A stretch of 64,000 nt of DNA. It comes from Bifidobacteriaceae bacterium. GTDB taxonomy: Bacteria > Actinomycetota > Actinomycetes > Actinomycetales > WQXJ01. Of the stretch, positions 1 to 64,000 are shown in pieces. A program made the translations under genes and the position numbers. The notes beneath the pieces were generated by a model that saw only the letters and a list, made by a program, of their open reading frames with translations, ran no database searches and was not told the origin of the DNA. The DNA is taken from positions 1,404 through 65,403 of the forward strand of contig JAIRXP010000033.1 of the NCBI GenBank assembly GCA_031268215.1, written 5' to 3'. How positions within the stretch are numbered: the stretch's first letter is position 1; each line of letters begins with the position of its first letter.

Positions 1-1431
1 GACGTGGAACGCCAGATCATGGATACCGAGGGGCTCGAAGAACTCAATCCGTACCATTTCTTCCAGACCGCTTCCCTTTACACTGGCCGGATTGTGGACC
101 CCACCCAGGCCCGCGCCGTGATCTCTCAAGCCATTACAACAGCCCTGCTTGAATCCGGACCCACGGTCATTTCGGTGCCTGGGGACGTCGCGCGCGAGGC
201 CTCCACCAAGTCCCGTTACTCACTTCCCCGGCTGGACACCCAGCCACCACCGGCCACCGAAGCGGACCTGGCCGCGATGGCGGCCATGATCAACGCCGCC
301 GGCGAGATCACCATCATGGGCGGCTACGGGGTCCGCGACGGCGCCGCTGACCTGGCCGCGATGTCCCAGCTATTGGCCGCCCCGGTGGCCTTCTCCTTCC
401 GCGGAAAACAGTGGATTGAAGGGGCCACGCCCAATGCGGTCGGAATGACCGGCCTGCTCGGCTGGGGCGGTGCATACAACGCCCTGCATTCGGCTGATCT
501 GGTGATAATGATGGGCTGTGACTTCCCGTTTACGGGCTTCTTGCCGTCCGGCACGGCCACCATCCAGGTCGACAAGAACCCAGCTCATCTGGGACGGCGC
601 GTGCCAATCTCCTTGGGCGTGGTGGGCGACGTAGGCCAAACGATCCGCGCCTTACTCCCCCGCTTGGAGCGCCGCACCGACACCGCTCATCTGGACAAAC
701 ACGTTCAGCAAACGACTCACTGGCTGAACAAGCTGGACCGTTACGTTGAGCGCGGTCCCCAGATGAGTCCCATCCGGCCAGAATTCCTGGCCGCCACTAT
801 CTCTGATCTGGCGGACGATGACGCTCTGTTCTTCTCCGACACCGGCACCCCTTGTATGTGGGCAGCTAGGCACATCCGGGCCAGCCGGGACCGGCGCTTC
901 ATGGGCTCCTTGACTTGGGCATCAATGGCCTCGGCCTCACCTTACGGCTTTGGCGCCGCCCTGGCGGTGCCTGGCCGACAAGCCATCTCACTGTGCGGGG
1001 ACGGCGGATTCACCATGCTGGCCCTGGGCGATCTGATCACCCAGGTCCGGTACAACGCCCGAGTGGTCAACGTGATCTTCAACAACGGTCAGCTTGACTT
1101 CGTCAACATCGAGCAGCAAGAGGCCGGCTACATTCCCTTCGGCACCGACATGCCGAACCCCGATCTGGCTAAAGTCGCCACCGCGCTCGGCGCGCATGGC
1201 ATCAGAGTGACCGAGCCCGGCGACGTCCGCGGAGCCGTCGCTGAGGCACTAGCCCACACCGGCGGCCCAGTGGTCCTGGACGTGGTAGTGGACCCGACCG
1301 CGCTATCCATCCCCTCACACCTACCACGCGCCACCATGAAGGGATTCACCTTGTCTACCATCAAGCGGGTCTTCGCCGGCGAACTGCCGGAGCTGGTTCA
1401 CGAGGCAGCGGACAACATCCGCTCTTTGTAG
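1..1431 (+). CDS. Thiamine-diphosphate-dependent pyruvate oxidase / pyruvate:quinone oxidoreductase-like enzyme (PoxB/Pqo-like); 5' end lies outside the window
   Basis: The reading frame is open from the window edge. It has the ThDP-binding motif GDGGFTMLALGDL...NNGQL, a central FAD-type domain and a PoxB-like C-terminal tail. Confidence 0.7.
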   Translation, partial: DVERQIMDTEGLEELNPYHFFQTASLYTGRIVDPTQARAVISQAITTALLESGPTVISVPGDVAREASTKSRYSLPRLDTQPPPATEADLAAMAAMINAAGEITIMGGYGVRDGAADLAAMSQLLAAPVAFSFRGKQWIEGATPNAVGMTGLLGWGGAYNALHSADLVIMMGCDFPFTGFLPSGTATIQVDKNPAHLGRRVPISLGVVGDVGQTIRALLPRLERRTDTAHLDKHVQQTTHWLNKLDRYVERGPQMSPIRPEFLAATISDLADDDALFFSDTGTPCMWAARHIRASRDRRFMGSLTWASMASASPYGFGAALAVPGRQAISLCGDGGFTMLALGDLITQVRYNARVVNVIFNNGQLDFVNIEQQEAGYIPFGTDMPNPDLAKVATALGAHGIRVTEPGDVRGAVAEALAHTGGPVVLDVVVDPTALSIPSHLPRATMKGFTLSTIKRVFAGELPELVHEAADNIRSL

Positions 1432-1508
1432 TCACCGGCGACTGAAACCCGTACTGATGAGCCGAGATCCGACTGTAGGGAGAAGGTCTTGTGGGGCCGT
1501 CCAGCTGA

Positions 1509-2384
1509 TTACGAATAGTTGGTGGTCTCCGGATCCTGCCCCTGAAGACGCCGACCTGTGTCCAGGGACTCAATCGCCACCAGTTCCTCTTCGCTCAGTT
1601 CAAGGCCGAAGACGTCCAGGTTGGCGCGCAAGCGCGCCGGATTGGCACTGCGGGGCAGCGGCAATGAACCGCGGAGCAGATGCCAGCGCAGAACAACCTG
1701 TGCCGGGGTAACCCCGTGGCGGGCGGCGATCACCACGCTCACTGGATCCTTCAGCACGTCCCCACCGGCGCCCAACGGGCTCCAGGACTGGGTCACTATT
1801 CCCAACGAAGCATTGTCCGCGGTTTGGGCCAGGTTGGCGAACCGCGGATGGCGTTCAATCTGGTTGATAGCTGGAACCACCCCGGTCTGATCAATCAAAA
1901 CCCGCAGGTAGGTGGCCGTAAAGTTGCACACCCCAATCGACTTGACCAAGCCCTGAGCACGCAGTTCGATCATGGCTCGCCAAGTGTCAACGAACCGCCC
2001 GGTGGCGGGGTTTGGCCAGTGAATCAGATAGATATCCACATAATCCAGTCTCAAAGCGGCCAACGAGTCGTTGAAATCCTCCAGCGTCGATTCATAACCG
2101 TTCGCCCCGGGCGCGACCTTGGTGGTGACCAAGATCTCTTCCCGCAGCAAGCCCGAACGGGCCATGGCCCGGCCAAGTTCCGCCTCGTTGCCGTATCCCC
2201 GGGCCGAATCAAACAGCCGGTATCCGGCCTCAAGAGCATCCAAGAACTGCTCTTCGCCCATGGCCCAGGTGCCGTAGCCAATGGCCGGCACAACCATTCC
2301 GTCGTTCAACGTGACACTGGGGATCTTCGGGACTCTCGCGCGGCTCAAGCTCGCAGACCCGGGCCGCTCATTCGTCGCCATCAC
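1509..2384 (-). CDS. Aldo/keto reductase (DkgA / 2,5-diketo-D-gluconate reductase-like)
   Basis: 291 aa with AKR signatures: GYGTW, FDSARGYGNE (Asp/Tyr), TTKV (Lys), LIHWP (His) and a C-terminal RSANPARL. Confidence 0.8.
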   Translation of the reverse strand: MMATNERPGSASLSRARVPKIPSVTLNDGMVVPAIGYGTWAMGEEQFLDALEAGYRLFDSARGYGNEAELGRAMARSGLLREEILVTTKVAPGANGYESTLEDFNDSLAALRLDYVDIYLIHWPNPATGRFVDTWRAMIELRAQGLVKSIGVCNFTATYLRVLIDQTGVVPAINQIERHPRFANLAQTADNASLGIVTQSWSPLGAGGDVLKDPVSVVIAARHGVTPAQVVLRWHLLRGSLPLPRSANPARLRANLDVFGLELSEEELVAIESLDTGRRLQGQDPETTNYS

Positions 2385-3231
2385 CCGCCAAGATGTCGAG
2401 GTCTTCCGCCGTCAGGGCAACATCGCCGGCCGTCGCCGAATCAATGATGGTGGCTGGGCGCGAACTGCCGGGAATTGGCACCACATTCGGACCGTGGGCC
2501 AGCAGCCAGGCCAGGCAGGCCGCTTGCGGCGAAACCCCGTGCCGGGCGCCCACCTGGGCGAAGCGTGAATAGTCGCCTCCGTCCCGGTAGGCGGCTGACA
2601 GTCCGCCCAGCGGCCGGTAGGGGATGTACGCCAGGCCCAGCTCTCCGCAATAAGGGATGGCGGCCGCGTCCCGCGCGGCGGACGGCGAGTACTGATTCTG
2701 GACCGAAACCAGTTTGTCCCCAAGGATCCCCTTGGCCACCGCGATCTGATCGTTATCCACATTCGACAAACCCGCGTATCTGATCACTCCGTCCTCCAGT
2801 AACCGCTGGAACGCGCCTACAGAATCAGCGAACGTCACCCGCGGATCTGGCCGGTGGAACTGGTACAGGTCAATCGCCTCGACGCCGAGCCGCTTGGCCG
2901 AATCGCGGGCCGCTTGGGCCAAGTGCTCCGGGCGGCCATCAACCAGCCATTGGCCAGAATCCGGCCGGTAATGACCTCCTTTGGTGGCCACCAGGACGCC
3001 CTTGGTTCCAGCCAACGCTAGCGCCTCAGCCACCAGGAGTTCGTTGTGGCCCGGCGGTTCGCCGGGTTGGTGATATGCGTCAGCGGTGTCGATCAGATTC
3101 ACCCCTGCTTCCAGGGCGGCCCGGACCGTGGCGATAGCCTGGTCGCGCGAGGGCCGGCCCTCGATGGACATGGGCATGGCGCCTAGGCCAATGGCGCTGA
3201 CCGTGAACGGGCCTATCCTGCGTGTCTTCAT
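2368..3231 (-). CDS. Aldo/keto reductase (second, distinct AKR subfamily)
   Basis: 287 aa: GLGAMPMS, IDTADAY, ATKGG, YQFHRPD. Its 3' end overlaps the start of the downstream AKR, suggesting co-transcription. Confidence 0.8.
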   Translation of the reverse strand: MKTRRIGPFTVSAIGLGAMPMSIEGRPSRDQAIATVRAALEAGVNLIDTADAYHQPGEPPGHNELLVAEALALAGTKGVLVATKGGHYRPDSGQWLVDGRPEHLAQAARDSAKRLGVEAIDLYQFHRPDPRVTFADSVGAFQRLLEDGVIRYAGLSNVDNDQIAVAKGILGDKLVSVQNQYSPSAARDAAAIPYCGELGLAYIPYRPLGGLSAAYRDGGDYSRFAQVGARHGVSPQAACLAWLLAHGPNVVPIPGSSRPATIIDSATAGDVALTAEDLDILAGDGDE

Positions 3232-5399
3232 AGCGAGTCTCCCTCTCGATTACTCTTCTGGTGGCCGGCCCGGGCGTTCCCGGCCGGCGAGAACTCCCCG
3301 GTTTCAAGGAATTCGATCACGGCGTAGGTCTCCAGATGAGGCACCGTCACAGTGGCCACCCCACCGCGCACATTCCGGTGGACCCCACCCCAGGTCCCAC
3401 GGCTGACTGACACATCCAGACCGCGCGGTGAGTGGCCCGGCCGGTACAGCCTGGCGGCCTTCGCCATGAACGGCAGAGCCACGCTCAGTTCTACCTCTTC
3501 ACGCGGCCGCACCCGCCCGTCCGCCGGACAGACGTCGTAATTCAATACGTGCAGCGCCACGCCTTGGTCCGTCTCCTGCAGGTTGACGGCTGCCAACGGA
3601 CCCAGTTCGGTCTGCACCTCTCCGCTCACCAGCGCGGCGGCATCGGCGACCGTCTGGACCTGCCAAACGTTGTCCAGCGGCCGCCAATCCCCACCGTAAT
3701 TCCCCACCACGACCAACTGCCCGCCGTTGGCCGCGAAGGTGCTCACCGCCCGGTCCTGGGCCGGTGAAACGGCCCAGACATCCGGCAACACCAACGTCTG
3801 GTACCTGGCCAAGTCCGGTGGCGGACCGGGGCGCAACTCCTCATCCGGGAACACCACCACGTCAAACGACTTTGACTTCCGAGACAGCTCCATCAACAAC
3901 GGCCAATAGCTGGCGGGCGGAAGCTCCGGCCGCTCCAAGGGCGCAAAGAACCGGCCCCGGTCGGAGAATTGGTCTGAATCGAGAGTCTGGCGCATCATTG
4001 ACGCGACCGAATACACCACCGCTGTGCGGTGACAACCCACGCCAGTTATCAGCCGGTCGATTTCCTCCAAGAATCGCCCGCATTCATTCACCAAAGCCGG
4101 GTGAACCCAGTATGAATCGGCTACTTCCGTACCCAGCCAAGAACCATATGGCAAGGCCATGTTCGCTCCCATCGCGGCGGCCTCAAAGACCGTCAGCCGG
4201 AACCGGTCCCAATCCTTGCCGCACGCCAACCGTTCATGCAGTGTACCTGTTAGTCCGCCATACGGATTCTCTACTGCGATCAGCGGTTTACCCCGTGCCA
4301 AGCCAACCCCGTGCCGAAAATACCAGGGCTGCTGATAGCCAGTCTCCCTCATCTCCGTGACGGCCAGGTCAACTTGATCCACCATCGGGTCATAATAGGG
4401 GGCGCAATCATAGAAATTCCCAGCCACACGTACCTGGCGTCCTTGGCCAGCCGCGTACTCCCGGATATAGTGCGTCATTTCCTTGAAATACTTGGCTATG
4501 GCAGCCTGCTGCGAACGGGCATAAAGCTCGTACAGCGGGAAAGACTGCGGGTTGTCGCCCGGACCGTAGCCCTGATCCCGCAGGTAGGCCGCGTAGTTGA
4601 AGCTGTCCAGGTCCATTCCCTCCAGCTCAGGTGGTAGCGACAGCAGAGTCTTGGCGTAGATGCGGAATTCATTCATGCAGTCATAACAGAAGCAACCTCC
4701 GTACCGGAAAGCGGTCATGGGCGAATCAGTCTCATCTAGCTGGATAATTCCCGCACCGGCGTCGACTTGGATCCTGATGATGGCTTTCAAGTACTCACGC
4801 CAAACTGGGTTATTCCGATCCGCGAAGTAGCAAGCCTGATCCCGGCCGGACAGCTCTACCCAATGGGCGTGCAGGGGCTGGCCCGCCAGATCGCGCGAGG
4901 CAACCTCTTCCCACAGGTCTTCAACCACCTGGCCGCGAGAGTTCACCAACCCGGAAGGAAAATAGTGCCGGAACGGCCGCCAGTTAGCCGGACCCTGGTC
5001 CCGGCCGAATTCCCTCAGACCCAAGTAAACCGGCCTGCCCACCCCACGCGTCTGGTTGATCGCTAGGACATCGCCCTCCTCGCTCAGCTCCGCCGCGAAT
5101 TCCCACGCCTGGGCCTCGAAGACTATCCCGGCGGTGTCTATTCCCCGCTCTCGCGCTGCGGCGATGAATTCCGAATCATTCACGAACCCGTATTGCCTAA
5201 AACGCGCCGGAACCGCACCAAACGCTTCTTCCTCCAGGTAGGGCAGCGCCACCGAGCCGCCGCCCAACGCCGCCCACACCAGCACGGTTCCCCGCATTTG
5301 GGCCAGATCATCCACCATGGCCAGACGCCTGGGCGGAAGTGACGGGTGCGAACAATGGTCCCGGGGAAACCAAGCATCGAAGTAGACGGCACGCTCCAT
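3228..5399 (-). CDS. Uncharacterised ~724-aa protein; putative glycoside hydrolase with GH42/GH164-like domain order (barrel + GATase1-like domain + beta-sandwich)
   Basis: The ATG at 5399 lies 5 nt after the LacI stop. The ORF-track N-terminal extension is Arg-rich and overlaps lacI. A mid-protein segment, YQTLVLPDVWAVSPAQDRAVSTFAANGGQLVVVGNYG, resembles the GH42 trimerisation/GATase1-like domain. There is a Cys cluster, GGCFCYDCMNEF. The gene sits inside a sugar-ABC/LacI operon. Family assignment is not possible by eye. Confidence 0.4.
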   Translation of the reverse strand: MERAVYFDAWFPRDHCSHPSLPPRRLAMVDDLAQMRGTVLVWAALGGGSVALPYLEEEAFGAVPARFRQYGFVNDSEFIAAARERGIDTAGIVFEAQAWEFAAELSEEGDVLAINQTRGVGRPVYLGLREFGRDQGPANWRPFRHYFPSGLVNSRGQVVEDLWEEVASRDLAGQPLHAHWVELSGRDQACYFADRNNPVWREYLKAIIRIQVDAGAGIIQLDETDSPMTAFRYGGCFCYDCMNEFRIYAKTLLSLPPELEGMDLDSFNYAAYLRDQGYGPGDNPQSFPLYELYARSQQAAIAKYFKEMTHYIREYAAGQGRQVRVAGNFYDCAPYYDPMVDQVDLAVTEMRETGYQQPWYFRHGVGLARGKPLIAVENPYGGLTGTLHERLACGKDWDRFRLTVFEAAAMGANMALPYGSWLGTEVADSYWVHPALVNECGRFLEEIDRLITGVGCHRTAVVYSVASMMRQTLDSDQFSDRGRFFAPLERPELPPASYWPLLMELSRKSKSFDVVVFPDEELRPGPPPDLARYQTLVLPDVWAVSPAQDRAVSTFAANGGQLVVVGNYGGDWRPLDNVWQVQTVADAAALVSGEVQTELGPLAAVNLQETDQGVALHVLNYDVCPADGRVRPREEVELSVALPFMAKAARLYRPGHSPRGLDVSVSRGTWGGVHRNVRGGVATVTVPHLETYAVIEFLETGEFSPAGNARAGHQKSNREGDSL

Positions 5400-5403
5400 G
5401 TGG

Positions 5404-6501
5404 TCACTCGTCCTTTCGCTGTGGTGTGAACTGTCCCGCCGGCGCCGCCGGTGGCGCGGCCGAGCCCCGGACAATCAGTTTGGAATTCAGGACTACTCGC
5501 GGCGCGGGCCCGGCGGTGCCCTGTTCAATGACGAGACGCAGCGCCTCACGGCCCATGGCCCAGGTTGGTTGCGCGATCACCGTCACGTCCGGCCTGGTCA
5601 ACTTGGCCCAAGGGACGTCATCGAACATCACGAATGACACGTCCCGAGGGACTCGCAAACCGGCCACGGATAAGGCCCCTAACACCTCCTCGCCCAACAC
5701 ATTGTTCGATGCGAACACGGCGGTTGGCGGCGGGTCAGCGCTGAGCAACCGGGCGGCCCCAGCGTGCGCCAGTCCGCGAGTAAAGCGGGACCGTAACACC
5801 AGGTGCTCCGCCACCTGGATTCCAGCGTCCGCATGGGCCCGGCGAAAGCCACTCTCCCGTTCGATTGCCGTATAGACGTTGGCGGGTCCGCCCAGGTAGC
5901 CAATCCGGCTATGGCCCAACGCCAGCAAGTACTCAGTCAGCGCGTAGGCCGAACCGGCGTTATCAGACAACACCACTGGGGCCGGAATGGACTCCACCGG
6001 GCGGTCCGCGAACACAACCCGGATCCCAGCGTCCTGCGCTTCGCGCCACAGATCCGCGTTTTGGCCAGTCGGGAACGCGATAATCCCTTCCGGCCGCTGG
6101 CCCAGCATCAATTCGATGTAGTCCCGCTCAACGCCCGGATCCTCTCCCGTGGCGCCAATTATGACGTGCCTGTCGGCCGATGCCGCAGCAGCCAGCACGC
6201 CTTCAGTAAACTCCCCGTAGAACGTATTGGCGATATCCGCCACCATCAACCCAACGTTCCGGGTCCTCATGGAGCGCAGGTCCCGCCCCAGGGCACTCGG
6301 CCGGTAATTCAGCCGGGCAGCGGTCGCCTCGATCCGTTCCCTGGTCGCGTTCGCCACTGGGCCGCCGCCGGAGAACACCCGGGAAACCGTTCCAAGTCCC
6401 ACGCCCGCCGCCGCCGCCACATCCTTCATAGTGACCGTACGGGCTCCTGGACCGCGGCCGGCCGGTCCCGCGCCGGCCTTCACTTTCCTCGACTGGCCCA
6501 T
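5404..6501 (-). CDS. LacI family transcriptional regulator
   Basis: HTH motif MKDVAAAAGVGLGTVSRVFSG followed by a periplasmic-binding-protein-like sugar-binding core. The alternative start at 6429 (MKDVAAA) is equally plausible. Confidence 0.85.
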   Translation of the reverse strand: MGQSRKVKAGAGPAGRGPGARTVTMKDVAAAAGVGLGTVSRVFSGGGPVANATRERIEATAARLNYRPSALGRDLRSMRTRNVGLMVADIANTFYGEFTEGVLAAAASADRHVIIGATGEDPGVERDYIELMLGQRPEGIIAFPTGQNADLWREAQDAGIRVVFADRPVESIPAPVVLSDNAGSAYALTEYLLALGHSRIGYLGGPANVYTAIERESGFRRAHADAGIQVAEHLVLRSRFTRGLAHAGAARLLSADPPPTAVFASNNVLGEEVLGALSVAGLRVPRDVSFVMFDDVPWAKLTRPDVTVIAQPTWAMGREALRLVIEQGTAGPAPRVVLNSKLIVRGSAAPPAAPAGQFTPQRKDE

Positions 6502-6505
6502 CTGG

Positions 6506-7381
6506 TTATCCTTTCACCGCCCCGCCGGTGGTTCCCGCGGCGAGGTACTTTTGGATGAAGAAGCCCAGCACAACCATCGGCGCCATCGTCACGGTGGCGG
6601 CCGCGCAGGCCACTCCAGCGTTCACCGACACCGCCCCCACGAACGATGCGATCCCCACCGGCAAAGTGTAGGTCTCAAACGTCGTTAGCTGCAAAGAGAA
6701 CAACAGCTCATTCCAGGAATACTGCATGGCGAGTATGAATGCGGCCGCGATTCCCGGCAGAATCACCGGAATCACGATCCGGAATAGGGTCTGTAGTCTG
6801 GTGCAGCCATCAATCAGCGCCGCTTGTTCAAGTTCGCGCGGCACGTCCCGCATGAAGCCCATCAGCATCCAAACCATGAACGGCAATTGTAGCGCCACGT
6901 GCGCTATGGCCGGAGCGAGCAGTGAGCCCCGCAAGCCCGCCATCCGCATAATGGCGAACAGCGGCAGCAGCATGGAAATCACTGGCACCAGTTTCCCCAC
7001 CAGGAAAGCGTTGGAGATCCAGTTGGCCCGGCGCAGGCGCAAACTGGTCAGGCCCCAAGCCGCGAATACGCTCAGAACCAGCACAAACACCGTGGAAGTC
7101 AGGGCCACAATCGTGGAGTTCATGAAGTAGCGCAGAAAGTCAGACTTCCCGAACGCGGTCACGAAGTTCTCCAAGGTTGGCTCAAAGATCAACTTGGGAG
7201 TCTTGGTAAAGATGTCCAACGGCCATTTAAAGGCATTGGTAACAACAATCAGGACCGGGATGACGGTCCAGGCCAAGAACAGCGTGATCAGAGCCCATTT
7301 CGCCGTCTGCCCAGCCCGGTTCTTCACCTTCGCGGCACGAGTGCCGGCGACCACCCCCATGGCCCGGCTGGAAGCCACCAT
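6506..7381 (-). CDS. Carbohydrate ABC transporter permease (MalG/UgpE-like)
   Basis: Six predicted TM segments and an EAA-loop-like LEQAALIDGCTRLQTLFRIVIP. The start codon overlaps the upstream permease stop (TGATG). Confidence 0.85.
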   Translation of the reverse strand: MVASSRAMGVVAGTRAAKVKNRAGQTAKWALITLFLAWTVIPVLIVVTNAFKWPLDIFTKTPKLIFEPTLENFVTAFGKSDFLRYFMNSTIVALTSTVFVLVLSVFAAWGLTSLRLRRANWISNAFLVGKLVPVISMLLPLFAIMRMAGLRGSLLAPAIAHVALQLPFMVWMLMGFMRDVPRELEQAALIDGCTRLQTLFRIVIPVILPGIAAAFILAMQYSWNELLFSLQLTTFETYTLPVGIASFVGAVSVNAGVACAAATVTMAPMVVLGFFIQKYLAAGTTGGAVKG

Positions 7382-8280
7382 CAGTCCTCCTTCCCTCTGG
7401 CTGACCCACGCATCAACGGCCCGAACAGCACCACCAGGGCGACCAACGTGATGACTGAGATGGCCATGCCGTAGCCCAGTTCATTGTTCTGGTAGGCCGC
7501 CTTGTACGCATAAAGGCTGAGGGTTGAAGTCGAGTTCGCGGGACCACCGTTCGTCATGCCATAGACCAGGTCGAACACACGGAAGGCGTCGGTACCCCGT
7601 ATCAAGGTCACGACAGCCAGCACCTTGGCCAGCAGCGGCAGCGTGATCTGGAACATGATCCTGACCGGACCAGCGCCATCAATCTTGGCCGCCTCATACA
7701 GATCTGGCGGCACAACGGTCAACCCAGCGGAGACAACCAGCAATATGAACGGAGTCGTGTTCCAGGCATCCGCCAGCGCCACACAGAACAGCGCCCAGGC
7801 CGAAGAGTTGAGCCCGCCAAAGTGCTCTTGGAGCCCCGCCTCGCCGAGCGCCCAGTATATGAATCCGTATTGTGGGTCATACATATACCGCCATATCAAG
7901 GCGACGATGATCGGCGAGATGAACAGCGGCATCGAAAAGATCGCCCGCAAGGCGTTGCCAACCCGGGGCCGCAGGTTCGACAGTATTACCGCCATAGCGA
8001 CCCCCACTGCCAGGCACACGCACAGATTCACCACCGTATAGAGCAGTGTGTTACCGAGGGACCGCAAAGCGACCGGATCGGAGAAGAACCGTGCATAGTT
8101 GCCCAAGAAGACGAAAGCGGCCGGCTGGCCGGGCCTTATCTCATACATTGACGCGTACACCGCGTAAATCAGCGGAACGAACATAACCGCCGCGATGACC
8201 ACCGCCGCTGGGGCGATTACGCAGAATCCCAGCAGCAGCTCTTTCCGCCGCACTATTGGAGTTCTTGTAAACGCAGTCAT
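7381..8280 (-). CDS. Carbohydrate ABC transporter permease (MalF/UgpA-like)
   Basis: EAA loop YEAAKIDGAGPVRIMFQITLP in a multi-TM protein. ATG at 8280 (MTAFTRTP...) is chosen over the longer Pro/Arg-rich extension. Confidence 0.85.
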   Translation of the reverse strand: MTAFTRTPIVRRKELLLGFCVIAPAAVVIAAVMFVPLIYAVYASMYEIRPGQPAAFVFLGNYARFFSDPVALRSLGNTLLYTVVNLCVCLAVGVAMAVILSNLRPRVGNALRAIFSMPLFISPIIVALIWRYMYDPQYGFIYWALGEAGLQEHFGGLNSSAWALFCVALADAWNTTPFILLVVSAGLTVVPPDLYEAAKIDGAGPVRIMFQITLPLLAKVLAVVTLIRGTDAFRVFDLVYGMTNGGPANSTSTLSLYAYKAAYQNNELGYGMAISVITLVALVVLFGPLMRGSARGKED

Positions 8281-8490
8281 AGATGGTCCTGATCCGCTTG
8301 GCCGGTCACAGCTAAATGGTAGGGGCCGCTCGTCGCGGCGGCCACCCGTTGGAGATGCCGCCGGTGGCACGGGCCACCCGGGTCGCTTGGGCCGCCCGTG
8401 CCACCTGAATCGTCCCCCTTGGACCGGGCCATCTGCTCAGGTGTTTCCCACCTGAGGGGACCCCGGCCCGGATGGGGCACCGGTCCTCCC

Positions 8491-9771
8491 CTACTGAGCC
8501 GGGAAGTCCGGCGCGAGTTGCTTTTCAGCATCCGCCAGGGCCGTCGCTGGCGCTACACCATCCACGAATACCCTGCTCAATGCGGCGCCAACGGTATCCA
8601 TGAACTTGGCCGAGCCAGTTGACAGCGGAGGCGGCGTGGCGTTGTCAAGCGTGGACTTGATGGCCGGGATCCAGGGGTATTGCTCTGCCAATGACGCGTC
8701 GTCAAAGAGGTCCGCTCGCAGAGAGACCGGGCCCGGATACGCTTCAAGCATTCCTCGCTGCGCCTCCTCGCTAGTCAGCCATTCGACCAGCTTGACGGCA
8801 TCGGCCTTGTTCTTGGAATCCGCCGCCACGGAATAGTTCCAGGTCAGCAGGTACCCGCCAATCTCTTTGTTGTAGGGCATGGCCGAATAGGCGACGTCCC
8901 CCGCCACCTTCGACTGGCCAGGATCTTCCAGCGCGCTGGCCAGGCCAGACAAGCAGGTACCCAAGGGGGCCTCGCCAAATTGGATCGCCTTGAGCGCCTC
9001 ATCCCAGTGCCAAGACGTGGATCCGTCGACCGAGTACTTCATTAGGTCCGCCATGAACGTGGCCGCCTCAACCACTTCCGGCGAGGTCAAGTTGAGCGTT
9101 CCGTCCGCTTTCAAGACCGACCCGCCGTTGCCCTGAGTCAGAGTGATCAGCATGTCGGCGTTGGCGGTTCCCTGCCGGCCGGCCAACGCTATGCCGCTGC
9201 CTTCAGTCTTGAAGTGCTGGGCCACGGGCAGGATCTCTTCCCAGGTCGCGGGGATCGCCAATCCCGCGTCCGCCATGTCGGTCTTGTTGAAGCACATCAG
9301 ATCGGTCTGAACCGAGTCCGGCAGCCCATAGAGTTCGCCATCCTCCCCGGTGGTGATTTCCACGGCCGTGGGCACGAACTGGTCCGCGACCTCCGGCGAG
9401 GACAGGTGTCCGCCGAGCGGCTCCAGGTAGCCTTCCGCCAGGTACTGGGTGTACCAGTTTTCCGGCACGTACACCACGTCGTATTCCCCGGTCTTGCCGG
9501 ACATGTTGAGCACCTGCTTTTGCTGGAGCTGGGCGTAATCGATCGCATCCACTCGGACTTCGATACCTGTTTCAGCGGTGAAGTCCTTGACGACCTCCGT
9601 CAGCGCGTCGGCCCACGGGCCAGCGAACCTTGAAATGGTCAGTGGGCCGCCTCCCGACCCATCCTTTCCACCCGGCGACGATCCGTCGATCTCATTGACA
9701 CAGCCGCTGACGGCCACAAGGGCCGCCGCCGCCAGCAAGGCCGGGACCACTGCTCTCCGATAGCGTTTCAT
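8491..9771 (-). CDS. Extracellular sugar-binding lipoprotein of an ABC transporter
   Basis: Signal peptide plus lipobox (MKRYRRAVVPALLAAAALVAVSGC). An RBS GGGAGGAG lies upstream of the ATG at 9771. The protein has a family-1 solute-binding fold pattern. Confidence 0.85.
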   Translation of the reverse strand: MKRYRRAVVPALLAAAALVAVSGCVNEIDGSSPGGKDGSGGGPLTISRFAGPWADALTEVVKDFTAETGIEVRVDAIDYAQLQQKQVLNMSGKTGEYDVVYVPENWYTQYLAEGYLEPLGGHLSSPEVADQFVPTAVEITTGEDGELYGLPDSVQTDLMCFNKTDMADAGLAIPATWEEILPVAQHFKTEGSGIALAGRQGTANADMLITLTQGNGGSVLKADGTLNLTSPEVVEAATFMADLMKYSVDGSTSWHWDEALKAIQFGEAPLGTCLSGLASALEDPGQSKVAGDVAYSAMPYNKEIGGYLLTWNYSVAADSKNKADAVKLVEWLTSEEAQRGMLEAYPGPVSLRADLFDDASLAEQYPWIPAIKSTLDNATPPPLSTGSAKFMDTVGAALSRVFVDGVAPATALADAEKQLAPDFPAQ

Positions 9772-9893
9772 GTTGAAGCTCTCCTCCCTTGGGGGCATCT
9801 CTTCTTGGAGTTATGTAGCGGACCGCCACGGGCTAACCGTTCTCCGTCGGTTCCTTCCCGCACCACTGTGTGGGGAACGGACCTAGCTCGTGG

Positions 9894-9907
9894 TGGTAAC
9901 GTTTCCA
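9894..9907. promoter_or_regulatory. Candidate LacI-family operator (imperfect palindrome TGGTAACGTTTCCA)
   Basis: A 14-nt near-palindrome with a central AACGTT core sits about 120 nt upstream of the binding-protein gene. It matches the general LacI/GalR operator architecture. Confidence 0.3.
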
Positions 9908-9955
9908 CTTGAGTGTAGGGCACTTGCCCGGCGCCTGTCAATGGCTCTGCGTTCC

Positions 9956-10669
9956 TCAGCTCAGTCCCCCCGGGACACTTCCCAGCAAGGCTGGATACTC
10001 ACCGGCCAGCAGATAGCGCGCCGGGACATCCTCCACGATCAGCGGAAACCGCCCGGCCGGCTCCAAGAATGTGTTGTCCCCTGCATCGTCATTGACGCAA
10101 GAGACCTCCGCCGCCAGCACCGGCGCCTCCACCGCCCAGAAACGGTGCATCACACCGCGCGGCACCTGAATTGACTGCCCCGGTGCCAAGGTCACCCGCT
10201 GGCCGGCGGCCACCTGCCTATACACCCCATCCACGAAGGTGGCGACAACCCCTTTGCCCAGGCCCAGCTGCTCAGCTGTCCGGGCCATCGGATACAACTC
10301 GACATCCAAGTAACCCCCGCCGCGATTGATGATGTCCTCCGTCTTTATGGCATGCGAATGAAAGGGCGTCTCCTGCCCCACGCGCACGGCCATCACTTTT
10401 TCGGCATAGGTCTGACCGGTCCCAGCGTCCCGCTCCGCCAACGACCCATTGCGCAGGGTGCAAAGCGTCAGCCCGAACCGGCCAAACTCCCCGCGCCCAA
10501 AGTCAGTCACATCCCAGCCCAGCCCCCTTTCCAAGGTGGGCCGCAATTCAGCCAGATGGTCAGCCCAGTGCTGGCGGCGCCATCTCGCGAAGTCAGGCAG
10601 TGCGAAGCTCAAGCCGGCGGCGAGTTCCAGGGCCGCCTCAACGGCATCGTCCAATTCAGAGCGTTTCAT
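9956..10669 (-). CDS. D-lyxose / D-mannose ketol-isomerase (cupin, Lyx_isomer family)
   Basis: 237 aa with the characteristic HSHAIKTEDIINRGGG and VMHRFWA cupin motifs. An AAGGAG RBS precedes the ATG. Confidence 0.75.
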   Translation of the reverse strand: MKRSELDDAVEAALELAAGLSFALPDFARWRRQHWADHLAELRPTLERGLGWDVTDFGRGEFGRFGLTLCTLRNGSLAERDAGTGQTYAEKVMAVRVGQETPFHSHAIKTEDIINRGGGYLDVELYPMARTAEQLGLGKGVVATFVDGVYRQVAAGQRVTLAPGQSIQVPRGVMHRFWAVEAPVLAAEVSCVNDDAGDNTFLEPAGRFPLIVEDVPARYLLAGEYPALLGSVPGGLS

Positions 10670-10929
10670 GGGTCTACTCCTTAGTCCGAACGTAGGGGGT
10701 GATCAGGCGCGGCTTCACGGGCGCCGGCGCATCCCAACCGACAGGCGAGCGCGAACCTGGGCGCTGTGGCAGTCCCGTGAGCACCATGGCCTCCTCTTCG
10801 CCGCGTCTGGGATCGTTTCCAGTCTTACGCTCCCAGACGCCCCGTGTCAATGACCCTCTCGTTGCCCGATGCCGCGCGCGCCGTTCCGACCGCCGTCGCG
10901 CCTATCCCCAGGGCGGCTTTCGGTCGATG

Positions 10930-11421
10930 CTAACCGGCAGCGCTGGGCGCCGGCGGCCTGAACACCCAAGCCCGCAGCACCACGAAGTTGAGCGCCGCCA
11001 CCAGCACCAGGGAGATCAATTTTGCCGCCCAGCCGGGCAGGCCGAGCCAGACTGCCAGCGCCACGAGGCCGGTTGACGCCACCCAGTTGAAGGCCACCAA
11101 GAGCACGTACCGGCGCAACGCGCCTGGCACAGAGCCCGCCCGGAACACCAGGTCCCGGTTGCCTCGGTAATTCACAACGAACGCCGTCAGGAAGCTGAGC
11201 GCGGTCGCTACCCATTCGACCAACCCAAGATGCACCAACACCAGGAAGACCCCAAAGTCAACGGCCGCACTGGCACCGCCAACCAGGACAAACAGCCCCA
11301 GCCGCCGCACGCTCCCAAAACCAGCCGCGCCGCCGGTCCTACCCGCATCACCGGGCCCACCAGCACCGCCCGAGCCGCCGGAAGCGGAACCGGACCTAGG
11401 GGGCAACCAGGAAGGCGGCAT
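10930..11421 (-). CDS. GtrA family membrane protein (polyprenyl-phosphate-sugar handling/flippase-like)
   Basis: Four TM helices with GtrA-like motifs (GGASAAVDFGVFLVL, FVVNYRGNRDLVFR, NFVVLRAWVF). The start at 11421 follows the upstream GT2 stop by 4 nt. Confidence 0.75.
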   Translation of the reverse strand: MPPSWLPPRSGSASGGSGGAGGPGDAGRTGGAAGFGSVRRLGLFVLVGGASAAVDFGVFLVLVHLGLVEWVATALSFLTAFVVNYRGNRDLVFRAGSVPGALRRYVLLVAFNWVASTGLVALAVWLGLPGWAAKLISLVLVAALNFVVLRAWVFRPPAPSAAG

Positions 11422-11425
11422 CGGT

Positions 11426-12361
11426 CTACTTTGGCGTGGCCTGGATGTCCAAGACCAAGCCCTCCACCAGGAACTGGACGCCAACTATCGTTGGCGCCAC
11501 CCCCAACAACCAGGTCCCAGTCGAAGCGGAAACGCCGTTCGTGAGCGACCAAATGGTGGCCCACGTACCGACGGCCAGTCCAAAAACCGTCAAGGCGAAA
11601 CCGGCCAGCATGAGCAACGCGATAGGCGAGAAACTCCACAAGATGTGTTTGCGCCACATCCGCCGCCACCCACCCGTGATCAAGGTCCACAAGATCCTGG
11701 GGGCTACTTTGATCAGGTTCATGCCGGAAGTCTCGGCCCCGTAAACGGCCGGCACGTTGACATCCTTAGCCCGCACGTCGGCGATGTTCAGCCAGATCAG
11801 CAGATCATTCTCGAAGTCATAGCGGCGGTGTACCTTGGCCAGCGGCAGCCGGTTCAGCGAATCGGCGGTGCAAGCGGTGTAACCATTTTGCGGATCGACC
11901 AGATTCCAATAACCCGAAGCCGCCTTGGTCAAGATGGTCAAGATCATGTTGCCAAAGATGCGGTGCTTAGGCATGCCCTCAAAAGAAGTCGAGGAGTAGA
12001 ACCGATTGGCTTTAGTGAAGCCATAGCCGTGATCTGCAATTGGATCCAGCAGCGCCGGCAGATAGTCCGGGTCCATCTGACCGTCCCCGGCCATCACTAC
12101 CGACACGTCCATCCCCAGCTCCAGCACCCGCCGGTGGCCCGTGACGATAGCCCCGCCAACACCCTGGTTGACGTCATGACTGATGACCTCAGTTCGCTGA
12201 TCCGCAGCCGCCCGCGCCAGTTCGCCAGTCCGGTCTGGACTGTGATCATCGACCACTACCACCTTGTCGACCAACTCCGGCATGGTCCGGATGACCGATT
12301 CGATGTGGGCTTCCTCTTTGTACGCGGGGACCACCACGCCAATCTTGAGGCTCTTGTACAC
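11426..12361 (-). CDS. GT2 polyprenyl-phosphate glycosyltransferase with two C-terminal TM helices (GtrB/CsbB-like)
   Basis: IGVVVPAYKEE, VVVVDDHSPD and a MAGDGQMDP (DxD-type) motif, with two C-terminal TM helices. The start is uncertain: GTG at 12361 is chosen because the longer ORF overlaps divergent ppm1. Confidence 0.7.
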   Translation of the reverse strand: MYKSLKIGVVVPAYKEEAHIESVIRTMPELVDKVVVVDDHSPDRTGELARAAADQRTEVISHDVNQGVGGAIVTGHRRVLELGMDVSVVMAGDGQMDPDYLPALLDPIADHGYGFTKANRFYSSTSFEGMPKHRIFGNMILTILTKAASGYWNLVDPQNGYTACTADSLNRLPLAKVHRRYDFENDLLIWLNIADVRAKDVNVPAVYGAETSGMNLIKVAPRILWTLITGGWRRMWRKHILWSFSPIALLMLAGFALTVFGLAVGTWATIWSLTNGVSASTGTWLLGVAPTIVGVQFLVEGLVLDIQATPK

Positions 12362-12436
12362 GCCGCAAACCCTATCAATCCTGGCCGCGCCGCCGGGACG
12401 ACCCACTCCCCAACCGCGGTTTGATAGCGTGCCTTT

Positions 12437-13252
12437 GTGCGCCCTGACCCCGACCAAACCGACCAAGCCGGTCAGGCGGGCCAGTCCAGCGGCCCGGGAG
12501 CCACCGCAGCGCCTTTAGTCATCATTCCTACCTTTAATGAGCGCGAATCGCTGCCGGGGGTGCTAGAACGTCTGCGCCGGGCCGTCCCGGCCGCCCATGT
12601 CCTAGTGGTAGATGATTCCAGCCCGGACGGCACCGGCGCCTGGGCCCAAGCGGCCGCCCAGGCAGACCAGCAGATCCACGTCCTGCACCGTCCTGACAAA
12701 GAGGGACTGGGCCGCGCCTACTTGGATGGATTTAGGTGGGGACTGGAGCGGAACTTCGATCCGTTGGTGGAGATGGACGCGGACGGTTCCCACCGCCCAG
12801 AACAGTTGCCGTCATTGCTCGATGCCGTCGAAGCCGGTGCCAGCCTGGTGATCGGTTCGCGCTGGGTCCCGGGTGGCGAGATTCTCAATTGGCCCAAACG
12901 CCGTGAATGGCTATCGCGCGGCGGCAATATCTATGTCTCAGTGATGCTGGGACTCAAAATCAAAGATTCGACCGCCGGGTTCCGCGCCTATCGGGCCAGC
13001 CTCCTGCGTTCCTTGGACCTCACCAGCGTCCAAGCCCACGGCTACGGGTTCCAGGTCAACATGTCGATGGCGGCCCGCGATGCCGGCGCCCGCATCACCG
13101 AAGTCCCAATCAGTTTTCCGGAACGCCAGGCCGGCACCTCGAAGATGAATGGCTCAATTGTCCGCGAAGCCATGTGGCTGGTAACCAAATGGGGCGTGAC
13201 CCGCCGTTGGTCCGCCATCACCCACCGGCGTAAGGACGGTTCCGGAGGCTAA
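12437..13252 (+). CDS. ppm1: Polyprenol-monophosphomannose synthase (dolichol-phosphate mannosyltransferase-like GT2)
   Basis: VIIPTFNERESL, VLVVDDSSPDGT, EMDADGSH and a soluble GT2 catalytic domain typical of actinobacterial Ppm1. The exact start is uncertain (GTG at 12437). Confidence 0.7.
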   Translation: MRPDPDQTDQAGQAGQSSGPGATAAPLVIIPTFNERESLPGVLERLRRAVPAAHVLVVDDSSPDGTGAWAQAAAQADQQIHVLHRPDKEGLGRAYLDGFRWGLERNFDPLVEMDADGSHRPEQLPSLLDAVEAGASLVIGSRWVPGGEILNWPKRREWLSRGGNIYVSVMLGLKIKDSTAGFRAYRASLLRSLDLTSVQAHGYGFQVNMSMAARDAGARITEVPISFPERQAGTSKMNGSIVREAMWLVTKWGVTRRWSAITHRRKDGSGG

Positions 13253-14820
13253 CGCCTCTTGTAAGCCGCCCACCCGCGCTCATTCGGAACCAAGAAATAG
13301 TCGCCCGCCAGCATGGCCCGCAGCCGTTCGCCGATCTCAGGGCTGATGGCGTTGTCTAACCAGGACTCCGCCAAGTCAGGGCTGTCAAAGATGATCAGCG
13401 TCGCTCCACCATCAAGGAGGTCCTGGGCTATTCCATCGTTCCATTCGCGTTTGAAACTCTCCTCGAAAGGCGGCATGGGCCGGTAGAACCGGACAGTGGC
13501 TGGACGGCGCTGAGCCACATAGTGGGCCGTCTCTGGCAACTCCACCAACGCCACGCGCGCCTCAGGCGAAGTCTCCCGCCGCATGAAGGCTGCCAGATCA
13601 CGCACCCGGCTGTTGTGGTCAGTGGCGCCCCACAAACTAGGCGAGCCTTTCCCAAGCGCTGGAGTGGCGGCAGTGGCCGCCAACACCACCGCCATCGCCG
13701 CCGTCACCAGCCGGGCCGCCACCGGCCGCGGCTTCAAACGCGCCTCTAGAGCCCGGATGCATTTGGTCATCAGCCAGGCTGCTGGCCAGGCCAGCAACGG
13801 CACGAATGTCATCATGTAATTGGGGTCAGGATTGCCGGAGATCAGGTTGGCCGCCAGGTTGGCGACCAAACCCACCGCCGTCACCATGACCAAGTACCGT
13901 TGAGGCGCCATCAGCCGCACCGGCCGCGGGTCGCGCCCCGCCCAGGCATAGTTGACCCGGCGGATCACCAAGGCGGCCGCACCAGCCAAGAACAGAGCCA
14001 GAATCACCAATCCGCCGCCGGGACGCAGTCCGCTAAGCATGACGCCCGCATTAGCCAGGCGCTCCGCCAGCGAGTAATCCCAATGCACCACGTCAAAGTA
14101 GGCGCTCTCCAAGCAGGCGGCCAGCGCCCCCTGGCTGGCCAGCCAGATAGCCAGAGCGCCAAGCAAGGCACAACAGGAGACGATTGCGGACCCGGACAGC
14201 AACCACAGCGGTCGCCAAGTGCCACGCTTGACCAGGTACCAGGCCACTCCCAGAGCCGCCACACAGGCGAAGGCGGCCAGGTTGGGCCGCATGGCGAGGA
14301 GCGCACCTATGGCTAGGCCCAGCGCGACACCTCGCCTAACGGGGTGACCGCCTTGGTCCAGAGTTGTCTTGAAGGTCGCCCAAACGGACACCGCCAGGAA
14401 CGGCATGGCCCATTCCTCAACCAGGTTGCCAACCATCAAGGTCCCAGCCAACGAGGCCAATGCCGCGGTCGCGGCCACGCCCGCCAGCCACGGTGTCAGC
14501 GCCATCCGGGCCAGACGGTACATAACCAGGGCCGAACCAACCAGCGCGGCGAACTCCAGGACCCAAATCCCGTGCCAATAGTTGATGCTCACGCCCAGGG
14601 CGTTGATCAGGTAGTAGAGCGGTCCCTTGTTTTCCCAAATCTCGGTGTAGAGCGTGTCACCGGCAGTAATCCGCCATCCGATCCCGGCGGCCAGCCCGGC
14701 TTGCATACCGTAACTGGCGTGAACGCCCGGGAAGAAGTAGGTGATGGTTGAGAAAACAGCGGCGGCGGCCGCCGGCAGGCCGGCCGGCGCCCATTCGCGC
14801 AACCAGGCCCGGCTCTTCAT
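13249..14820 (-). CDS. Polytopic GT-C type glycosyltransferase (ArnT/PMT_2-like) with a C-terminal soluble domain
   Basis: 523 aa with at least 10 hydrophobic helices followed by a soluble domain of roughly 130 aa. Its context with GtrA, GtrB-like and Ppm1 genes supports the call. No diagnostic motif could be verified by eye. Confidence 0.5.
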   Translation of the reverse strand: MKSRAWLREWAPAGLPAAAAAVFSTITYFFPGVHASYGMQAGLAAGIGWRITAGDTLYTEIWENKGPLYYLINALGVSINYWHGIWVLEFAALVGSALVMYRLARMALTPWLAGVAATAALASLAGTLMVGNLVEEWAMPFLAVSVWATFKTTLDQGGHPVRRGVALGLAIGALLAMRPNLAAFACVAALGVAWYLVKRGTWRPLWLLSGSAIVSCCALLGALAIWLASQGALAACLESAYFDVVHWDYSLAERLANAGVMLSGLRPGGGLVILALFLAGAAALVIRRVNYAWAGRDPRPVRLMAPQRYLVMVTAVGLVANLAANLISGNPDPNYMMTFVPLLAWPAAWLMTKCIRALEARLKPRPVAARLVTAAMAVVLAATAATPALGKGSPSLWGATDHNSRVRDLAAFMRRETSPEARVALVELPETAHYVAQRRPATVRFYRPMPPFEESFKREWNDGIAQDLLDGGATLIIFDSPDLAESWLDNAISPEIGERLRAMLAGDYFLVPNERGWAAYKRR

Positions 14821-14865
14821 TGGATCTCCGTTTCGGCTGCGGCCCGCAGGGTCGCGGCCGGCGTC

Positions 14866-15861
14866 TCATAGACGCACGGTCTGACCAGTGGCCGCCGATT
14901 CAAGGGCGGCCTCCGCCGCCAGAAGGGTCTGGTAGCCATCCGCCAAGGTCACCGCGTCGAAGCGAACCCCCAGAACCGCGTCCCGGAAGGCCTCATCTTC
15001 CGCCTTCAGCGGCTCGCGCGTCTGGATCGCATAGCGGGTGGTGTCGCCTTCTGTCACCCCCCGGAATTGCCGTAGCTGTTCCCATTCAGTTGGCACTGAT
15101 CCATTAGCCCAGAAGGTCAAGGTCACGGACGCTGTATCCGCCACCAGGGCGCCGCGCTGCCCCGTCACTATGGTCTCCCGTTCCTTCATAGGCGAGAGCC
15201 AGTTGACTATGTGGTTGACCAAGACGCCATTCCTCATCCGCCCGGTGATCAGAACCATGTCTTCATGTTCCCGCAACGCCCGGTGGCTAACCTGGGCGGA
15301 CACCATGTCGTAGTCCGAGCCAGCCAGCCATTGAGTGGAATTGATGTCATGCGTGGCCAAGTCCTTGACCACGCCCACGTCGGAGATGCGGGCTGGGAAC
15401 GGCCCCTGACGCCGGGTCGCTACCTGGTAGACATCCCCCAGTTCGCCTTGCCCAATCCGTGCTCGCATTTCCGCGATCGCCGGATTGAAGCGTTCCACGT
15501 GGCCGACACAAGCGAACACCCCGGCCGCCTCAAACGCCTCCGCCAGCCGCGAAGCCGCCTCCGCCGATGCCGCCACCGGCTTTTCGAACATCGTGGCCAC
15601 TCCCGCTTCGGCCAGCGCCAGACCAACTTCTTCGTGGTAAACCGTTGGCACGGCCACCACCGCCAGGTCCAACCCCGCCGCGATCAAGTCCGCGGCCGAT
15701 TCGCCAACGGCCAGATCTCGTGCCACACCGAACTTGTCTCCGCCCGGGTCCGCCACGGCCACCAGCTCAACGCCATCTAGCTCCCGCATGATCCGGACGT
15801 GGTGGCGGCCCATTGAGCCGATCCCTATTACTCCGGCCCGCAGATTCGCCATATCAGCCAC
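14866..15861 (-). CDS. Gfo/Idh/MocA family NAD-dependent sugar-nucleotide 3-dehydrogenase (WbpB/WlbA-like)
   Basis: N-terminal Rossmann motif GVIGIGSMGRHH and a Gfo/Idh/MocA C-terminal domain. It is translationally coupled to the upstream aminotransferase. Confidence 0.75.
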   Translation of the reverse strand: MADMANLRAGVIGIGSMGRHHVRIMRELDGVELVAVADPGGDKFGVARDLAVGESAADLIAAGLDLAVVAVPTVYHEEVGLALAEAGVATMFEKPVAASAEAASRLAEAFEAAGVFACVGHVERFNPAIAEMRARIGQGELGDVYQVATRRQGPFPARISDVGVVKDLATHDINSTQWLAGSDYDMVSAQVSHRALREHEDMVLITGRMRNGVLVNHIVNWLSPMKERETIVTGQRGALVADTASVTLTFWANGSVPTEWEQLRQFRGVTEGDTTRYAIQTREPLKAEDEAFRDAVLGVRFDAVTLADGYQTLLAAEAALESAATGQTVRL

Positions 15862-16954
15862 CTGCCTTGGCTACCGCGCTCACCGCACCAGCGATCCGGT
15901 CCAGGTCCCCCTGGCTCAGCGAAGGATGCACCGGCAAGGAGATGACCTCCGCAGCCGCCTGGGCGGTCTGCGGCAATTCCAGGCCGGGCGCATACTTGGC
16001 TAACGAGGCCAGCAGATGATTGGGAATTGGGTAATACACGCCACAGCCAATCTGGTGTTCCTCACGCAGCGCCCTGACCATGCCGTCGCGGTCATCGGCC
16101 ACCCGGATGGTGTACTGGTGATAGACATGCGTGGCACCCGGACGGACCGGCGGAACCACCACGCCTTCCAGGTTGGCGTCCAGGAAGGCGGCGTTGGCTT
16201 GGCGCTGGGCCGTCCAGGCTGGCAACTTACCTAGCTGGACCCGCCCAATGGCGGCGTGGATATCCGTCATACGCTCGTTCAGGCCAACCACTTCGTTGGC
16301 GTACTGCTTGTCCATCCCCTGGTTACGCAACAGACGGACGCCACGGGCCTGGGCGGCATCGGCGCAACTAACCATTCCGCCCTCACCGGAAGTCATGTTC
16401 TTGGTTGGATAGAGCGAGAACATGGCGAACTTGCCGAAGGTGCCAACCGGCTGACCATCCAGTAGCGCGCCGTGGGCCTGCGCCCCGTCCTCGAACAAGC
16501 TCAAACCATGGCGCCGTGCGATCTCCCCCAGGGCGGCCATGTCCGCCGGCTGGCCATAGAGATGGACCGGCATGATGGCCTTAGTCCGAGGAGTGATCGC
16601 GGCTTCCACGCTGGCCGGGTCAAGGCAGAAATAGTCCAGATCAATGTCCGCGAAGACAGGGGCCGCCCCCGTCAGGGCCACCGAGTTCGCCGTCGCGGCG
16701 AAGGTGAAGGATGGCACTACCACCTCGTCCCCAGGGCCAATCCCGGCCGCCAGCAGTCCCAGGTGCAGTCCCGCAGTGCCGGAAGAAACCGCCACGCATT
16801 CACGCCCCCGCACCAGACTGGTAGCGAATTCCTGCTCAAAGGCCGCTACTTCCGGCCCTTGGGCAATCATTCCGCTGCGCAACACGCGGTCAACCGCCGC
16901 ACGCTCCTCATCACCAACAATCGGCTTCGCCGCGGGGATGAACTCTTCGGTCAT
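15854..16954 (-). CDS. DegT/DnrJ/EryC1/StrS family PLP-dependent sugar aminotransferase (WbpE/WlbC-like)
   Basis: 366 aa: GPEVAAFEQEFA, and FSLYPTKNMTSGEGG carrying the PLP lysine context. There is an ATGA overlap with the upstream acetyltransferase. Confidence 0.85.
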   Translation of the reverse strand: MTEEFIPAAKPIVGDEERAAVDRVLRSGMIAQGPEVAAFEQEFATSLVRGRECVAVSSGTAGLHLGLLAAGIGPGDEVVVPSFTFAATANSVALTGAAPVFADIDLDYFCLDPASVEAAITPRTKAIMPVHLYGQPADMAALGEIARRHGLSLFEDGAQAHGALLDGQPVGTFGKFAMFSLYPTKNMTSGEGGMVSCADAAQARGVRLLRNQGMDKQYANEVVGLNERMTDIHAAIGRVQLGKLPAWTAQRQANAAFLDANLEGVVVPPVRPGATHVYHQYTIRVADDRDGMVRALREEHQIGCGVYYPIPNHLLASLAKYAPGLELPQTAQAAAEVISLPVHPSLSQGDLDRIAGAVSAVAKAGG

Positions 16955-17547
16955 GACTCCTCCATTTCCTGGATCGTTTCTCCGGTTTCTTCATAACGGC
17001 GGCCCGTGACTGGGCAAACCCAGGCCTCACCCTCCCGCCGCAAGGGATGACCAGACTTGCCAACCCAACCAACCTGGCGGGCGGGCACTCCCACCACCAG
17101 GGCATGATTGGGCACGTCTTTGATGACCACGGCCCCCGCGGCCACAGTGGCCCAAGCGCCAATCTTGACCGGCGCCACACAAACTGCCCGGGCACCAATC
17201 GCGGCGCCCTGGCCAATGGTCACGCCAACCAGGTCCCAATCCTCGCCGCCCTTCAGCGAACCGTCCGGGTTGATCGCCCTGGGATAAGTGTCGTTGGTCA
17301 GCACCGCCGCCGGCCCAATGAACACGCCGTCCGCCAAGGCGGCCGGTTCGTAAACCAGAGCATAATTCTGAACCTTGCAGTTGTCTCCCAGCCGGACCCC
17401 GGTGCCTATATAGGCGCCCCGGCCAACAATGCAGTCACGGCCCAGCCTGGCTTCCTCACGCACTTGCGCCAGGTGCCAGATCTTCGATCCGTCGCCAATA
17501 CTGGCTCGCTCATCCACATCCGCGCTCGGCGCGGCGAAAAATCCCAT
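16951..17547 (-). CDS. Hexapeptide-repeat (left-handed beta-helix) sugar N-acetyltransferase (WbpD/WlbB-like)
   Basis: Repeated [LIV]G-x4 hexapeptides (IGDGSKIWHLAQV, VGRGAYIGTGVRLGDNCKV, IGQGAAIGARAV). ATG at 17547 has an upstream GGGAGAG. Confidence 0.75.
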   Translation of the reverse strand: MGFFAAPSADVDERASIGDGSKIWHLAQVREEARLGRDCIVGRGAYIGTGVRLGDNCKVQNYALVYEPAALADGVFIGPAAVLTNDTYPRAINPDGSLKGGEDWDLVGVTIGQGAAIGARAVCVAPVKIGAWATVAAGAVVIKDVPNHALVVGVPARQVGWVGKSGHPLRREGEAWVCPVTGRRYEETGETIQEMEES

Positions 17548-17652
17548 TTCCGGTCTCTCCCTAGGGTCGCTCGTTGGGCCGCGCACAACACTATCCCAGG
17601 CGACCCCGCGTTCGGGTCATCTAAGGCCCAGACGCCTGTCGCGCTGGGGCTC

Positions 17653-18873
17653 CTAACCGCTGTCAGCCCCGTTTCGCATGGCCTGTCCTAGCGCTTCAGC
17701 CGAGCGCTTCCCGCAATGGACGGCCTCCACAAAGGCCGGGCCCCGCGCGGCCGCCTGGCGGAATGGTTCCGGCCCAGCGATGATCTCCTCCAAACGCTCC
17801 TCCAGTTGCCAAGCCGTGACCTGGCAAACCGGCAGGGCCAGCCCCGTGCGGTCCTCGACGCACTGGCGGACTGACTGGTCGACATCGGACAACACCAGAC
17901 GTCCCAGCGCCATGGCTTCCGCGGCCGCCACGCCGTATATGCCCATGCGGAACTGATCCGCCACTATGTCCGCTGATTCGTACAGACCCAGCACCTCAGC
18001 GGCGGTCAGGCCCTCAGCGCGGATGTACTCGATCCGACCCAAGTCCGCCAGGCGGCGCAGTACCGGATCCACCAAATCTGTCCCCTTGAGCACCGGATTG
18101 GACGGTACATGGACCACCCGCGGTGGGTGGCCGGTAGGCAGGACCGGCGCCAAGCCCTCGCGGCGGCGAATGGATTCGTCAACCACCACTGGGCACCAAA
18201 TAGCGCCCTCCACCTGGTCCAACAGGTCCGGAGTGGACACCAGTTGGGCCAAGCCCAGATGGCCCATGGCACGCCAATTGCGCCGGGCGGTGGATTCCAG
18301 TTCCGCCGTCCGTGCCCGCATGGACGGTTCGGTGTAAGGGCTGAGCCGGTGCGAGGCGGCATGGCGCGACGGCAAGCGGATATCCGATCCATGCCACAGC
18401 GCCGCCACGGCCAGGCCAGCCGAGCGCAAAGCCAGCGCCTCGCGGCCCGGGCTATAGCCAAACAGCCGCCCAAACAAGGCCCGCCCAGACTCCATCACAA
18501 CGCCTTGGAAATGGTCTACGGCCAAAGAAAACTGGGCCGATTGAAAGTCTCCCGGGGCCGCGTTGACGGTGATCGGCAAAGCATAATCGGCGCCGTAGCC
18601 AAAGGCCGGATTGGCACTAAACACCCAGTTCACCGCACTACCGCCGGTTTCCTGGTCCCAGGCTTGAGCCCAGGCCCGCCCCTGGCCGGCAAAATTCGTT
18701 GGCGCGATCAACAGCCGCGGCTCCGGCCCCTGCGGCACGGGCGCCTGGTGAAGGTCCTCTGGGGGACGCTGGGCTGACCATTTCCACCTTTCCAGCGTCC
18801 GGTCCAGGCCGGCGGGTAAGAGGTGGCGCCGGCGCGCCACCATTGACCAAATAGCGCGACGTGACGGTGCCAT
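17653..18873 (-). CDS. Hypothetical protein with a GT-B (Glycos_transf_1-like) C-terminal half
   Basis: The C-terminal segment VVHVPSNPVLKGTD...ESADIVADQFRMGIYGVAAAEAMALGRLVL resembles the GT1/GT4 donor-binding domain. The N-terminal half was not recognised. Confidence 0.4.
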   Translation of the reverse strand: MAPSRRAIWSMVARRRHLLPAGLDRTLERWKWSAQRPPEDLHQAPVPQGPEPRLLIAPTNFAGQGRAWAQAWDQETGGSAVNWVFSANPAFGYGADYALPITVNAAPGDFQSAQFSLAVDHFQGVVMESGRALFGRLFGYSPGREALALRSAGLAVAALWHGSDIRLPSRHAASHRLSPYTEPSMRARTAELESTARRNWRAMGHLGLAQLVSTPDLLDQVEGAIWCPVVVDESIRRREGLAPVLPTGHPPRVVHVPSNPVLKGTDLVDPVLRRLADLGRIEYIRAEGLTAAEVLGLYESADIVADQFRMGIYGVAAAEAMALGRLVLSDVDQSVRQCVEDRTGLALPVCQVTAWQLEERLEEIIAGPEPFRQAAARGPAFVEAVHCGKRSAEALGQAMRNGADSG

Positions 18874-18926
18874 TCGAAATCCCTTCAGTTACGATGAACC
18901 TGATCTTTAGCGTAAAGGACTGCTCC

Positions 18927-20315
18927 ATGTCACGGCCGCACGCCGCCTACATCGCCTGGGGGTTCCCCCCATCCCGGTCTGGGGGCACCTACCGCCAGTT
19001 GGCGACCGCTAACGCCTTAGCGGCGGCCGGCTGGGATGTGACCGTGGTGACCGTTGACCGGACTGCCTTCACCACCATAACCGGTGCCGACGAATCTCTT
19101 GAGGCCCTAGTTGACCCGCGCGTCACAGTCCTGCGAACACGGTTCGATTGGCCGTTACGCAATCAGGACCGTTCAACTTGGCCCGCCTTACGGCGGATCG
19201 CGCCGCCGGTCTGGCTAAGGGCCCGGGTCCTGTATGAAAAAGCGATCTTCCCGGAAGTCGGCTACGCCGAATGGCTGGCCACCCTCCGGTCCGCGCTGGA
19301 TGAATTGCATCAGCGCCGGCCAATCGACCTAGTGCTGGCAACCGGAAATCCCCATGTCTCCTTCGCGGCCGCCCACCGCCTCCATCAGTCGCACGGCGTG
19401 CCCTACGTGATGGATTACCGCGACGCCTGGCTGCTGGACGTCTTTACGGGCCAGCGAACCGCTTCCGACCATTCGCGCTTGGCGCGCCTGGAAAGGCGTC
19501 TCATAGCTGCCGCGTCCCAAGTCTGGTTCATCAACCAGGACATCCTGGACTGGCACGCCACTCGCTATCCGGCGGCGGCCAGCCGCTTCCGGCTAGTGCC
19601 CAATGGCTGGGACCCATCTTTGCTGGACCTGGGTGGCGGGGATGGCCTGGGCAGCCAGGCTGCGGCTCGCCAGGGCGCCAACGGCCGCCCAGGGGAGGCC
19701 ATGGCTCGGAAGGGCGCCGGCCGGCCCCTGACCTTTGGCTACCTGGGCACCATGTCCGCTAACGCGCCCATGCCTCAGGTCGTGGAGGGTTGGAAGCGAG
19801 CCAAAGAACGGGGCCTGCTGCCCCCAGATTCGATCCTCAAGCTGGGCGGTTACCTGGGCTATTTTGGCGGCCCGCCGGATCCCGCCAAAGACCCTGTCGC
19901 GGCGGCAGTACTCGGCAATGCCGAATCAGGAGTCGAATATGTGGGCCGAGTCGACAAGACCGCTGTTGGCCCTTTCTATGGCTCACTAGACGCTCTCGTA
20001 TTGCCCATCAAGGCCGGCCGCTACGTCACATCTGGCAAGGTCTACGAATACGTCGCCACCGGCAAGCCCGTCGTGTCAATTCATCCGCCAGAGGCGGGCG
20101 CCTCCAAAGTGCTTGAGGGATATCCCCTCTGGGTGCCGGTAACAGCCATGACCACCAGTGAGACCGCCGCCGCCTTTGGACGAGCCGCGGACCTGCTCCA
20201 GCACATCACACCAGCCCAGACCGCCGAGGCCTTGGCCTTCGGCGGGCGCCTAACGCGTGAGCGCCAGCTCGGGCCGGCCATCGCCGGCCTCAAGGATCTT
20301 CTGCCACCAGCCTGA
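18927..20315 (+). CDS. Glycosyltransferase, GT4-like (GT-B fold)
   Basis: Starts at MSRPHAAYIAWGFPPSRSGGTYR, the Gly-rich N-terminal loop typical of GT4. The C-terminal motif is SGKVYEYVATGKPVVS. It is divergent from 17653-18873. Confidence 0.55.
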   Translation: MSRPHAAYIAWGFPPSRSGGTYRQLATANALAAAGWDVTVVTVDRTAFTTITGADESLEALVDPRVTVLRTRFDWPLRNQDRSTWPALRRIAPPVWLRARVLYEKAIFPEVGYAEWLATLRSALDELHQRRPIDLVLATGNPHVSFAAAHRLHQSHGVPYVMDYRDAWLLDVFTGQRTASDHSRLARLERRLIAAASQVWFINQDILDWHATRYPAAASRFRLVPNGWDPSLLDLGGGDGLGSQAAARQGANGRPGEAMARKGAGRPLTFGYLGTMSANAPMPQVVEGWKRAKERGLLPPDSILKLGGYLGYFGGPPDPAKDPVAAAVLGNAESGVEYVGRVDKTAVGPFYGSLDALVLPIKAGRYVTSGKVYEYVATGKPVVSIHPPEAGASKVLEGYPLWVPVTAMTTSETAAAFGRAADLLQHITPAQTAEALAFGGRLTRERQLGPAIAGLKDLLPPA

Positions 20316-20328
20316 GTCAAGATCCTTG
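20291..20328 (+). terminator. Perfect 10-bp inverted repeat (CAAGGATCTT / AAGATCCTTG) spanning the stop codon of the GT4 gene
   Basis: Read directly from the sequence. The loop is 18 nt and there is no clear U-tract, so terminator function is uncertain. Confidence 0.3.
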
Positions 20329-20469
20329 AACAGTTGAGTCTTGGACCGCCTGCGCCACTCGACTGCCGGCGCGGCTCCGCCCCTTGGTTGGGCGCCCTTG
20401 GTCCGCCCGGGCCCACATTTGGCTGCCGGAACCGCTGAGACCCACCGCCCGGCACCAGGGCCGTCAGAT

Positions 20470-20811
20470 TCAACGGCCCGTGAATGCGCGCCAGCAGGCC
20501 AAGTGCCAGTGACGCCGCAGCTCCAGAGCGGAAGCAGCCCCCAGCAACGATTCGGCCTCCCAGGCCGTGACCTGGCTTTGACCCCGCGCCACCGATGCAC
20601 CGCAGCCAGGACAAACATAGTCCTTGGCAGCAGCGGAAGGCACGGAAACAAAGAACTCGCGTCCGTCTTTGACCACCACCCTTGAGGGCTGACCGCCTCG
20701 CGCCTGGGCCAAGTCCAAGGGCCGGCGCGGGCCGACGGCCCGCCTGGCACGCCGTGATCCTCTTGGCACCCAGTCATGATAGGGCACTGGTTGAGGGCTC
20801 ACTGCCCCCAC
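20470..20811 (-). CDS. Conserved actinobacterial small protein with a CxxC...HxHxxC motif (often annotated 'ATP/GTP-binding protein'), neighbour of nucS
   Basis: 113 aa with YVCPGCGASV ... RRHWHLACW. I recall this family as syntenic with nucS and the atp operon in Actinobacteria. It uses a GTG start. Confidence 0.5.
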   Translation of the reverse strand: MGAVSPQPVPYHDWVPRGSRRARRAVGPRRPLDLAQARGGQPSRVVVKDGREFFVSVPSAAAKDYVCPGCGASVARGQSQVTAWEAESLLGAASALELRRHWHLACWRAFTGR

Positions 20812-20861
20812 TGCCCCGCCGCCCTCTCGCGGAACGCCGCCCGCAATTCTCTGGGCGGCCT

Positions 20862-21557
20862 TCAGAACAGGCGAAGCGACGGATCGTCCATCCCGCGCAT
20901 GGCGTCGTAGTCCAGAATCACGCAGTCCAGGCCCCGATCTTGTGCCAAGACCTGGGCCTGAGGTTTGATCGCCTGCGCCGCCAAGACACCGCGAACAGGC
21001 GCCAGCGTCGGGTCACGTTTCAGCAAGTCAACATAGCGAGTCAATTGCTCAACGCCGTCGATCTCACCGCGACGCTTGACTTCCACCGCCACCGTCCCGC
21101 CAGACGGATCGCGGAGCAACAGATCGATTGGCCCTATGGCGGTCGCGTACTCGCGGCGGATCAGCCGCAACCCGGGACCAACCAGTTCAACCTGTTCAGC
21201 CAACAACGCCTGCAAATGCGATTCAACCCCGTCTTTGACCAGGCCTGGCTCGGTCCCCAGCTCAGTTTCCAAGTCATGAAACACCTCAAAGATCTGGATT
21301 CGCAAGCGGTCATCCGTTTTCAGCTGACTGACCTGCCAGATCATGACGACGCCAGCCTCAGTTTCCGCCGGTTCAGGTTCTAGCTCGACCAATTCGCAGG
21401 GTGGGGTCATCCAATTGAGCGGCTTGTAAGAGCCGCCATCGGCATGAATCAGCACCGAACCGTCCGCTTTGACCAGCACCAACCGCCGCGCCGGGTCCAG
21501 GTGGGCGCCGAGCCGCCCGGAGTAGTCAACCGCGCACCGCGCGATCACCAGCCGCAT
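20862..21557 (-). CDS. nucS: Endonuclease NucS (EndoMS), non-canonical mismatch repair nuclease
   Basis: 231 aa: [16 protein letters not shown]..., SYKPLNWM, and a C-terminal RecB-like nuclease motif GPIDLL...[20 protein letters not shown]. Confidence 0.9.
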
Positions 21558-21778
21558 CCGGCCAAGCCCTTCGCCGTCGCAGGCACCATTCGCATCCGTT
21601 CATTATGCCGGGCTGAGGTGCCCAATTGACGCCAGGTTGAATCGGCGGCGAGTTCGCGTCAGTTTGGCCCCTTGTCACCCGGCGTGGGCCCGCCCCCACC
21701 GGCCCGGCCGCGTTCTTAGGCCCGAGTCCGGTTCAGGCAGACAGCGGGTTGGTTAGACAGCCGGTTAGGCTGGGCACC

Positions 21779-22417
21779 ATGGTTGTGCTGTCACGAATCA
21801 CCACCAAGACCGGCGATGACGGCCTGACTCACCTGGGCGACTTCAGCCGCGCGTCCAAGACCGACCCCCGCATTGAAGCGGTCGGGTCAGTCGCGGAGGC
21901 CAACGCGATCCTGGGGGTCGCGGTCGCCTTTGGCCTGGATCCAGAACTCAGCGGCTGGACCGGCCGCCTCCAGCAAGAACTCTTCGACCTAGGAGCGGAC
22001 CTGGCGACACCACTGCCCGCCGGCCCAGATCCTGGAACTGGTTCCAGCCCAGCCGTCCCCGAATCTGGGCCCAAACCAGGGGCCAAGACCCCCAATCCCC
22101 CCACACCAAGAATCGTCCCGGCCGCCATTGAGGCCTGGGACCAGACCATAGGCCAGCTAGCGGACCGGCTCGGACCCGTGCGCGCCTTCATCTTGCCCGG
22201 CGGCCCACCGGCCGCCGCACAGTTGCACCTGGCCGTTACGGTGGTGCGGCGAGCGGAACGGGCCGCTTGGGCGGCCGGCGAAGCGCACGGCATCGGGCAA
22301 GCCGGCGGCCTTAACCGCCATGCCCTGGTGTACCTCAACCGTTTGTCAGATCTGCTCTTCCAAATGGCACGGGCAGCGGGCGGCGAACCTGGGCTGTGGC
22401 GCCCGTCAAGTAGCTGA
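21779..22417 (+). CDS. ATP:cob(I)alamin adenosyltransferase, PduO/MMAB type
   Basis: TKTGDDGLTHLGD, EAVGSVAEANA, QELFDLGADLATP, FILPGG. It contains a Pro-rich insert of about 30 aa. Confidence 0.8.
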   Translation: MVVLSRITTKTGDDGLTHLGDFSRASKTDPRIEAVGSVAEANAILGVAVAFGLDPELSGWTGRLQQELFDLGADLATPLPAGPDPGTGSSPAVPESGPKPGAKTPNPPTPRIVPAAIEAWDQTIGQLADRLGPVRAFILPGGPPAAAQLHLAVTVVRRAERAAWAAGEAHGIGQAGGLNRHALVYLNRLSDLLFQMARAAGGEPGLWRPSSS

Positions 22418-22822
22418 ATCCGAGCGCGTTGGACCGGCCTCAATCCAGGACCGCAAACCGCTAGAAGCACCACGCGAAATAACCAGCGGGTAAACCGAAC
22501 CGTCCGAAACCAGCCGCACTACCTGGCCCTCGGCCGGCGCCTCCTCATCTGGCGGTCCCGGCTCAATCGCTAAGCCCCGGCGGGGCCAGCGGTGAACGGG
22601 TGAGAAAGAAAGTGAATTGCGGGCGAACCAATCGAGCGACCCAGGCGCGAAGGTCGCCAAACCAAACCGTTCGCGGCGTTCGGCACCATCACCCTCAATC
22701 ACCACACAAGGAAAGCTCCCGGGACGAGTCCCCAGGTAACGCCAGCGCAAGCAGAACAGACCTGCCAAACCGACCGCCGTAACGGCGGCGACGGCCAAGA
22801 CCGCGAGCAGCGCCTGTGGCAT
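22406..22822 (-). CDS. DUF2550 family membrane protein conserved downstream of atpC in Actinobacteria
   Basis: N-terminal TM helix, then RWRYLGTRPGSFPC...LDWFARNSLSFSP. It occupies the conserved position after atpC. Confidence 0.7.
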   Translation of the reverse strand: MPQALLAVLAVAAVTAVGLAGLFCLRWRYLGTRPGSFPCVVIEGDGAERRERFGLATFAPGSLDWFARNSLSFSPVHRWPRRGLAIEPGPPDEEAPAEGQVVRLVSDGSVYPLVISRGASSGLRSWIEAGPTRSDSAT

Positions 22823-22875
22823 AGGCCCCTCCGTTGACTACCCCGAAACTACATCTGGCTCAGCTAGCTGGCCCG

Positions 22876-23151
22876 TCATTTGGCGGCCGGCACCAACTCA
22901 GCATCCTCCGCGACTATGGTCACAATATCCGAGTCAACCGACAGGAAGCCGCCAGTGATGCGTACGCGCACCTCGGGCGTGTCGGATGGTAGGACCTTGA
23001 TCTCGCCTTCGCCCAGGATAGCCAGCAGCGGCTCATGCCTGGGATAGACGCCAATCGATCCCTCCACGCTGGGTGCGGTGAAGAAGGTCGCATCGCCCTT
23101 CCAGACCGAGCCCTCCCAGTCGGCGATCTCGACTTTCAGTTCGCCAGCCAT
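22876..23151 (-). CDS. atpC: F1 ATP synthase subunit epsilon
   Basis: 91 aa in the conserved operon position, with beta-sandwich domain motifs (GVYPRHEPLLAIL, GGFLSV). Confidence 0.9.
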   Translation of the reverse strand: MAGELKVEIADWEGSVWKGDATFFTAPSVEGSIGVYPRHEPLLAILGEGEIKVLPSDTPEVRVRITGGFLSVDSDIVTIVAEDAELVPAAK

Positions 23152-23155
23152 GGCC

Positions 23156-25629
<2,474 letters not shown>

Positions 25630-25633
25630 CTAT

Positions 25634-27262
25634 TCAGCCCCGCTTCTTCAGCTTGATCTGCTCCTGCTCCAGGTCCGCCTCGCCCGGTTCCACCTCATCG
25701 GGGACCGTCAGCACACCGATTGTCAGCAAGAACTCCTGGGTGAAAGCCTCGACCGCTTCTTTCAGGTCTTGTTCGGTCTCCGCCGTCAAGTCCCTGGTCT
25801 GGGCGATGGTCGCCAAGACCTCAGTCCGCCGGTCCAGGTAGTCCAGCAAGTCGCGTTCGTAATCATGAACTTTGTCCAGCGGCACGCGGTCCAGGTAACC
25901 CTTGGTGGCGGCGTAGATGGCGGCCACTTGGCGTTCCACCGGATAGGGCGTGTACTGCGGCTGTTTGAGCAGCTCCATCAGCCGCGCGCCGCGCGTTAGT
26001 TGCTGGCGCGAAGCGGCGTCCAGGTCAGAAGCGAACATAGCGAAGGCTTCCAAATCTCGGTATTGGGCCAAGTCGATCTTCAACGTGCCAGCGACCTTCT
26101 TCATGGCCTTGACCTGGGCGGATCCGCCAACGCGGGACACCGAGATGCCAACGTCCACGGCGGGACGCTGGTCCGCGTTGAACAGGTCGGACTGCAAGAA
26201 GATCTGCCCGTCGGTGATGGAGATGACGTTGGTCGGGATGTAAGCCGAGACGTCGTTGGCCTTGGTCTCAATGATTGGCAGGCCGGTCATTGAGCCGCCG
26301 CCCATTTCCTTGGACAGTTTGGCACAGCGCTCCAGCAGCCGTGAGTGGAGATAGAACACATCACCGGGATAAGCTTCGCGGCCCGGCGGGCGGCGCAACA
26401 GCAAGGACACGGCGCGGTAAGCCTCGGCTTGCTTGGACAGATCGTCAAACACAATCAGGACATGCTTGCCCTCATACATCCAGTGCTGGCCAATGGCGGA
26501 ACCCGTGTAGGGAGCCAGGTACTTAAAGCCGGCCGGATCTGAAGCCGGCGCGGCCACAATGGTGGTGTACTGCAGGGCGCCGGCGTCCTCCAGGGCCGCC
26601 CGCACCGAAGCGATCGTTGAACCTTTCTGGCCCACCGCCACGTAGATGCACCGCACTTGCAGGTTCGGGTCACCCGAATCCCAGTTCGCTTTCTGGTTGA
26701 TGATGGTGTCCGTGGCGATGGCCGTCTTGCCGGTGCCACGGTCTCCAATAATCAACTGGCGTTGGCCGCGACCAACCGGGATCAGTGAGTCAATCGCCTT
26801 CAGACCGGTCTGCAACGGCTCGTGTACGGACCGGCGTTGCATGACCGTTGGCGCCTGCAACTCCAACGCCCGGCGTTGAGTGGTTTCGATCTCACCCAGG
26901 CCATCCATCGGCACTCCCAAGGGGTCAACGACCCGGCCCAAGTAGGCGTCCCCCACCGGCACGGACAGCACCTCGCCCGTACGGCGGACCTCTTGACCCT
27001 CTTCAATGCCTGCGAATTCGCCCAGCACAATCACGCCGATTTCGCGGACGTCCAGGTTCTGAGCGATGCCCAGGGTGCCGTCCGCGAAGCGCAGCAGTTC
27101 ATTGCCCATTACCCCTGGCAGGCCCTCGACCTGCGCGATCCCGTCCCCGGCCATGGTGACGCGGCCGATTTCTTCGGCCGCGGCCGGAGCGGCCTGGTAG
27201 GACTCGACGAACTCGTCCAGAGCCTGGCGAATGGCCTCGGGACGAATGCTCAGATCAGTCAT
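25634..27262 (-). CDS. atpA: F1 ATP synthase subunit alpha
   Basis: Walker A GDRGTGKT, plus [20 protein letters not shown]. Confidence 0.95.
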
Positions 27263-27291
27263 GTTCTCTTTCCTTTAGAAATCTTCTGGAC

Positions 27292-28104
27292 TCACGCGGC
27301 CAAATCTCGCCTGAGTTCGGTGAATCTGGTCAGCAATGAGCCGTCAACCACTTCATCGCCAACGCGGATGCGTAGGCCGCCTATCACGGAGTGGTCAATC
27401 GACACGTTCAGTTGGACTTCGCGGCCGTATTCAGCGGACAGGAGCTTCGCTAGCGTGGCAGTTTGCCGCTCTGACAGCGCCGCCGCGCTAGTGACGACTA
27501 CGGCCAAGCGCTGACGCCGGGCCGCCACGAGGTCCCCAACATACTTCAGCGAATAACGGATGCCACGCCCGCGCGGATGGCTCACCACCCGATGCAGCAG
27601 GTCCATGGTCTCCGGGCGGACCGCTGGCACGAACACGCCTTCGACCAGTTTGACCCTGGCCTGAGGTTCAGCCACCACGTCGCCCAAGGCCGTGCGCAGA
27701 TCACGATTGTTGCGCAACACCACATCCACCTCAAAGAGTTCGGCTTCGACGTGGCGCAGGACCTTCTTCGATTGCGCGTTGGCGAGTTTGGAGTCAAAAG
27801 CCAATAACTCCAAGGTGTCCGCCAGATCCCCGTCCTTAGACCAGCGCAACGCGGCCACGGAAGCCGCGAGTCCCACCGCGGACGGGAAATGCCCGGCCAT
27901 GGCCTGACGGATCAGCCGCTCCTTGGCGCCTGCCTCGCGGTTGGGATTGGTCAACGCTCTGGCCAAGGCAGGATCCGCGTCCAGCGCATCAGTCAGGGCG
28001 AACAACTCCTCGCCAATCTGGGAGGCGTGCCCGAGCTGTTTGGCCAAGACTCGGTTCAGCTCGAGTTGAGCCTTGGCTGCCGACCCAGCGCTACCTCCAG
28101 CCAT
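27292..28104 (-). CDS. atpH: F1 ATP synthase subunit delta (OSCP), long actinobacterial form
   Basis: 270 aa in the operon position between atpF and atpA, with a C-terminal OSCP-like VIGGLRIRVGDEVVDGS. Confidence 0.85.
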   Translation of the reverse strand: MAGGSAGSAAKAQLELNRVLAKQLGHASQIGEELFALTDALDADPALARALTNPNREAGAKERLIRQAMAGHFPSAVGLAASVAALRWSKDGDLADTLELLAFDSKLANAQSKKVLRHVEAELFEVDVVLRNNRDLRTALGDVVAEPQARVKLVEGVFVPAVRPETMDLLHRVVSHPRGRGIRYSLKYVGDLVAARRQRLAVVVTSAAALSERQTATLAKLLSAEYGREVQLNVSIDHSVIGGLRIRVGDEVVDGSLLTRFTELRRDLAA

Positions 28105-28649
28105 CAGACGCCCTTTCCGGCGGCCGTCTGGCTTTCAAGATCATCTAAGAAGCGGTCAATCACGCGCCCGGCCAAAGCCGAATCCTTGAGCGATTCGCCA
28201 ACGATCCGTTCAGCCAGTTCGGTCGCCAAAGTGCCGACATCCTTGCGCAATGACACCTCGGCGGCGCGGCGCTCAGAATCGATTTGGCGCTGAGCGGCTT
28301 CTGAAATCCGCCGAGCCTCATCACCAGCCTTGGCCTTGGCCTCCGCCACTATGGCACTCGCGTCAGACTTAGCTTCTTCCCTGACCTTGGCCGCCTCAAG
28401 CCTCGCGGCTTCCTTCTCCGCGTCAAGGCCAGACCGGATCTGAGCGATTTCCTCTTCGGCGCGCTCGGCCCGCTTGATGCCGCCCTCGATTACCTCGGCC
28501 CGTTCATCAAGGACCTTGAGATAGCGCGGTACGCCATACTTGCCAACCGCGATAGCGATCACAATCAAGCAGAGGCTGGAGATGATGACTTCATCCCAGG
28601 GCGGGATGAACAGACCTATTCCCTCAGGGGTGCCTTCGGCTAGCCACAT
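28104..28649 (-). CDS. atpF: Fo ATP synthase subunit b
   Basis: A single N-terminal TM helix followed by a long charged coiled-coil (AEEEIAQIRSGLDAEKEAARLEAAK...). Confidence 0.85.
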   Translation of the reverse strand: MWLAEGTPEGIGLFIPPWDEVIISSLCLIVIAIAVGKYGVPRYLKVLDERAEVIEGGIKRAERAEEEIAQIRSGLDAEKEAARLEAAKVREEAKSDASAIVAEAKAKAGDEARRISEAAQRQIDSERRAAEVSLRKDVGTLATELAERIVGESLKDSALAGRVIDRFLDDLESQTAAGKGV

Positions 28650-28651
28650 GA

Positions 28652-28903
<252 letters not shown>

Positions 28904-28940
28904 CTAACCGGCCTGACGCTGGTCCAGACCGGAGTTCACA

Positions 28941-29795
28941 TCAGTGCTCTTCGGAGGCGAGCCCAATGTAGACGGAGGTGAGGATGGCGAAGATGAAAGC
29001 TTGCAGGCCAGCGATGAAGATCTCGAAGATCACGAACGCGAACGATGCCGCCGCCGTCAGCAGGCTCAGCCCCTTCATCAGACCGGCTCCCTCAATCAGC
29101 AGATAGCTGGTCATCACGAAGAAGGCGGTCAAAAGAAAGTGCCCGGCGATCATATTGGCCATTAGACGGACAGTCAGGGTGACCGGCCGCAAGACGAAGG
29201 TGGACAAGAACTCGATGGGGGTCAGCAGGATGTACATCACCTTGGGCGCACCCTTGGGGAAGAGATTGTCCGTCAGGAAGTGGCCCAGTCCGTGTGACCG
29301 AATGCCTTGGGCCACGAAGGCGATCCAGGCGCAAACCGCCAGGATCATGGGGACGGCCACCAGGCCGTTCGAGGACACGTTCAAGAAGGGTAGGACGCCG
29401 GTGATGTTCAGGGCCAGCACCCCAAAGAAGATCGTGGCGATGAACGGCAGGTACCTGCGCGCCATGGCCGGCGGCATGGCCGCCTCGCAGATCTGCTTGT
29501 GGACAAAGCCCATGGCCAACTCAAAGGTCGACTGGCCGCGGCCCGGCACTAGGCGGGTCCGCCTGGCTCCCAGGTAGACCAGGACCACCAGCGCGACGGT
29601 AGCTATGACCCGGATCAAGTCGATCCGGTTGAACTCGAACCATTCGCCGATCCGCCAGAACGGCTCTGGGTAGAGTTCGTCGAGGGTAGGCATGTGCATT
29701 CCGTCGCCTTCGCCGCCGGTCTTCGCCGCGGCGAGCATACTTCCGATGGAGGACAAGTCCATGACTCCTAGTAAGGGGTCCACATAACCGCGCAT
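28941..29795 (-). CDS. atpB: Fo ATP synthase subunit a
   Basis: Polytopic protein with the conserved LTVRLMANMIAGH motif (essential Arg). An alternative start at 29762 is possible. Confidence 0.9.
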   Translation of the reverse strand: MRGYVDPLLGVMDLSSIGSMLAAAKTGGEGDGMHMPTLDELYPEPFWRIGEWFEFNRIDLIRVIATVALVVLVYLGARRTRLVPGRGQSTFELAMGFVHKQICEAAMPPAMARRYLPFIATIFFGVLALNITGVLPFLNVSSNGLVAVPMILAVCAWIAFVAQGIRSHGLGHFLTDNLFPKGAPKVMYILLTPIEFLSTFVLRPVTLTVRLMANMIAGHFLLTAFFVMTSYLLIEGAGLMKGLSLLTAAASFAFVIFEIFIAGLQAFIFAILTSVYIGLASEEH

Positions 29796-30056
29796 ACGCC
29801 GAGCGGTTATGCCTGCCTAAGCAGAGTGTTGGTCAGTGGGCCGGAACAAACCTACCACAGCGGGGACCTATGGCCGTCTGAGCGTGGGCGCTGGCGGCGC
29901 GCCGGCCCAGGTTCTGCTCTTATGCGTGCACCGTGAAGTATCCGTCTCTCTAGGACTAAAGCCCCGGCCGGGCCACCCAAGGACGGCGATTCCGCCGGCC
30001 GGCGCTGCGTTCACGCTCTGGTACGCCCGCCGTTCCGGCCGCTTGGGCCAGGAGCC

Positions 30057-30518
30057 CTACCGGCGGTCCGGTCCCGGCTCAGGTGTGACCCGGGCAGCCC
30101 AAACTACCCGTCCTTCAACGGCCAGGGAGCCCATCACGCCGACCACCACCGTCAGCCCAAAGGCCGGGCGGTTGATGAAGCTGGCCTGATTGAGCACCAA
30201 CATCAGCCCGAACAACACCACCAACTTGCCGAACCAAGACAGCAGTAAGTTGCGGGCCTTGGATTCAGGGGTCTTGGACAGATGCATCACCAGGGCGGAG
30301 GCGCCAAAGAACAGCCCCACAGTCGCCGCCCCCAGCAACGCGCCCCAAAGCCCCTCGAAGCCCGCCGCTAAATAGCCGACCACGCCGCCACCAACCGCCA
30401 GTACGACGGCCAAGATGGCGAGCTGAATGCCGATCCTTCCGTAAGCAATCGGGTCAGCCGGGGGCTTGGCGCCCGCCTCATCTGGGCTGGAATTGTCATC
30501 AGCCGTCGGCTGGTTCAT
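30057..30518 (-). CDS. Small 4-TM membrane protein upstream of atpB (AtpI-like / ATP synthase protein I candidate)
   Basis: ATG at 30518 is preceded by GGAGGAGG. The protein is 153 aa and hydrophobic. The call rests on its position immediately 5' of atpB; no motif is diagnostic. Confidence 0.45.
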   Translation of the reverse strand: MNQPTADDNSSPDEAGAKPPADPIAYGRIGIQLAILAVVLAVGGGVVGYLAAGFEGLWGALLGAATVGLFFGASALVMHLSKTPESKARNLLLSWFGKLVVLFGLMLVLNQASFINRPAFGLTVVVGVMGSLAVEGRVVWAARVTPEPGPDRR

Positions 30519-31773
30519 TCGGTTCCTCCTCCAGGGGACTATCGGTTGGCGCGGACGTGACCGGTCCCGCCCGTGCGAGACCCGGACTGGGTCCGCTGGG
30601 CACACCGTCCTCCGCCCCGGCGTCCACAGCGTCCACAGCGTCTCCGGCGTTCGCCGGATCGACCGCCGGACGCCGCCGACGGCGCGGCCAACGACCAGGC
30701 GCCAATGTCAAGGCTAAGGCCACCACCACGCCCACTACCAAGAAGGCGGCCACCTGGCGAGCCCGGAAGACCGCCAGCCCAGCGGTGCCAAAAGCCAGCA
30801 CAGCGGTCCAAACGTACATGATGGCCACCGCCCGGCGTTGAGTGTGCCCTAGCTGCAGCAGCCGATGATGCAGGTGCATCCGATCCGCTTGGAAGGGAGA
30901 CTGCCCAGCACGCATTCGCCGCGCCACCGCCAGCAGCATGTCTAACAGCGGTAACGCCAACACCGCGAACGGCAGCATGATGGGGAGGAACGCACCGAAG
31001 GCCTGGCGCTGGGTAACAGTGGCGGCGCCGGGATCGATTTGCCCGGTCACGGAGATCGTGGCGGCCGCGAAGAGCAAGCCCAAGAGCATGGAACCCGAAT
31101 CGCCCATGAAGATGCGAGCCGGGTTGAGGTTGTGAGGCAAGAAGCCGAGGCACGCCCCAACGGTCAGAGCCAGGATCAGAGCCGCCAGGGTGGCATAATT
31201 CGGCGCGCCGGATCCGCGTGACAGCAAGTAGGAGTAGAGGAAGAAGGCGCCGCAGCCTATCGCCACCACGCCCGCTGCCAAGCCGTCTAGGCCGTCAACA
31301 AAGTTGATCGCGTTGATGGTCGCGACCACCACCAGGATGGTGACGATCAGGCTCAACCGCGAAGACACGATTGTCACGCCGCCCACTGGCAAAGTGATCA
31401 ACTGCACCCCTTGCCAGGCCAAGAACCCAGCGGCCAGCACCTGACCAGCCAGCTTGGTCATCCAACTGAGGTCAAACCAATCGTCAAGGGCACCCAGCAG
31501 GCAGATGAATCCGGCCGCCGCCAGCACACCCCACGGGGCGTCCGAGTCCGTGAAGACCGGTCTTAGGAATGGCACCCGTGAGGCCGCTGCCAGTCCTACC
31601 GCGATCCCAACGAACATGGCCAGCCCACCCAGGCGCGGCGTTGGGACAGTGTGAATGTCGCGCTGACGAACTGGCGTGACACCGTGGGTCGCCACCGCCA
31701 TACGCCGCACCAGTGGCACCATCAGGGCGGTTACCAAGGCCGCGATGGCGCACAGCATTAAGTAGATTCTCAA
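30499..31773 (-). CDS. wecA: Undecaprenyl-phosphate GlcNAc-1-phosphate transferase (WecA/Rfe, MraY-like GT4 family)
   Basis: Polytopic protein: NAINFVDGLDGLA, FMGDSGSMLLG, DRMHLHHRLL. It has a low-complexity acidic/Pro-rich C-terminal tail. Confidence 0.85.
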   Translation of the reverse strand: MRIYLMLCAIAALVTALMVPLVRRMAVATHGVTPVRQRDIHTVPTPRLGGLAMFVGIAVGLAAASRVPFLRPVFTDSDAPWGVLAAAGFICLLGALDDWFDLSWMTKLAGQVLAAGFLAWQGVQLITLPVGGVTIVSSRLSLIVTILVVVATINAINFVDGLDGLAAGVVAIGCGAFFLYSYLLSRGSGAPNYATLAALILALTVGACLGFLPHNLNPARIFMGDSGSMLLGLLFAAATISVTGQIDPGAATVTQRQAFGAFLPIMLPFAVLALPLLDMLLAVARRMRAGQSPFQADRMHLHHRLLQLGHTQRRAVAIMYVWTAVLAFGTAGLAVFRARQVAAFLVVGVVVALALTLAPGRWPRRRRRPAVDPANAGDAVDAVDAGAEDGVPSGPSPGLARAGPVTSAPTDSPLEEEPNEPADG

Positions 31774-32408
31774 CCGGCCACCCCTGCCCGCCCCGGCAAG
31801 GCTGCCATCAGGTCGTCTTGGCTGACCGGCCCGGCCCGCACCAGGCGCACTTCTCGCCCGGTCAGATCAACCACCGTGGACGCGACTGGTCCTGGCGCCT
31901 GGCCACCATCTACGTAAACGGCGACGGCGGGGCCAAAGACTTGGACGGCATCGGCGGCGGTCAGAACTGGGGGCTGCCCGGACTGGTTAGCCGAACTGAC
32001 CGCCAACGGGCCAGTTCGCCGCAACAATGCCAGGGTGGCAGGGTGGTCAGGCTGGCGCAGCCCAACAGTTCCGCTGGTGCTACCAAGGTGGAGCCGGGGA
32101 GTTGGACGGGCTGGCAGAATAATGGTCAACGGCCCCGGCCAAAAAGCCCTGGCCAGCGTTTCTGCTTGCTCTGGCCAGTCCGCCACCAGCTCCCTGGCAG
32201 CGGCACGGTCCGCCACCAGGACCGGTAACGCCAAGTCCTTTGGCCGTCCCTTGGCCGCGAAGAGGCGGCTAGTAGCTGCCTTCTGGAACGGGTCTGCGGC
32301 CAGTCCGTAGACCGTATCGGTCGGCAGGACCACCAGGAGGCCTTGGCCGATGGCGCGCGCCGCGTCCGCCAGAACATGGGGCGGCGGCGGCGTCACGGAA
32401 GCTAGCAT
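31770..32408 (-). CDS. tsaC: L-threonylcarbamoyladenylate synthase (TsaC/YrdC-type, single domain)
   Basis: 212 aa: VLPTDTVYGLAADP, GRPKDLALPVLV, TSANQSGQPP. Confidence 0.85.
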   Translation of the reverse strand: MLASVTPPPPHVLADAARAIGQGLLVVLPTDTVYGLAADPFQKAATSRLFAAKGRPKDLALPVLVADRAAARELVADWPEQAETLARAFWPGPLTIILPARPTPRLHLGSTSGTVGLRQPDHPATLALLRRTGPLAVSSANQSGQPPVLTAADAVQVFGPAVAVYVDGGQAPGPVASTVVDLTGREVRLVRAGPVSQDDLMAALPGRAGVAG

Positions 32409-32649
32409 CCAGGCGATTGTACGGCCCCAGAGCCCCTCGCCGCCCGGGCCACGACCTCGCCGCGCGGTGACACGTTAACGTCAGGCGCGTGCGCACTGCC
32501 CTGAATATGGACGATGACGTGCTGGCCGCCGTCCGCGAGGGCGCCCGCCAAGCATCAGGAATCCGGCCAGCAACGCTCTGACCCGAACGCTGACGAGTCA
32601 GCGGTAACAATCGTCGATGAATCCAAATCGAAAGGCTCTATCCATGTGG

Positions 32650-33471
32650 TCACCTTGGCGTGGCGCTGGTACGGACTGCCCGCAGGTAACGTTCCCGGCC
32701 GGTCAGGTCATGGCCCGTTTGAGCGTCATCGAAAAACCCCTCAGCGGTCGCGGCCTGGCGCAGGGCTTGACTCTGCGACGGGTCGTGCTCCATCACCAGG
32801 ATTCCGCCAGAGCGCAGCAAACGGGCGGCCGCCGCCAGAAAGACCAACGGCATGTCCAGGCCTGCCGGACCGCCTCCGAACAGCGCCGCCGGCGGTTCGT
32901 ATTGAGCCACGCTGGGCCCCAATTCGGCATCATCCAGCAAGTACGGCGGGTTAGCGGCCACCACGGCCACCCGGCCAGCCAGGTCTTCCAAGGGACCGTC
33001 AGGCAGAGCGACCAACGCGGCATCGGCCGCCACCACTTCAACGCCCAACGGCTCAAGATTGTCCCGGGCCTGGCCGGTTGCCGCCCAAGCCCGTTCAACC
33101 GCGACCACCCGGGCCGCGGGAACCTCAGTGGCCAGGGCGGCCGCGATGGGGCCAGCTCCGGTCCCCAAGTCAATGGCCAAGCGATCCACGGCCGGGAAGG
33201 ACAACAGGGCGGTGATGGCGACAGCGGCTACGGCCTCCGTTTCCGGGCGAGGAATGAACGCACCAGGGCCAATCTTCAGTTCAAGGTGACGAAAGGGGGC
33301 CTTCCCCAGGATGTACTGCAACGGCTCGCCTCCGTCCAGGCGGGCTGCGGCCCGGTCGTAATTCGCCTGTAAACGCAGCGATCCGCCCAGAGCCTGGGCC
33401 CGCAATTCGCCCAGCGAAATGCCCATCAACCCGGCGGCCAACCGCTCATGATCAGGTGTCGCAAATTTCAT
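32650..33471 (-). CDS. prmC: Release-factor glutamine N5-methyltransferase
   Basis: DLGTGAGPIA (SAM motif I), the NPPY motif (VVAANPPYL) and an N-terminal PLQYILG. Confidence 0.85.
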   Translation of the reverse strand: MKFATPDHERLAAGLMGISLGELRAQALGGSLRLQANYDRAAARLDGGEPLQYILGKAPFRHLELKIGPGAFIPRPETEAVAAVAITALLSFPAVDRLAIDLGTGAGPIAAALATEVPAARVVAVERAWAATGQARDNLEPLGVEVVAADAALVALPDGPLEDLAGRVAVVAANPPYLLDDAELGPSVAQYEPPAALFGGGPAGLDMPLVFLAAAARLLRSGGILVMEHDPSQSQALRQAATAEGFFDDAQTGHDLTGRERYLRAVRTSATPR

Positions 33472-33536
33472 CTATTGATGCTACGTCGCCAGGAACCAAA
33501 CGCCGAACCGACCCGACCCGGGCCCGCCGCCCGACC

Positions 33537-33562
33537 AAGCCTCAAGCCTCAAGCCTCAAGCC
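33537..33562. repeat. Heptanucleotide microsatellite (AAGCCTC) x3 plus a partial unit, overlapping the argG stop codon
   Basis: Read directly: aagcctc aagcctc aagcctc aagcc. The argG stop (complement of tca at 33556-33558) lies inside it. Confidence 0.8.
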
Positions 33563-34770
33563 AGCGGATCGTGCCCCTCACGAGCGGCCCGAGCGGCCGC
33601 CAGTTTGGACTGCATGCCAAAGATTTCGATGAATCCCCGGGCCTGCGACTGGTCAAATGAATCGCCCTCGTCATAGGTTGCCAGATTGAAATCGTAAAGG
33701 GACGAATCAGACCGCCGCCCAGTGACTGTGGCTCGTCCCGCATGCAAGGTCATTCGGATCTCTCCATTGACTTCCCGCTGAGTCTCGGCGATGAACACGT
33801 CAAGGGCGTTCTTCAATGGCGAGAACCACTGCCCGTCATAGACCAATTCGCTCCAACGGGTCCCCACTAGCCGCTTGAAGCGGGCCAACTCGCGTTCAAC
33901 GGTGACGCCCTCAAGATCGCGGTGAGCCTCAATCAGGGCCATGGCGCCTGGCGCCTCATAGACCTCGCGGGATTTGATGCCTACCAGCCGGTCTTCCACC
34001 ATGTCGATGCGGCCAATGCCTTGGGCGCCGGCCCGCCGGTTGAGTTCCTGAATGGCCCCTAAAGGCGTGACCGGAATGCCGTCAATCGCCACCGGCACGC
34101 CGTTGGCGAAGGCGATTACAACTTCATCTTCCACCGGCGGGAAGGACGGGTCATCGGTGTAGGTGTAAACATCTTTGGTGGGACCATTCCAGATGTCTTC
34201 CAGGAATCCGGTCTCTACCGCCCGGCCCCAGACGTTCTGATCAATTGAGAACGGCGAGGACTTGGTGGTCTCGATTGGCAAGGAATGGCGTTCAGCGTAG
34301 CCAATGGCGGCCGCCCTGGTCAGGGCCAGATCGCGGACTGGCGCTATGCATTTCAGGTCCGGCGCCAATGAGGTAATGGAAACCTCGAACCGGACTTGGT
34401 CGTTTCCTTTGCCGGTGCAGCCATGGGACACTATGCCGGCCCCAAACTGGCGCGCCGCCCGCACCAGGTGCTTGACAATCACCGGCCGCGACAACGCCGA
34501 GACCAGCGGGTAGCGGTCCATATACATGGCGTTGGCAGCCAAGGCCGGCATGCAGTATTCGGTCGCGAATTCCTCGCGCGCGTCCGCCACGTAAGCTTCC
34601 ACCGCGCCGCAGGCCAGCGCCCGTTCGCGGATGGTCTGAAGGTTCTCGCCGCCCTGGCCCACATCCACCGCCACGGCCACTACCTCCGCACCGGTGGCCT
34701 CGCCAATCCAGCCAATCGCCACCGATGTGTCGAGCCCGCCTGAATAGGCCAGCACTACTCGCTCTGTCAT
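33556..34770 (-). CDS. argG: Argininosuccinate synthase
   Basis: [11 protein letters not shown] (N-type ATP PPase motif), [13 protein letters not shown]. Confidence 0.95.
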
Positions 34771-35282
34771 GAGCCTTCTCCTTCATTCGCCAATTGAGTC
34801 AGGCGGGCCGCTATCGCTGGACCGCCGTCTGATTCGCGGGTCACCAGAACAATGGTGTCATCACCCGCGATTGTCCCCATCACGCCGGGGAAAACTGAAT
34901 GGTCTATGGCCGAGGCCAGGAAATGCGCCGCCCCCGGAGGGGTCCGGGCCACCGCCATATTGGCGCTGCCCTCCGCGCTGACCAGCAGGTCTGCCGCCAG
35001 CCGGCGTAGGCGCGCGGCCAGCATCTCTTGGCCTTGGGCGCCTTCAAGGGCCGCTTCGCCGCCCTCCACCGGTAGGGCATAGACGCGCGAGCCATCCCCC
35101 AATCTCACTTTGTCCGCCCGCATTTCAACCAAGTCGCGGCTGAGCGTCGCCTGGGTCACTTCGAGACCGGAATTCCCCAGGCAGGTGGCCAATTGGCTTT
35201 GTGAACGGATCGCCTGGGTCCGGATGATCTGCCGGATCAGCGCCTGCCGCGCGGTCTTGGTGGCCGGTATGACACGGACCAT
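34767..35282 (-). CDS. argR: Arginine repressor
   Basis: Winged-helix motif SQSQLATCL...[16 protein letters not shown] and C-terminal [15 protein letters not shown] at 35282 has a GGGAG RBS; GTG at 35297 is an alternative. Confidence 0.9.
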
Positions 35283-35283
35283 T

Positions 35284-36300
35284 TCAGCTCCCGACACCCA
35301 TCGCTGCGCCCGCGCTCGGCATCATGGCGGCGTCATAGGAACCGGCCGGCGCTACTCGCTTCAGACCCGCCTGGCGCAACAGCCAGATCAGCAGGGCCTT
35401 CTGAGCGTGAAGGCGGTTCTCGGCCTCATCCCAGACGCGCGATTGAGGGCCGTCGATCACCGATTCCGTTACTTCGTTGCCCCGGTAAGCGGGCAGACAG
35501 TGGAGGAAGATCGCTTCCGGCGCGGCCGCCGCCATCAAGGCGTCATCGACGCGGAAAGGCACGAACGGCGCTCGCCGGGCCGCCGCGTCGCCTTCTTGGC
35601 CCATGGACACCCAAGTGTCGGTCGCCACTACGTCCGCCGCCGATGCCGCCGCCGCCACATCCGCTGTCACGCTCACTTGGGCACCGGTCACCTCGGCGAT
35701 CGCTTGCGCCTCAGTCAGGATTTCCGCCTTCGGCCGGTATCCGTCCGGTGTGGCGATCACCACGTTCATCCCGGCGGTCGCCCCACCCAGAAGATACGAA
35801 TGGGCCATGTTGTTGGCGCCGTCGCCGAAGTAGGCCAATTTTGCGCCGCGCAGACGCTTGACGCCGCCACGGTGTTCGGCCACCGTCAGCAGATCAGCCA
35901 ACACTTGGCAGGGGTGAAAATCATCTGTCAGGGCGTTGATGACAGGCACGTTCACATGGGCGGCCATCTCTTCGATCCGGTCCTGTCCGTAAGTCCGCCA
36001 AACGATAGCGGAAACCTGGCGGCCAAGGACGCGGGCGACATCGGCCACCGATTCGCGTTGCCCCACACCGGCTAGCTTTCCGTCCACGAACATGGGGTAA
36101 CCGCCCAGTTCAGCCACTCCCACGCAGAACGATAGCTGGGTCCTGAGCGTGGGTTTGTCAGTCAGGACAGCCACCGCTCGGGGACCAGTCAGCGGCCGGC
36201 GGTTCCATCGATGAGCCTTGACCTTCAGGGCCAGATTCAGGATCTGGGCCTGTTCGCCTGGGCTGACGGAACTGTCTTTGAGGAAATGTCGGACGGTCAT
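35284..36300 (-). CDS. argF: Ornithine carbamoyltransferase
   Basis: Starts MTVRHFLKD at the ATG at 36300, in an ATGA overlap with the argD stop. Motifs KPTLRTQLSF (STRT-like), HPCQVLADL and HCLPAYRG. The 80-aa ORF-track extension is rejected. Confidence 0.9.
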   Translation of the reverse strand: MTVRHFLKDSSVSPGEQAQILNLALKVKAHRWNRRPLTGPRAVAVLTDKPTLRTQLSFCVGVAELGGYPMFVDGKLAGVGQRESVADVARVLGRQVSAIVWRTYGQDRIEEMAAHVNVPVINALTDDFHPCQVLADLLTVAEHRGGVKRLRGAKLAYFGDGANNMAHSYLLGGATAGMNVVIATPDGYRPKAEILTEAQAIAEVTGAQVSVTADVAAAASAADVVATDTWVSMGQEGDAAARRAPFVPFRVDDALMAAAAPEAIFLHCLPAYRGNEVTESVIDGPQSRVWDEAENRLHAQKALLIWLLRQAGLKRVAPAGSYDAAMMPSAGAAMGVGS

Positions 36301-37520
36301 GCCGCCTCCTTGATAATCGCGGGCAGGGCCGCAGTGAACCGTTGGGCCTGGGATTCGGTCAAGATTAGCGGCGGCGCTAAGCGCAGCGCGTGCGGGTCGT
36401 GAGCAGCGGTCAAGAATCCAGCTGCCTGGGCGGCCTCGCCGACAGCCGTGGCCTTGGCTCCTTCTAAGACCACGCCAATCAGCAATCCCTCCCCCCGGGT
36501 CGCCTTGACTCCTGGAACGTTGGCCAGTTCTTCCCGCCAACGCCCGCCCAGGACCCGCGCCCAGTCCATCAGCTCCTGGTCTTCGACTGTTTGGACCGTG
36601 GCCAGGGCCACGGCCGTCGCCAAGGGCCCGCCGCCAAAGGTGGAACCGTGGTCACCAGGGCGCAGCAGCGCCGCCGTTGGGCCGTTCATGGCCACCATGG
36701 CGCCAACTGGGAAACCGCCGCCCAGCCCTTTGGCCAGGGTCACCAGATCCGGGCCACCCTCCGGGCCATCCAGCGGGCCGCCCAGCGCGGGATTTTGATA
36801 AGCCATCCAGGTGCCGGTCCGGCCAATTCCAGTCTGGATTTCATCAATCCACAACAGCGCACCATATTGCCTGGTCAATCGCCTGGCCTCGGCCAGGTAA
36901 GCGGCCGGCAAGGGGATGACTCCGGCCTCGCCCTGGATTACTTCAACGACCAAGGCCGCCGCATCACCGCCCTTGAGGGCGTCCTCAAGAGCGTCCAGAT
37001 CGCCATGCGGCAAGAACTGAACTGGGCCAGTGAACTCAGCAAAGGGCTCCCGGTAAGCCGCCTTGGCGGTCAGCGACAGACCGCCCAGAGTGCGGCCGTG
37101 GAAGGATCCCTCCAGGGCCAGCAGGCGGTGACGGCCGCCCGTCCCGCCGGTGGGGTGACGCAGCGCGGCTTTGAGGGCCGCCTCGTTCGCTTCGGTACCG
37201 GAGTTGCTGAAGAAGACACGCCCACCGGGCGCGGCGCCAGTGATTTCAAGCAGTTTGCCGGCCAGGGCTATCTGCGGCTCAGACGTGTAACGATTGGACA
37301 CGTGCCCCAGCCTGGACGCTTGGACGGCCAGGGCCTTCACCCAGGCCGGGTGGGCATGACCCAGAGCGTTGACGGCGATCCCTCCCAGCAGGTCAAGGTA
37401 CTCCCGGCCATCAACGTCCCAGACTTGGGCTCCCAGCCCATGGTCCAGCACCAATGTGGGGCTGAAGACCCCTAACAGGCGCTGACGGTACTGTTCCAGC
37501 GCTGTGCTATTGGACTGCAT
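36297..37520 (-). CDS. argD: Acetylornithine aminotransferase
   Basis: Class-III aminotransferase: [38 protein letters not shown] (PLP Lys). Confidence 0.9.
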
Positions 37521-38499
37521 CGGCCCCCACCACTTCGGTCGCGTCATTGTCAGGCGGGCCAACGACCATGGTGCCAACGCCTTCATCGGTGAAAACCTCC
37601 GTCAGCAGGGAATGAGCCAGGCGACCGTCAATCACGTGGGCCCGCGGTACCCCGGCGCGGACCGCCCTGAGGCAAGCCTCCATCTTGGGCTGCATGCCGG
37701 TGGCGATTGAATTCATCATCCCAGCCAGTTCGCCGGCGCGGATCTTGTGGATCAGCGACGACCGGTCTGGCCATTCGCGGTACAGGCCCTCAACGTCCGT
37801 CAGAATCACCAACTTGCGAGCGTGCAGCGCCACCGCTAGGGCTGACGCCGCCGTGTCGGCATTGATATTGAGCACCTGACCGGGCGCGTCCAGGTCTGGA
37901 GCGACCCCTGAAATCACCGGGATGCGGCCAGCCTCCAGCAGGTCACGGACGGCCGAGGGATTGACTTGGACCACGTCCCCAACCAATCCCACATCGACGT
38001 CGGTACCGTCCACGCGGGCGGTCCGGCGGCGAGCCTGATAGAGAGCGGCGTCCTCTCCGGACATGCCAACGGCGAACGGACCATGGGCGTTGATCAGCCC
38101 CACCAATTCACGGCTGACCTGGCCGGTCAGCACCATCCGGACCACATCCATGGTTTCCGGCGTGGTCACCCTCATGCCGCCCTGGAATTCGGAGCTGATC
38201 CCCAGCCGACTCAGCATTTGATTGATCTGTGGGCCGCCGCCGTGGACTACCACTGGCCGCAGGCCAACCCGGCGCATGAACACCATGTCCTCAGCGAAGG
38301 CGGCTTTCAGCGCGTCATCGACCATGGCGTGGCCGCCGTACTTGACAACCACAACCGCGCCGCCGAATTCCTCCAGCCAAGGCAGAGCCTCGATCAAGAC
38401 CTCAGCCTTTTGCCCGGGCGTCAGGGCCGCTACGGCGCTGGTACTGGGGCTTGGGACCGGGCCGGAGTTGGAACCCGCAGTGGGATTTGAATCAGTCAT
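37507..38499 (-). CDS. argB: Acetylglutamate kinase
   Basis: [28 protein letters not shown]. Confidence 0.9.
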
Positions 38500-39689
38500 G
38501 ATGAATAGTCCGCGTTGATTGATACGTATTCGTGGGTCAGATCGTTAGTCCAAATTGTCGCTTCGGCAGCGCCGGCGTTGAGGTCAACCATCACATTAGT
38601 TTGGCGGCCGCTGAGATCCACCAGGTCGCGCGGTTCGCCAACTTCCCCTCCTCGACAAACCGTCACCCCGTTGATGGAGACGCCGACCCGAGCGGCCTCA
38701 AACGGCGCGATGGCCGGCGGCACAGTACCGGCCGCACTGAGGATCCGGCCCCAGTTTGGGTCCTGCCCAGCGATCGCCGTCTTGAACAGGTTCGAGCGAG
38801 CGATGGCCCGGGCCACAGCCAACGCCCCACCCTGCGTCAAGGCACCTCTGACTGTTACCTCGATCTCATGATGAGCCCCCTCCGCGTCCGCGATCAGCTG
38901 CTTGGCCAGGTCTGTGGCCAGCGCGGTTAGGTGGGCGGTGAACTCGGCCGGTCCAGGCTGATTCCCGGACGCACCAGACGCCATCAAAATGACCGTGTCA
39001 TTAGTGGACATGCATCCGTCCGAATCCGCCCGGTCAAATGACAGCCGGCAGGCCTCGGCCAGCGCGCCTTGAGCGGTTCCCGGATCGATCAGAGCGTCCG
39101 TCGTGATCACCACCAGCATGGTGGCGAGTTCTGGCGCCAGCATTCCGGCCCCTTTCGCCATACCGCCAATCGTGTACCGGCCATCCGGGTCCTGGATGAC
39201 GGCGGTCTTGGGCACGGTATCTGTGGTCATGATCGCTTCAGCGGCCGCCCGGCCGGCTGCCTCAGTGTTGGCCAATGCCGCCACCCCAGCCTCGGTGCCT
39301 GCCAGAATCTTGTCCATGGGCAGCCGCTCCCCAATCAGTCCTGTCGAACAGATCAGGACCTCCTCCGGTCGCAGACCCAATTCCTTGGCCGCCACGGCGG
39401 CGGTCCGCTGGGCGTCCTCGTAGCCCGCCGCCCCGGTACAGGCGTTGGCGCCGCCCGAGTTGAGCACCACCGCTCTGGGCACCAAATACCCGCCTTCCGC
39501 CAGCGCCATGGCCTCCCGGCTGAACAGCACCGGGGCGGCGGCGAAACGGTTGGCGGTGAAAACCGCGGCGGCGGCGGCGAGTTGGGCGGCGGCATCGTTC
39601 ACCACCACGGCCATGTCCTTGGCGCCACTGGCCTTGATCCCAGCGGCTAAACCAGCGGCTTTGAAACCCGCGGGCGCGGTTACGGTCAT
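38496..39689 (-). CDS. argJ: Bifunctional ornithine acetyltransferase / N-acetylglutamate synthase
   Basis: [12 protein letters not shown], the autoproteolysis-site context [11 protein letters not shown], and SINADYSS at the C-terminus. Confidence 0.9.
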
Positions 39690-40801
39690 GGGGCGACTCC
39701 ATTCAGTTCCAGGCCGGTTTCTTCCGGCAGGCCCAAGGCCAGGTTGATCGATTGGATGGCGGCTCCGGCGGTTCCCTTGACCAGGTTGTCGATCGCTGCC
39801 ACCAGCACCACCCGGCCGGCCTTGGCGTCAAAGGCTAGCTGGACCAGTGCTTGGTTGGCCCCCAGGACGTGCGCGGTTGAGGGCCATTGGCTCTCCGGCA
39901 GCAGGGTCACGAACCGTTCATCCCCGTACGCCAATTCCCAGGGCTGACGGAACGTTTCCGGGGTGAATCCGGGGCCGGGCCGGGCGGTGACCGTGGCCAG
40001 GATGCCCCGGCTCATGGGCACCAAAGTTGGCGTGAAACTGATGGTCGCGGCGGGCGGGGCGCCGGCGGCGGCGCGGCGCAGGTTCTGGATGATTTCTGGG
40101 ATGTGGCGGTGGCTGCCGCCCACCGCGTAAGGACTGGCCGCACCGAGAATCTCCGCCGCCAGCAAGTGCGGCTTGGTGCCCCTGCCGGCCCCGGAAACAC
40201 CGTTCGCCAGCACCGCTACCAGGTCCTCGGGGCTCAAGACGCCAGCAGCGATGCCGGGCGCGAGGGCCAGGGTGACCGCCGTGACGTTGCACCCCGGTAC
40301 AGCGATCCGCTTGGCCCCCCGCAGCGCCTGGCGCTGTTTCGGCGGGGTGACTGACGCCGGATTCCCGGGCCGGTCGGGGTCGGTGAGATCCTTGGGCCAG
40401 CCAAGCGGGAGTTCCGGCATCCCGTAGATCCAAGTGCCGGGGTGCTCGCCGCCGTAATACTCCCGCCAGTCGCCAGCGTCCTCCAGACGATGATCCGCAC
40501 CTAGGTCAACCAGGATTGATTCCGGGCTGATCTGTTCCAGAGCATCAGCGATCCGCCCGGACTTGCCGTGGGGCAAAGCGAGGACTATTACATCGTGTCC
40601 GGCCAGCGTTTCCGGCGTGGTGGCTCCGAACTCCCGGCCGGCCAGGGCGGCCAGGTGAGGGTGGTGCCGACCCAGCGGCTGACCCGCCGCGGAGTTGGCC
40701 GTGACGGCGCCAATCAGCGCCTGGGGGTGGGCTGCCAGTAAGCGGAGGGCCTCTCCCCCGGCGTACCCTGATCCCCCAGCCACGGCCACGCTAAAAGTCA
40801 T
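39686..40801 (-). CDS. argC: N-acetyl-gamma-glutamyl-phosphate reductase
   Basis: Starts [17 protein letters not shown] and has the active-site context VPGCNVTA. The longer ORF-track start is rejected. Confidence 0.9.
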
Positions 40802-40892
40802 GACCGCCACCCTACCGCACAACCGGATGGTTATGCGCCTGCGCGCAAATCTATACACTCAGCCAGCCCCCAAAGGGCGGGCAAGCATAACT

Positions 40893-41918
40893 CTATGAAT
40901 TCTCCGTGGTGGAGGGCCCCGCCGCCGTGACAGCCCGCGCGATCAACAGACGGTGCCTCTTCCAGAACGGCGGAATGAAGTTGCCTGAACGGTGCGCCAT
41001 CACCAACAACCAAACGGAGAAGGCCCCCACTGTGGCCATCAAGACAACCGAGGCCTCGATCCCAAACAGACCGCCCGTGAGCCATTCGGGGCCGGTCCAT
41101 TCGACCCGCAGCATCCCCCTGCCAGTCCCAGTGCCGGAGATAGGGGAACTCCAGATTGGCCCCTGTGTAACATTCCAGGCCAGGTGAACGCCCATGGGCC
41201 ACCACAACGAACGAGTCGCGATGTATACGGCCGGCAAGACCAGGGCCCCGATGGCTATCCCCACCGCCCCCAGCCAAGTGCCGTCCTGGTTGGACAAGTG
41301 AACCGCGCCAAAGATCAGCGCACTGGCTGCCACAGAGAACAACGTGCCCACGGTGTCCTCCAGAATCCGGAAGAGCGCACCGCGGAAGATCAGTTCCTCC
41401 GCCACCCCGGCAGTCAACCCCGCCATCAGAAGATCAGACCAAGGCGAATACCCAGAGTTGAAACCCCTGACGTGGTAGCACCCCATCAGTGCCAAGAGCC
41501 CTACAGTTACTGTGATCAAGAAGAAGCCGAGGGCAATACCTTTCAGAAAACCGCCGATCCGGCGCCAGCCCAATTCAAGCGGCGAGCCCCGCCCCTCCAG
41601 GACACCAACCAAGACCAGATAAGCGCCAATGGCGCCGATCAGTTCCGCCGCCGCGCCCAGGCCCAGTGAGTCGAACACAGACTCAGCGAGTTCTGGATCC
41701 CCGGTCACGCCGCCCCAAATGGTCGCCCAGGCCACCCCGGCGAGCATCACGATCACGGTGATGCCGAACGCCGACCCCAAGAACACCGCCAGGCGCAAAC
41801 CAGCGTTGAACCGCACCCGATGAACCGGCGGATAGGGCTTGAACGGCTGATCCGGCCCCAGCAGATCGGACTCACGCGGCCGGGAAACCGGATCATAGAA
41901 CAGTTGGTATAGGCGCAC
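40893..41918 (-). CDS. CPBP family intramembrane glutamic endopeptidase (CAAX protease-like)
   Basis: Polytopic protein with AEELIFRGALF (EExxxR) and FGAVH motifs. GTG start. Confidence 0.75.
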   Translation of the reverse strand: MRLYQLFYDPVSRPRESDLLGPDQPFKPYPPVHRVRFNAGLRLAVFLGSAFGITVIVMLAGVAWATIWGGVTGDPELAESVFDSLGLGAAAELIGAIGAYLVLVGVLEGRGSPLELGWRRIGGFLKGIALGFFLITVTVGLLALMGCYHVRGFNSGYSPWSDLLMAGLTAGVAEELIFRGALFRILEDTVGTLFSVAASALIFGAVHLSNQDGTWLGAVGIAIGALVLPAVYIATRSLWWPMGVHLAWNVTQGPIWSSPISGTGTGRGMLRVEWTGPEWLTGGLFGIEASVVLMATVGAFSVWLLVMAHRSGNFIPPFWKRHRLLIARAVTAAGPSTTENS

Positions 41919-41984
41919 GGTCCCAGCCTGGCACAGCTCGGCAGGGATCCCGACCGCTCGCTGGCGGCCAGGCCGCCGTCAGGA

Positions 41985-44900
41985 TCAGGCGCCCGGCGGC
42001 CGCACAAACGGGAAGGTCAGGGTGTCGCGAATGTTCGCCCCGGTCAACGTCATGACGAGCCGGTCAACCCCCAACCCCAGACCGCCGGTTGGCACCAGAC
42101 CAAAATCCAGAGCGTTCAAGAAGTCCTCGTCAATCTCCATGGCCTCTGGGTCACCCGCCGCGGCCTTGGCGGACTGGGCGGTCAGCCGGGCCCGCTCATC
42201 GACCGGATCGGTCAGTTCGGAGTAGGCGGTGCCGACCTCGGAACCAAAAGCAACCAGGTCCCAGCGTTCGGCCAGCCCAGATATTTCCCGATGCCGCCGC
42301 GTCAGTGGCGATGTCTCCACCGGAAAATCGGTATAGAAAGTAGGCTCAAGAGTCTGCCCCTCAACCAGCTCGTCGTATAACTCAGCCACCAGTTCACCAC
42401 CCGACCATTCATCGCGCCAGACGACCTTGGCGCCCGTGGCCAAGGCCCGTAACTCGGCCAAAGGCGTCGCCGTGGTGACCGTAGCTCCCAAAGCCCTGGA
42501 GACGGCATCGTGCACCGAAACGACCGGCCAGTCCCCAGCCAGCGGAACCTCGCGGCCGTCCGGCGCGAACGCTACGGCCTCACCGTGAACGGCCAACGCC
42601 GCCGCCCGGATCAGGTCCTGCGTGAGGTAGCGCATCCCGTCGTAGTCAGAGAAGGCCTGGTAAACCTCAAGCGACGTGAATTCGGGGTTGTGCTTACGGT
42701 CAACGCCTTCATTGCGGAAGTTGCGGCCCAGTTCAAAGACCCGTTCAACCCCGCCAACAGCCAGGCGTTTGAGATACAACTCGGGCGCGATCCGCAAGTA
42801 AAGGTCCATGTCATAGGCGTTAATGTGGGTCCGGAACGGCCGAGCGTTAGCGCCGCCATGAATCGGCTGAAGAATGGGTGTCTCGACCTCAATGAAGCCG
42901 CGCTCCTGGAGTGCGGACCGCAACCCGGCGGCCGCGGCCGAACGGGCGTAGATCATCTCCATGGCGCGGTTATTGGTGGCCAACACCAAATGCGGTGCCC
43001 GGGCCAGCGCCGGTGTCAGCTTTGGCACTTCCTCTTCCGTCCGCCGCTTGGACGGGGACGGCGCGACGGATTTGGCGGCCATAGCCCAGCTAGTAGCATC
43101 AAGGCTCAAGTGCCCCGTCTTGGTGTGCGTCAACGTACCGGTCACAGACACCACATCACCCAGTTGGGCATGGCGTTTGAACAGGCCAAAGCTGGCCACC
43201 CGGGGACGGCGCAACATGACCTGAAGTTCCGCCACGCCCTCACGTAAGTCCGCGAAAATGACACCGCCGTGATCGCGTTTGCGCAGGACACGCCCCACCA
43301 CGGAAAGCGGACTGGCCTCCTGTCCAGTCCCGCCGTCAGCCTCCTCGCCGGCCGTGTGACCAGATTCGTAACGGATCGCTTGGCGCAGCGAATGGGTGCG
43401 CGGCACGGCCACTGGGTTTGGATCCATGCCCCCCCGCTCTAGGGCCGCCCGGTGGGCCAACCGCGCCGCCACCACCGAACCTGGCGCGGCCTCAACCGCG
43501 ACCGCTTTCAGGGCCTCGCTTTCGAGCGCCTCAACCGCCGCCACGAACTGCGGACCATGCCGGTCGGTGCCGCGCCACCCCGTGTGGGACAGCAATTCCG
43601 CCGGAGACTTGTCTGGCAGGAAGCCCTCGGCCCGGCCTACCGCGATGATCACTTCAGACAGCGACGCGCCACGGTCAAAACAGATCACTCGCGGCTTCCA
43701 ATCCGGCGCATATTTCTCATTCGACCGGTACAGACCATCAATCTGCCACCATCTGGACGCCAGTAGCAGCGACCGGCGAACAAACCGCGCCATTGGATAG
43801 GCGCCAATCTCTCCGCCGCCAACCAGGAAGCGTCTCAGCACCGCGAAGTTCAGAGAAACCCGCTCTATGCCGGTCTCCCGGGCGGCCTCCACCAAGCCCG
43901 TGACCATCAATTCGGTGGTGCCGGAATGCGCTCTTGGATCGTGCCGCATGATGTCCAGCGAGACTCCCCGTCTGCCCCAAGGCGCGAATGTCAACAGCCC
44001 CCGGACACGCCCGCTCGAATCAAGAGCGGTGACTATCAGATCGCGGCGGTCGGCCGGATCACCAATCCGCCCGGAGGTCATTGAAAACCCGCGTTCTTCC
44101 CCCCGGCGCCAGAAATCAGCGTCCCGCGCCAAAGTCGCCATTTCCGCCGCGGGCACGTCTTCTTGGCGGCGGACCTGGACGGTGTATCCGGCCCGGCGCA
44201 GCCTCCTGGCCGTTTCCGCCACATCCCGCAGCCGGCGGTCCCGCAACGAGAAATCATCCGGCCGGATGATCGCCTCATCCCCCAGTTCCAGCGAACGCAG
44301 CCCCGCCGCTTCCCAGGCATGGCCGCCGCGTCTGGTGGCCGAGGCTACCGCCGGGGTCCAGCCATGGCGCCGAGCCAGATCAATCCAGCGCCCAATCGCG
44401 TCATCCCAGGACGCCCGGTCACCGACCGGATCCGAACTGGCCAACAATGTGGCCCCCACCAGCCTTCCCACCACGGCCGCCTGCCCGTCGTCAGAAAACA
44501 CCGCCGTCTTGTCTGGCCGGAGGTTGAAATATCCCAGCGAATCTTGGTCACCAAACCGCCACAGCAAGCCCCGCAATGACAGCTCCTGATCCTCTGTCAG
44601 AGTGTGAATCCGCCGGTCAGAGCGGGTAAAGACAAGCAGCGCCACCAGCAACGCCAAGGTCGCCAGCACCGAGGTTGACCGGATCACCCACCAGGGAGCC
44701 ACCACATTGGAGACAGTGGCGTGCCACTCTGGCCGCCCGGCTATTCCGGAGCCGGTGATGATCTCCTCTGGGCCCTGGCCAAGCGTGATGTTGACCGCCC
44801 ACCAGGCTTTTATGCCCAAGCCCACTCCGTCCGCACCAATCGCCACAGCCCAACCAAAAGCCCAAGCGGCCGATGCCGCCAGCCCAGCTACCAGCGTCGC

Positions 44901-45401
44901 AGCGGAGAGCGACACCGAGCGCCGGGAGACAGGCGCCCCGAAGGCCTTGCGGTGCGCCACCAGCCACCACACAATGGCAATGGCGACCAACGCGCTGATC
45001 GCGATCCGGACGGGAATGGCGCCAGAAGTCAGGCGGTGGGACAGCGCCGGATAGAGCAAACCGTGCCAATCCAGGCCGTTGGCCCAGGCGGCGGCCAGCA
45101 CGCAGGCGTAAACGATTGCAGGCGCCTGGACCAGCCAGACAATGGACCACATGGCCGCCCGTTTGCGGTGCCGGATCGCGGATGCCAAGACCGCCAGGGC
45201 GGCGAAGTTAAACAATGAAGAGTTGCCGGGCAAGTTCAAAGCATCCAGCATCATCCAGACCGCCCGGAAGAGAGCCGGAAAGAGCCGGCGCATGGGCCAA
45301 GCCAGCAACGCCCAAACGGCGGCGAAGCCCAGAATCCTGGCCACCCAGACCGGGACCCGGCTGGCCTTCCAATCGCAGGCGCCATCCACCTTCTTGGCCA
45401 T
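41985..45401 (-). CDS. lysX: Bifunctional lysylphosphatidylglycerol synthase / lysine--tRNA ligase (LysX type)
   Basis: An N-terminal MprF-like polytopic region plus a DUF2156/LPG-synthase domain is fused to a C-terminal class II LysRS (FRNEGVDRKHNPEFTSLEVY, GGLGLGVDRLVM). The ATG at 45401 has a GGGGGAGAAGG RBS. Confidence 0.85.
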   Translation of the reverse strand: MAKKVDGACDWKASRVPVWVARILGFAAVWALLAWPMRRLFPALFRAVWMMLDALNLPGNSSLFNFAALAVLASAIRHRKRAAMWSIVWLVQAPAIVYACVLAAAWANGLDWHGLLYPALSHRLTSGAIPVRIAISALVAIAIVWWLVAHRKAFGAPVSRRSVSLSAATLVAGLAASAAWAFGWAVAIGADGVGLGIKAWWAVNITLGQGPEEIITGSGIAGRPEWHATVSNVVAPWWVIRSTSVLATLALLVALLVFTRSDRRIHTLTEDQELSLRGLLWRFGDQDSLGYFNLRPDKTAVFSDDGQAAVVGRLVGATLLASSDPVGDRASWDDAIGRWIDLARRHGWTPAVASATRRGGHAWEAAGLRSLELGDEAIIRPDDFSLRDRRLRDVAETARRLRRAGYTVQVRRQEDVPAAEMATLARDADFWRRGEERGFSMTSGRIGDPADRRDLIVTALDSSGRVRGLLTFAPWGRRGVSLDIMRHDPRAHSGTTELMVTGLVEAARETGIERVSLNFAVLRRFLVGGGEIGAYPMARFVRRSLLLASRWWQIDGLYRSNEKYAPDWKPRVICFDRGASLSEVIIAVGRAEGFLPDKSPAELLSHTGWRGTDRHGPQFVAAVEALESEALKAVAVEAAPGSVVAARLAHRAALERGGMDPNPVAVPRTHSLRQAIRYESGHTAGEEADGGTGQEASPLSVVGRVLRKRDHGGVIFADLREGVAELQVMLRRPRVASFGLFKRHAQLGDVVSVTGTLTHTKTGHLSLDATSWAMAAKSVAPSPSKRRTEEEVPKLTPALARAPHLVLATNNRAMEMIYARSAAAAGLRSALQERGFIEVETPILQPIHGGANARPFRTHINAYDMDLYLRIAPELYLKRLAVGGVERVFELGRNFRNEGVDRKHNPEFTSLEVYQAFSDYDGMRYLTQDLIRAAALAVHGEAVAFAPDGREVPLAGDWPVVSVHDAVSRALGATVTTATPLAELRALATGAKVVWRDEWSGGELVAELYDELVEGQTLEPTFYTDFPVETSPLTRRHREISGLAERWDLVAFGSEVGTAYSELTDPVDERARLTAQSAKAAAGDPEAMEIDEDFLNALDFGLVPTGGLGLGVDRLVMTLTGANIRDTLTFPFVRPPGA

Positions 45402-45599
45402 GATCCTTCTCCCCCCGATTCGCTGACCTTGGCCGGCCCAAACGGCACCCACAGGCGCCCCTGCCTCGCTTTCAATTGTGCCTCAGGGCGCGCGAGCGCG
45501 CCTGGACCGACAGGAGGAGGGCCATTTTGATGGCCCCATGAACCCACTGCGGCCCGGCCGCGATTGCCGCGAGTTCCTGGCGAGTGGCGCCAGCGAGGC

Positions 45600-45619
45600 C
45601 AGGCGGCGGCTGCCGCCTG
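45600..45619 (-). terminator. GC-rich 8-bp stem-loop (CAGGCGGC-GGCT-GCCGCCTG) 6 nt after the malG stop
   Basis: Read directly. There is no U-tract, so this is only a candidate. Confidence 0.3.
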
Positions 45620-45625
45620 CGGGGT

Positions 45626-46561
45626 CTAGCCCTTGACCGCGCCCGCAGTCAGCCCGGAGACAATGTACCGTTGCAAGAACAAGAACAAGACCAGCACCGG
45701 TATGGCGGAGATGACCGCACCCGCCGCGAATTGGCCCCAGACCTGATGGCGTTCCGAACCGACCATGTCATACAGTGCCACGGCCAGGGTCCATTTCTCG
45801 GGTTGAGTCAGCACCAAGCGGGCGATCACGAACTCGGAGAAGCTGGAGATGAAACTGAGCAATCCGACCACGGCCAGCACCGGTGCCACCATGCGCAGGA
45901 TGATTGTCCAGTAGATCTGGGCGTGGGTGGCGCCATCAAGCTTGGCCGCTTCATCCAAGGACACCGGCACGGTGTTGAAAAAGCCATACATCAAGAAGGT
46001 GTTCACACCGAGAGCACCACCCAGGTAGATGGCTATGACGGTGACCAAGGAGTTCATGCCCAGAACTGGGAAGACTTCCTGAAGGCCCAGAACCAGCAAG
46101 TAGATTGCGACGAAGGCGAGCAACTGCGGGAACATCTGCACCACCAGCAGGAAGGTCAAAGTGAACCGGCGACCCTGGAACCGGAAACGGCTGAAGGCGT
46201 AGGCCGCCGCCGCTCCCATCAGGACCGTGCCGATGGCCGTGATTCCCCCGACAATCAAGGTGTTGGCCAGTTGCTGGCCAAACGGCCGGGAACTGAACAG
46301 ATCGGAGAAGTTCTGCAAGCTGAAGGACTTGAAGATCGACTGGTTGGCCAGCCCGGCGTTCGGGTCAAACGCCATATTCACAACGAACACCAGCGGAAAG
46401 ACGGCGTAGATCGACACCACCACAGCGACAATGTGACGCCAGCCAACTTCCCGCCACCAGGCCTTGCGATGCGCGGCCCGGCGGTCGGCATCGGTCCGGG
46501 TGGTGAACCCACGAGCGGTACCGGCCGTGTAATCCCGAAACTGCTTCTCGGAACTCATCAC
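45626..46561 (-). CDS. malG: Maltose/maltodextrin-type ABC transporter permease
   Basis: EAA loop LDEAAKLDGATHAQIYWTIILR. Translationally coupled to the upstream permease. Confidence 0.75.
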   Translation of the reverse strand: MMSSEKQFRDYTAGTARGFTTRTDADRRAAHRKAWWREVGWRHIVAVVVSIYAVFPLVFVVNMAFDPNAGLANQSIFKSFSLQNFSDLFSSRPFGQQLANTLIVGGITAIGTVLMGAAAAYAFSRFRFQGRRFTLTFLLVVQMFPQLLAFVAIYLLVLGLQEVFPVLGMNSLVTVIAIYLGGALGVNTFLMYGFFNTVPVSLDEAAKLDGATHAQIYWTIILRMVAPVLAVVGLLSFISSFSEFVIARLVLTQPEKWTLAVALYDMVGSERHQVWGQFAAGAVISAIPVLVLFLFLQRYIVSGLTAGAVKG

Positions 46562-48213
46562 ATCACATCCTCAAGGGAACGGGTCTTGCGGAACGAGAAC
46601 ACGGCGATCAGGCCCACCACGATGAAGATGATGATGCTCAACGCCGTGGCCAGGCCATAGTCGGGGTTCTGCCCAACGCCGGCCAGTTTGTAGACCATCG
46701 AAATCATGATGTCCGTCCCACCTGGATCATTGACTGAATCACCCGGTGGGATTGGGCCACCGCCAGTCAGCATGTAGATCAGGTTGAAGTTGTTGAAGTT
46801 GAACGCGAATGAGCTAATCAACAAGGGCGCCACGGACACGAACAACAGGGGCAGGGTGATCTTGGAGAAGCGCTTGACTGGCCCAGCGCCATCGACCTTG
46901 GCGGACTCCATGATGTCACCCGGAATCGATTGCAAGGCGCCCGTGCAAACCAGGAACATGTACGGGTATCCGAGCCAAAGGTTGACCAGGATGACGGAGA
47001 CCTGAGCCGTCAAGGCTGATCCAGTCAGCCAGTCAACGCCCTCGAATCCCGGGATCCATCCCAAGATGACGTTGTTGATCACGCCGTAGTCCTTGTTCAG
47101 CAAGTTCTTCCAGAGCAAAGCTGACATGAATCCGGGGAAGGCGTACGGCAGGATCATGATGACCCGGTAGAACTTCAGGCCCCGGATCCGATCCGAGTTG
47201 AAAACCAACGCCAGCAGTAGGCCCGCGAAGAATGTGGTGGCCACAGACAAGAATGCGAACACGACGGTCCAAATGAACACTTTGGCAAAGGTGGTGGCGA
47301 TCTCTGGATCTGTGAACAGTTTGACAAAATTGTCAAAACCGACCATCACTTTCCAGCCGCCACCACCTGGGTACCGCTGGCCGTTGGCCTCAAACTGGCC
47401 GGTAGTGTTGTTCGCCTTATAGACAATCTCCTGGCCGTCCTTGCTGGTGCGGTCTATCAGGGCGTCCTCAGCTTCGTTGTACTCCACCCCGGGTCGGTAA
47501 GTCTGGCCCCGCGTGAAGTCCGTCGCCATCACCTTCATGGAGCCCGCATTGGGGTCTGAAGACAGTGGTACCAGCAGGTCTGTCACTGGCTTGGTTGGTC
47601 GCGTACCGCCCAGGCCTTCAAATTCCGCCTCCTGGACGGTGGTGTAGCCAGGAACGGCCGTGACTTGGTCGCCTTCGACTGTCGCTTCCGGATCCGCCGC
47701 GAACGGCTCGTCTTGACCGCCCACTTGGGCCTGGCCGTCCTCGTCGACATAGGCCAGATGGTATTCGTCGCCTTCGAGCAGCAGCGCCACTGGGCGAACC
47801 GGCGCATCAGGGTCCAAGACCTGGGAGTTGCGCACAATCGCTTCGATCGCGTCCTGCTTTGTCCCCATGTGCCGGTCACCGTAATTGGTGAACGCGACGT
47901 AGGCGGTGTTGATCATCACATAGATCTGGAATATCAGCAGGAAAACCATCCCAGGGACTATGTACTTGGCGGGTAGAGCCCGTTTAGCGAAGTAAACATA
48001 GTTCACCACTATCAAGAGCACCACCAGAACGGTACCAATGACGGTTGAACCAACCTTGAACGCCGTCCAGACTCCATACACGCCTAAGGCGTCAATCAAC
48101 GCCATCAGCGTCAGTTTGACGAAGAACCCCGCTCCCCAGGACTGGGCGTGGGCCTCAGTCGCTTGACGCCGGCGCTTCGCCGCTGCCCGGTCGATGCCAG
48201 TTTCGTTGCTCAT
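46558..48213 (-). CDS. malF: Maltose/maltodextrin-type ABC transporter permease with a large extracytoplasmic loop
   Basis: 551 aa with a long loop between the early TM helices, as in MalF (P2 loop). EAA loop ESAKVDGAGPVKRFSKITLP. Confidence 0.75.
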   Translation of the reverse strand: MSNETGIDRAAAKRRRQATEAHAQSWGAGFFVKLTLMALIDALGVYGVWTAFKVGSTVIGTVLVVLLIVVNYVYFAKRALPAKYIVPGMVFLLIFQIYVMINTAYVAFTNYGDRHMGTKQDAIEAIVRNSQVLDPDAPVRPVALLLEGDEYHLAYVDEDGQAQVGGQDEPFAADPEATVEGDQVTAVPGYTTVQEAEFEGLGGTRPTKPVTDLLVPLSSDPNAGSMKVMATDFTRGQTYRPGVEYNEAEDALIDRTSKDGQEIVYKANNTTGQFEANGQRYPGGGGWKVMVGFDNFVKLFTDPEIATTFAKVFIWTVVFAFLSVATTFFAGLLLALVFNSDRIRGLKFYRVIMILPYAFPGFMSALLWKNLLNKDYGVINNVILGWIPGFEGVDWLTGSALTAQVSVILVNLWLGYPYMFLVCTGALQSIPGDIMESAKVDGAGPVKRFSKITLPLLFVSVAPLLISSFAFNFNNFNLIYMLTGGGPIPPGDSVNDPGGTDIMISMVYKLAGVGQNPDYGLATALSIIIFIVVGLIAVFSFRKTRSLEDVM

Positions 48214-48384
48214 GAATGCCTCTCATCATGCCGAATTGGCCTGGTCCTCTCCAACCATTCTTGTGTATGCGAAGAGCCCCGGATGCGGGACTGGCCGGTT
48301 CATTTTCCGTAAACCAGCCCCGCCGCCGGGGTGAGGATTGGGACTTACTCCCCTGGTTTCTTCAGGGGCCCGCCGGTGGCGGAT

Positions 48385-48419
48385 CCCTTGGGGGCCTGCC
48401 GTGAGCGGGTCCCCAAGGG
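48385..48419 (-). terminator. Intercistronic stem-loop between malE and malF (CCCTTGGGG ... CCCCAAGGG)
   Basis: A 9-bp stem read directly. An overlapping alternative stem, GTGAGC/GCTCAC, lies at 48401-48425. This could be a partial terminator or mRNA stabiliser, as in other malEFG operons. Confidence 0.35.
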
Positions 48420-48447
48420 GCTCACGCCGAAGGGCGGCCCGGCATCA

Positions 48448-49689
48448 CTAGCCGGCCGCGGTGATGGCCTGCTGGATGTCCGCCATGGCCTTGTCCCAGG
48501 TGGCAACCGGGTCCGCCCCTCCAATGATGTCCGCCTCGGCTTTGCCCCACGGCTTCCAAACCTGGTTCATGGCTGGGATGGCGGGCTGCAGCACCGCGCT
48601 CTTCCCGGCTTCCAGGAACCCGCCCACGATCGGATCCTCGACCACCTTGGGGTCCGCTGCGGCCTCAGTGTTGGCCGGCAAGCGCCCGCCCACATCGAAC
48701 AGGGCTAGCTGGGTGTCCTTGGCGGTCAAGAAGTTGATCATGAAGCGCTGGGCGGCGGCCTGTTGCTTAGACTGCGCCGACAGGAAGAACCCCGGCACGC
48801 CCAGGAATGGCTGGGCCGGCTGGCCCCCCGCTGAGGGAACCGGCAGCACCGTGACATCCATTCCAGCGGCCTTCCAATCCGCCACCAGCCAAGGACCAAC
48901 GATTGCGTACGGCGCCTTGCCAGCCTGGAAATCAGCCTTGACTATGTCATAGGTCACCGACTTGCTGAAGACTCCCTCCGCCCCCAGCTTGCCCAAGTAC
49001 TGGGCGTAGGCGTGGCCCGGATCGCCGGTCATCCCGAGTTCAGGTGTCCACTCGCCATCCGCGTCCTGCTTGAAGACTGGAGCGCCAAAGGAAGACTGCA
49101 AAGGATAAGACGTGTAGCCATCACCCTCTTCGCCAATCTGGAGCAGAACGGAACCTTCGGTCCCCGTCGCCTTGGCCTCAGCGATCAACTCATCGAACGT
49201 GGTGGCCTTGGTTTCGCTCAGCACAGCGTTGTTGCGGACCAAGGCGATGTTCTCCAGGGCGTAGGGGACCCCGTAGGTCTGGCCGGCCGAGGTGTAGGCC
49301 GCCACCGCCCGCTCATCGAGCTGGTCTGCGACAGTAGACAGATCGACCGGAGCGATCAAGTTGTTAGCGATCAACTCGCCCAGCCAGTCGTTCGCCCCGA
49401 CGGCGATGTCAGGTCCGGCCCCAGCGGAGACCTGGGTATTGAAGTCGGCCCGGATGTCGTCGAAATTCTTCTGCTCAAGTTTGATTGTGACTCCAGCGCT
49501 CTTTTCGTATTCGCCAACAATTGGCTTGAGGGCGTTGATACGGGTCTCGTCGACCCATACCGTCAGCGTCACCGATGACTTGCCGCTGTCCCCGTTTGAC
49601 TTGCCGTCATCTTTCTGGCCGCCACCACAGGCCGCCAAACCGACTGTCAGCCCAATTGCTACCGCGGCTACCGCAGCTAGACGTTTCAT
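48448..49689 (-). CDS. malE: Maltose/maltodextrin-binding lipoprotein
   Basis: Starts MKRLAAVAAVAIGLTVGLAACGGG (lipobox). MalE-like fold pattern (VWVDE, GPDIAVGANDW, PWLVADW). The 73-aa ORF-track extension is rejected. Confidence 0.75.
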   Translation of the reverse strand: MKRLAAVAAVAIGLTVGLAACGGGQKDDGKSNGDSGKSSVTLTVWVDETRINALKPIVGEYEKSAGVTIKLEQKNFDDIRADFNTQVSAGAGPDIAVGANDWLGELIANNLIAPVDLSTVADQLDERAVAAYTSAGQTYGVPYALENIALVRNNAVLSETKATTFDELIAEAKATGTEGSVLLQIGEEGDGYTSYPLQSSFGAPVFKQDADGEWTPELGMTGDPGHAYAQYLGKLGAEGVFSKSVTYDIVKADFQAGKAPYAIVGPWLVADWKAAGMDVTVLPVPSAGGQPAQPFLGVPGFFLSAQSKQQAAAQRFMINFLTAKDTQLALFDVGGRLPANTEAAADPKVVEDPIVGGFLEAGKSAVLQPAIPAMNQVWKPWGKAEADIIGGADPVATWDKAMADIQQAITAAG

Positions 49690-50038
49690 TTTGCCTCCAT
49701 CTTTCAGACTTCTGCGGAGTACCGAGAGCCCCCGCATCAACGGTCGTTGAGCAGTAACGCTAGCGCCGGCGGTGCAGTCCGGACAAAGACCTCGGGGCCT
49801 CCTCACGCGGTGGACGGGAACACCCCGCCCATGGCGAACCTCAGACCTTCCGGGGCCCGCGGGCACCGCCTGGGGGGTTTGCCATAGCATGACCTTCTCA
49901 TGGCACACACTTGGCCCCTATTCGTTACCAAGTTGCAACCTTCCGCTTGCGCCCCAGCGCAATGCTGGAGCCCAACTGTCCCGTGCTGTCCGCCGTGTTT
50001 AGGCGTTAGGTGACCGGGCGGCACTGGCCGCCGAAGCG

Positions 50039-50617
50039 CTAACCCACCCGAGGGAAGCGGAACTCGCACCAGGTGACGTGGTCGTTGACCATGCCGACCG
50101 ACTGCATCAGGCTATAGACAATGGTCGAACCGACGAACTTGAACCCGCGCCGCTTCAAGTCCCGGCCGAGGCAGTCAGACAGGTCAGTCGAGGCCGGCAA
50201 GTCTTCCTGCCGTTCCCAGCTATTGACGATTGGCACACCATCCACGAAGCCCCACAGATATCGCCCGAAATCGCCCAGTTCAAGGGCCGCCCGGGCGTTG
50301 GCAACGGCGGCATTCACCTTCAACCGGTTGCGGATGATTCCGGGGTTGGCCAATAGCTCCTCGATCTTGGCCGGACCATAACCAGCCACCACCGTAGCGT
50401 CAAACCCGTCAAAGGCCTCGCGGTAGGCAGCCCGCTTGTGCAAGACGGTCCGCCAGGACAGGCCCGCTTGGGCGCCTTCCAAGATGAGCATCTCAAACAG
50501 TTCACGCCGGTCATGGCATGGTACGCCCCATTGCTCGTCATGGTAAAGACGCATCAAAGGGTCTGGTGAGTCACCCCACGGACAGCGGCGCGGGTTCTGG
50601 CGCGGTCGCGGCTTCAC
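50039..50617 (-). CDS. tag: DNA-3-methyladenine glycosylase I
   Basis: CPWGDSPDPLMRLYHDEQWGVP, FEMLILEGAQAGLSW and a C-terminal VNDH...C zinc-site context. Confidence 0.85.
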   Translation of the reverse strand: MKPRPRQNPRRCPWGDSPDPLMRLYHDEQWGVPCHDRRELFEMLILEGAQAGLSWRTVLHKRAAYREAFDGFDATVVAGYGPAKIEELLANPGIIRNRLKVNAAVANARAALELGDFGRYLWGFVDGVPIVNSWERQEDLPASTDLSDCLGRDLKRRGFKFVGSTIVYSLMQSVGMVNDHVTWCEFRFPRVG

Positions 50618-51294
50618 GGCCAGTCAACGTCAACGTCCGCCGGACGGCCCTCCGAGGACAACCAGGAGTTGAAACTGACCGCCCAATCATGGTGAATCCG
50701 CTGCTGCCAGGAGTGCAGGGCGGCGGTGTCCATTGCCGCGACCCGTCCATACTGGCGTTCAATCACATCGAACACAGCGATCGCCTGGCGCACGTCCTCA
50801 AGCGCGTCATGCGGGTTGAGACTCGGAGCGACTCCATAGAACTGGACCAGGTCACCGAGCTTGCGCTTTCCTTTGCGATAGCGGTCCACTCCTCGGTCAA
50901 TCACCAACGGATCAATCACCGGCGCCACAGCCCCGCCCAATCGCTCCTCCAAGCTCGCCAACCGATAGCGCGCCAGTTCAGCATTGAGAATGCGCAGGTC
51001 ATAGGCCGCGTTGAAGGCCAAGATGGCCGCGCCCTGGGTCAGTGCCTCAGCCAAGGAAGAGGCGATCTCTTCCAGGGCACCGGCGGGCTCGCGCCCATCC
51101 GCACGAGCCCGCTCAGTAGTGATGCCGTGGACGGCCACCGCCTGCGGCGGAATCTCCACGCCAGGGTTGATCAGCCAAGTCATCGCCTCTTGCCCGCCCG
51201 CCGCCGTTCGTTTCACCAACGCCGCCGTGACAATCCGGTCTTGTCCAGGCTTGACGCCTGTCGTCTCAGTGTCGAATCCAACCAAATTCCTCAT
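50614..51294 (-). CDS. DEDDh 3'-5' exonuclease (DnaQ/epsilon-like domain protein)
   Basis: Starts MRNLVGFDTETTG (Exo I). Also FNAAYDLRIL (Exo II) and HDALEDV (Exo III, His type). The 138-aa Arg-rich ORF-track extension is rejected. Confidence 0.75.
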   Translation of the reverse strand: MRNLVGFDTETTGVKPGQDRIVTAALVKRTAAGGQEAMTWLINPGVEIPPQAVAVHGITTERARADGREPAGALEEIASSLAEALTQGAAILAFNAAYDLRILNAELARYRLASLEERLGGAVAPVIDPLVIDRGVDRYRKGKRKLGDLVQFYGVAPSLNPHDALEDVRQAIAVFDVIERQYGRVAAMDTAALHSWQQRIHHDWAVSFNSWLSSEGRPADVDVDWP

Positions 51295-51383
51295 GGGACA
51301 ACTCTCCCACTCGCCTCCGACACGGTTAACGCGGCCCGCCGGAATGGGGCGCCGAGCAGCCGCACGGTCTGAGACGGATAGGC

Positions 51384-52508
51384 TTGACCCCCGTGAGTAA
51401 CGAGATCGAAATCGGCCGCGGCAAGCGTGGGCGCGAGGCCTATTCCCTTGATGACGTTGCCGTGGTGCCATCCCGGCGAACGCGCGGCGCGGAGGATATT
51501 TCCGTCGGCTGGCAGATTGACGCCTACCACTTCGACACGCCCATCCTGGCCGCCCCCATGGACTCGGTGATGTCACCATCCACGGCCATCGCTTTAGGGC
51601 ATTTGGGTGGGCTGGGCGTACTCGACTTGGAGGGCGTCTGGACCCGCTATGAAGACCCCGCTTCCCTCCTGGAAGAGATCGCGACGTTGCCAGAAGAAGA
51701 GGCCACACCGCGGCTGCAGCAGATCTATCAGGAGCCAGTCAAGCCGGAATTGATCACAGCGCGCCTGGAGGAAATCCGCCGGGCCGGCGTGACCGTGGCC
51801 GGAGCGCTCTCTCCGCAACGGACCCAATCGCTCTGGCCAACCGTCGTGGACGCGGGGGTCGACTTGTTCGTTATACGCGGCACCACGGTTTCCGCTGAGC
51901 ACGTTTCATCCGACTCCGAACCCCTCAACCTCAAGCGATTCATCTACGAACTCGACGTGCCGGTGATCGTTGGCGGAGCCGCTACCTACACCGCCGCACT
52001 CCATTTGATGCGCACCGGAGCCGCCGGAATCCTGGTTGGGTTTGGCGGCGGGGCGGCCCACACCACGCGCGTCACCCTGGGCATTCACGCGCCCATGGCC
52101 ACCGCGATAGCCGATGTCGCCGCCGCCCGCCGCGATTACCTTGACGAGTCTGGCGGCCGGTACGTTCACGTAATCGCCGATGGCGCCGTTGGCCGTTCCG
52201 GGGATGTAGTTAAGGCCATTGCTTGTGGGGCCGATGCCGTCATGCTGGGTGCCGCACTGGCGCGAGCTACCGAGGCCCCCGGACAGGGGTGGCACTGGGG
52301 GCCTGAGGCCCACCACGCTCGCCTGCCGCGAGGTGAACGGGTCCAGGTTGGGCAGGTCGGGACTATGGAGGAGATCCTCTACGGCCCGTCCGCCACCGCT
52401 GATGGTTCGTCCAATTTTGTGGGTGCCTTGAAGCGAGCCATGGCCTCAACCGGATATGTCGACCTGAAGGAGTTCCAACGCGTCCGGGTGGTCGTCGCAC
52501 CATACTGA
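51384..52508 (+). CDS. guaB3: GuaB3-type IMP dehydrogenase-related protein (no CBS insert)
   Basis: EIEIGRGKRGREAYSLDDVAVVPSRRTRG, an IMPDH barrel and GGAAHTT. The start is TTG at 51384 or GTG at 51393. Confidence 0.8.
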   Translation: MTPVSNEIEIGRGKRGREAYSLDDVAVVPSRRTRGAEDISVGWQIDAYHFDTPILAAPMDSVMSPSTAIALGHLGGLGVLDLEGVWTRYEDPASLLEEIATLPEEEATPRLQQIYQEPVKPELITARLEEIRRAGVTVAGALSPQRTQSLWPTVVDAGVDLFVIRGTTVSAEHVSSDSEPLNLKRFIYELDVPVIVGGAATYTAALHLMRTGAAGILVGFGGGAAHTTRVTLGIHAPMATAIADVAAARRDYLDESGGRYVHVIADGAVGRSGDVVKAIACGADAVMLGAALARATEAPGQGWHWGPEAHHARLPRGERVQVGQVGTMEEILYGPSATADGSSNFVGALKRAMASTGYVDLKEFQRVRVVVAPY

Positions 52509-52563
52509 AAGGCTGGGGCGCCGAGGACCTCGACGGCCCCACTTCCCGCTAGACAGCGAAAGA

Positions 52564-52600
52564 CCCCCGTCTGAACTGGTTGGACCAGCCCAGACGGGGG
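52564..52600. terminator. Bidirectional intrinsic terminator between convergent guaB3 and groES
   Basis: A 10-bp GC-rich stem, CCCCCGTCTG ... CAGACGGGGG, with an inner CTGGT/ACCAG stem. On the minus strand it is followed by TCTTTCGCT. Confidence 0.6.
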
Positions 52601-52627
52601 CTTGAATGCTGCGAGTTACTTGGCTGG

Positions 52628-52921
52628 TCAGACGACCTTGGCCAAGATGTCCCGAGCGGACAGGATCAGGTAATCCACTTCACCGAATGTGACTTCAGTG
52701 CCGCCATACTTTGAGTAGATGACTTTGTCACCCACAACAACGTCCAGCGGAACGCGGTTGCCTTTGTCGTCGATCCGGCCTGGGCCGACGGCGACGACCT
52801 CGCCCTCCTGGGGCTTTTCTTTGGCCGTGTCAGGTAGGTAGAGACCAGAAGCCGTCTGTGCGGCCGCTTCGATCGGCGTTACGACGATCCGGTCCTCGAG
52901 CGGTTGGATGGAGACCGACAC
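52628..52921 (-). CDS. groES: Co-chaperonin GroES
   Basis: 97 aa: [34 protein letters not shown]. No groEL follows it. Confidence 0.95.
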
Positions 52922-53053
52922 TGCGGACCTCCCTTTCGCGATCTAGAGGTTTCTTACAGATGGACTGCCCGTTAGGCATCCTGGACGTGTCGTCGCGGTG
53001 CCACGGCCTGGGTCCCTATGCGGGCTGCCCAACCAGGTGGCTGAGCAGGAACT

Positions 53054-53082
53054 ACTTTATGACGCCATTAGCACTCGGTCAA
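53054..53082 (-). promoter_or_regulatory. Sigma-A-type promoter of groES (-35 TTGACC, 17-nt spacer, -10 TAAAGT)
   Basis: The hexamers were read on the minus strand. The -35 lies in the CIRCE spacer and most of the spacer is the downstream CIRCE arm. The TSS is not verified. Confidence 0.5.
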
Positions 53083-53094
53083 GCCGAGTGCTAA
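53068..53094 (-). promoter_or_regulatory. CIRCE element (HrcA operator) TTAGCACTC-N9-GAGTGCTAA
   Basis: A perfect match to the CIRCE consensus inverted repeat, about 150 nt upstream of groES. Confidence 0.85.
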
Positions 53095-53209
53095 GCGTGT
53101 CCGGACGGTGAACTGACCCCGGCACGAACCAGCACGCGGAGCCGCCCCCTCCTGGCGGCCGGCGCCCGCCAAACCGGGCCCGCGCCTGGCTTGATGTCCC
53201 CGTAGGCTT

Positions 53210-54493
53210 GTGCGTATGGACCTGGAGGACATCGCCAAGCTAACCTCCGCCCAGGGGCGATACCTGCTGGACAGTCTGCCGGAGTACGCGCCTGAACTGG
53301 CGATCAAACTGGGAGATGGCCTGCGTCAACGGGGAATCGATCCCAAACTGGCGGCCGCCGCTCTGACCCAAAGCCGCCTGCGGCAACGAGCCAGAGCCAA
53401 GTTTGGCCAGTTCGCGGACCAAATGCTGTTCACCGATGAGGCACTGCAGCAAGCCACCCGGCTGGAAGTAGCTGCCCATCACGCCCAGCGCTATCAAGAG
53501 GCCGGGATGGATCGTCTCACCGATCTGACCGGCGGCATTGGCGGAGACGCCCTCGCCATGGCGGCGCTTGGGCTGAGGGTGACGGTCTACGAGCGCGATC
53601 CCGCCAGAGCAGCGGTCGCCCAGTTCAATCTGGCCGCCTTCCCTGAGGCGAAGGTCATCAATGAAGATTTCCGCACCAGCACCCAGAACTTGCGAGGAGC
53701 CCTGTTCGCGGATCCGTCGCGGCGCAATACCGATGGCAAACGGCAGTTCGACCCAAATGGTTATGATCCACCTCTACCCTTGCTGCTCGAATTGGCACGT
53801 GATCACCCAATGGGGATCAAGGTCGCCCCCGGCCTGCCGCACCGTCACATCCCCGCCCAGGCGGAGGCACAGTGGGTTTCCGTGGACGGCTCGCTGGTGG
53901 AAGCCGGACTATGGTTTGGGGCGCTGCGCTCGCCGGGAATTGATCCGACAGGCAGCGGCCCGCACCGGACCGCCTTGGCGCTTCGCCACGGCCGGGCCCA
54001 CCATCTCGCCGCTAACCCGGCCTGCCCAACCTCCGTGCCAACCTCCCAGCCAACCGCCCTGGCCGCGAGCGCCCCAGCGGGCCGTCTCAGCACCGGCCCG
54101 CTGAATGATTACATCTACGAACCGGACGACGCAGTGATCCGGGCCTCACTGATCGCCGAGGCCGCCGCCGGTCTTGGGTCCGCCAACTTGGTCAGCCCCA
54201 GAATCGCCTATGTCACCTCGTCCGCGAGAGTCACCGAAAGCCCATTCTTGACTGGCTACCAAGTCCAAGACTCTTTCCCGTTCTCCCTCAAACGGTTGAA
54301 GTCATATTTGCGTGAACACGGCATCGGGCAAGTCACCGTAAAGAAACGCGGAACCGCAGTTGACCCACATGACCTGCGCAGACGCCTCAATCTGAAGGGA
54401 AACGAGCCGGCCGTGGTAATCCTGACCCGGCTGGGTGCGCAACAATCGGTGGTGATCGCACAGGCCCTGCCAAAACCGAAGGAGTCCCCATGA
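53210..54493 (+). CDS. Class I SAM-dependent methyltransferase with a C-terminal THUMP-like domain
   Basis: LTDLTGGIGGDALAMAALG (SAM motif I), DPSRR, and a conserved C-terminal KKRG...LRRRL. An ATG at 53216 is an alternative start. Confidence 0.6.
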   Translation: MRMDLEDIAKLTSAQGRYLLDSLPEYAPELAIKLGDGLRQRGIDPKLAAAALTQSRLRQRARAKFGQFADQMLFTDEALQQATRLEVAAHHAQRYQEAGMDRLTDLTGGIGGDALAMAALGLRVTVYERDPARAAVAQFNLAAFPEAKVINEDFRTSTQNLRGALFADPSRRNTDGKRQFDPNGYDPPLPLLLELARDHPMGIKVAPGLPHRHIPAQAEAQWVSVDGSLVEAGLWFGALRSPGIDPTGSGPHRTALALRHGRAHHLAANPACPTSVPTSQPTALAASAPAGRLSTGPLNDYIYEPDDAVIRASLIAEAAAGLGSANLVSPRIAYVTSSARVTESPFLTGYQVQDSFPFSLKRLKSYLREHGIGQVTVKKRGTAVDPHDLRRRLNLKGNEPAVVILTRLGAQQSVVIAQALPKPKESP

Positions 54494-55632
54494 AGCTCCC
54501 GTTCGCCCAATCACCCCGCTCGACCGTCGGGATCGAGTGGGAGGTGGCGTTAGTAGACCGCGACTCCGGCGATTTGAGACAGGTCGCGCAAACCATACTC
54601 GACGCGGTCCGCCAGCCAGACGGCCAGCCGTACCCAGGCATCCTGCAGGAATTCCTGCTCAATACCGTCGAGGCCGCCTCCCGCCCGTCCACCACGATCA
54701 GCGCCGCGATTGGGGACATAGCCCAGCGGATTGACCTGATCAGAGCTGCGGCAGATCCCTTGCGCGTGGACCTGATGGCGGCCGGTACCCACCCCTTCGC
54801 GCGCTGGGAACTCCAGAAGGTCACCAATAAGGAGCGGTACCTGCGCCTGATCGACCGCACCCAATGGTGGGGCCGGCAGATGCTGATTTACGGTGTCCAC
54901 ACCCATGTCGGCGTGGAGGACCGCCGCAAGGTTCTGCCAATTATCCGCGCCCTGCTTTGCTATCTGCCGCATCTGCAGGCCCTATCTGCTTCGTCACCGT
55001 ACTGGGGCGGCGACGACACCGGCTACGCCTCGAACCGGGCGCTGCTCTTCCAACAACTGCCCACCGCAGGGCTTCCATTCCAGTTCAGCCAGTGGGATGA
55101 GCTGGAAGCTTATGTGGGCGACATGCTCCACACTGGCGTCATTGACGTGTTCAACGAGATCCGCTGGGACATCCGCCCCGCCCCGCACTTCGGCACCGTT
55201 GAAGTGCGGGTCTGTGATGCTTTGCCCACTTTGGGTGAAGTGGCCGCCGTTTCAGCTTTGGTGCAGTGCCTAGTGGAAGAGTTCTCCAGCCTCCTAGACC
55301 AGGGCGAAGACCTACCGACGATGCCGACCTGGTTTGTCCAGGAAAACAAGTGGCGTTCAGCGCGCTACGGCATGGAAGCCATAATCATCCTGGACCGCCA
55401 CGGCAACGAACAGTTAGTGACTGACCATTTGCCGGAAGTAATCGCCCGGCTAGAGCCCGTGGCGGCCCGCCTGAGCTGCCTCGAAGAACTCAGTCACATC
55501 CCCAGCATCATCCAAGCCGGTGCTTCCTACCAGCGCCAACGCGCTGTCGCCGCCGCGCACGGCGGCGACCTGGGCGCGGTAGTGGCAGCACTGGTCAGCG
55601 AAATGGAAACGGACCGTTTGAACAACGTCTGA
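54490..55632 (+). CDS. Carboxylate-amine ligase YbdK-type (glutamate--cysteine ligase family 2)
   Basis: TVGIEWEVALVD, HTHVGV, RWDIRPAPHFGTVEVRVCD. ATGA overlap with the upstream methyltransferase. Confidence 0.8.
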   Translation: MKLPFAQSPRSTVGIEWEVALVDRDSGDLRQVAQTILDAVRQPDGQPYPGILQEFLLNTVEAASRPSTTISAAIGDIAQRIDLIRAAADPLRVDLMAAGTHPFARWELQKVTNKERYLRLIDRTQWWGRQMLIYGVHTHVGVEDRRKVLPIIRALLCYLPHLQALSASSPYWGGDDTGYASNRALLFQQLPTAGLPFQFSQWDELEAYVGDMLHTGVIDVFNEIRWDIRPAPHFGTVEVRVCDALPTLGEVAAVSALVQCLVEEFSSLLDQGEDLPTMPTWFVQENKWRSARYGMEAIIILDRHGNEQLVTDHLPEVIARLEPVAARLSCLEELSHIPSIIQAGASYQRQRAVAAAHGGDLGAVVAALVSEMETDRLNNV

Positions 55633-55698
55633 CCGGCGCTTAGTCAGTCGGCCTAGTGGTCTTCACGTGGAAGTCGAAACCCACCACGCCAGCTCCCC

Positions 55699-55797
55699 AG
55701 CTCCACCAGGTGAACAGAACCTTGACGAATGAACCGAGCTTTTCATACTGGGGTCCCCACAAGAGATTCGGCCGCAGGCCGAAGATTTTGTGGGGCT
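55699..55797 (-). repeat. Copy A of a ~99-nt hairpin-bearing repeat, immediately 3' of tsaD
   Basis: The reverse complement aligns with 56893-56991 (13 mismatches in 99, counted by hand). It contains the hairpin CCCCACAA..TTCGGCC-GCA-GGCCGAA..TTGTGGGG at 55755-55795. Confidence 0.8.
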
Positions 55798-55799
55798 GT

Positions 55800-56843
55800 C
55801 TAAGTGGCCAGGAGTTGGGTTAATGGCATGGAAGAATCGGCGCCAATCCCCAGGCCGGAGGGCTCCAGCCCGTGCCGAAGGGCATGGACTCCGGCAGCGG
55901 CGATCATCGCCCCATTGTCGGTACAGAACTCAACCGGCGGAATCCGCAGGTCCAGACCCGCCGCCGCGAACCGTTCCGCCGCCTTGTCTCGCAGTTGGGA
56001 ATTGGCGGAAAACCCGCCGCCAATCACCAGCGTGCCAAGCCCCTGGTCCCGCGCCGCGGTGATGGTCTTGGCCGTCAGCACATCCGCCACCGCTTCAGCG
56101 AAGCAGGCCGCGAAGTCCTCTACGGGTACGGACCGTCCCTCATCCTGGGCCGCCTCAATCCAGCGGGCGGCCGCCGTCTTCAAACCGGAAAACGAGAAAT
56201 CATAAGGATGCTTTTCCAGATCCTGGCGTCTGGTCAAAGCACGAGGGAAGACAGTCCAACCCGGGTTACCGGTCCGCGCCAGCCGGTCAATGTGTGGCCC
56301 GGCTGGGTACGGCAACCCCAGCAGCCGGCCAACCTTGTCGAAAGCCTCGCCGGCGGCATCGTCCAGAGTTTGTCCCAACTCCGTCACCACCGGGCCGTCA
56401 ATCACCAGCAACGACGAATGTCCGCCGCTCACCACCAGCGCCAGCACCGGCCCATCAAAGGCCCCGTGAACCAACTGATCCACCAACGCGTGCCCAATCA
56501 CATGGTTCACACCATAAAGCGGCTTACCCAGTGCGAAGGCGAGGGCCTTCGCTGCCGCCAGGCCAACCGCCAAGGACCCGATCAGGCCTGGCCCGGCGGT
56601 CACGGCCACCGCATCGACCTCCTCCAGGCCGACGCGACTGGTCTGGAGCGCCATCTCAATAGTTGGCATCAACGCCTCTAGGTGGGCCCGCGAAGCTACT
56701 TCCGGCACTATCCCGCCAAAGCGCGCATGCTCCTCAACTGACGACGCAACAACATCATGGAGCAGCCCAAACCCACGGGCTAACGCCACGCCAGTCTCAT
56801 CGCAGGAGGTTTCAATCCCAAGCACCAAAGGGTCGTTAGACAC
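55800..56843 (-). CDS. tsaD: tRNA N6-adenosine threonylcarbamoyltransferase
   Basis: [22 protein letters not shown] (metal-binding His pair), VSGGHS. GTG start. Confidence 0.95.
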
Positions 56844-56892
56844 GCAGTCACCCTAATGCCTTCACTTCAAGCACCGGCACTCTTCCGCTAGC

Positions 56893-56991
56893 AGCCCCGC
56901 AAAGTCTTCGGCCTACGGCCGAATCCTTTGCGGGGACCGCAGTATGAAGAACCCGGCTCATTCGTCAAGGTTCTGTTCACTTAGTGGAGCT
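56893..56991 (+). repeat. Copy B of the ~99-nt hairpin-bearing repeat, 5' of tsaD in inverted orientation relative to copy A
   Basis: Hairpin CCCCGCAAAG..TTCGGCC-TAC-GGCCGAA..CTTTGCGGGG at 56895-56935. It shares the arm ...CAGTATGAA...TCATTCGTCAAGGTTCTGTTCAC...GTGGAGCT with copy A. Confidence 0.8.
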
Positions 56992-57058
56992 AGATGGCTC
57001 GCAGCCGTACCTGCCGCGCTGGCGGCTGGGGTCAACCCCAGGCAAGACTGGGCGCGGG

Positions 57059-57213
57059 TGTCACGGTTGGTGTCTTTTCTGCGGCAGGGCAGGCCGCCAT
57101 TGTCACAGTCGGTGTCTTTTCGGATCGACGCCCTTCCGAGCCCACAGCCCTGACCTGGGCTTTCACCGGGTGCGCGGCGGAGTCATCGAAGAAGAAAGAC
57201 ACCAAACGCGACA
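57059..57213. repeat. Three copies of a ~21-nt motif TGTCRC-GTYGGTGTCTTT(T)C (two direct, one inverted) in the rimI-tsaD spacer
   Basis: 57059-57079 tgtcacggttggtgtcttttc; 57101-57121 tgtcacagtcggtgtcttttc; 57194-57213 is the reverse complement, tgtcgcgtttggtgtctttc. The direct copies are spaced 42 nt apart. Confidence 0.6.
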
Positions 57214-57346
57214 CTGGTGCTCTGCCTGCGGTTGGAAAAAGCCAAGACCGTGGATGTGGTGAGGGCGGCGCAGTCACGGACGCCCGGAAGGGGACCCGCG
57301 GACCGCTTCTGGCTGACTACGGGTCCAGTTAGAGCCACGCCTGGGA

Positions 57347-57784
57347 TCAGGTCTCCAGTCGCATGATGATGGCGTCCCGCCCCGACGGTTGGTAGTAACC
57401 CTGCCTCCGACCAATCGGTTCAAAGCCCAGTGAACGGTACAGGCCAATCGCCGGTTCCGCCCCAACAGCGACCTCCAAAGTGACCCACCGCGAACCGGCC
57501 CGGCGGGATTCTGCCAGCAAGGCCTCCATCAGCCGGCGGCCTAATCCCCGGCGTTGGTAGCCGGGGTCAATCGCGACGGTCATCACTTCGGTCGAATCAA
57601 GGCCCAGGTACACGCCGCCGTAGCCCATCACTACGCCGGCCTCCTGGGACACCAAGTAACGGCGCCCGGCGCCCGCGAGTTCCTCCTCCAGCATCTCGCG
57701 GGTCCACGCCTCCGGCCCGAAACACAAGCCCTCCAGCTCCATCAGGCGGTCAATGTCCGCCGTCGTCGCCTCGCGGTGGCTCAT
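57347..57784 (-). CDS. rimI: Ribosomal-protein-alanine N-acetyltransferase (GNAT)
   Basis: GNAT motif A YQRRGLGRRLMEAL. Conserved position between tsaB and tsaD, with an ATGA-type overlap with tsaB. Confidence 0.85.
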   Translation of the reverse strand: MSHREATTADIDRLMELEGLCFGPEAWTREMLEEELAGAGRRYLVSQEAGVVMGYGGVYLGLDSTEVMTVAIDPGYQRRGLGRRLMEALLAESRRAGSRWVTLEVAVGAEPAIGLYRSLGFEPIGRRQGYYQPSGRDAIIMRLET

Positions 57785-58479
57785 GGAGTGGCCCTCTTCT
57801 GCGGCGCCGGCGGAGTTATGTCCGGCCGGCGCAAGTAGAGCGGCTGGTAGGAGACATCGCCTCCCTTGGCGGCTCGGACCGCCGCCAGCCGAGCCAGCAC
57901 AGCCGGATCAACACCAGCCGGCTCGCCAGTCAGCGGACCAAGCTGCTCAGGGTATTCCGCGGCGCCGCCGCCAACCACGATTGACGCGGGTGGTGCGACT
58001 CCCGGCCGGCTAACCGCTGGCCCCTCCAGACGGGTCAAGCCATCGATGTCCCCCGGAACATCTACCCTGTAACGGGCCCAATAGACCTCACGCCGCTTGG
58101 CGTCCAAAGCCGCCAGCATCGAAACGCCAGATTCCAGGCTGAACCGCCCGGCGGCATCGGCGGCCAAGACGTCCAGATCGCTGACCCCCCAAACCGGCTG
58201 TCCCAGTGCGAAGCCCAGAGCTTGGGCGGTCGCTAGGGCTATGCGCAGGCCGGTGTACGGCGCCGGCCCGCGCCCAACGGCAATCGCCGCCAGATCTCCA
58301 GGGGCCAGACCTGCCTCGACGAGTAACTGGGATATGAGCGGAAGCATTGACTCGACGTGGGCTCTTGGCGAGCTGTGGGCCAGCTTCCGGTCCGGCTGCC
58401 CAGGGGTAGCCAAACCCACGGCGCTGGGGCCAGCGGCACTGATACCGAGAACAGGCCCCGGCAAAATTGAATCGCTCAT
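57781..58479 (-). CDS. tsaB: tRNA threonylcarbamoyladenosine biosynthesis protein TsaB
   Basis: 232 aa: AVGRGPAPYTGLRIALATAQALGFALGQPVWGVSDL, and a C-terminal PLYLRRPD. Confidence 0.85.
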   Translation of the reverse strand: MSDSILPGPVLGISAAGPSAVGLATPGQPDRKLAHSSPRAHVESMLPLISQLLVEAGLAPGDLAAIAVGRGPAPYTGLRIALATAQALGFALGQPVWGVSDLDVLAADAAGRFSLESGVSMLAALDAKRREVYWARYRVDVPGDIDGLTRLEGPAVSRPGVAPPASIVVGGGAAEYPEQLGPLTGEPAGVDPAVLARLAAVRAAKGGDVSYQPLYLRRPDITPPAPQKRATP

Positions 58480-58633
58480 CTCGGCTAGCCTAACCGGGCG
58501 ACGGCTCGGCGGGAGGCAAAGGTGTCAGCCTGAGCGGATTGACGCTGGCGAGGCGGCCTCGATGCCTGTAACGGCGATTGCCGTCTTCAACACCTGGCCG
58601 CCGTACCGGGCCGGCCGGCGGCAGCTAGGGGGA

Positions 58634-58661
58634 TTGTCTTGTGTGACAAGGTGCGTACAAT
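58634..58661 (+). promoter_or_regulatory. Candidate promoter (-35 TTGTCT, -10 TACAAT) with an embedded palindrome CTTGT-GTG-ACAAG (possible antitoxin operator)
   Basis: Hexamers and the 13-nt palindrome (58638-58650) were read directly. An AGGAGG RBS (58683-58688) and a GTG start follow. Confidence 0.4.
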
Positions 58662-58692
58662 GGGAGCACGGATCAAACGTCAGGAGGACATC

Positions 58693-59019
58693 GTGTCAGA
58701 GTCGCGGCTGAGCGTTCGCGTGGACGCCGAAGTCAAACAAGAAGCGGAGGCCGTCTTCAAGCGAGCCGGGCTCGGCCTGTCCAGTGGGATAAACGTCTAC
58801 CTCCGCCGAGTGGTCCAGGACCAGCGCATCCCGTTCGAACTCGCCGGCGCCACCGCCAAGCCCACCGCGGTCACGCGATTGGAAGACGACGCCCGCCGGG
58901 TGGTCCTCGACGCCCGCGCTGAGAACTGGGCCGCCGGGGCCCCGGTGGCGTTGTACGACACAGAACTCGACCGGCCCTACCTGCGCTATCCAGACGGGCA
59001 CACGAACTTCGACCTATGA
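58693..59019 (+). CDS. RelB/DinJ family antitoxin-like protein with a C-terminal extension
   Basis: The N-terminal ribbon-helix-helix pattern SRLSVRVDAEVKQEAEAVFKRAGLGLSSGINVYLRRVVQDQRIPFEL is typical of DinJ/RelB. GTG at 58693 lies 5 nt after AGGAGG. ATGA overlap with the downstream toxin gene. Confidence 0.6.
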   Translation: MSESRLSVRVDAEVKQEAEAVFKRAGLGLSSGINVYLRRVVQDQRIPFELAGATAKPTAVTRLEDDARRVVLDARAENWAAGAPVALYDTELDRPYLRYPDGHTNFDL

Positions 59020-59570
59020 CCGGGCCGCCCAGGTTGTTGGTCTTTGCCGGCCCGAACGGCTCCGGCAAGACGACCATCGCCCGCGCATGGGCGCCCGCGG
59101 GGATCTACATCAACGCCGATGACATAAAGCTGGCCACTGATTGCTCGGACCTGGAAGCCGCACAAACAGCCGAGCAGATCCGCAAGTCTTGTTTGGCTGG
59201 CCGGCTGGATTTCACCTTCGAGACGGTCTTGTCGACCGACCGAAACCTGCGGCTGCTACGCACCGCCCAAGACGTTGGGTACAAGATCACCGGCGTGTTC
59301 GTAATGACGGTTTCCGCGGAGCTGAATGTGGCGCGCGTCATGAGCCGGACCGCGGCAGGCGGGCACAGCGTCCCGGCGGACAAGACCAGGTCCCGCTACG
59401 CCGGTTCTTTGGCGAACCTCCCGGAGTTCGCCCGCTTGTGCGACGAGGTCTACGTCTTCGACAACACGGATCAGCCCACCGTCGTGTTCACCAAAGCAGC
59501 CGAAGACGAATCCTTCTACCCGACCGAAATGTGGCCCGCTCCAACACTGGACAGGCTGTTGGACCGCTAG
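59016..59570 (+). CDS. Zeta-toxin family P-loop kinase (COG4185-like)
   Basis: Walker A FAGPNGSGKTT, INADDI, FTFETVLS, and GGHSVPADKTRSRY, all characteristic of short zeta-toxin-like proteins. Confidence 0.65.
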   Translation: MTGPPRLLVFAGPNGSGKTTIARAWAPAGIYINADDIKLATDCSDLEAAQTAEQIRKSCLAGRLDFTFETVLSTDRNLRLLRTAQDVGYKITGVFVMTVSAELNVARVMSRTAAGGHSVPADKTRSRYAGSLANLPEFARLCDEVYVFDNTDQPTVVFTKAAEDESFYPTEMWPAPTLDRLLDR

Positions 59571-59607
59571 CATTCCCCGCCAGAAACTCGCGGCGCTGGC
59601 AGCCAGG

Positions 59608-60087
59608 TCAGCCGTTCTTGGCCAAGTACTTGTTGTTGACCACCTTGAAGACACTCCGACCGTCAAGTTCAGGCAGGCCAACGCCCTGTTCCTCATGCCA
59701 AACAATCCCCTCCGCCAAGACCGGCACCGCCCCCTGGCGGACCTGATCAGGCCATTCACGCAACGGCACGCCCCGCCGCACGGCGCCGTCCGCCTGAACC
59801 AGGTTGGCAGCGAAGACAAACGGGCGAACGTCCGGCAAGCGCAGATGGTTGGTCTGGATCCCAGGCCCCGCAATCTCGAATTGGAGGGCCTCACCCAGCT
59901 TCAGCGATTCGAACAAATCCATGTCGCGGCTCACCGTGCTCCAGCAGGTGTTGTCGCCCTGGCCGATTTCCCAGTTGCAGCTCATGACCCGCAGTTCCCC
60001 ATCCAAGTCGCGGAGCACCGTGGCAGAAGATCCGTCCACTTTCAGGGTCGCCACCCACCGGTGTTTGAGGATCGCCGGCCGCGGAGG
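59608..60087 (-). pseudogene. 5'-truncated RNA ligase family gene (nucleotidyltransferase domain only)
   Basis: The frame reads ...AILKHRWVATLKVDGSS (motif I KxDG), FEIAGPGIQ (motif III/IIIa), AEGIVWH (motif IV), FKVVNNKYL (motif V). An in-frame stop lies 11 codons upstream of the GTG, and no N-terminal domain is present. Confidence 0.55.
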
Positions 60088-60263
60088 CTACCGCGATCCA
60101 TCTGCGGCTCGCAGACGCCGACGTGTCGGGCCGTGCCACATATGACGCGCTTGTGGAGCTGGCGGCGAGCGCCAACGGCGCGACGCTGCTGACCAGGGAC
60201 GCTCGAGCGGCGGGAACCTATGAGGCCCTCGGGGTCGCATTCGACCTGATCCCAAGCGCCTGA
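60069..60263 (+). pseudogene. C-terminal remnant of a VapC (PIN-domain) toxin gene
   Basis: Hand translation gives GSPAAEATAIHLRLADADVSGRATYDALVELAASANGATLLTRDARAAGTYEALGVAFDLIPSA*. The YDAL..LA...GATLLTRD pattern is typical of VapC C-termini. There is no start codon and no antitoxin gene. Confidence 0.45.
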
Positions 60264-60403
60264 GTGGCGGGGCTCTCGATGGTGAGGGGCAGCGTGCCCG
60301 GCACGCGGCATCGAGTTCCCGCGGACATGGCGGGCTGTCAACATGAACCCCAGCGCGCCGGGCCCAAGACTCAAGGCCGAAGGCCAAGCCACTGGGCGTG
60401 AAG

Positions 60404-61342
60404 TCAGCCCGCGGCCAGCGTGCCCGGAGATTCGTCCAGAGCCGCTCCCGCCGCGGCGATGGTCACCAGAGCCATGCCAACCCCGGTCCACCAGTTCAGC
60501 GGCTGCCCAGCGATCCACCAGCCGAACAGCGCCGCCGAACCGGGAGCCAACGCCGTAGTCACACCGAAGGTGGCGGCGGACATACCGCGTAACGAAATCA
60601 TCTCCAGCCCGTACGGGATCAGGGTCCCAAGTGCGGCCACCAGCGCGCCCCAGCCAAGGACGCCGATGCCGTCCGGCCGGGCTACCAAGTCCGGCACGCC
60701 GCGCGGCAATGACGCCAGCGCCGCCACCGCCATACCAATCGCCAGGCCGTCCGCCCCGGCGAATACCCGCCCTACCAAGCGGGCGTTGACAATGTAGCCA
60801 GCCCAGGCCGTTCCAGCTACCAAGACGTAAACGGTGCCTTGAATGTTAATTCCGGCGAAGTCGAATCCTGACAGCATAAGGACTCCGCCCAGAGCCAGCA
60901 CCGCCCACATCCACGCCCGCCACCGGCGCACCAAGAGGACCGATAGCGCCAACGGGCCCAGCATTTCAATGGTCACCGCCGGGCCAACTGGCACCCGGTC
61001 TATCCCTTCGTAAAAGAAGGAATTCATGACCACCATTGAGAATCCATAAAGCGAGGCCGCACCCCAGGCCTGGGGCGTAAGCCCCCTCCACCGTGGCCGG
61101 ACCAGGGCCAGCAAAATCACCGCCGAGATCCCATTGCGGAGCAACACCATGCCCGCCGGGCCAACCAGTTCAAAGGCCTTGACGGCAAAGCCGGCACTGG
61201 CGTTGACCGATAGCTGAGCGACCACCGCCAGCGCCAAGGCCAGTCTCAGCGAGACTGGCCGGGCCGGGCCAACTGCGGGGCTTGGGCGCACGCCGCTAAG
61301 CCTATTCCGCTCCGGGGTCCGGCGCGGAGCGCCGCCGCTCAC
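60404..61342 (-). CDS. EamA/DMT superfamily transporter
   Basis: 312 aa, about 10 TM helices arranged as two EamA-like halves. GTG start 4 nt after the upstream stop. Confidence 0.8.
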   Translation of the reverse strand: MSGGAPRRTPERNRLSGVRPSPAVGPARPVSLRLALALAVVAQLSVNASAGFAVKAFELVGPAGMVLLRNGISAVILLALVRPRWRGLTPQAWGAASLYGFSMVVMNSFFYEGIDRVPVGPAVTIEMLGPLALSVLLVRRWRAWMWAVLALGGVLMLSGFDFAGINIQGTVYVLVAGTAWAGYIVNARLVGRVFAGADGLAIGMAVAALASLPRGVPDLVARPDGIGVLGWGALVAALGTLIPYGLEMISLRGMSAATFGVTTALAPGSAALFGWWIAGQPLNWWTGVGMALVTIAAAGAALDESPGTLAAG

Positions 61343-61345
61343 TAA

Positions 61346-63289
61346 CTACGGCAGAGCCACGCCCCGCCAGCGTTCACCCACGCCACGGACAGTGGCCCGG
61401 CGGACCTCCCCGCCGCCAGCCCCGCGAGCGCGGTCAAGCTGGATTTCCAAACGGTCCTGGGATAGCTGTTCCGCCATGCCCATACCCCATTCGACCACGG
61501 TGACGGCCTCCTCTAGCTCGGTATCCAGATCAAGGTCATCTAGCTGCGCCAGAGTCTCCAGCCGATAGGCGTCAACGTGCAGCAGACCGGGCCCCTGGCC
61601 TGGGAGCCTGTCAGACAACAGGCCCCCAGGCGCGCCAACAGTGTCTGCTTGCTGCGTTTCCGCTGGCGAGAGCCCTGCTCCCCCCGCGTCAACACAGGCG
61701 GAGGGTGTTGGACAACACCCTCCTGGGAGCCTGTCAGGCAACAGGCCCCCAGGCGCTCCAACAGTGTTTGTTTGCTGCGTTTCCGCTGGCGAGAGCCCTG
61801 CTCCCCCCGCGTCAACACAGGCGGAGGGTGTTGGACAACACCCTCCTAGCGAACCAAAGTTGGCCGCGTCCAGGCCAGCTCCAATCTGGCGGTCCTCCTT
61901 CAGGACCGCCAGAACAGCGTCCGGCTCACCGTCCCCACCACCAGCGCTTTCCAGACCGCATCCAGCCCTGAACGAGTTCACCACATCCACCAAGTCCTGG
62001 GTCGTGGTCGCCTCATCAGTAGATAGGTATACGGTGTCCGCGTCGTGGAGCCAAAGTTTCAGCCCCAACCCGTTGGCGGCTTCAACCACCGCCTCGGCGC
62101 GCCCAGGCACCCGCACAGCCAAGGTGTCAAACATTGGCCCCGGCCGCACCTCGACACTCGGCCCAGCCGCCGTCTTGTGGCCGATGCCGTCCAAGGCCTT
62201 TCGTAGCCCTTCCGCCGCCGCGTTTACCCCGGTCGCGATCCGCCGGAGTCCATCTGGCCCATGCCACACTCCGTACATAGCGGCCATCACCGCCAGCAGT
62301 ACTTGAGCGGTGCAAACATTCGAGGTCGCCTTGTCCCGCCTGATGTGCTGTTCACGGGTAACCAAGGCCAAGCGCAAGGCCGGATCGCCTTGGGCATCCC
62401 GGCTCAGCCCCACCAACCGGCCGGGCAATTGCCGGACCAGTTGTTGGCGCACCGCCATATAAGCGGCATGCGGGCCGCCGAATCCCATTGGCACACCGAA
62501 GCGCTGGGTTGAACCGACCGCCACATCCGCGCCCGCCGCCCCCGGCGATTGAACCAGCGCCAACATCAATGGGTCCGCACCCACCGCTAGCAGCGCCCCC
62601 GCGCCATGGGCCATCTCCGCCGCCGGGCCTAACCCGGCTAGCCGCCCGGAAGCCCCCTGGTACTGGATATACAATCCGGCCGCACCTTCCAGCGCGGAAG
62701 CGTCTGGCGCCTCCGGATCAAAGTCCACCAACTCAATCCCGAGCGGTTCGGCCCGGGTTTCCAAGACGGCCCGAACCTGCGGAAACACGTCCACGTCAAG
62801 CGCGAACCGGGACCGGCCCCCACGCGCGACCCGGTGGCACAGGAGCATCGCCTCCGCGGCCGCCGTGGCCTCATCCAGAAGTGACGCGTTCGCCACTGGC
62901 AGGCCGGTCAATTCAGAGATCATGGTCTGGAAGACGAACAGTGCCTCCAGACGGCCCTGCGAAATCTCTGGCTGATAGGGCGTATAGGCGGTGTACCAGG
63001 AGGGATTCTCCATGATTCCGCGGCGCAACACCGATGGCGTAATGGTCCGGTAATAGCCCAAGCCAATCATCGGCCGGCCAGGGGTGTTCAGCCCCGCCAG
63101 CTCCGCCAGTCGTTCAATCGCGGCAGCCTCACTGAGCGGCGGCGGCAGTTCTGGCGGGCCTGCCCTGAGCGGCGCGGGCAGCGCCTTTTCCATGATCCGC
63201 TGGCCTTCGCCGAGCCCAAGAACGCGGCGCACGTGAGCGGCGCTGTCTCCTGCCAACCCCAGGTGACGGCTGGTGAACCGCTCCCCCAC
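61346..63289 (-). CDS. Chimeric ORF: glycine dehydrogenase (GcvP) N-terminal half + two 41-aa repeats + TsaE C-terminal half (probable deletion/fusion product)
   Basis: The first ~450 aa carry GcvP N-domain motifs (ENPSWYTAYTPYQPEISQGRLEALFVFQTM, ANASLLDEATAAAEAM). aa 482-563 are the tandem repeat. aa 564-647 read LLHVDAYRL...AVTVVEWGMG..., which is the TsaE C-terminal half. The GcvP PLP-lysine half and the TsaE Walker A are both absent. Confidence 0.7.
   Translation of the reverse strand: MGERFTSRHLGLAGDSAAHVRRVLGLGEGQRIMEKALPAPLRAGPPELPPPLSEAAAIERLAELAGLNTPGRPMIGLGYYRTITPSVLRRGIMENPSWYTAYTPYQPEISQGRLEALFVFQTMISELTGLPVANASLLDEATAAAEAMLLCHRVARGGRSRFALDVDVFPQVRAVLETRAEPLGIELVDFDPEAPDASALEGAAGLYIQYQGASGRLAGLGPAAEMAHGAGALLAVGADPLMLALVQSPGAAGADVAVGSTQRFGVPMGFGGPHAAYMAVRQQLVRQLPGRLVGLSRDAQGDPALRLALVTREQHIRRDKATSNVCTAQVLLAVMAAMYGVWHGPDGLRRIATGVNAAAEGLRKALDGIGHKTAAGPSVEVRPGPMFDTLAVRVPGRAEAVVEAANGLGLKLWLHDADTVYLSTDEATTTQDLVDVVNSFRAGCGLESAGGGDGEPDAVLAVLKEDRQIGAGLDAANFGSLGGCCPTPSACVDAGGAGLSPAETQQTNTVGAPGGLLPDRLPGGCCPTPSACVDAGGAGLSPAETQQADTVGAPGGLLSDRLPGQGPGLLHVDAYRLETLAQLDDLDLDTELEEAVTVVEWGMGMAEQLSQDRLEIQLDRARGAGGGEVRRATVRGVGERWRGVALP
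61601..61846. repeat. Tandem duplication, 2 x 123 bp (4 mismatches), each unit ending in a perfect 11-bp-stem hairpin GGAGGGTGTTG-GA-CAACACCCTCC
   Basis: Units at 61601-61723 and 61724-61846 were aligned by hand. The hairpins lie at 61700-61723 and 61823-61846. Confidence 0.9.
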
Positions 63290-63675
63290 TACGCTTCGTC
63301 TTCCTTGGTCAAAGCCTCATAGGCAGCTGGGTCCAGAAGATCCCCTGGACCGGTCGGGGCAACCTCAAACAGCCAGCCGGTACCAAAGGGGTCCTCGTTG
63401 ACCAACTCGGGAGCATCAATCGCCACTTCGTTGACCGCGCTGACCTTGCCGGAGACCGGCGCGTACAGCGGCGAGACCGACTTGGTTGATTCGATTTCCC
63501 CGCATTCCTGGCCAGCCGTGACGGTATCTCCCACCACTGGCAAGCTCAAGAAGACCACGTCGCCAAGGGCGGCGGCGGCGAATTCGGTCACGCCAACGCG
63601 AGCGGTTGGTCCGGTGGCGTGGCGGACCCATTCGTGATCAGCCGTGAAGAGCAGATCGGCGGGGACAGTGGTCAT
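63289..63675 (-). CDS. gcvH: Glycine cleavage system H protein
   Basis: 128 aa: FTADHEWV, and the lipoyl-lysine motif EIESTKSVS. Confidence 0.9.
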   Translation of the reverse strand: MTTVPADLLFTADHEWVRHATGPTARVGVTEFAAAALGDVVFLSLPVVGDTVTAGQECGEIESTKSVSPLYAPVSGKVSAVNEVAIDAPELVNEDPFGTGWLFEVAPTGPGDLLDPAAYEALTKEDEA

Positions 63676-64000
63676 GATTTCTCCTTGGTATAGAAAGGCA
63701 ATTCAGTCACTTGGTACGGGGCTAGCTGGCCCCGGATGTCGATTTGGACAGGCGTCCCGCTGGCCGGAACTGGGCCCTCCACCAGGGCGAGGGCGATGGG
63801 ATGGCCCAAGGTGGGGGACAAAGCCCCGGATGTGACCTGGCCACGAACCTGACCGTTGATCAGTACCGGGTAGCCGGCCCGGGCCGCCCGCCGGCCTTCC
63901 CCCGTCAACCCGATCAGATGCTTAGTCACGGCGCGGCCAGCCAGCCCGCCCTTGCCCACATAGTCCGTTTCCTTGTTCCGTATGAAGGCTCCCTGACCGC
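63672..64000 (-). CDS. gcvT: Aminomethyltransferase (glycine cleavage T protein), C-terminal part; 5' end outside the window
   Basis: The frame is open to the window edge (...GQGAFIRNKETDYVGKGGLAGR...). It has the C-terminal GcvT barrel pattern GQVTSGALSPTLGHPIALALV and an ATGA-type overlap with gcvH. Confidence 0.85.
   Translation of the reverse strand, partial: GQGAFIRNKETDYVGKGGLAGRAVTKHLIGLTGEGRRAARAGYPVLINGQVRGQVTSGALSPTLGHPIALALVEGPVPASGTPVQIDIRGQLAPYQVTELPFYTKEKS

Follow-up and report, generated by a model that had tools for sequence, protein, structure and literature searches.

A probable MITE-like hairpin repeat flanks tsaD as an inverted pair in an uncultured Bifidobacteriaceae-like lineage

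In a 64-kb stretch of DNA from a Bifidobacteriaceae bacterium (the whole of which we refer to as the window), the tsaD gene is bracketed by two inverted copies of a short hairpin-bearing repeat, here called element A. With a probability that we put at roughly 0.6, element A is a MITE- or REP-like non-autonomous repeat that was inserted independently into two hypervariable spacers, and the inverted layout around tsaD would then be a by-product of two insertions, not a device. This reading draws on a third copy at an unrelated locus, on the structure-preserving pattern of substitutions among the three copies, and on the absence of the element from five related tsaD loci.

Geometry of the repeat pair and its stem-loop

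A repeat finder identified an inverted pair at 55688-55798 and 56892-57002 (111 nt, 84% complementary, 1093 nt between), which is the sole long non-coding inverted repeat within the window. BLASTN aligned the cores of the two copies at 87% identity over 100 nt (55699-55798 versus 56892-56991, E = 1e-30), and the 13 mismatches in these 100 columns comprise 12 transitions and one transversion. An earlier note on this DNA had described ~99-nt inverted repeats with 13 mismatches and a conserved outer arm; its mismatch count proved exact, and the longest run of identity between the copies, which spans 23 nt (TCATTCGTCAAGGTTCTGTTCAC), was confirmed. We assigned element A to the strand on which its hairpin pairs best and its promoter-like motif reads, which gave the following features.

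55688..55800, plus strand: element A, copy L (covariance model R1, 139.8 bits)
56890..57002, minus strand: element A, copy R (covariance model R1, 142.5 bits)
55755-55795, plus strand: stem-loop of copy L (-29.1 kcal/mol on the plus strand, -23.8 on the minus strand)
56895-56935, minus strand: stem-loop of copy R (-33.1 kcal/mol on the minus strand, -30.3 on the plus strand)
55722..55749, plus strand: sigma-70-like motif TTGACG-16 nt-CATACT in copy L (consensus match), directed into the hairpin and antisense to tsaD
56941..56968, minus strand: sigma-70-like motif TTGACG-16 nt-CATACT in copy R (consensus match), directed toward tsaD in the sense orientation

Element A has a total length of ~100-113 nt, made up of a ~55-nt non-palindromic arm and a 41-nt G+C-rich stem-loop. 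The stop of a YbdK-type ligase gene, at 55632, lies on one side of copy L and the tsaD stop codon, at 55802-55800, on the other. Copy R forms the tsaD-proximal portion of the 503-nt spacer between rimI and tsaD, its hairpin end lying 48 nt upstream of the tsaD GTG. The hairpins of L and R, 41 nt each, are both on the side facing tsaD, as the earlier note had seen, and consist of a 10-bp lower stem, a 2x2 internal loop, a 7-bp upper stem (TTCGGCC/GGCCGAA, the inner stem that the note had reported for both copies) and a 3-nt loop. In copy L the internal loop is a tandem G.A, the loop is GCA, and the stem-loop ends 4 nt from the tsaD stop codon; copy R has the same architecture, with two stem pairs altered on both sides relative to L. 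When the 64 kb is cut into non-overlapping 45-nt segments and these are ordered by folding energy, the two hairpins come 4th and 13th.

The compensatory change from A-T to G-C to which the earlier note had drawn attention is present in the L/R alignment, together with a second compensatory pair, also A-T to G-C, which lies two pairs away from the internal loop, and with a further stem change from G.U to A-U. Taken alone, L and R carry a weak structural signal: if G.U counts as a pair, every pair survives in 8% of randomly drawn sets of six transitions. With the third copy described below, 17 of 17 pairs hold in each copy (51/51 stem cells), and the six variable stem columns are exactly three covarying pairs that take A-U, G-C and G-U states (P ~5e-4, column-pairing combinatorial test over three copies). 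A shuffle control for covariation, uninformative with three sequences, reached the observed value in 76 of 500 shuffles. Because the variable stem columns form exactly three covarying pairs and all pairs are kept, we conclude from the sequence comparison that the hairpin of element A is under selection; the earlier note had argued as much from two copies, and the third strengthens its case. Nothing in the window matched Rfam at gathering score, and a permissive search of 55600-57300 (E up to 10) returned chance-level matches only. A tRNA/tmRNA scan found none.

A third copy and the tsaD locus in relatives

A related metagenome contig yielded a third copy, G (L025:1222-1336), which lies inside gcvP and thus at a locus unrelated to tsaD. 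Core identities are 91% for L/G, 88% for R/G and 87% for L/R; since G is closer to both L and R than these are to one another, L and R are not each other's closest relatives, and the three values therefore argue for independent insertions. Relative to the solved GcvP structure 9uz6, G lies in frame within a 366-nt insertion in gcvP and is read through inside an intact 658-codon ORF, at a position where the gcvP frame is the only stop-free one of six and G+C by codon position is not coding-like. The pattern GATTCGGCCGYAGGCCGAAGA is invariant in all three copies.

Run at full sensitivity, covariance model R1 found no copy in the 64-kb window beyond L and R. A match of 15.6 bits to the same model at L025:1024-1135 was rejected as a copy of element A, being explained by the hairpin of an adjacent copy of a second repeat, family B. 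Exact-word scans with a 20-mer in 185,579 species genomes and with an 18-mer in 241 million metagenome records gave one and 18 matches, respectively, none of them homologous beyond the seed, and these scans are of low power, the third copy differing from both seeds by one base. An exact-word scan of a viral collection with two patterns gave 0 matches, and BLASTN against plasmids and phages gave none. That the known copies number three, at three loci in two contigs, counts against the insertion reading. The best reading of this distribution is a dispersed family that is private to an uncultured Bifidobacteriaceae-like lineage.

We then compared the tsaD locus with those of five relatives whose TsaD is 81-85% identical, and the following features are needed for that comparison.

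55800..56843, minus strand: tsaD (NCBIfam TIGR03723, 8e-117), in an order and orientation common to five relatives
56850..56855, minus strand: TAGGGT box, a TANNNT hexamer 6 nt upstream of the tsaD GTG, from sequence comparison
57003..57346, no strand assigned: remainder of the lineage-specific spacer from rimI to copy R, which has no counterpart in relatives

The tsaD gene, with tsaB-rimI upstream and the convergent YbdK-type ligase gene downstream, is ancestral at its present position and is not part of element A. In the five relatives the element is found neither at the orthologous sites nor elsewhere in 84 kb, and the gap between rimI and tsaD measures 4-91 nt, versus 503 nt here. In one relative both tsaD junctions have received whole genes, and the spacer between tsaD and ybdK contains private repeats of its own kind in each relative. 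Both spacers beside tsaD would best be explained as insertion hot spots in the clade. Within the remaining spacer at 57003..57346, a ~21-nt motif ending GGTGTCTTT(T)C occurs three times. A TANNNT box is located at the same distance from the start in the window and in four relatives, making TAGGGT a candidate -10 box of a putative leaderless tsaD transcript; because of this conserved box of its own, tsaD need not depend on the tsaB-rimI promoter.

At 100-113 nt and non-coding, element A falls within the size range of MITEs (under ~500 bp), and it shows presence/absence polymorphism at orthologous sites, being absent from the five related tsaD loci. The earlier note's option of a MITE/REP-type element thus stands in its broad sense, upheld by the third copy elsewhere and the vacant sites in relatives, and fails where it would imply membership among REPs. 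The terminal inverted repeats of element A are weak (~9 nt, YAGCYCCRC, with 6-8/9 positions matched per copy), and one of their arms doubles as the foot of the hairpin. The hairpin end is abutted directly by CTAG in R and G and by CTAAG in L; CTAG is rare (observed/expected 0.35) and occurs at 56888 and 56990 in copy R. The outer end of L and G reads CCAG, which aligns as part of the element. We saw no clean target-site duplication in the three copies, one end of the element being poorly defined, and the 58 window ORFs scanned revealed no matching transposase; these points, like the weak terminal repeats, count against insertion. The rare tetranucleotide at the hairpin end speaks for it, and so does repeat clustering: a diverged copy of family B directly abuts G in L025, and clustering of repeats has been described for the pneumococcal BOX, RUP and SPRITE elements (PMC10969869).

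Under two independent insertions, copy R would have landed upstream of the tsaD start in a ~450-nt lineage-specific insertion block that now parts rimI from tsaD, and copy L right against the tsaD stop codon. Compensatory substitutions keep the stem-loop intact, most likely because the element needs it, whether as a structure recognised in mobilisation or for giving harmless and stable transcripts. Local effects, as an RNA 3'-end hairpin, as an insulator and possibly as a promoter, may follow from these positions: tsaD and the ybdK-like gene converge on the L hairpin, which may cap the 3' ends of both transcripts, the R hairpin may partly insulate tsaD from rimI read-through, and tsaD is probably served by its own conserved -10 box and possibly also by the TTGACG-16-CATACT motif of the element.

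Terminator, promoter and other readings of the pair

The pair could instead have arisen by local duplication, a hairpin 3' of tsaD having been copied once, inverted, upstream of the gene, with both copies immobile and kept as terminators or insulators. We consider this unlikely. The two copies do lie within 1.3 kb of each other and are the sole copies in 64 kb, the L hairpin sits exactly between two convergent genes, and other strong intergenic hairpins are found at gene 3' ends (e.g. 52558-52602, between convergent genes). However, the third copy is located at an unrelated locus and is closer to L than R is, and because the 658-codon ORF reads through G, the hairpin is not an efficient terminator in the orientation of G. 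The full stem is followed by no U-tract, there being no T-run after it; the inner 7-bp stem of L, taken alone, is followed by GATTTTG. The hairpins also differ in placement: L adjoins gene 3' ends, R precedes a gene and G is inside an ORF.

Comparably improbable is that element A is primarily a carrier of a promoter or the gene of a small RNA. On this view TTGACG-16-CATACT would be a real promoter, from which transcription would start at the foot of the hairpin, with R giving tsaD a leadered transcript stabilised by a 5' hairpin and L giving an antisense RNA over the tsaD 3' end. The two motifs are the only sigma-70-like matches in the 2-kb region versus 0.3 expected, and their hexamers and 16-nt spacing are invariant in 3/3 copies while the spacer is variable at four positions. 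The hairpin is 2.8-5.6 kcal/mol more stable on the would-be transcribed strand in 3/3 copies, and this strand has G.U as its intermediate pairs and a tandem G.A as its internal loop. Correia and other elements provide documented cases of promoters within MITEs (PMC10969869). Against this, the motif is a 9/12 match of a kind that is as frequent across the window as chance predicts, and the consensus scans for promoters and for terminators, both at chance density, are uninformative for the genome as a whole. Conservation of the hexamers in three copies is not significant (P ~0.09, hand calculation from variable columns), the choice of strand depends on two wobble states only, a conserved -10-like box is already present at tsaD, and the element matches no Rfam family.

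We give still less credence to an RNA panhandle, in which a putative rimI-R-tsaD-L transcript would pair its inverted copies into a ~100-bp duplex serving as an RNase III substrate, and the tsaD mRNA would be cut out or destabilised by analogy with rRNA processing stalks or Correia hairpins. In a predicted fold of the 1315-nt minus-strand RNA, 103 pairs join both elements, and the modelled duplex reaches -193 kcal/mol, whereas the local folds reach -56 and -42. There are documented cases in which RNase III cleaves MITE hairpins (PMC10969869). However, the substitutions preserve the local hairpins and not the complementarity between copies, leaving 13 uncompensated differences between the arms. 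The third copy, moreover, is solitary, and co-transcriptional folding together with translation of tsaD would favour local hairpins.

The earlier note had also raised an invertible switch, with recombination between the arms flipping tsaD relative to the tsaB-rimI promoter, and we regard this as very improbable. In switches such as fimS and hin, short and almost identical repeats enclose a promoter, and a site-specific recombinase is encoded next to them. The tsaD segment resembles them in being a discrete segment bracketed by inverted repeats, but has none of their other features: the 58 window ORFs scanned, which include all neighbours within 5 kb, yielded no recombinase, integrase or transposase domain, the arms differ at 13% of positions and share no identical run longer than 23 nt, and the segment carries a housekeeping t6A gene together with that gene's own -10-like box. 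The orientation of tsaD is identical in the five relatives. The layout is also mirror-symmetric, so that inversion would change nothing, because it would rebuild the same promoter-hairpin-gene layout.

A gene for a small protein of ~30-55 residues (e.g. the ORFs 55656-55823, plus strand, and 56980-56888, minus strand) is effectively refuted: the same frame is open in L and R, but both strands have several open frames, as is to be expected from the local G+C content, only 2-4 of the 10-11 altered codons in the frames compared are synonymous (hand count from translations), a six-frame peptide query against 5.8 billion proteins matches only the gcvP read-through, and NCBI places no CDS between tsaD and rimI, where the protein accessions are consecutive. 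A coding element A was rejected because it has no match to a Pfam or NCBIfam family and no excess of synonymous substitutions.

Comparison with known repeat families and with family B

Family B is a second hairpin repeat of 123 nt, found in frame in tsaE and gcvP, and its copies in the window are as follows.

61599..61849, minus strand: family B, two tandem copies of the 123-nt hairpin repeat, read in frame

The two tandem copies stand between the N-half of gcvP and the C-half of tsaE, at what appears to be an assembly join. A relationship between A and B was considered and rejected, as the local alignment scores lie within the range of shuffled sequences.

Correia elements, the MITEs of Neisseria, are non-coding, ~100-150 bp long, carry sigma-70-like promoters, form RNA hairpins and can alter the expression of their neighbours (PMC10969869). 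Element A is likewise short, non-coding and located beside genes, with a sigma-70-like motif and a hairpin. However, the terminal inverted repeats of a Correia element measure 26 bp and fold the element as a whole, which also has a TA duplication and an IHF site and is present in >100 copies per genome, whereas the hairpin of element A is local (41 nt, at one end), its ends are imperfect over ~9 nt, and three copies are known. The two share no sequence similarity, and element A is not a Correia element.

In Streptococcus pneumoniae, the small repeat SPRITE has a terminator-like hairpin at its core, and SPRITE, BOX and RUP cluster by inserting beside or into each other in spacers (PMC10969869). 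Element A resembles them in abutting family B and in the position of copy R within a block of other insertions, and differs in belonging to another phylum, in its unrelated sequence and in having a hairpin without a U-tract. REPs are 20-40 nt long, usually present in >100 copies per genome and regularly spaced in BIMEs (PMC2817692). Like REPs and REPINs, which are mobilised by RAYTs, element A forms imperfect-palindrome hairpins in spacers, there often as inverted pairs, with the structure kept by covariation. Unlike them, it is ~100 nt long with a 55-nt non-palindromic arm and has two copies in 64 kb, 1.1 kb apart; neither a 20-40-nt palindromic unit nor a copy number >100 was found, which sets it outside the REP/REPIN-RAYT group.

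Rickettsia palindromic elements (RPEs) occur both in spacers and in frame in housekeeping genes, where they are read through as an extra peptide (PMC10969869). The third copy of element A and the B copies resemble them in lying in frame in gcvP and tsaE. Among the A copies such in-frame insertion in a coding gene is seen in the third only, as both copies around tsaD are intergenic; RPEs, in addition, belong to Rickettsia, measure about 150 bp and form families that are each recognised by a conserved peptide-coding consensus, and both host and sequence are unrelated as far as could be judged. A tentative and more far-reaching interpretation, which we consider possible but doubtful, is that A and B together are an actinobacterial counterpart of RPEs, that is, mobile stem-loop repeats in spacers and reading frames, with a regulatory layer at tsaD. 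The conserved stem-loop would then be the substrate of mobilisation, the elements would have colonised housekeeping spacers and the tsaE and gcvP frames without destroying genes, and the pair around tsaD might regulate it by way of convergent promoters in the two elements or of an RNA panhandle of 100 bp.

Prokaryotic MITE-like elements have seldom been described in Actinobacteria: a 2024 review of MITEs makes no mention of this phylum (PMC10969869), and a full-text literature search for MITEs in Bifidobacterium returned nothing relevant. Element A offers a concrete, testable family of small hairpin repeats in an uncultured actinobacterial lineage. Together with its sister family B it is found around and inside t6A and glycine-cleavage genes and shows structure-preserving evolution, and if the interrupted genes are functional, Rickettsia-type in-frame "selfish DNA" would extend to another phylum. 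Such repeats can also mislead gene callers, and they appear to have caused the assembly join in this contig at 61.6-61.85 kb of the window.

Copies of element A at tsaD and in a related contig

The tsaD gene is bracketed by two copies of element A, copy L on its 3' side and copy R on its 5' side. A repeat finder returned them as a single inverted pair (55688-55798 and 56892-57002; 111 nt, 84% complementary, spaced 1093 nt), and the 64-kb window has no second long inverted repeat that is non-coding. Their 100-nt cores (55699-55798 versus 56892-56991) align at 87% identity (BLASTN, E = 1e-30) with exactly the 13 mismatches that the earlier note had counted by hand over ~99 nt, 12 of them transitions. 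The long hairpin described there on the tsaD side of both copies is likewise present, as a 41-nt stem-loop consisting of a 10-bp stem, a 2x2 internal loop, a 7-bp TTCGGCC/GGCCGAA stem and a 3-nt loop. In a folding-energy ranking of every non-overlapping 45-nt window in the 64 kb, the two hairpins come 4th and 13th.

Features of the tsaD locus (window positions)
54490..55632, plus strand: YbdK/GCS2-type carboxylate-amine ligase gene, convergent with tsaD
55688-55800, plus strand: copy L of element A
56843..55800, minus strand: tsaD, bracketed by L and R
56890-57002, minus strand: copy R of element A
57784..57347, minus strand: rimI, with a 503-nt gap to tsaD
58479..57781, minus strand: tsaB

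The NCBI protein accessions of tsaD and rimI are consecutive, so that no annotated CDS lies in the gap between them. Further upstream, a RelB-like antitoxin and Zeta-toxin-like pair (58639-59570, plus strand) is inserted between EamA and tsaB and is absent there in relatives. Very stable G+C-rich hairpins also occur elsewhere (52558-52602, 48381-48425, 51076-51120 and 8362-8406; -33 to -38 kcal/mol per 45 nt); at least the first, lying between convergent genes and followed by TCTTTC, is probably a genuine bidirectional terminator.

Exact-word scans of genome, metagenome and viral collections for element A gave chance matches only, a result that says little about copy number because the third copy, G, is one base off both scan seeds. 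BLASTN against plasmids and phages gave no match, and a three-copy covariance model run with filters off found no further copy in the window. Copy G came from an indirect search in which every stop-free peptide from the six frames of L and R was queried against 5.8 billion proteins. The one match, protein P0125, is encoded on a 2426-bp metagenome contig (L025, JGI sample 3300042636) holding a full copy at 1222-1336, inside gcvP. Core identities are 91% for L/G, 88% for R/G and 87% for L/R; L and R are thus not mutual closest relatives, which favours two separate insertion events over a single local duplication in inverted orientation. Nearly every substitution between copies is a transition (12:1, 9:0 and 11:1 for the three pairs of copies), a bias exceeding what compensatory pairs alone explain.

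Selection on the hairpin and other content of the element

On the strand that reads L plus, R minus and G minus, all 51 stem cells form standard pairs, and three stem pairs covary, two of them showing all three states A-U, G-C and G-U. The six variable stem columns make up exactly three pairs (P = 5e-4 given six variable among 34), supporting the earlier proposal that the hairpin itself is under selection. L and R alone are weak evidence, as 8% of random six-transition sets keep all pairs with G.U allowed, and a shuffle control for covariation is uninformative at three sequences. On this same strand the hairpin gains 2.8-5.6 kcal/mol of stability in every copy, since its intermediate pairs there are G.U instead of A.C and its internal loop holds tandem G.A; these few events hint that one particular strand exists in single-stranded form, as RNA or DNA. 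Beyond the stem, variation reaches 9 of 56 columns, a rate similar to that of the stems, and selection is not demonstrable there. The outer arm, previously called conserved, proved no more so than the rest, and the 23-nt run identical in L and R is broken in copy G.

Judged by sequence, element A is non-coding; both strands have several open frames, its substitutions lack a synonymous excess, and neither protein family matches nor a tRNA-like gene were found in it. Nor does it correspond to any Rfam family. Just two sigma-70-like matches occur in the 2-kb region, both of them TTGACG-16 nt-CATACT, one in L and one in R; each is directed into its own hairpin and at tsaD, that of R in sense and that of L in antisense orientation. 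Both hexamers and their spacing are invariant in the three copies while the spacer sequence varies, but matches of equal quality occur at chance density over the window and the hexamer conservation is not significant (P ~0.09), leaving this putative promoter a lead, not a finding. No U-tract follows the full stem, and the copy G hairpin is read through within an intact ORF and is therefore not an efficient terminator in that orientation.

Insertion at the tsaD junctions

Five related tsaD loci were compared (TsaD 81-85% identical), all of which keep the tsaB-rimI-tsaD order and the convergent GCS2 gene. The rimI-tsaD gap is 4-91 nt in these relatives versus 503 nt in the window, and neither BLASTN nor the covariance model found element A in any of the five loci; on this comparison, element A at tsaD is a lineage-specific insertion, not ancestral to the locus. 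The final ~48 nt ahead of the tsaD start remain recognisably ancestral, which, together with the short gaps in relatives, makes copy R the tsaD-proximal part of a ~450-nt insertion block. The window (TAGGGT, 56850-56855, minus strand) and four relatives (L002, L003, L023 and L024) share a TANNNT hexamer exactly 6 nt ahead of the tsaD GTG. Its resemblance, by inference from known actinobacterial promoters, to the -10 box of a leaderless transcript suggests that tsaD may be expressed as leaderless mRNA from its own promoter, even with only 21-36 nt to rimI. At the other junction, copy L directly adjoins the tsaD stop codon, and TsaD ends ...LLAT-TAG versus ...LVA-TGA in relatives; the last codon and stop seem to have been remodelled by the insertion.

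In one relative, L023, a Lactamase_B gene separates rimI from tsaD, and a gene for mannitol dehydrogenase separates tsaD from GCS2 (L023:5809-6519 and L023:7729-9195). These are the same two junctions as those of R and L, and both are thus recurrent insertion sites. The tsaD-GCS2 spacer is hypervariable, with private, unrelated short repeats in every relative (L002:11045-11277, L003:11045-11150, L022:11066-11412), examples being CACAATCACCGTCCCCT, which L003 carries about four times, and the ~100-nt G+C-rich repeats of L022. The lineage-specific rimI-tsaD spacer of the window holds three copies of a ~21-nt motif, TGTCACRGTYGGTGTCTTTTC (57059-57079 and 57101-57121, plus strand; 57195-57218, inverted), found nowhere else in the window, one of which overlaps a terminator-like site ~125 nt past rimI.

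These data are best explained, with a probability of about 0.6, by a small, lineage-specific repeat that depends on its hairpin and inserted twice independently. The bracketing of tsaD would then be an incidental outcome, and the copies might act locally as an RNA 3'-end cap, an insulator or possibly a promoter. Alternatively, one minus-strand RNA running over R, tsaD and L could pair both copies into a panhandle; its minimum-energy fold joins them in a 103-bp duplex (-193 kcal/mol versus -56 and -42 for the local folds). Such a duplex would be open to RNase III-type cleavage, which is known for Correia hairpins (PMC10969869). However, the substitutions preserve pairing within each hairpin but not between copies, and copy G is solitary, making this model improbable. 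An invertible tsaD segment, also raised in the earlier note, finds no support: no recombinase domain turned up among the 58 ORFs scanned in the window, the arms differ by 13% and share no identical run longer than 23 nt, tsaD has the same orientation in all relatives, the cargo is a housekeeping gene with its own -10-like box inside the segment, and inverting so mirror-symmetric a layout would give back tsaD with a promoter-like motif and hairpin on one side and an antisense copy on the other, so that nothing switches.

A second repeat family and likeness to known elements

Family B, a second repeat of 123 nt with a hairpin at each end, occurs in the window as a tandem pair (61599-61849, minus strand; 97% identical) read in frame as a 41-residue peptide. 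L025 carries two more: one at 44-171, which matches the window copies at 95% identity, and an inverted one at 1092-1229 (77% identical) that directly adjoins copy G. Both in the window and in L025, B lies in frame in the gcvP inter-domain linker, and it is also in frame in tsaE, where protein P0126 is the N-terminal half of TsaE running into B at the end of a separate 14,472-bp contig. Where the solved GcvP structure 9uz6 has 7 residues, L025 has the 366-nt gcvP insertion that holds in-frame B and copy G; of the insertion's six frames only the gene's own lacks stops, and its G+C by codon position does not look coding. This behaviour resembles that of Rickettsia palindromic elements.

A long window ORF (63289..61346, minus strand), downstream of gcvT and gcvH, joins the gcvP N-terminal half, B-B and the tsaE C-terminal half, which means that either the contig was joined or collapsed at the B repeats, as is probable, or real B-B recombination deleted DNA. 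L025 has a second in-frame gcvP insertion near the C-terminus (1895-2080; 62 residues, Gly/Ala-rich), which the solved GcvP structure lacks and in which two of three frames are open.

Element A is like other small hairpin-bearing interspersed bacterial repeats (MITEs such as Correia; SPRITE, BOX, RUP), and copy G behaves like a Rickettsia palindromic element. Of the suggestion that A is a MITE or REP, its small size, non-coding sequence and presence/absence polymorphism fit, as may its dispersal (three copies in two contigs), but it falls outside the REP definition, as it does that of Correia elements, and shows generic MITE features only in part. The finding would gain in interest if in-frame colonisation of tsaE and gcvP is compatible with function or if transcripts show the pair regulating tsaD.

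No transposase, integrase or recombinase domain was found in any of these 58 ORFs. The ends of A share a weak ~9-nt inverted repeat, YAGCYCCRC. CTAG abuts the hairpin end in R and G (CTAAG in L), and the other end has CTAG in R and CCAG in L and G, aligning as part of the element. IS630/Tc1-type elements target TA or CTAG (PMC2170065), and by analogy either is a possible target of element A. CTAG is scarce in the window (73 observed, 211 expected, observed/expected 0.35), as are TTAA (0.18) and CTAA (0.35), and both families have CTAG at their ends despite this depletion.

Follow-up and report, generated by a model that had tools for sequence, protein, structure and literature searches.

Why a single reading frame in a termite-gut Bifidobacteriaceae genome begins as GcvP and ends as TsaE is the question raised at positions 61346..63289 of the window, the 64-kb stretch of DNA analyzed here. 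At face value, the ORF suggests loss of glycine cleavage, alanine racemase, and the TsaE ATPase, and losses of that kind would distort the metabolic reconstruction of a termite-gut MAG. Judged from the sequence, the ORF most likely combines two unrelated, normally separate genes, and their junction coincides exactly with the edge of a short element. We conclude that it is probably a chimeric contig join across copies of that element in gcvP and in tsaE.

RESULTS

The ORF is an unbroken frame of 647 aa on the minus strand that runs from a GcvP N-half through two 41-aa (123-bp) tandem repeats into a TsaE C-half, an anatomy far beyond chance. Residues 8 to 440 match Pfam GDC-P (PF02347; E, 6e-142), and the gcvP half, which with its interdomain linker spans residues 1 to 480 (61850..63289, minus strand), is 75 to 77% identical to full-length, ~950-aa GcvP from Bifidobacteriaceae MAGs. 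It ends in "...NFGS," immediately ahead of the conserved start of the C-half, and "NFGSL" aligns with the "DFGGL" of relatives, in which "DRRGEFMTQ" follows. At the other end, the tsaE C-half (GPGLLHVDAYRL...VVEWG... and the stop codon; 61346..61598, minus strand) is 74% identical to residues 77 to 158 of P0121, the TsaE of a relative. Its "LLHVDAYRL...VVEWG" stretch (the HxDxYRL ... EW region) aligns with 34 TsaE proteins, and residues 568 to 620 of the ORF match positions 68 to 120 only of the 128 in the Pfam TsaE profile.

The first-pass annotation had described a GcvP N-half without its PLP-lysine half, a TsaE C-half without its Walker A and SPTF parts, and two in-frame 41-aa repeats joining them, and each element of that description held. 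By Pfam, the ORF contains neither the Walker A P-loop (GxxGxGKT) and SPTF motif of a TsaE N-domain nor PF21478 or any second aminotransferase-like half (PLP-lysine, GcvP2_C), and the repeats were recovered as a 123-bp unit in 2.0 tandem copies. Moreover, tblastn found no match to the GcvP C-half or the TsaE N-half elsewhere in the 64-kb window and no PB-like sequence (gcvPB) within it. Annotation pipelines diverge over the ORF, which is named TsaE at NCBI (MDR1441607.1, on a 68.5-kb contig) and GcvP at JGI.

That a GcvP alpha-like half and a TsaE C-terminal module form a genuine, functional fusion is scarcely credible. The unbroken reading frame is the one argument for it, but the GcvP half would act without its PLP-lysine half and the TsaE part without its P-loop, and the connecting segment has a non-coding type of composition with strong hairpins. 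Moreover, the GcvP-TsaE fusion was found on a single contig and was absent from relatives among 5.8 billion cluster representatives. The best 120 GcvP homologues were all full length or truncated by contig ends, with 70 to 79% identity for the close, single-chain enzymes of ~950 aa, and a TsaE domain was found in none of the 120 except the window's own protein. A two-subunit enzyme of GcvPA and GcvPB would also include a ~450-aa polypeptide that is equivalent to the GcvP N-half and follows gcvT-gcvH. Here, however, no gcvPB follows, the close homologues are single chains, and the break coincides with a repeat element instead of a stop/start pair.

Two further candidates at the gcvP end were rejected. 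In a MAFFT alignment, "DAANFGSL" of the ORF was placed against "DGANFNAL" of the C-half, and a C-half remnant at that point would imply an internal deletion. There was no DNA homology to that region in the relatives L001 and L002, however, a match of 5/8 residues is expected by chance in a search space of that size, and "DFGGL," the end of the linker in the closest relatives, aligns better. Partial GcvPs of ~385 to 434 aa from sibling MAGs were considered as possible marks of a repeat in the linker, but their ends were scattered and carried no repeat peptide.

What lies between the two halves is a structured DNA element with a non-coding-like codon composition rather than a protein linker, because it has an intergenic homologue, strong predicted structure, and atypical GC at the three codon positions. 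The element, 123 bp long with three hairpins, is present in two tandem copies at 61599..61849 on the minus strand (TRF and repeat search), R1 at ~61722-61849 and R2 at 61599-61721 in gene orientation. TRF reported a tandem repeat of 123 bp x 2.0 at 61599-61847 with 96 to 97% identity between the copies, which differ at 4 positions. Since 123 is 41 x 3, the array reads through in frame as 2 x 41 aa (GGCCPTPSACVDAGGAGLSPAETQQ.NTVGAPGGLL.DRLP). Its minimum free energy is -77 kcal/mol (z = -5.6), 0 matches to the hairpin core are expected in shuffles, and GC1/2/3 is 0.72/0.71/0.55, compared with about 0.70/0.50/0.75 in the host genes. In the gcvP "linker," 35 nt from the array, there is also a perfect hairpin with a 12-bp stem (TCTGGCGGTCCT-5 nt-AGGACCGCCAGA; 61885..61913), the sole perfect hairpin with a stem of at least 12 bp in the 64-kb window.

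A homologous copy of the element is intergenic in L003 (MAG JAIRYJ01, Bifidobacteriaceae), where it is 74 to 76% identical over 128 nt, has a stop in the homologous frame, and clusters with other hairpins in the intergenic region at L003 1841-2135. Three hairpins are common to the window element and the L003 copy, with 3 compensatory pairs. The ends are CCTAGG in L003 and CTAGG/CCAGG in the window and could be a short TIR or TSD; the two terminal hairpins differ in sequence, a long TIR is lacking, and no transposase was identified. Searches by sensitive blastn and nhmmer gave no further copies in the 64-kb window or in L001 to L005, a 24-nt hairpin had 0 matches in metagenome contigs, and Rfam gave E values of at least 0.2 throughout for the window array and the L003 copy, far under gathering scores. 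A 20-nt central box matched metagenome contigs 14 times, but all were chance 20-mers without the full element. In the protein collections, the sole genuine match to the repeat peptide was P0134; P0254 and P0255, both repetitive but unrelated, owe their inflated scores to multiple stretches. In sum, copies were seen in tsaE, both in P0134 and in the window; at the junction with gcvP; and at a single intergenic site in JAIRYJ01.

A partial TsaE of 122 aa, P0134 (NCBI MDR1442774.1), is encoded where another contig, 14.5 kb in length, comes to an end. Its N-half is intact, with GELGAGKT and SPTF, and the frame then runs on into "...FHPPLGGCCPTPSACVDA...", which shares 96% identity with the window repeat, until the contig stops. 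Coverage of the Pfam TsaE profile is complementary, at positions 2 to 62 in P0134 and 68 to 120 in the window ORF, and no stop interrupts the frame where tsaE-N passes into the repeat in the one or where the repeat passes into tsaE-C in the other. In relatives, the site is empty and reads "PPLG-x-GPGLL." An AF2 model of P0121 (pLDDT 87) puts it in the turn that links strands 69-72 and 80-85, such that the insertion is predicted to fall in a beta-hairpin turn with the SPTF strand on one side and the HVDAYRL strand on the other. The element is native to tsaE in this lineage, in tandem copies and in frame. The first-pass annotation treated the repeats as the joiner of the two halves and missed both this native insertion and the intergenic homologue; its suggestion to search for tsaE elsewhere was productive, as the N-half was found in the same deposit and ends in the repeat.

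P0134 is probably from the same MAG or assembly as the window, because MDR1442774.1 and MDR1441607.1 belong to the same NCBI deposit, 1167 accessions apart, and no second genome with AtpA, GcvH, RimI, or GCS2 of at least 90% identity was found in 15 billion proteins. As proof of a shared MAG, accession proximity is suggestive: the GcvPs of two different Bifidobacteriaceae in the same deposit (P0008 and P0011) are only 1291 accessions apart, and P0134 has no JGI/IMG twin, whereas the window proteins have one.

Gene order changes at the first base of the element. Upstream of the ORF, all on the minus strand, lie an intact gcvH (63289..63675; Pfam GCV_H; E, 3e-34; MDR1441608.1) and the 3' end of gcvT, which runs past the window edge (63672..64000; GCV_T_C; E, 1e-21). 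Downstream, on the same strand, lie a gene for an EamA-family transporter (60404..61342; Pfam EamA), which is the conserved neighbor downstream of tsaE in relatives, and intact tsaB (57781..58479; Pfam TsaD/Peptidase_M22 family, NCBI name TsaB), rimI (57347..57784; Pfam GNAT, NCBI name RimI), and tsaD (55800..56843; Pfam TsaD; E, 1e-87). The gcvP N-half and the tsaE C-half are likewise free of decay. The gcv side matches the operon context in L001 and L002, where the order is tyrS-gcvT-gcvH-gcvP and then 16S rRNA or a permease. The tsa side, tsaE-(EamA)-tsaB-rimI-tsaD, is ordered as in L004; in L004 and L005, the order is glmS-...-alr-tsaE-x-EamA-tsaB-rimI-tsaD (tsaE-x-EamA-tsaB in L004). Comparison with relatives had been proposed in advance as a check, and it showed that the fusion is not conserved and that the gcv and tsa loci are separate, as they are not neighbors in L001, L002, L004, or L005.

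The main rival to an assembly misjoin is real recombination in the organism, as either a deletion or an inversion. The first-pass annotation favored an event that removed the 3' half of gcvP, intervening genes such as alr, and the 5' half of tsaE; recombination between direct copies of the element, or illegitimate deletion, would leave the ORF as a chimeric pseudogene. The deposited contig shows exactly such a product, and repeat-mediated recombination would place the junction at the element edge, as seen. Moreover, no GcvP C-half that bears the repeat was found in the protein collections, and termite-associated Bifidobacteriaceae include lineages with ongoing genome erosion (PMC11707648). We nevertheless find a deletion unlikely. 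The tsaE N-half and the same repeat are present in the same deposit, probably in the same MAG, and the gcv and tsa loci are not adjacent in relatives. The event would also cost the cell alr, glmS, and the TsaE P-loop, yet tsaB, rimI, tsaD, gcvT, and gcvH are perfectly intact, and a window GC content of about 65% with an intact gene set is unlike an eroding endosymbiont.

An inversion or reciprocal recombination between inverted copies, in some or all cells, would instead yield gcvP-N::tsaE-C together with tsaE-N::gcvP-C. It accounts for both the fusion contig and the surviving tsaE-N contig that ends in the repeat, and repeats that are 97% identical over at least 123 bp are adequate RecA substrates. 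Both TsaE and GcvP would be inactivated, however, while all their partner genes are intact; the tsaE-N::gcvP-C protein is absent from protein collections; and the tsaE-N contig halts inside the repeat rather than running on into gcvP-C. We judge an inversion quite improbable.

DISCUSSION

How an assembly misjoin would generate the ORF can be proposed in a few steps. The element would have to be present in the gcvP of this organism as well, open in the same frame and at the end of the interdomain linker, a step drawn from the junction only. A short-read de Bruijn assembly would then have entered the array in tsaE by way of the copy in gcvP, which yields the order gcvP-N, repeat, tsaE-C. The true 5' half of tsaE would remain on a contig that dead-ends in the repeat, and the 3' half of gcvP on a short contig that probably went unbinned. 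Since the element would have to be free of stops in the reading frames of both host genes, a crossover inside it gives an unbroken ORF without selection. The organism would thereby retain a normal GcvP and a normal TsaE with a loop insertion of roughly 80 to 120 aa.

For the deposit series JAIRJQ-JAITXW, which includes L001 and L003, the reads were 2x150 bp and the assembler was MEGAHIT, with k as high as 119 (PMC11257099). Provided that the window MAG belongs to that series, the 246-bp array exceeds both the 150-bp reads and the largest k-mer (k of 119 or less). An exact-k-mer crossover within the window's own R1 and R2 is impossible because of their 4 differing positions, and further copies of the element, or bubble merging and pruning by MEGAHIT, would be needed.

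The pieces expected of a misjoin were recovered in part. The tsaE N-half is P0134, probably of the same MAG, while no contig or protein with the repeat followed by the GcvP C-half was found in protein collections, and no exact match to the fusion ORF, GcvH, EamA, or P0134 was found in the contig collection. The first-pass annotation had offered, as a fallback, that the missing parts are encoded elsewhere or that the contig was joined at a repeat. P0134 and synteny favor that view, and the gcvP C-half is the part for which no counterpart was found.

The locus resembles the repeat-induced chimeric contigs of short-read metagenomes in that the junction falls at a repeat that exceeds the likely read length and k-mer, gene order breaks there, the partner contig dead-ends in the repeat, and the flanking genes are intact. 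It differs in that the repeat is tiny (123 bp) and intragenic rather than an IS, an rRNA operon, or a conserved gene. It differs also in its product, as the misjoin gives a clean long ORF that passes gene callers because the repeat is in frame in its host genes.

What kind of element this is may be approached by likeness to known palindromic repeats. The Rickettsia palindromic elements (RPEs; Ogata et al. 2000; reviewed in PMC10969869) are likewise palindromic and about 100 to 150 bp long. They occur both between genes and as in-frame insertions that add a peptide to a surface loop while the host ORF stays intact, a pattern that the element here may share. The host here, however, belongs to the actinobacteria and not to the Rickettsiales, the two show no similarity in sequence, the element was seen at three loci in two genomes as opposed to dozens of RPE copies per genome, and tandem arrays of 2 to 3 units are atypical of RPEs. 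Like MITEs, REP/BIME, and ERIC sequences, the element is short, hairpin rich, and non-autonomous, has an end palindrome (CCTAGG in L003), and lies, in L003, among a group of other intergenic hairpins, and its tandem copy-number variants recall the MIRU units of mycobacteria. Unlike any of these, it matches no Rfam family, has no extra copies in 64 kb, and lacks a long TIR.

A 123-bp hairpin unit and a frame-keeping insertion in a predicted surface loop are features of RPE/MITE-like elements, and by analogy we regard the element as a putative RPE-like, in-frame palindromic insertion in an essential gene. We know of no description of an RPE-like in-frame element in Actinomycetota. That it represents a novel, RPE-like mobile element in Bifidobacteriaceae of the termite gut and that the ORF arose in vivo by recombination between two intragenic copies is, as a combined proposal, doubtful. 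If it were true, a selfish element inserting in frame into the loops of housekeeping genes such as tsaE and gcvP would be shuffling protein domains in an actinobacterium.

Ultimately, the apparent loss of glycine cleavage, alanine racemase, and the TsaE ATPase is most likely an artifact of one misjoin. The locus would then be an annotation trap, in which an in-frame intragenic repeat turns a contig misjoin into a clean long ORF. The real biology appears to be the in-frame palindromic element in tsaE, which is of modest interest: a 123-bp structured element that seems to be tolerated as a tandem in-frame insertion in the β-hairpin turn of a protein of an essential pathway.

Results

The chimeric ORF (window 61346..63289, minus strand) runs without interruption and encodes 647 amino acids, and the two halves named by the first-pass annotation were both recovered. 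By Pfam, residues 8-440 hold the whole GDC-P N-domain (E 6e-142), and residues 568-620 match TsaE over profile positions 68-120 alone (of 128). The ORF thus lacks the Walker A and SPTF parts. Profile alignment found no P-loop TsaE N-domain in it, and tblastn found neither the GcvP C-half nor the TsaE N-half across the 64-kb window. Between the two parts lie the two in-frame 41-amino-acid repeats, encoded by a 123-bp unit present in 2.0 copies at 61599-61847 that are 96-97% identical (Tandem Repeats Finder and repeat search).

The gcvP part ends at a domain boundary. GcvP homology extends to about residue 441 and is followed by a variable linker. The last residues ahead of the repeat, NFGSL, align with DFGGL, which in the nearest relatives is followed at once by DRRGEFMTQ, where conservation of the C-half begins. 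The gcvP part thus extends to the end of the interdomain linker and no further. The join falls within the CTA codon that opens the element (CTAGGAGGGTG...). We note that the "linker" contains a perfect hairpin with a 12-bp stem and a 5-nt loop (TCTGGCGGTCCT / AGGACCGCCAGA; 61885-61913), separated from the downstream repeat array by 35 nt and the sole perfect hairpin with a stem of at least 12 bp in the entire 64-kb window. Instead of being native linker, this hairpin may belong to the inserted element as an additional module. Separately, two GcvPs of related Bifidobacteriaceae MAGs (P0011, 1111 aa; P0029, 1089 aa) have several loops, the interdomain linker among them, enlarged by long, low-complexity, partly repeated Pro/Ala/Gly-rich insertions, and GcvP in this lineage therefore tolerates large in-frame insertions.

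The fusion appears only here. A protein identical to the product is known from one 68,460-bp contig only, and annotation pipelines split over its name (GcvP per JGI; TsaE per NCBI, MDR1441607.1). The pipelines also differ nearby, as the JGI calls for TsaB (57781-58479) and TsaD (55800-56843) are 44 and 63 amino acids shorter than the NCBI calls. The best 120 homologues of the ORF are GcvPs, either full-length (~950 aa) or contig-truncated, the closest being 70-79% identical and from uncultured Bifidobacteriaceae MAGs. None of the 120 has a TsaE domain, and we consider a functional GcvP-TsaE fusion highly improbable.

Gene order changes type within the ORF. The ORF is preceded on its own strand by gcvH and the end of gcvT. 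Downstream of it come an EamA transporter, a RelB/zeta-toxin pair, tsaB, rimI, tsaD, and, further on, GCS2 and a THUMP methyltransferase. In relatives, the tsa order (L004, L005) is glmS-aminotransferase-yjeF-alr-tsaE-(small ORF)-EamA-tsaB-rimI-tsaD-GCS2-THUMP, and a separate gcv locus (L001, L002) reads rho-rpmE-prfA-argH-...-tyrS-gcvT-gcvH-gcvP, followed 3' by a 16S rRNA gene in L001 and by a permease cluster in L002. The window is of the tsa type below 61598 and of the gcv type above 61850, and the synteny switch is therefore located at the element edge. In L001, from the closest relative (GCA_031281585.1), the 16S rRNA gene starts ~320 bp after gcvP and the contig ends there (12857-13246). 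Relative to L004 (tsaE-x-EamA-tsaB), the window also has ~1.9 kb extra between EamA and tsaB, with a RelB-like antitoxin (58639-59019, plus strand), a zeta-toxin/AAA_33-like kinase (59016-59570, plus strand), and a weak RNA-ligase-like fragment (59608-60054, minus strand).

The missing half of TsaE was found on another contig. A search with the ORF tail recovered P0134 (MDR1442774.1), a 122-aa "partial" TsaE (MSIELPSAQDTRDFGTRLAGLLRAGDLIILAGELGAGKTTLVQGIGQGLGVRGQVASPTFVIARFHPPLGGCCPTPSACVDAVGAGLSPAETQQTNTVGAPGGLLSDRLPGGCCPTPSACVD) on a 14,472-bp contig that stops where its contig stops. It supplies the P-loop/SPTF half (profile positions 2-62, complementary to those in the ORF) and its reading frame carries on into the same repeat (96% identity). 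TsaE relatives without the insertion read "...SPTFIIARYHPPLRHGPGLLHVDAYRL...", so the element separates PPLG from GPGLL. An AlphaFold2 model of the relative P0121 (mean pLDDT 87) puts this site in the turn that links strand 69-72 to strand 80-85, a position permissive for inserting a loop. Searched by itself, the repeat peptide had P0134 as its sole match among 5.8 billion cluster representatives and 1.84 billion 50%-identity representatives. We conclude that the repeat is native to tsaE and present there in frame.

Discussion

P0134 most likely comes from the window's MAG or at least its assembly. Window proteins are numbered MDR1441572-1441608, and P0134 lies a further 1166-1167 accessions along; in the same deposit, however, GcvPs of two different Bifidobacteriaceae are just 1291 accessions apart, which weakens the argument from distance. 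The 90%-identity clusters of GcvH, RimI, GCS2, AtpA, TsaB, and TsaD, six genes all linked on the window's contig, hold this contig's proteins only, and thus no sibling genome is visible among 15 billion proteins. The linkage of these six genes and the lack of a JGI twin for P0134 are further caveats. If P0134 shares the genome, the tsaE 5' half was not deleted but lies on a contig whose end falls inside the repeat, a pattern typical of repeats that an assembler left unresolved.

The first-pass annotation read the ORF as a loss of GcvP, Alr, and TsaE, with genes encoded elsewhere or an assembly join at a repeat as its fallback. The ORF is a correctly described sequence feature, but the loss most probably reflects an assembly artefact. 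L001 and L003 come from a MAG series for which 2x150-bp reads were assembled by MEGAHIT (k = 21...119) and the contigs binned by MetaBAT (PMC11257099), and neither read nor k-mer of that series spans the 246-bp array. We infer that the window's MAG belongs to it. Moreover, the partner genes are all intact (gcvT, gcvH, 440 aa of gcvP, 84 aa of tsaE, tsaB, rimI, and tsaD). Because of the array length, the intact partners, and, if from the same genome, the dead-ended tsaE contig, we favor a probable chimeric contig join across element copies in both genes. Here, gcvP would also carry a copy, and the misjoin would cross between the copies of gcvP and tsaE; as the element would have to be open in the reading frame of both genes, any crossover within it would stay in frame. 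A real deletion mediated by the same copies is unlikely, as alr and glmS would be gone too and the partner genes show no decay. A real inversion between the copies is about equally unlikely. For the favored join, P0134 would account for the tsaE N-half, but the repeat-peptide searches found no partner contig for the gcvP C-half, which would lie on a ~2-kb, probably unbinned contig if an rRNA operon follows gcvP as in L001.

Rather than a linker at the protein level, the repeat is an element of structured DNA. Each unit has three hairpins, namely a perfect 11+11 one (GGAGGGTGTTG-TC-CAACACCCTCC), a terminal one of 13-14 bp, and a central one, and the repeat folds as RNA at -77 kcal/mol (z = -5.6 versus shuffles). 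GC content by codon position is 0.72/0.71/0.55 versus ~0.70/0.50/0.75 in host genes, and two of three frames in gene orientation are open across the array. Among 185,579 species-representative genomes, the 24-nt hairpin had a single match, in the intergenic region that separates trxB from a large gene of the Bifidobacteriaceae MAG Gsp477_bin37 (JAIRYJ010000015.1). That copy is homologous over the whole ~128-nt unit (74-76% identity), shares the three hairpins with three compensatory pairs, and is interrupted by a stop codon in the tsaE frame. The same intergenic region (L003, 1841-2135) holds a second, degenerate copy at about 2025-2135 and two more GC-rich hairpins (1841-1867 and 1874-1897), a set that resembles a BIME-like cluster of structured repeats.

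No Rfam family matched the element, no further copies occurred in the window or five related loci, and metagenome scans returned nothing real. Its 20-nt central box (GCGTTTCCGCTGGTGAGAGC) had 14 exact metagenome matches, five of which (L007, L012, L015, L016, and L018) lie directly 3' of tRNA-Met or tRNA-Glu genes, within 1-15 nt of where the tRNA ends, and read GCTCTCACCAGCGGAAACGC on its strand. Nothing else of the element accompanies the box at those sites, where it could be a tRNA trailer or att-like motif. Closest by analogy are the Rickettsia palindromic elements, which enter genes without breaking the reading frame (PMC10969869). What remains of interest is an element like these, in frame within tsaE.
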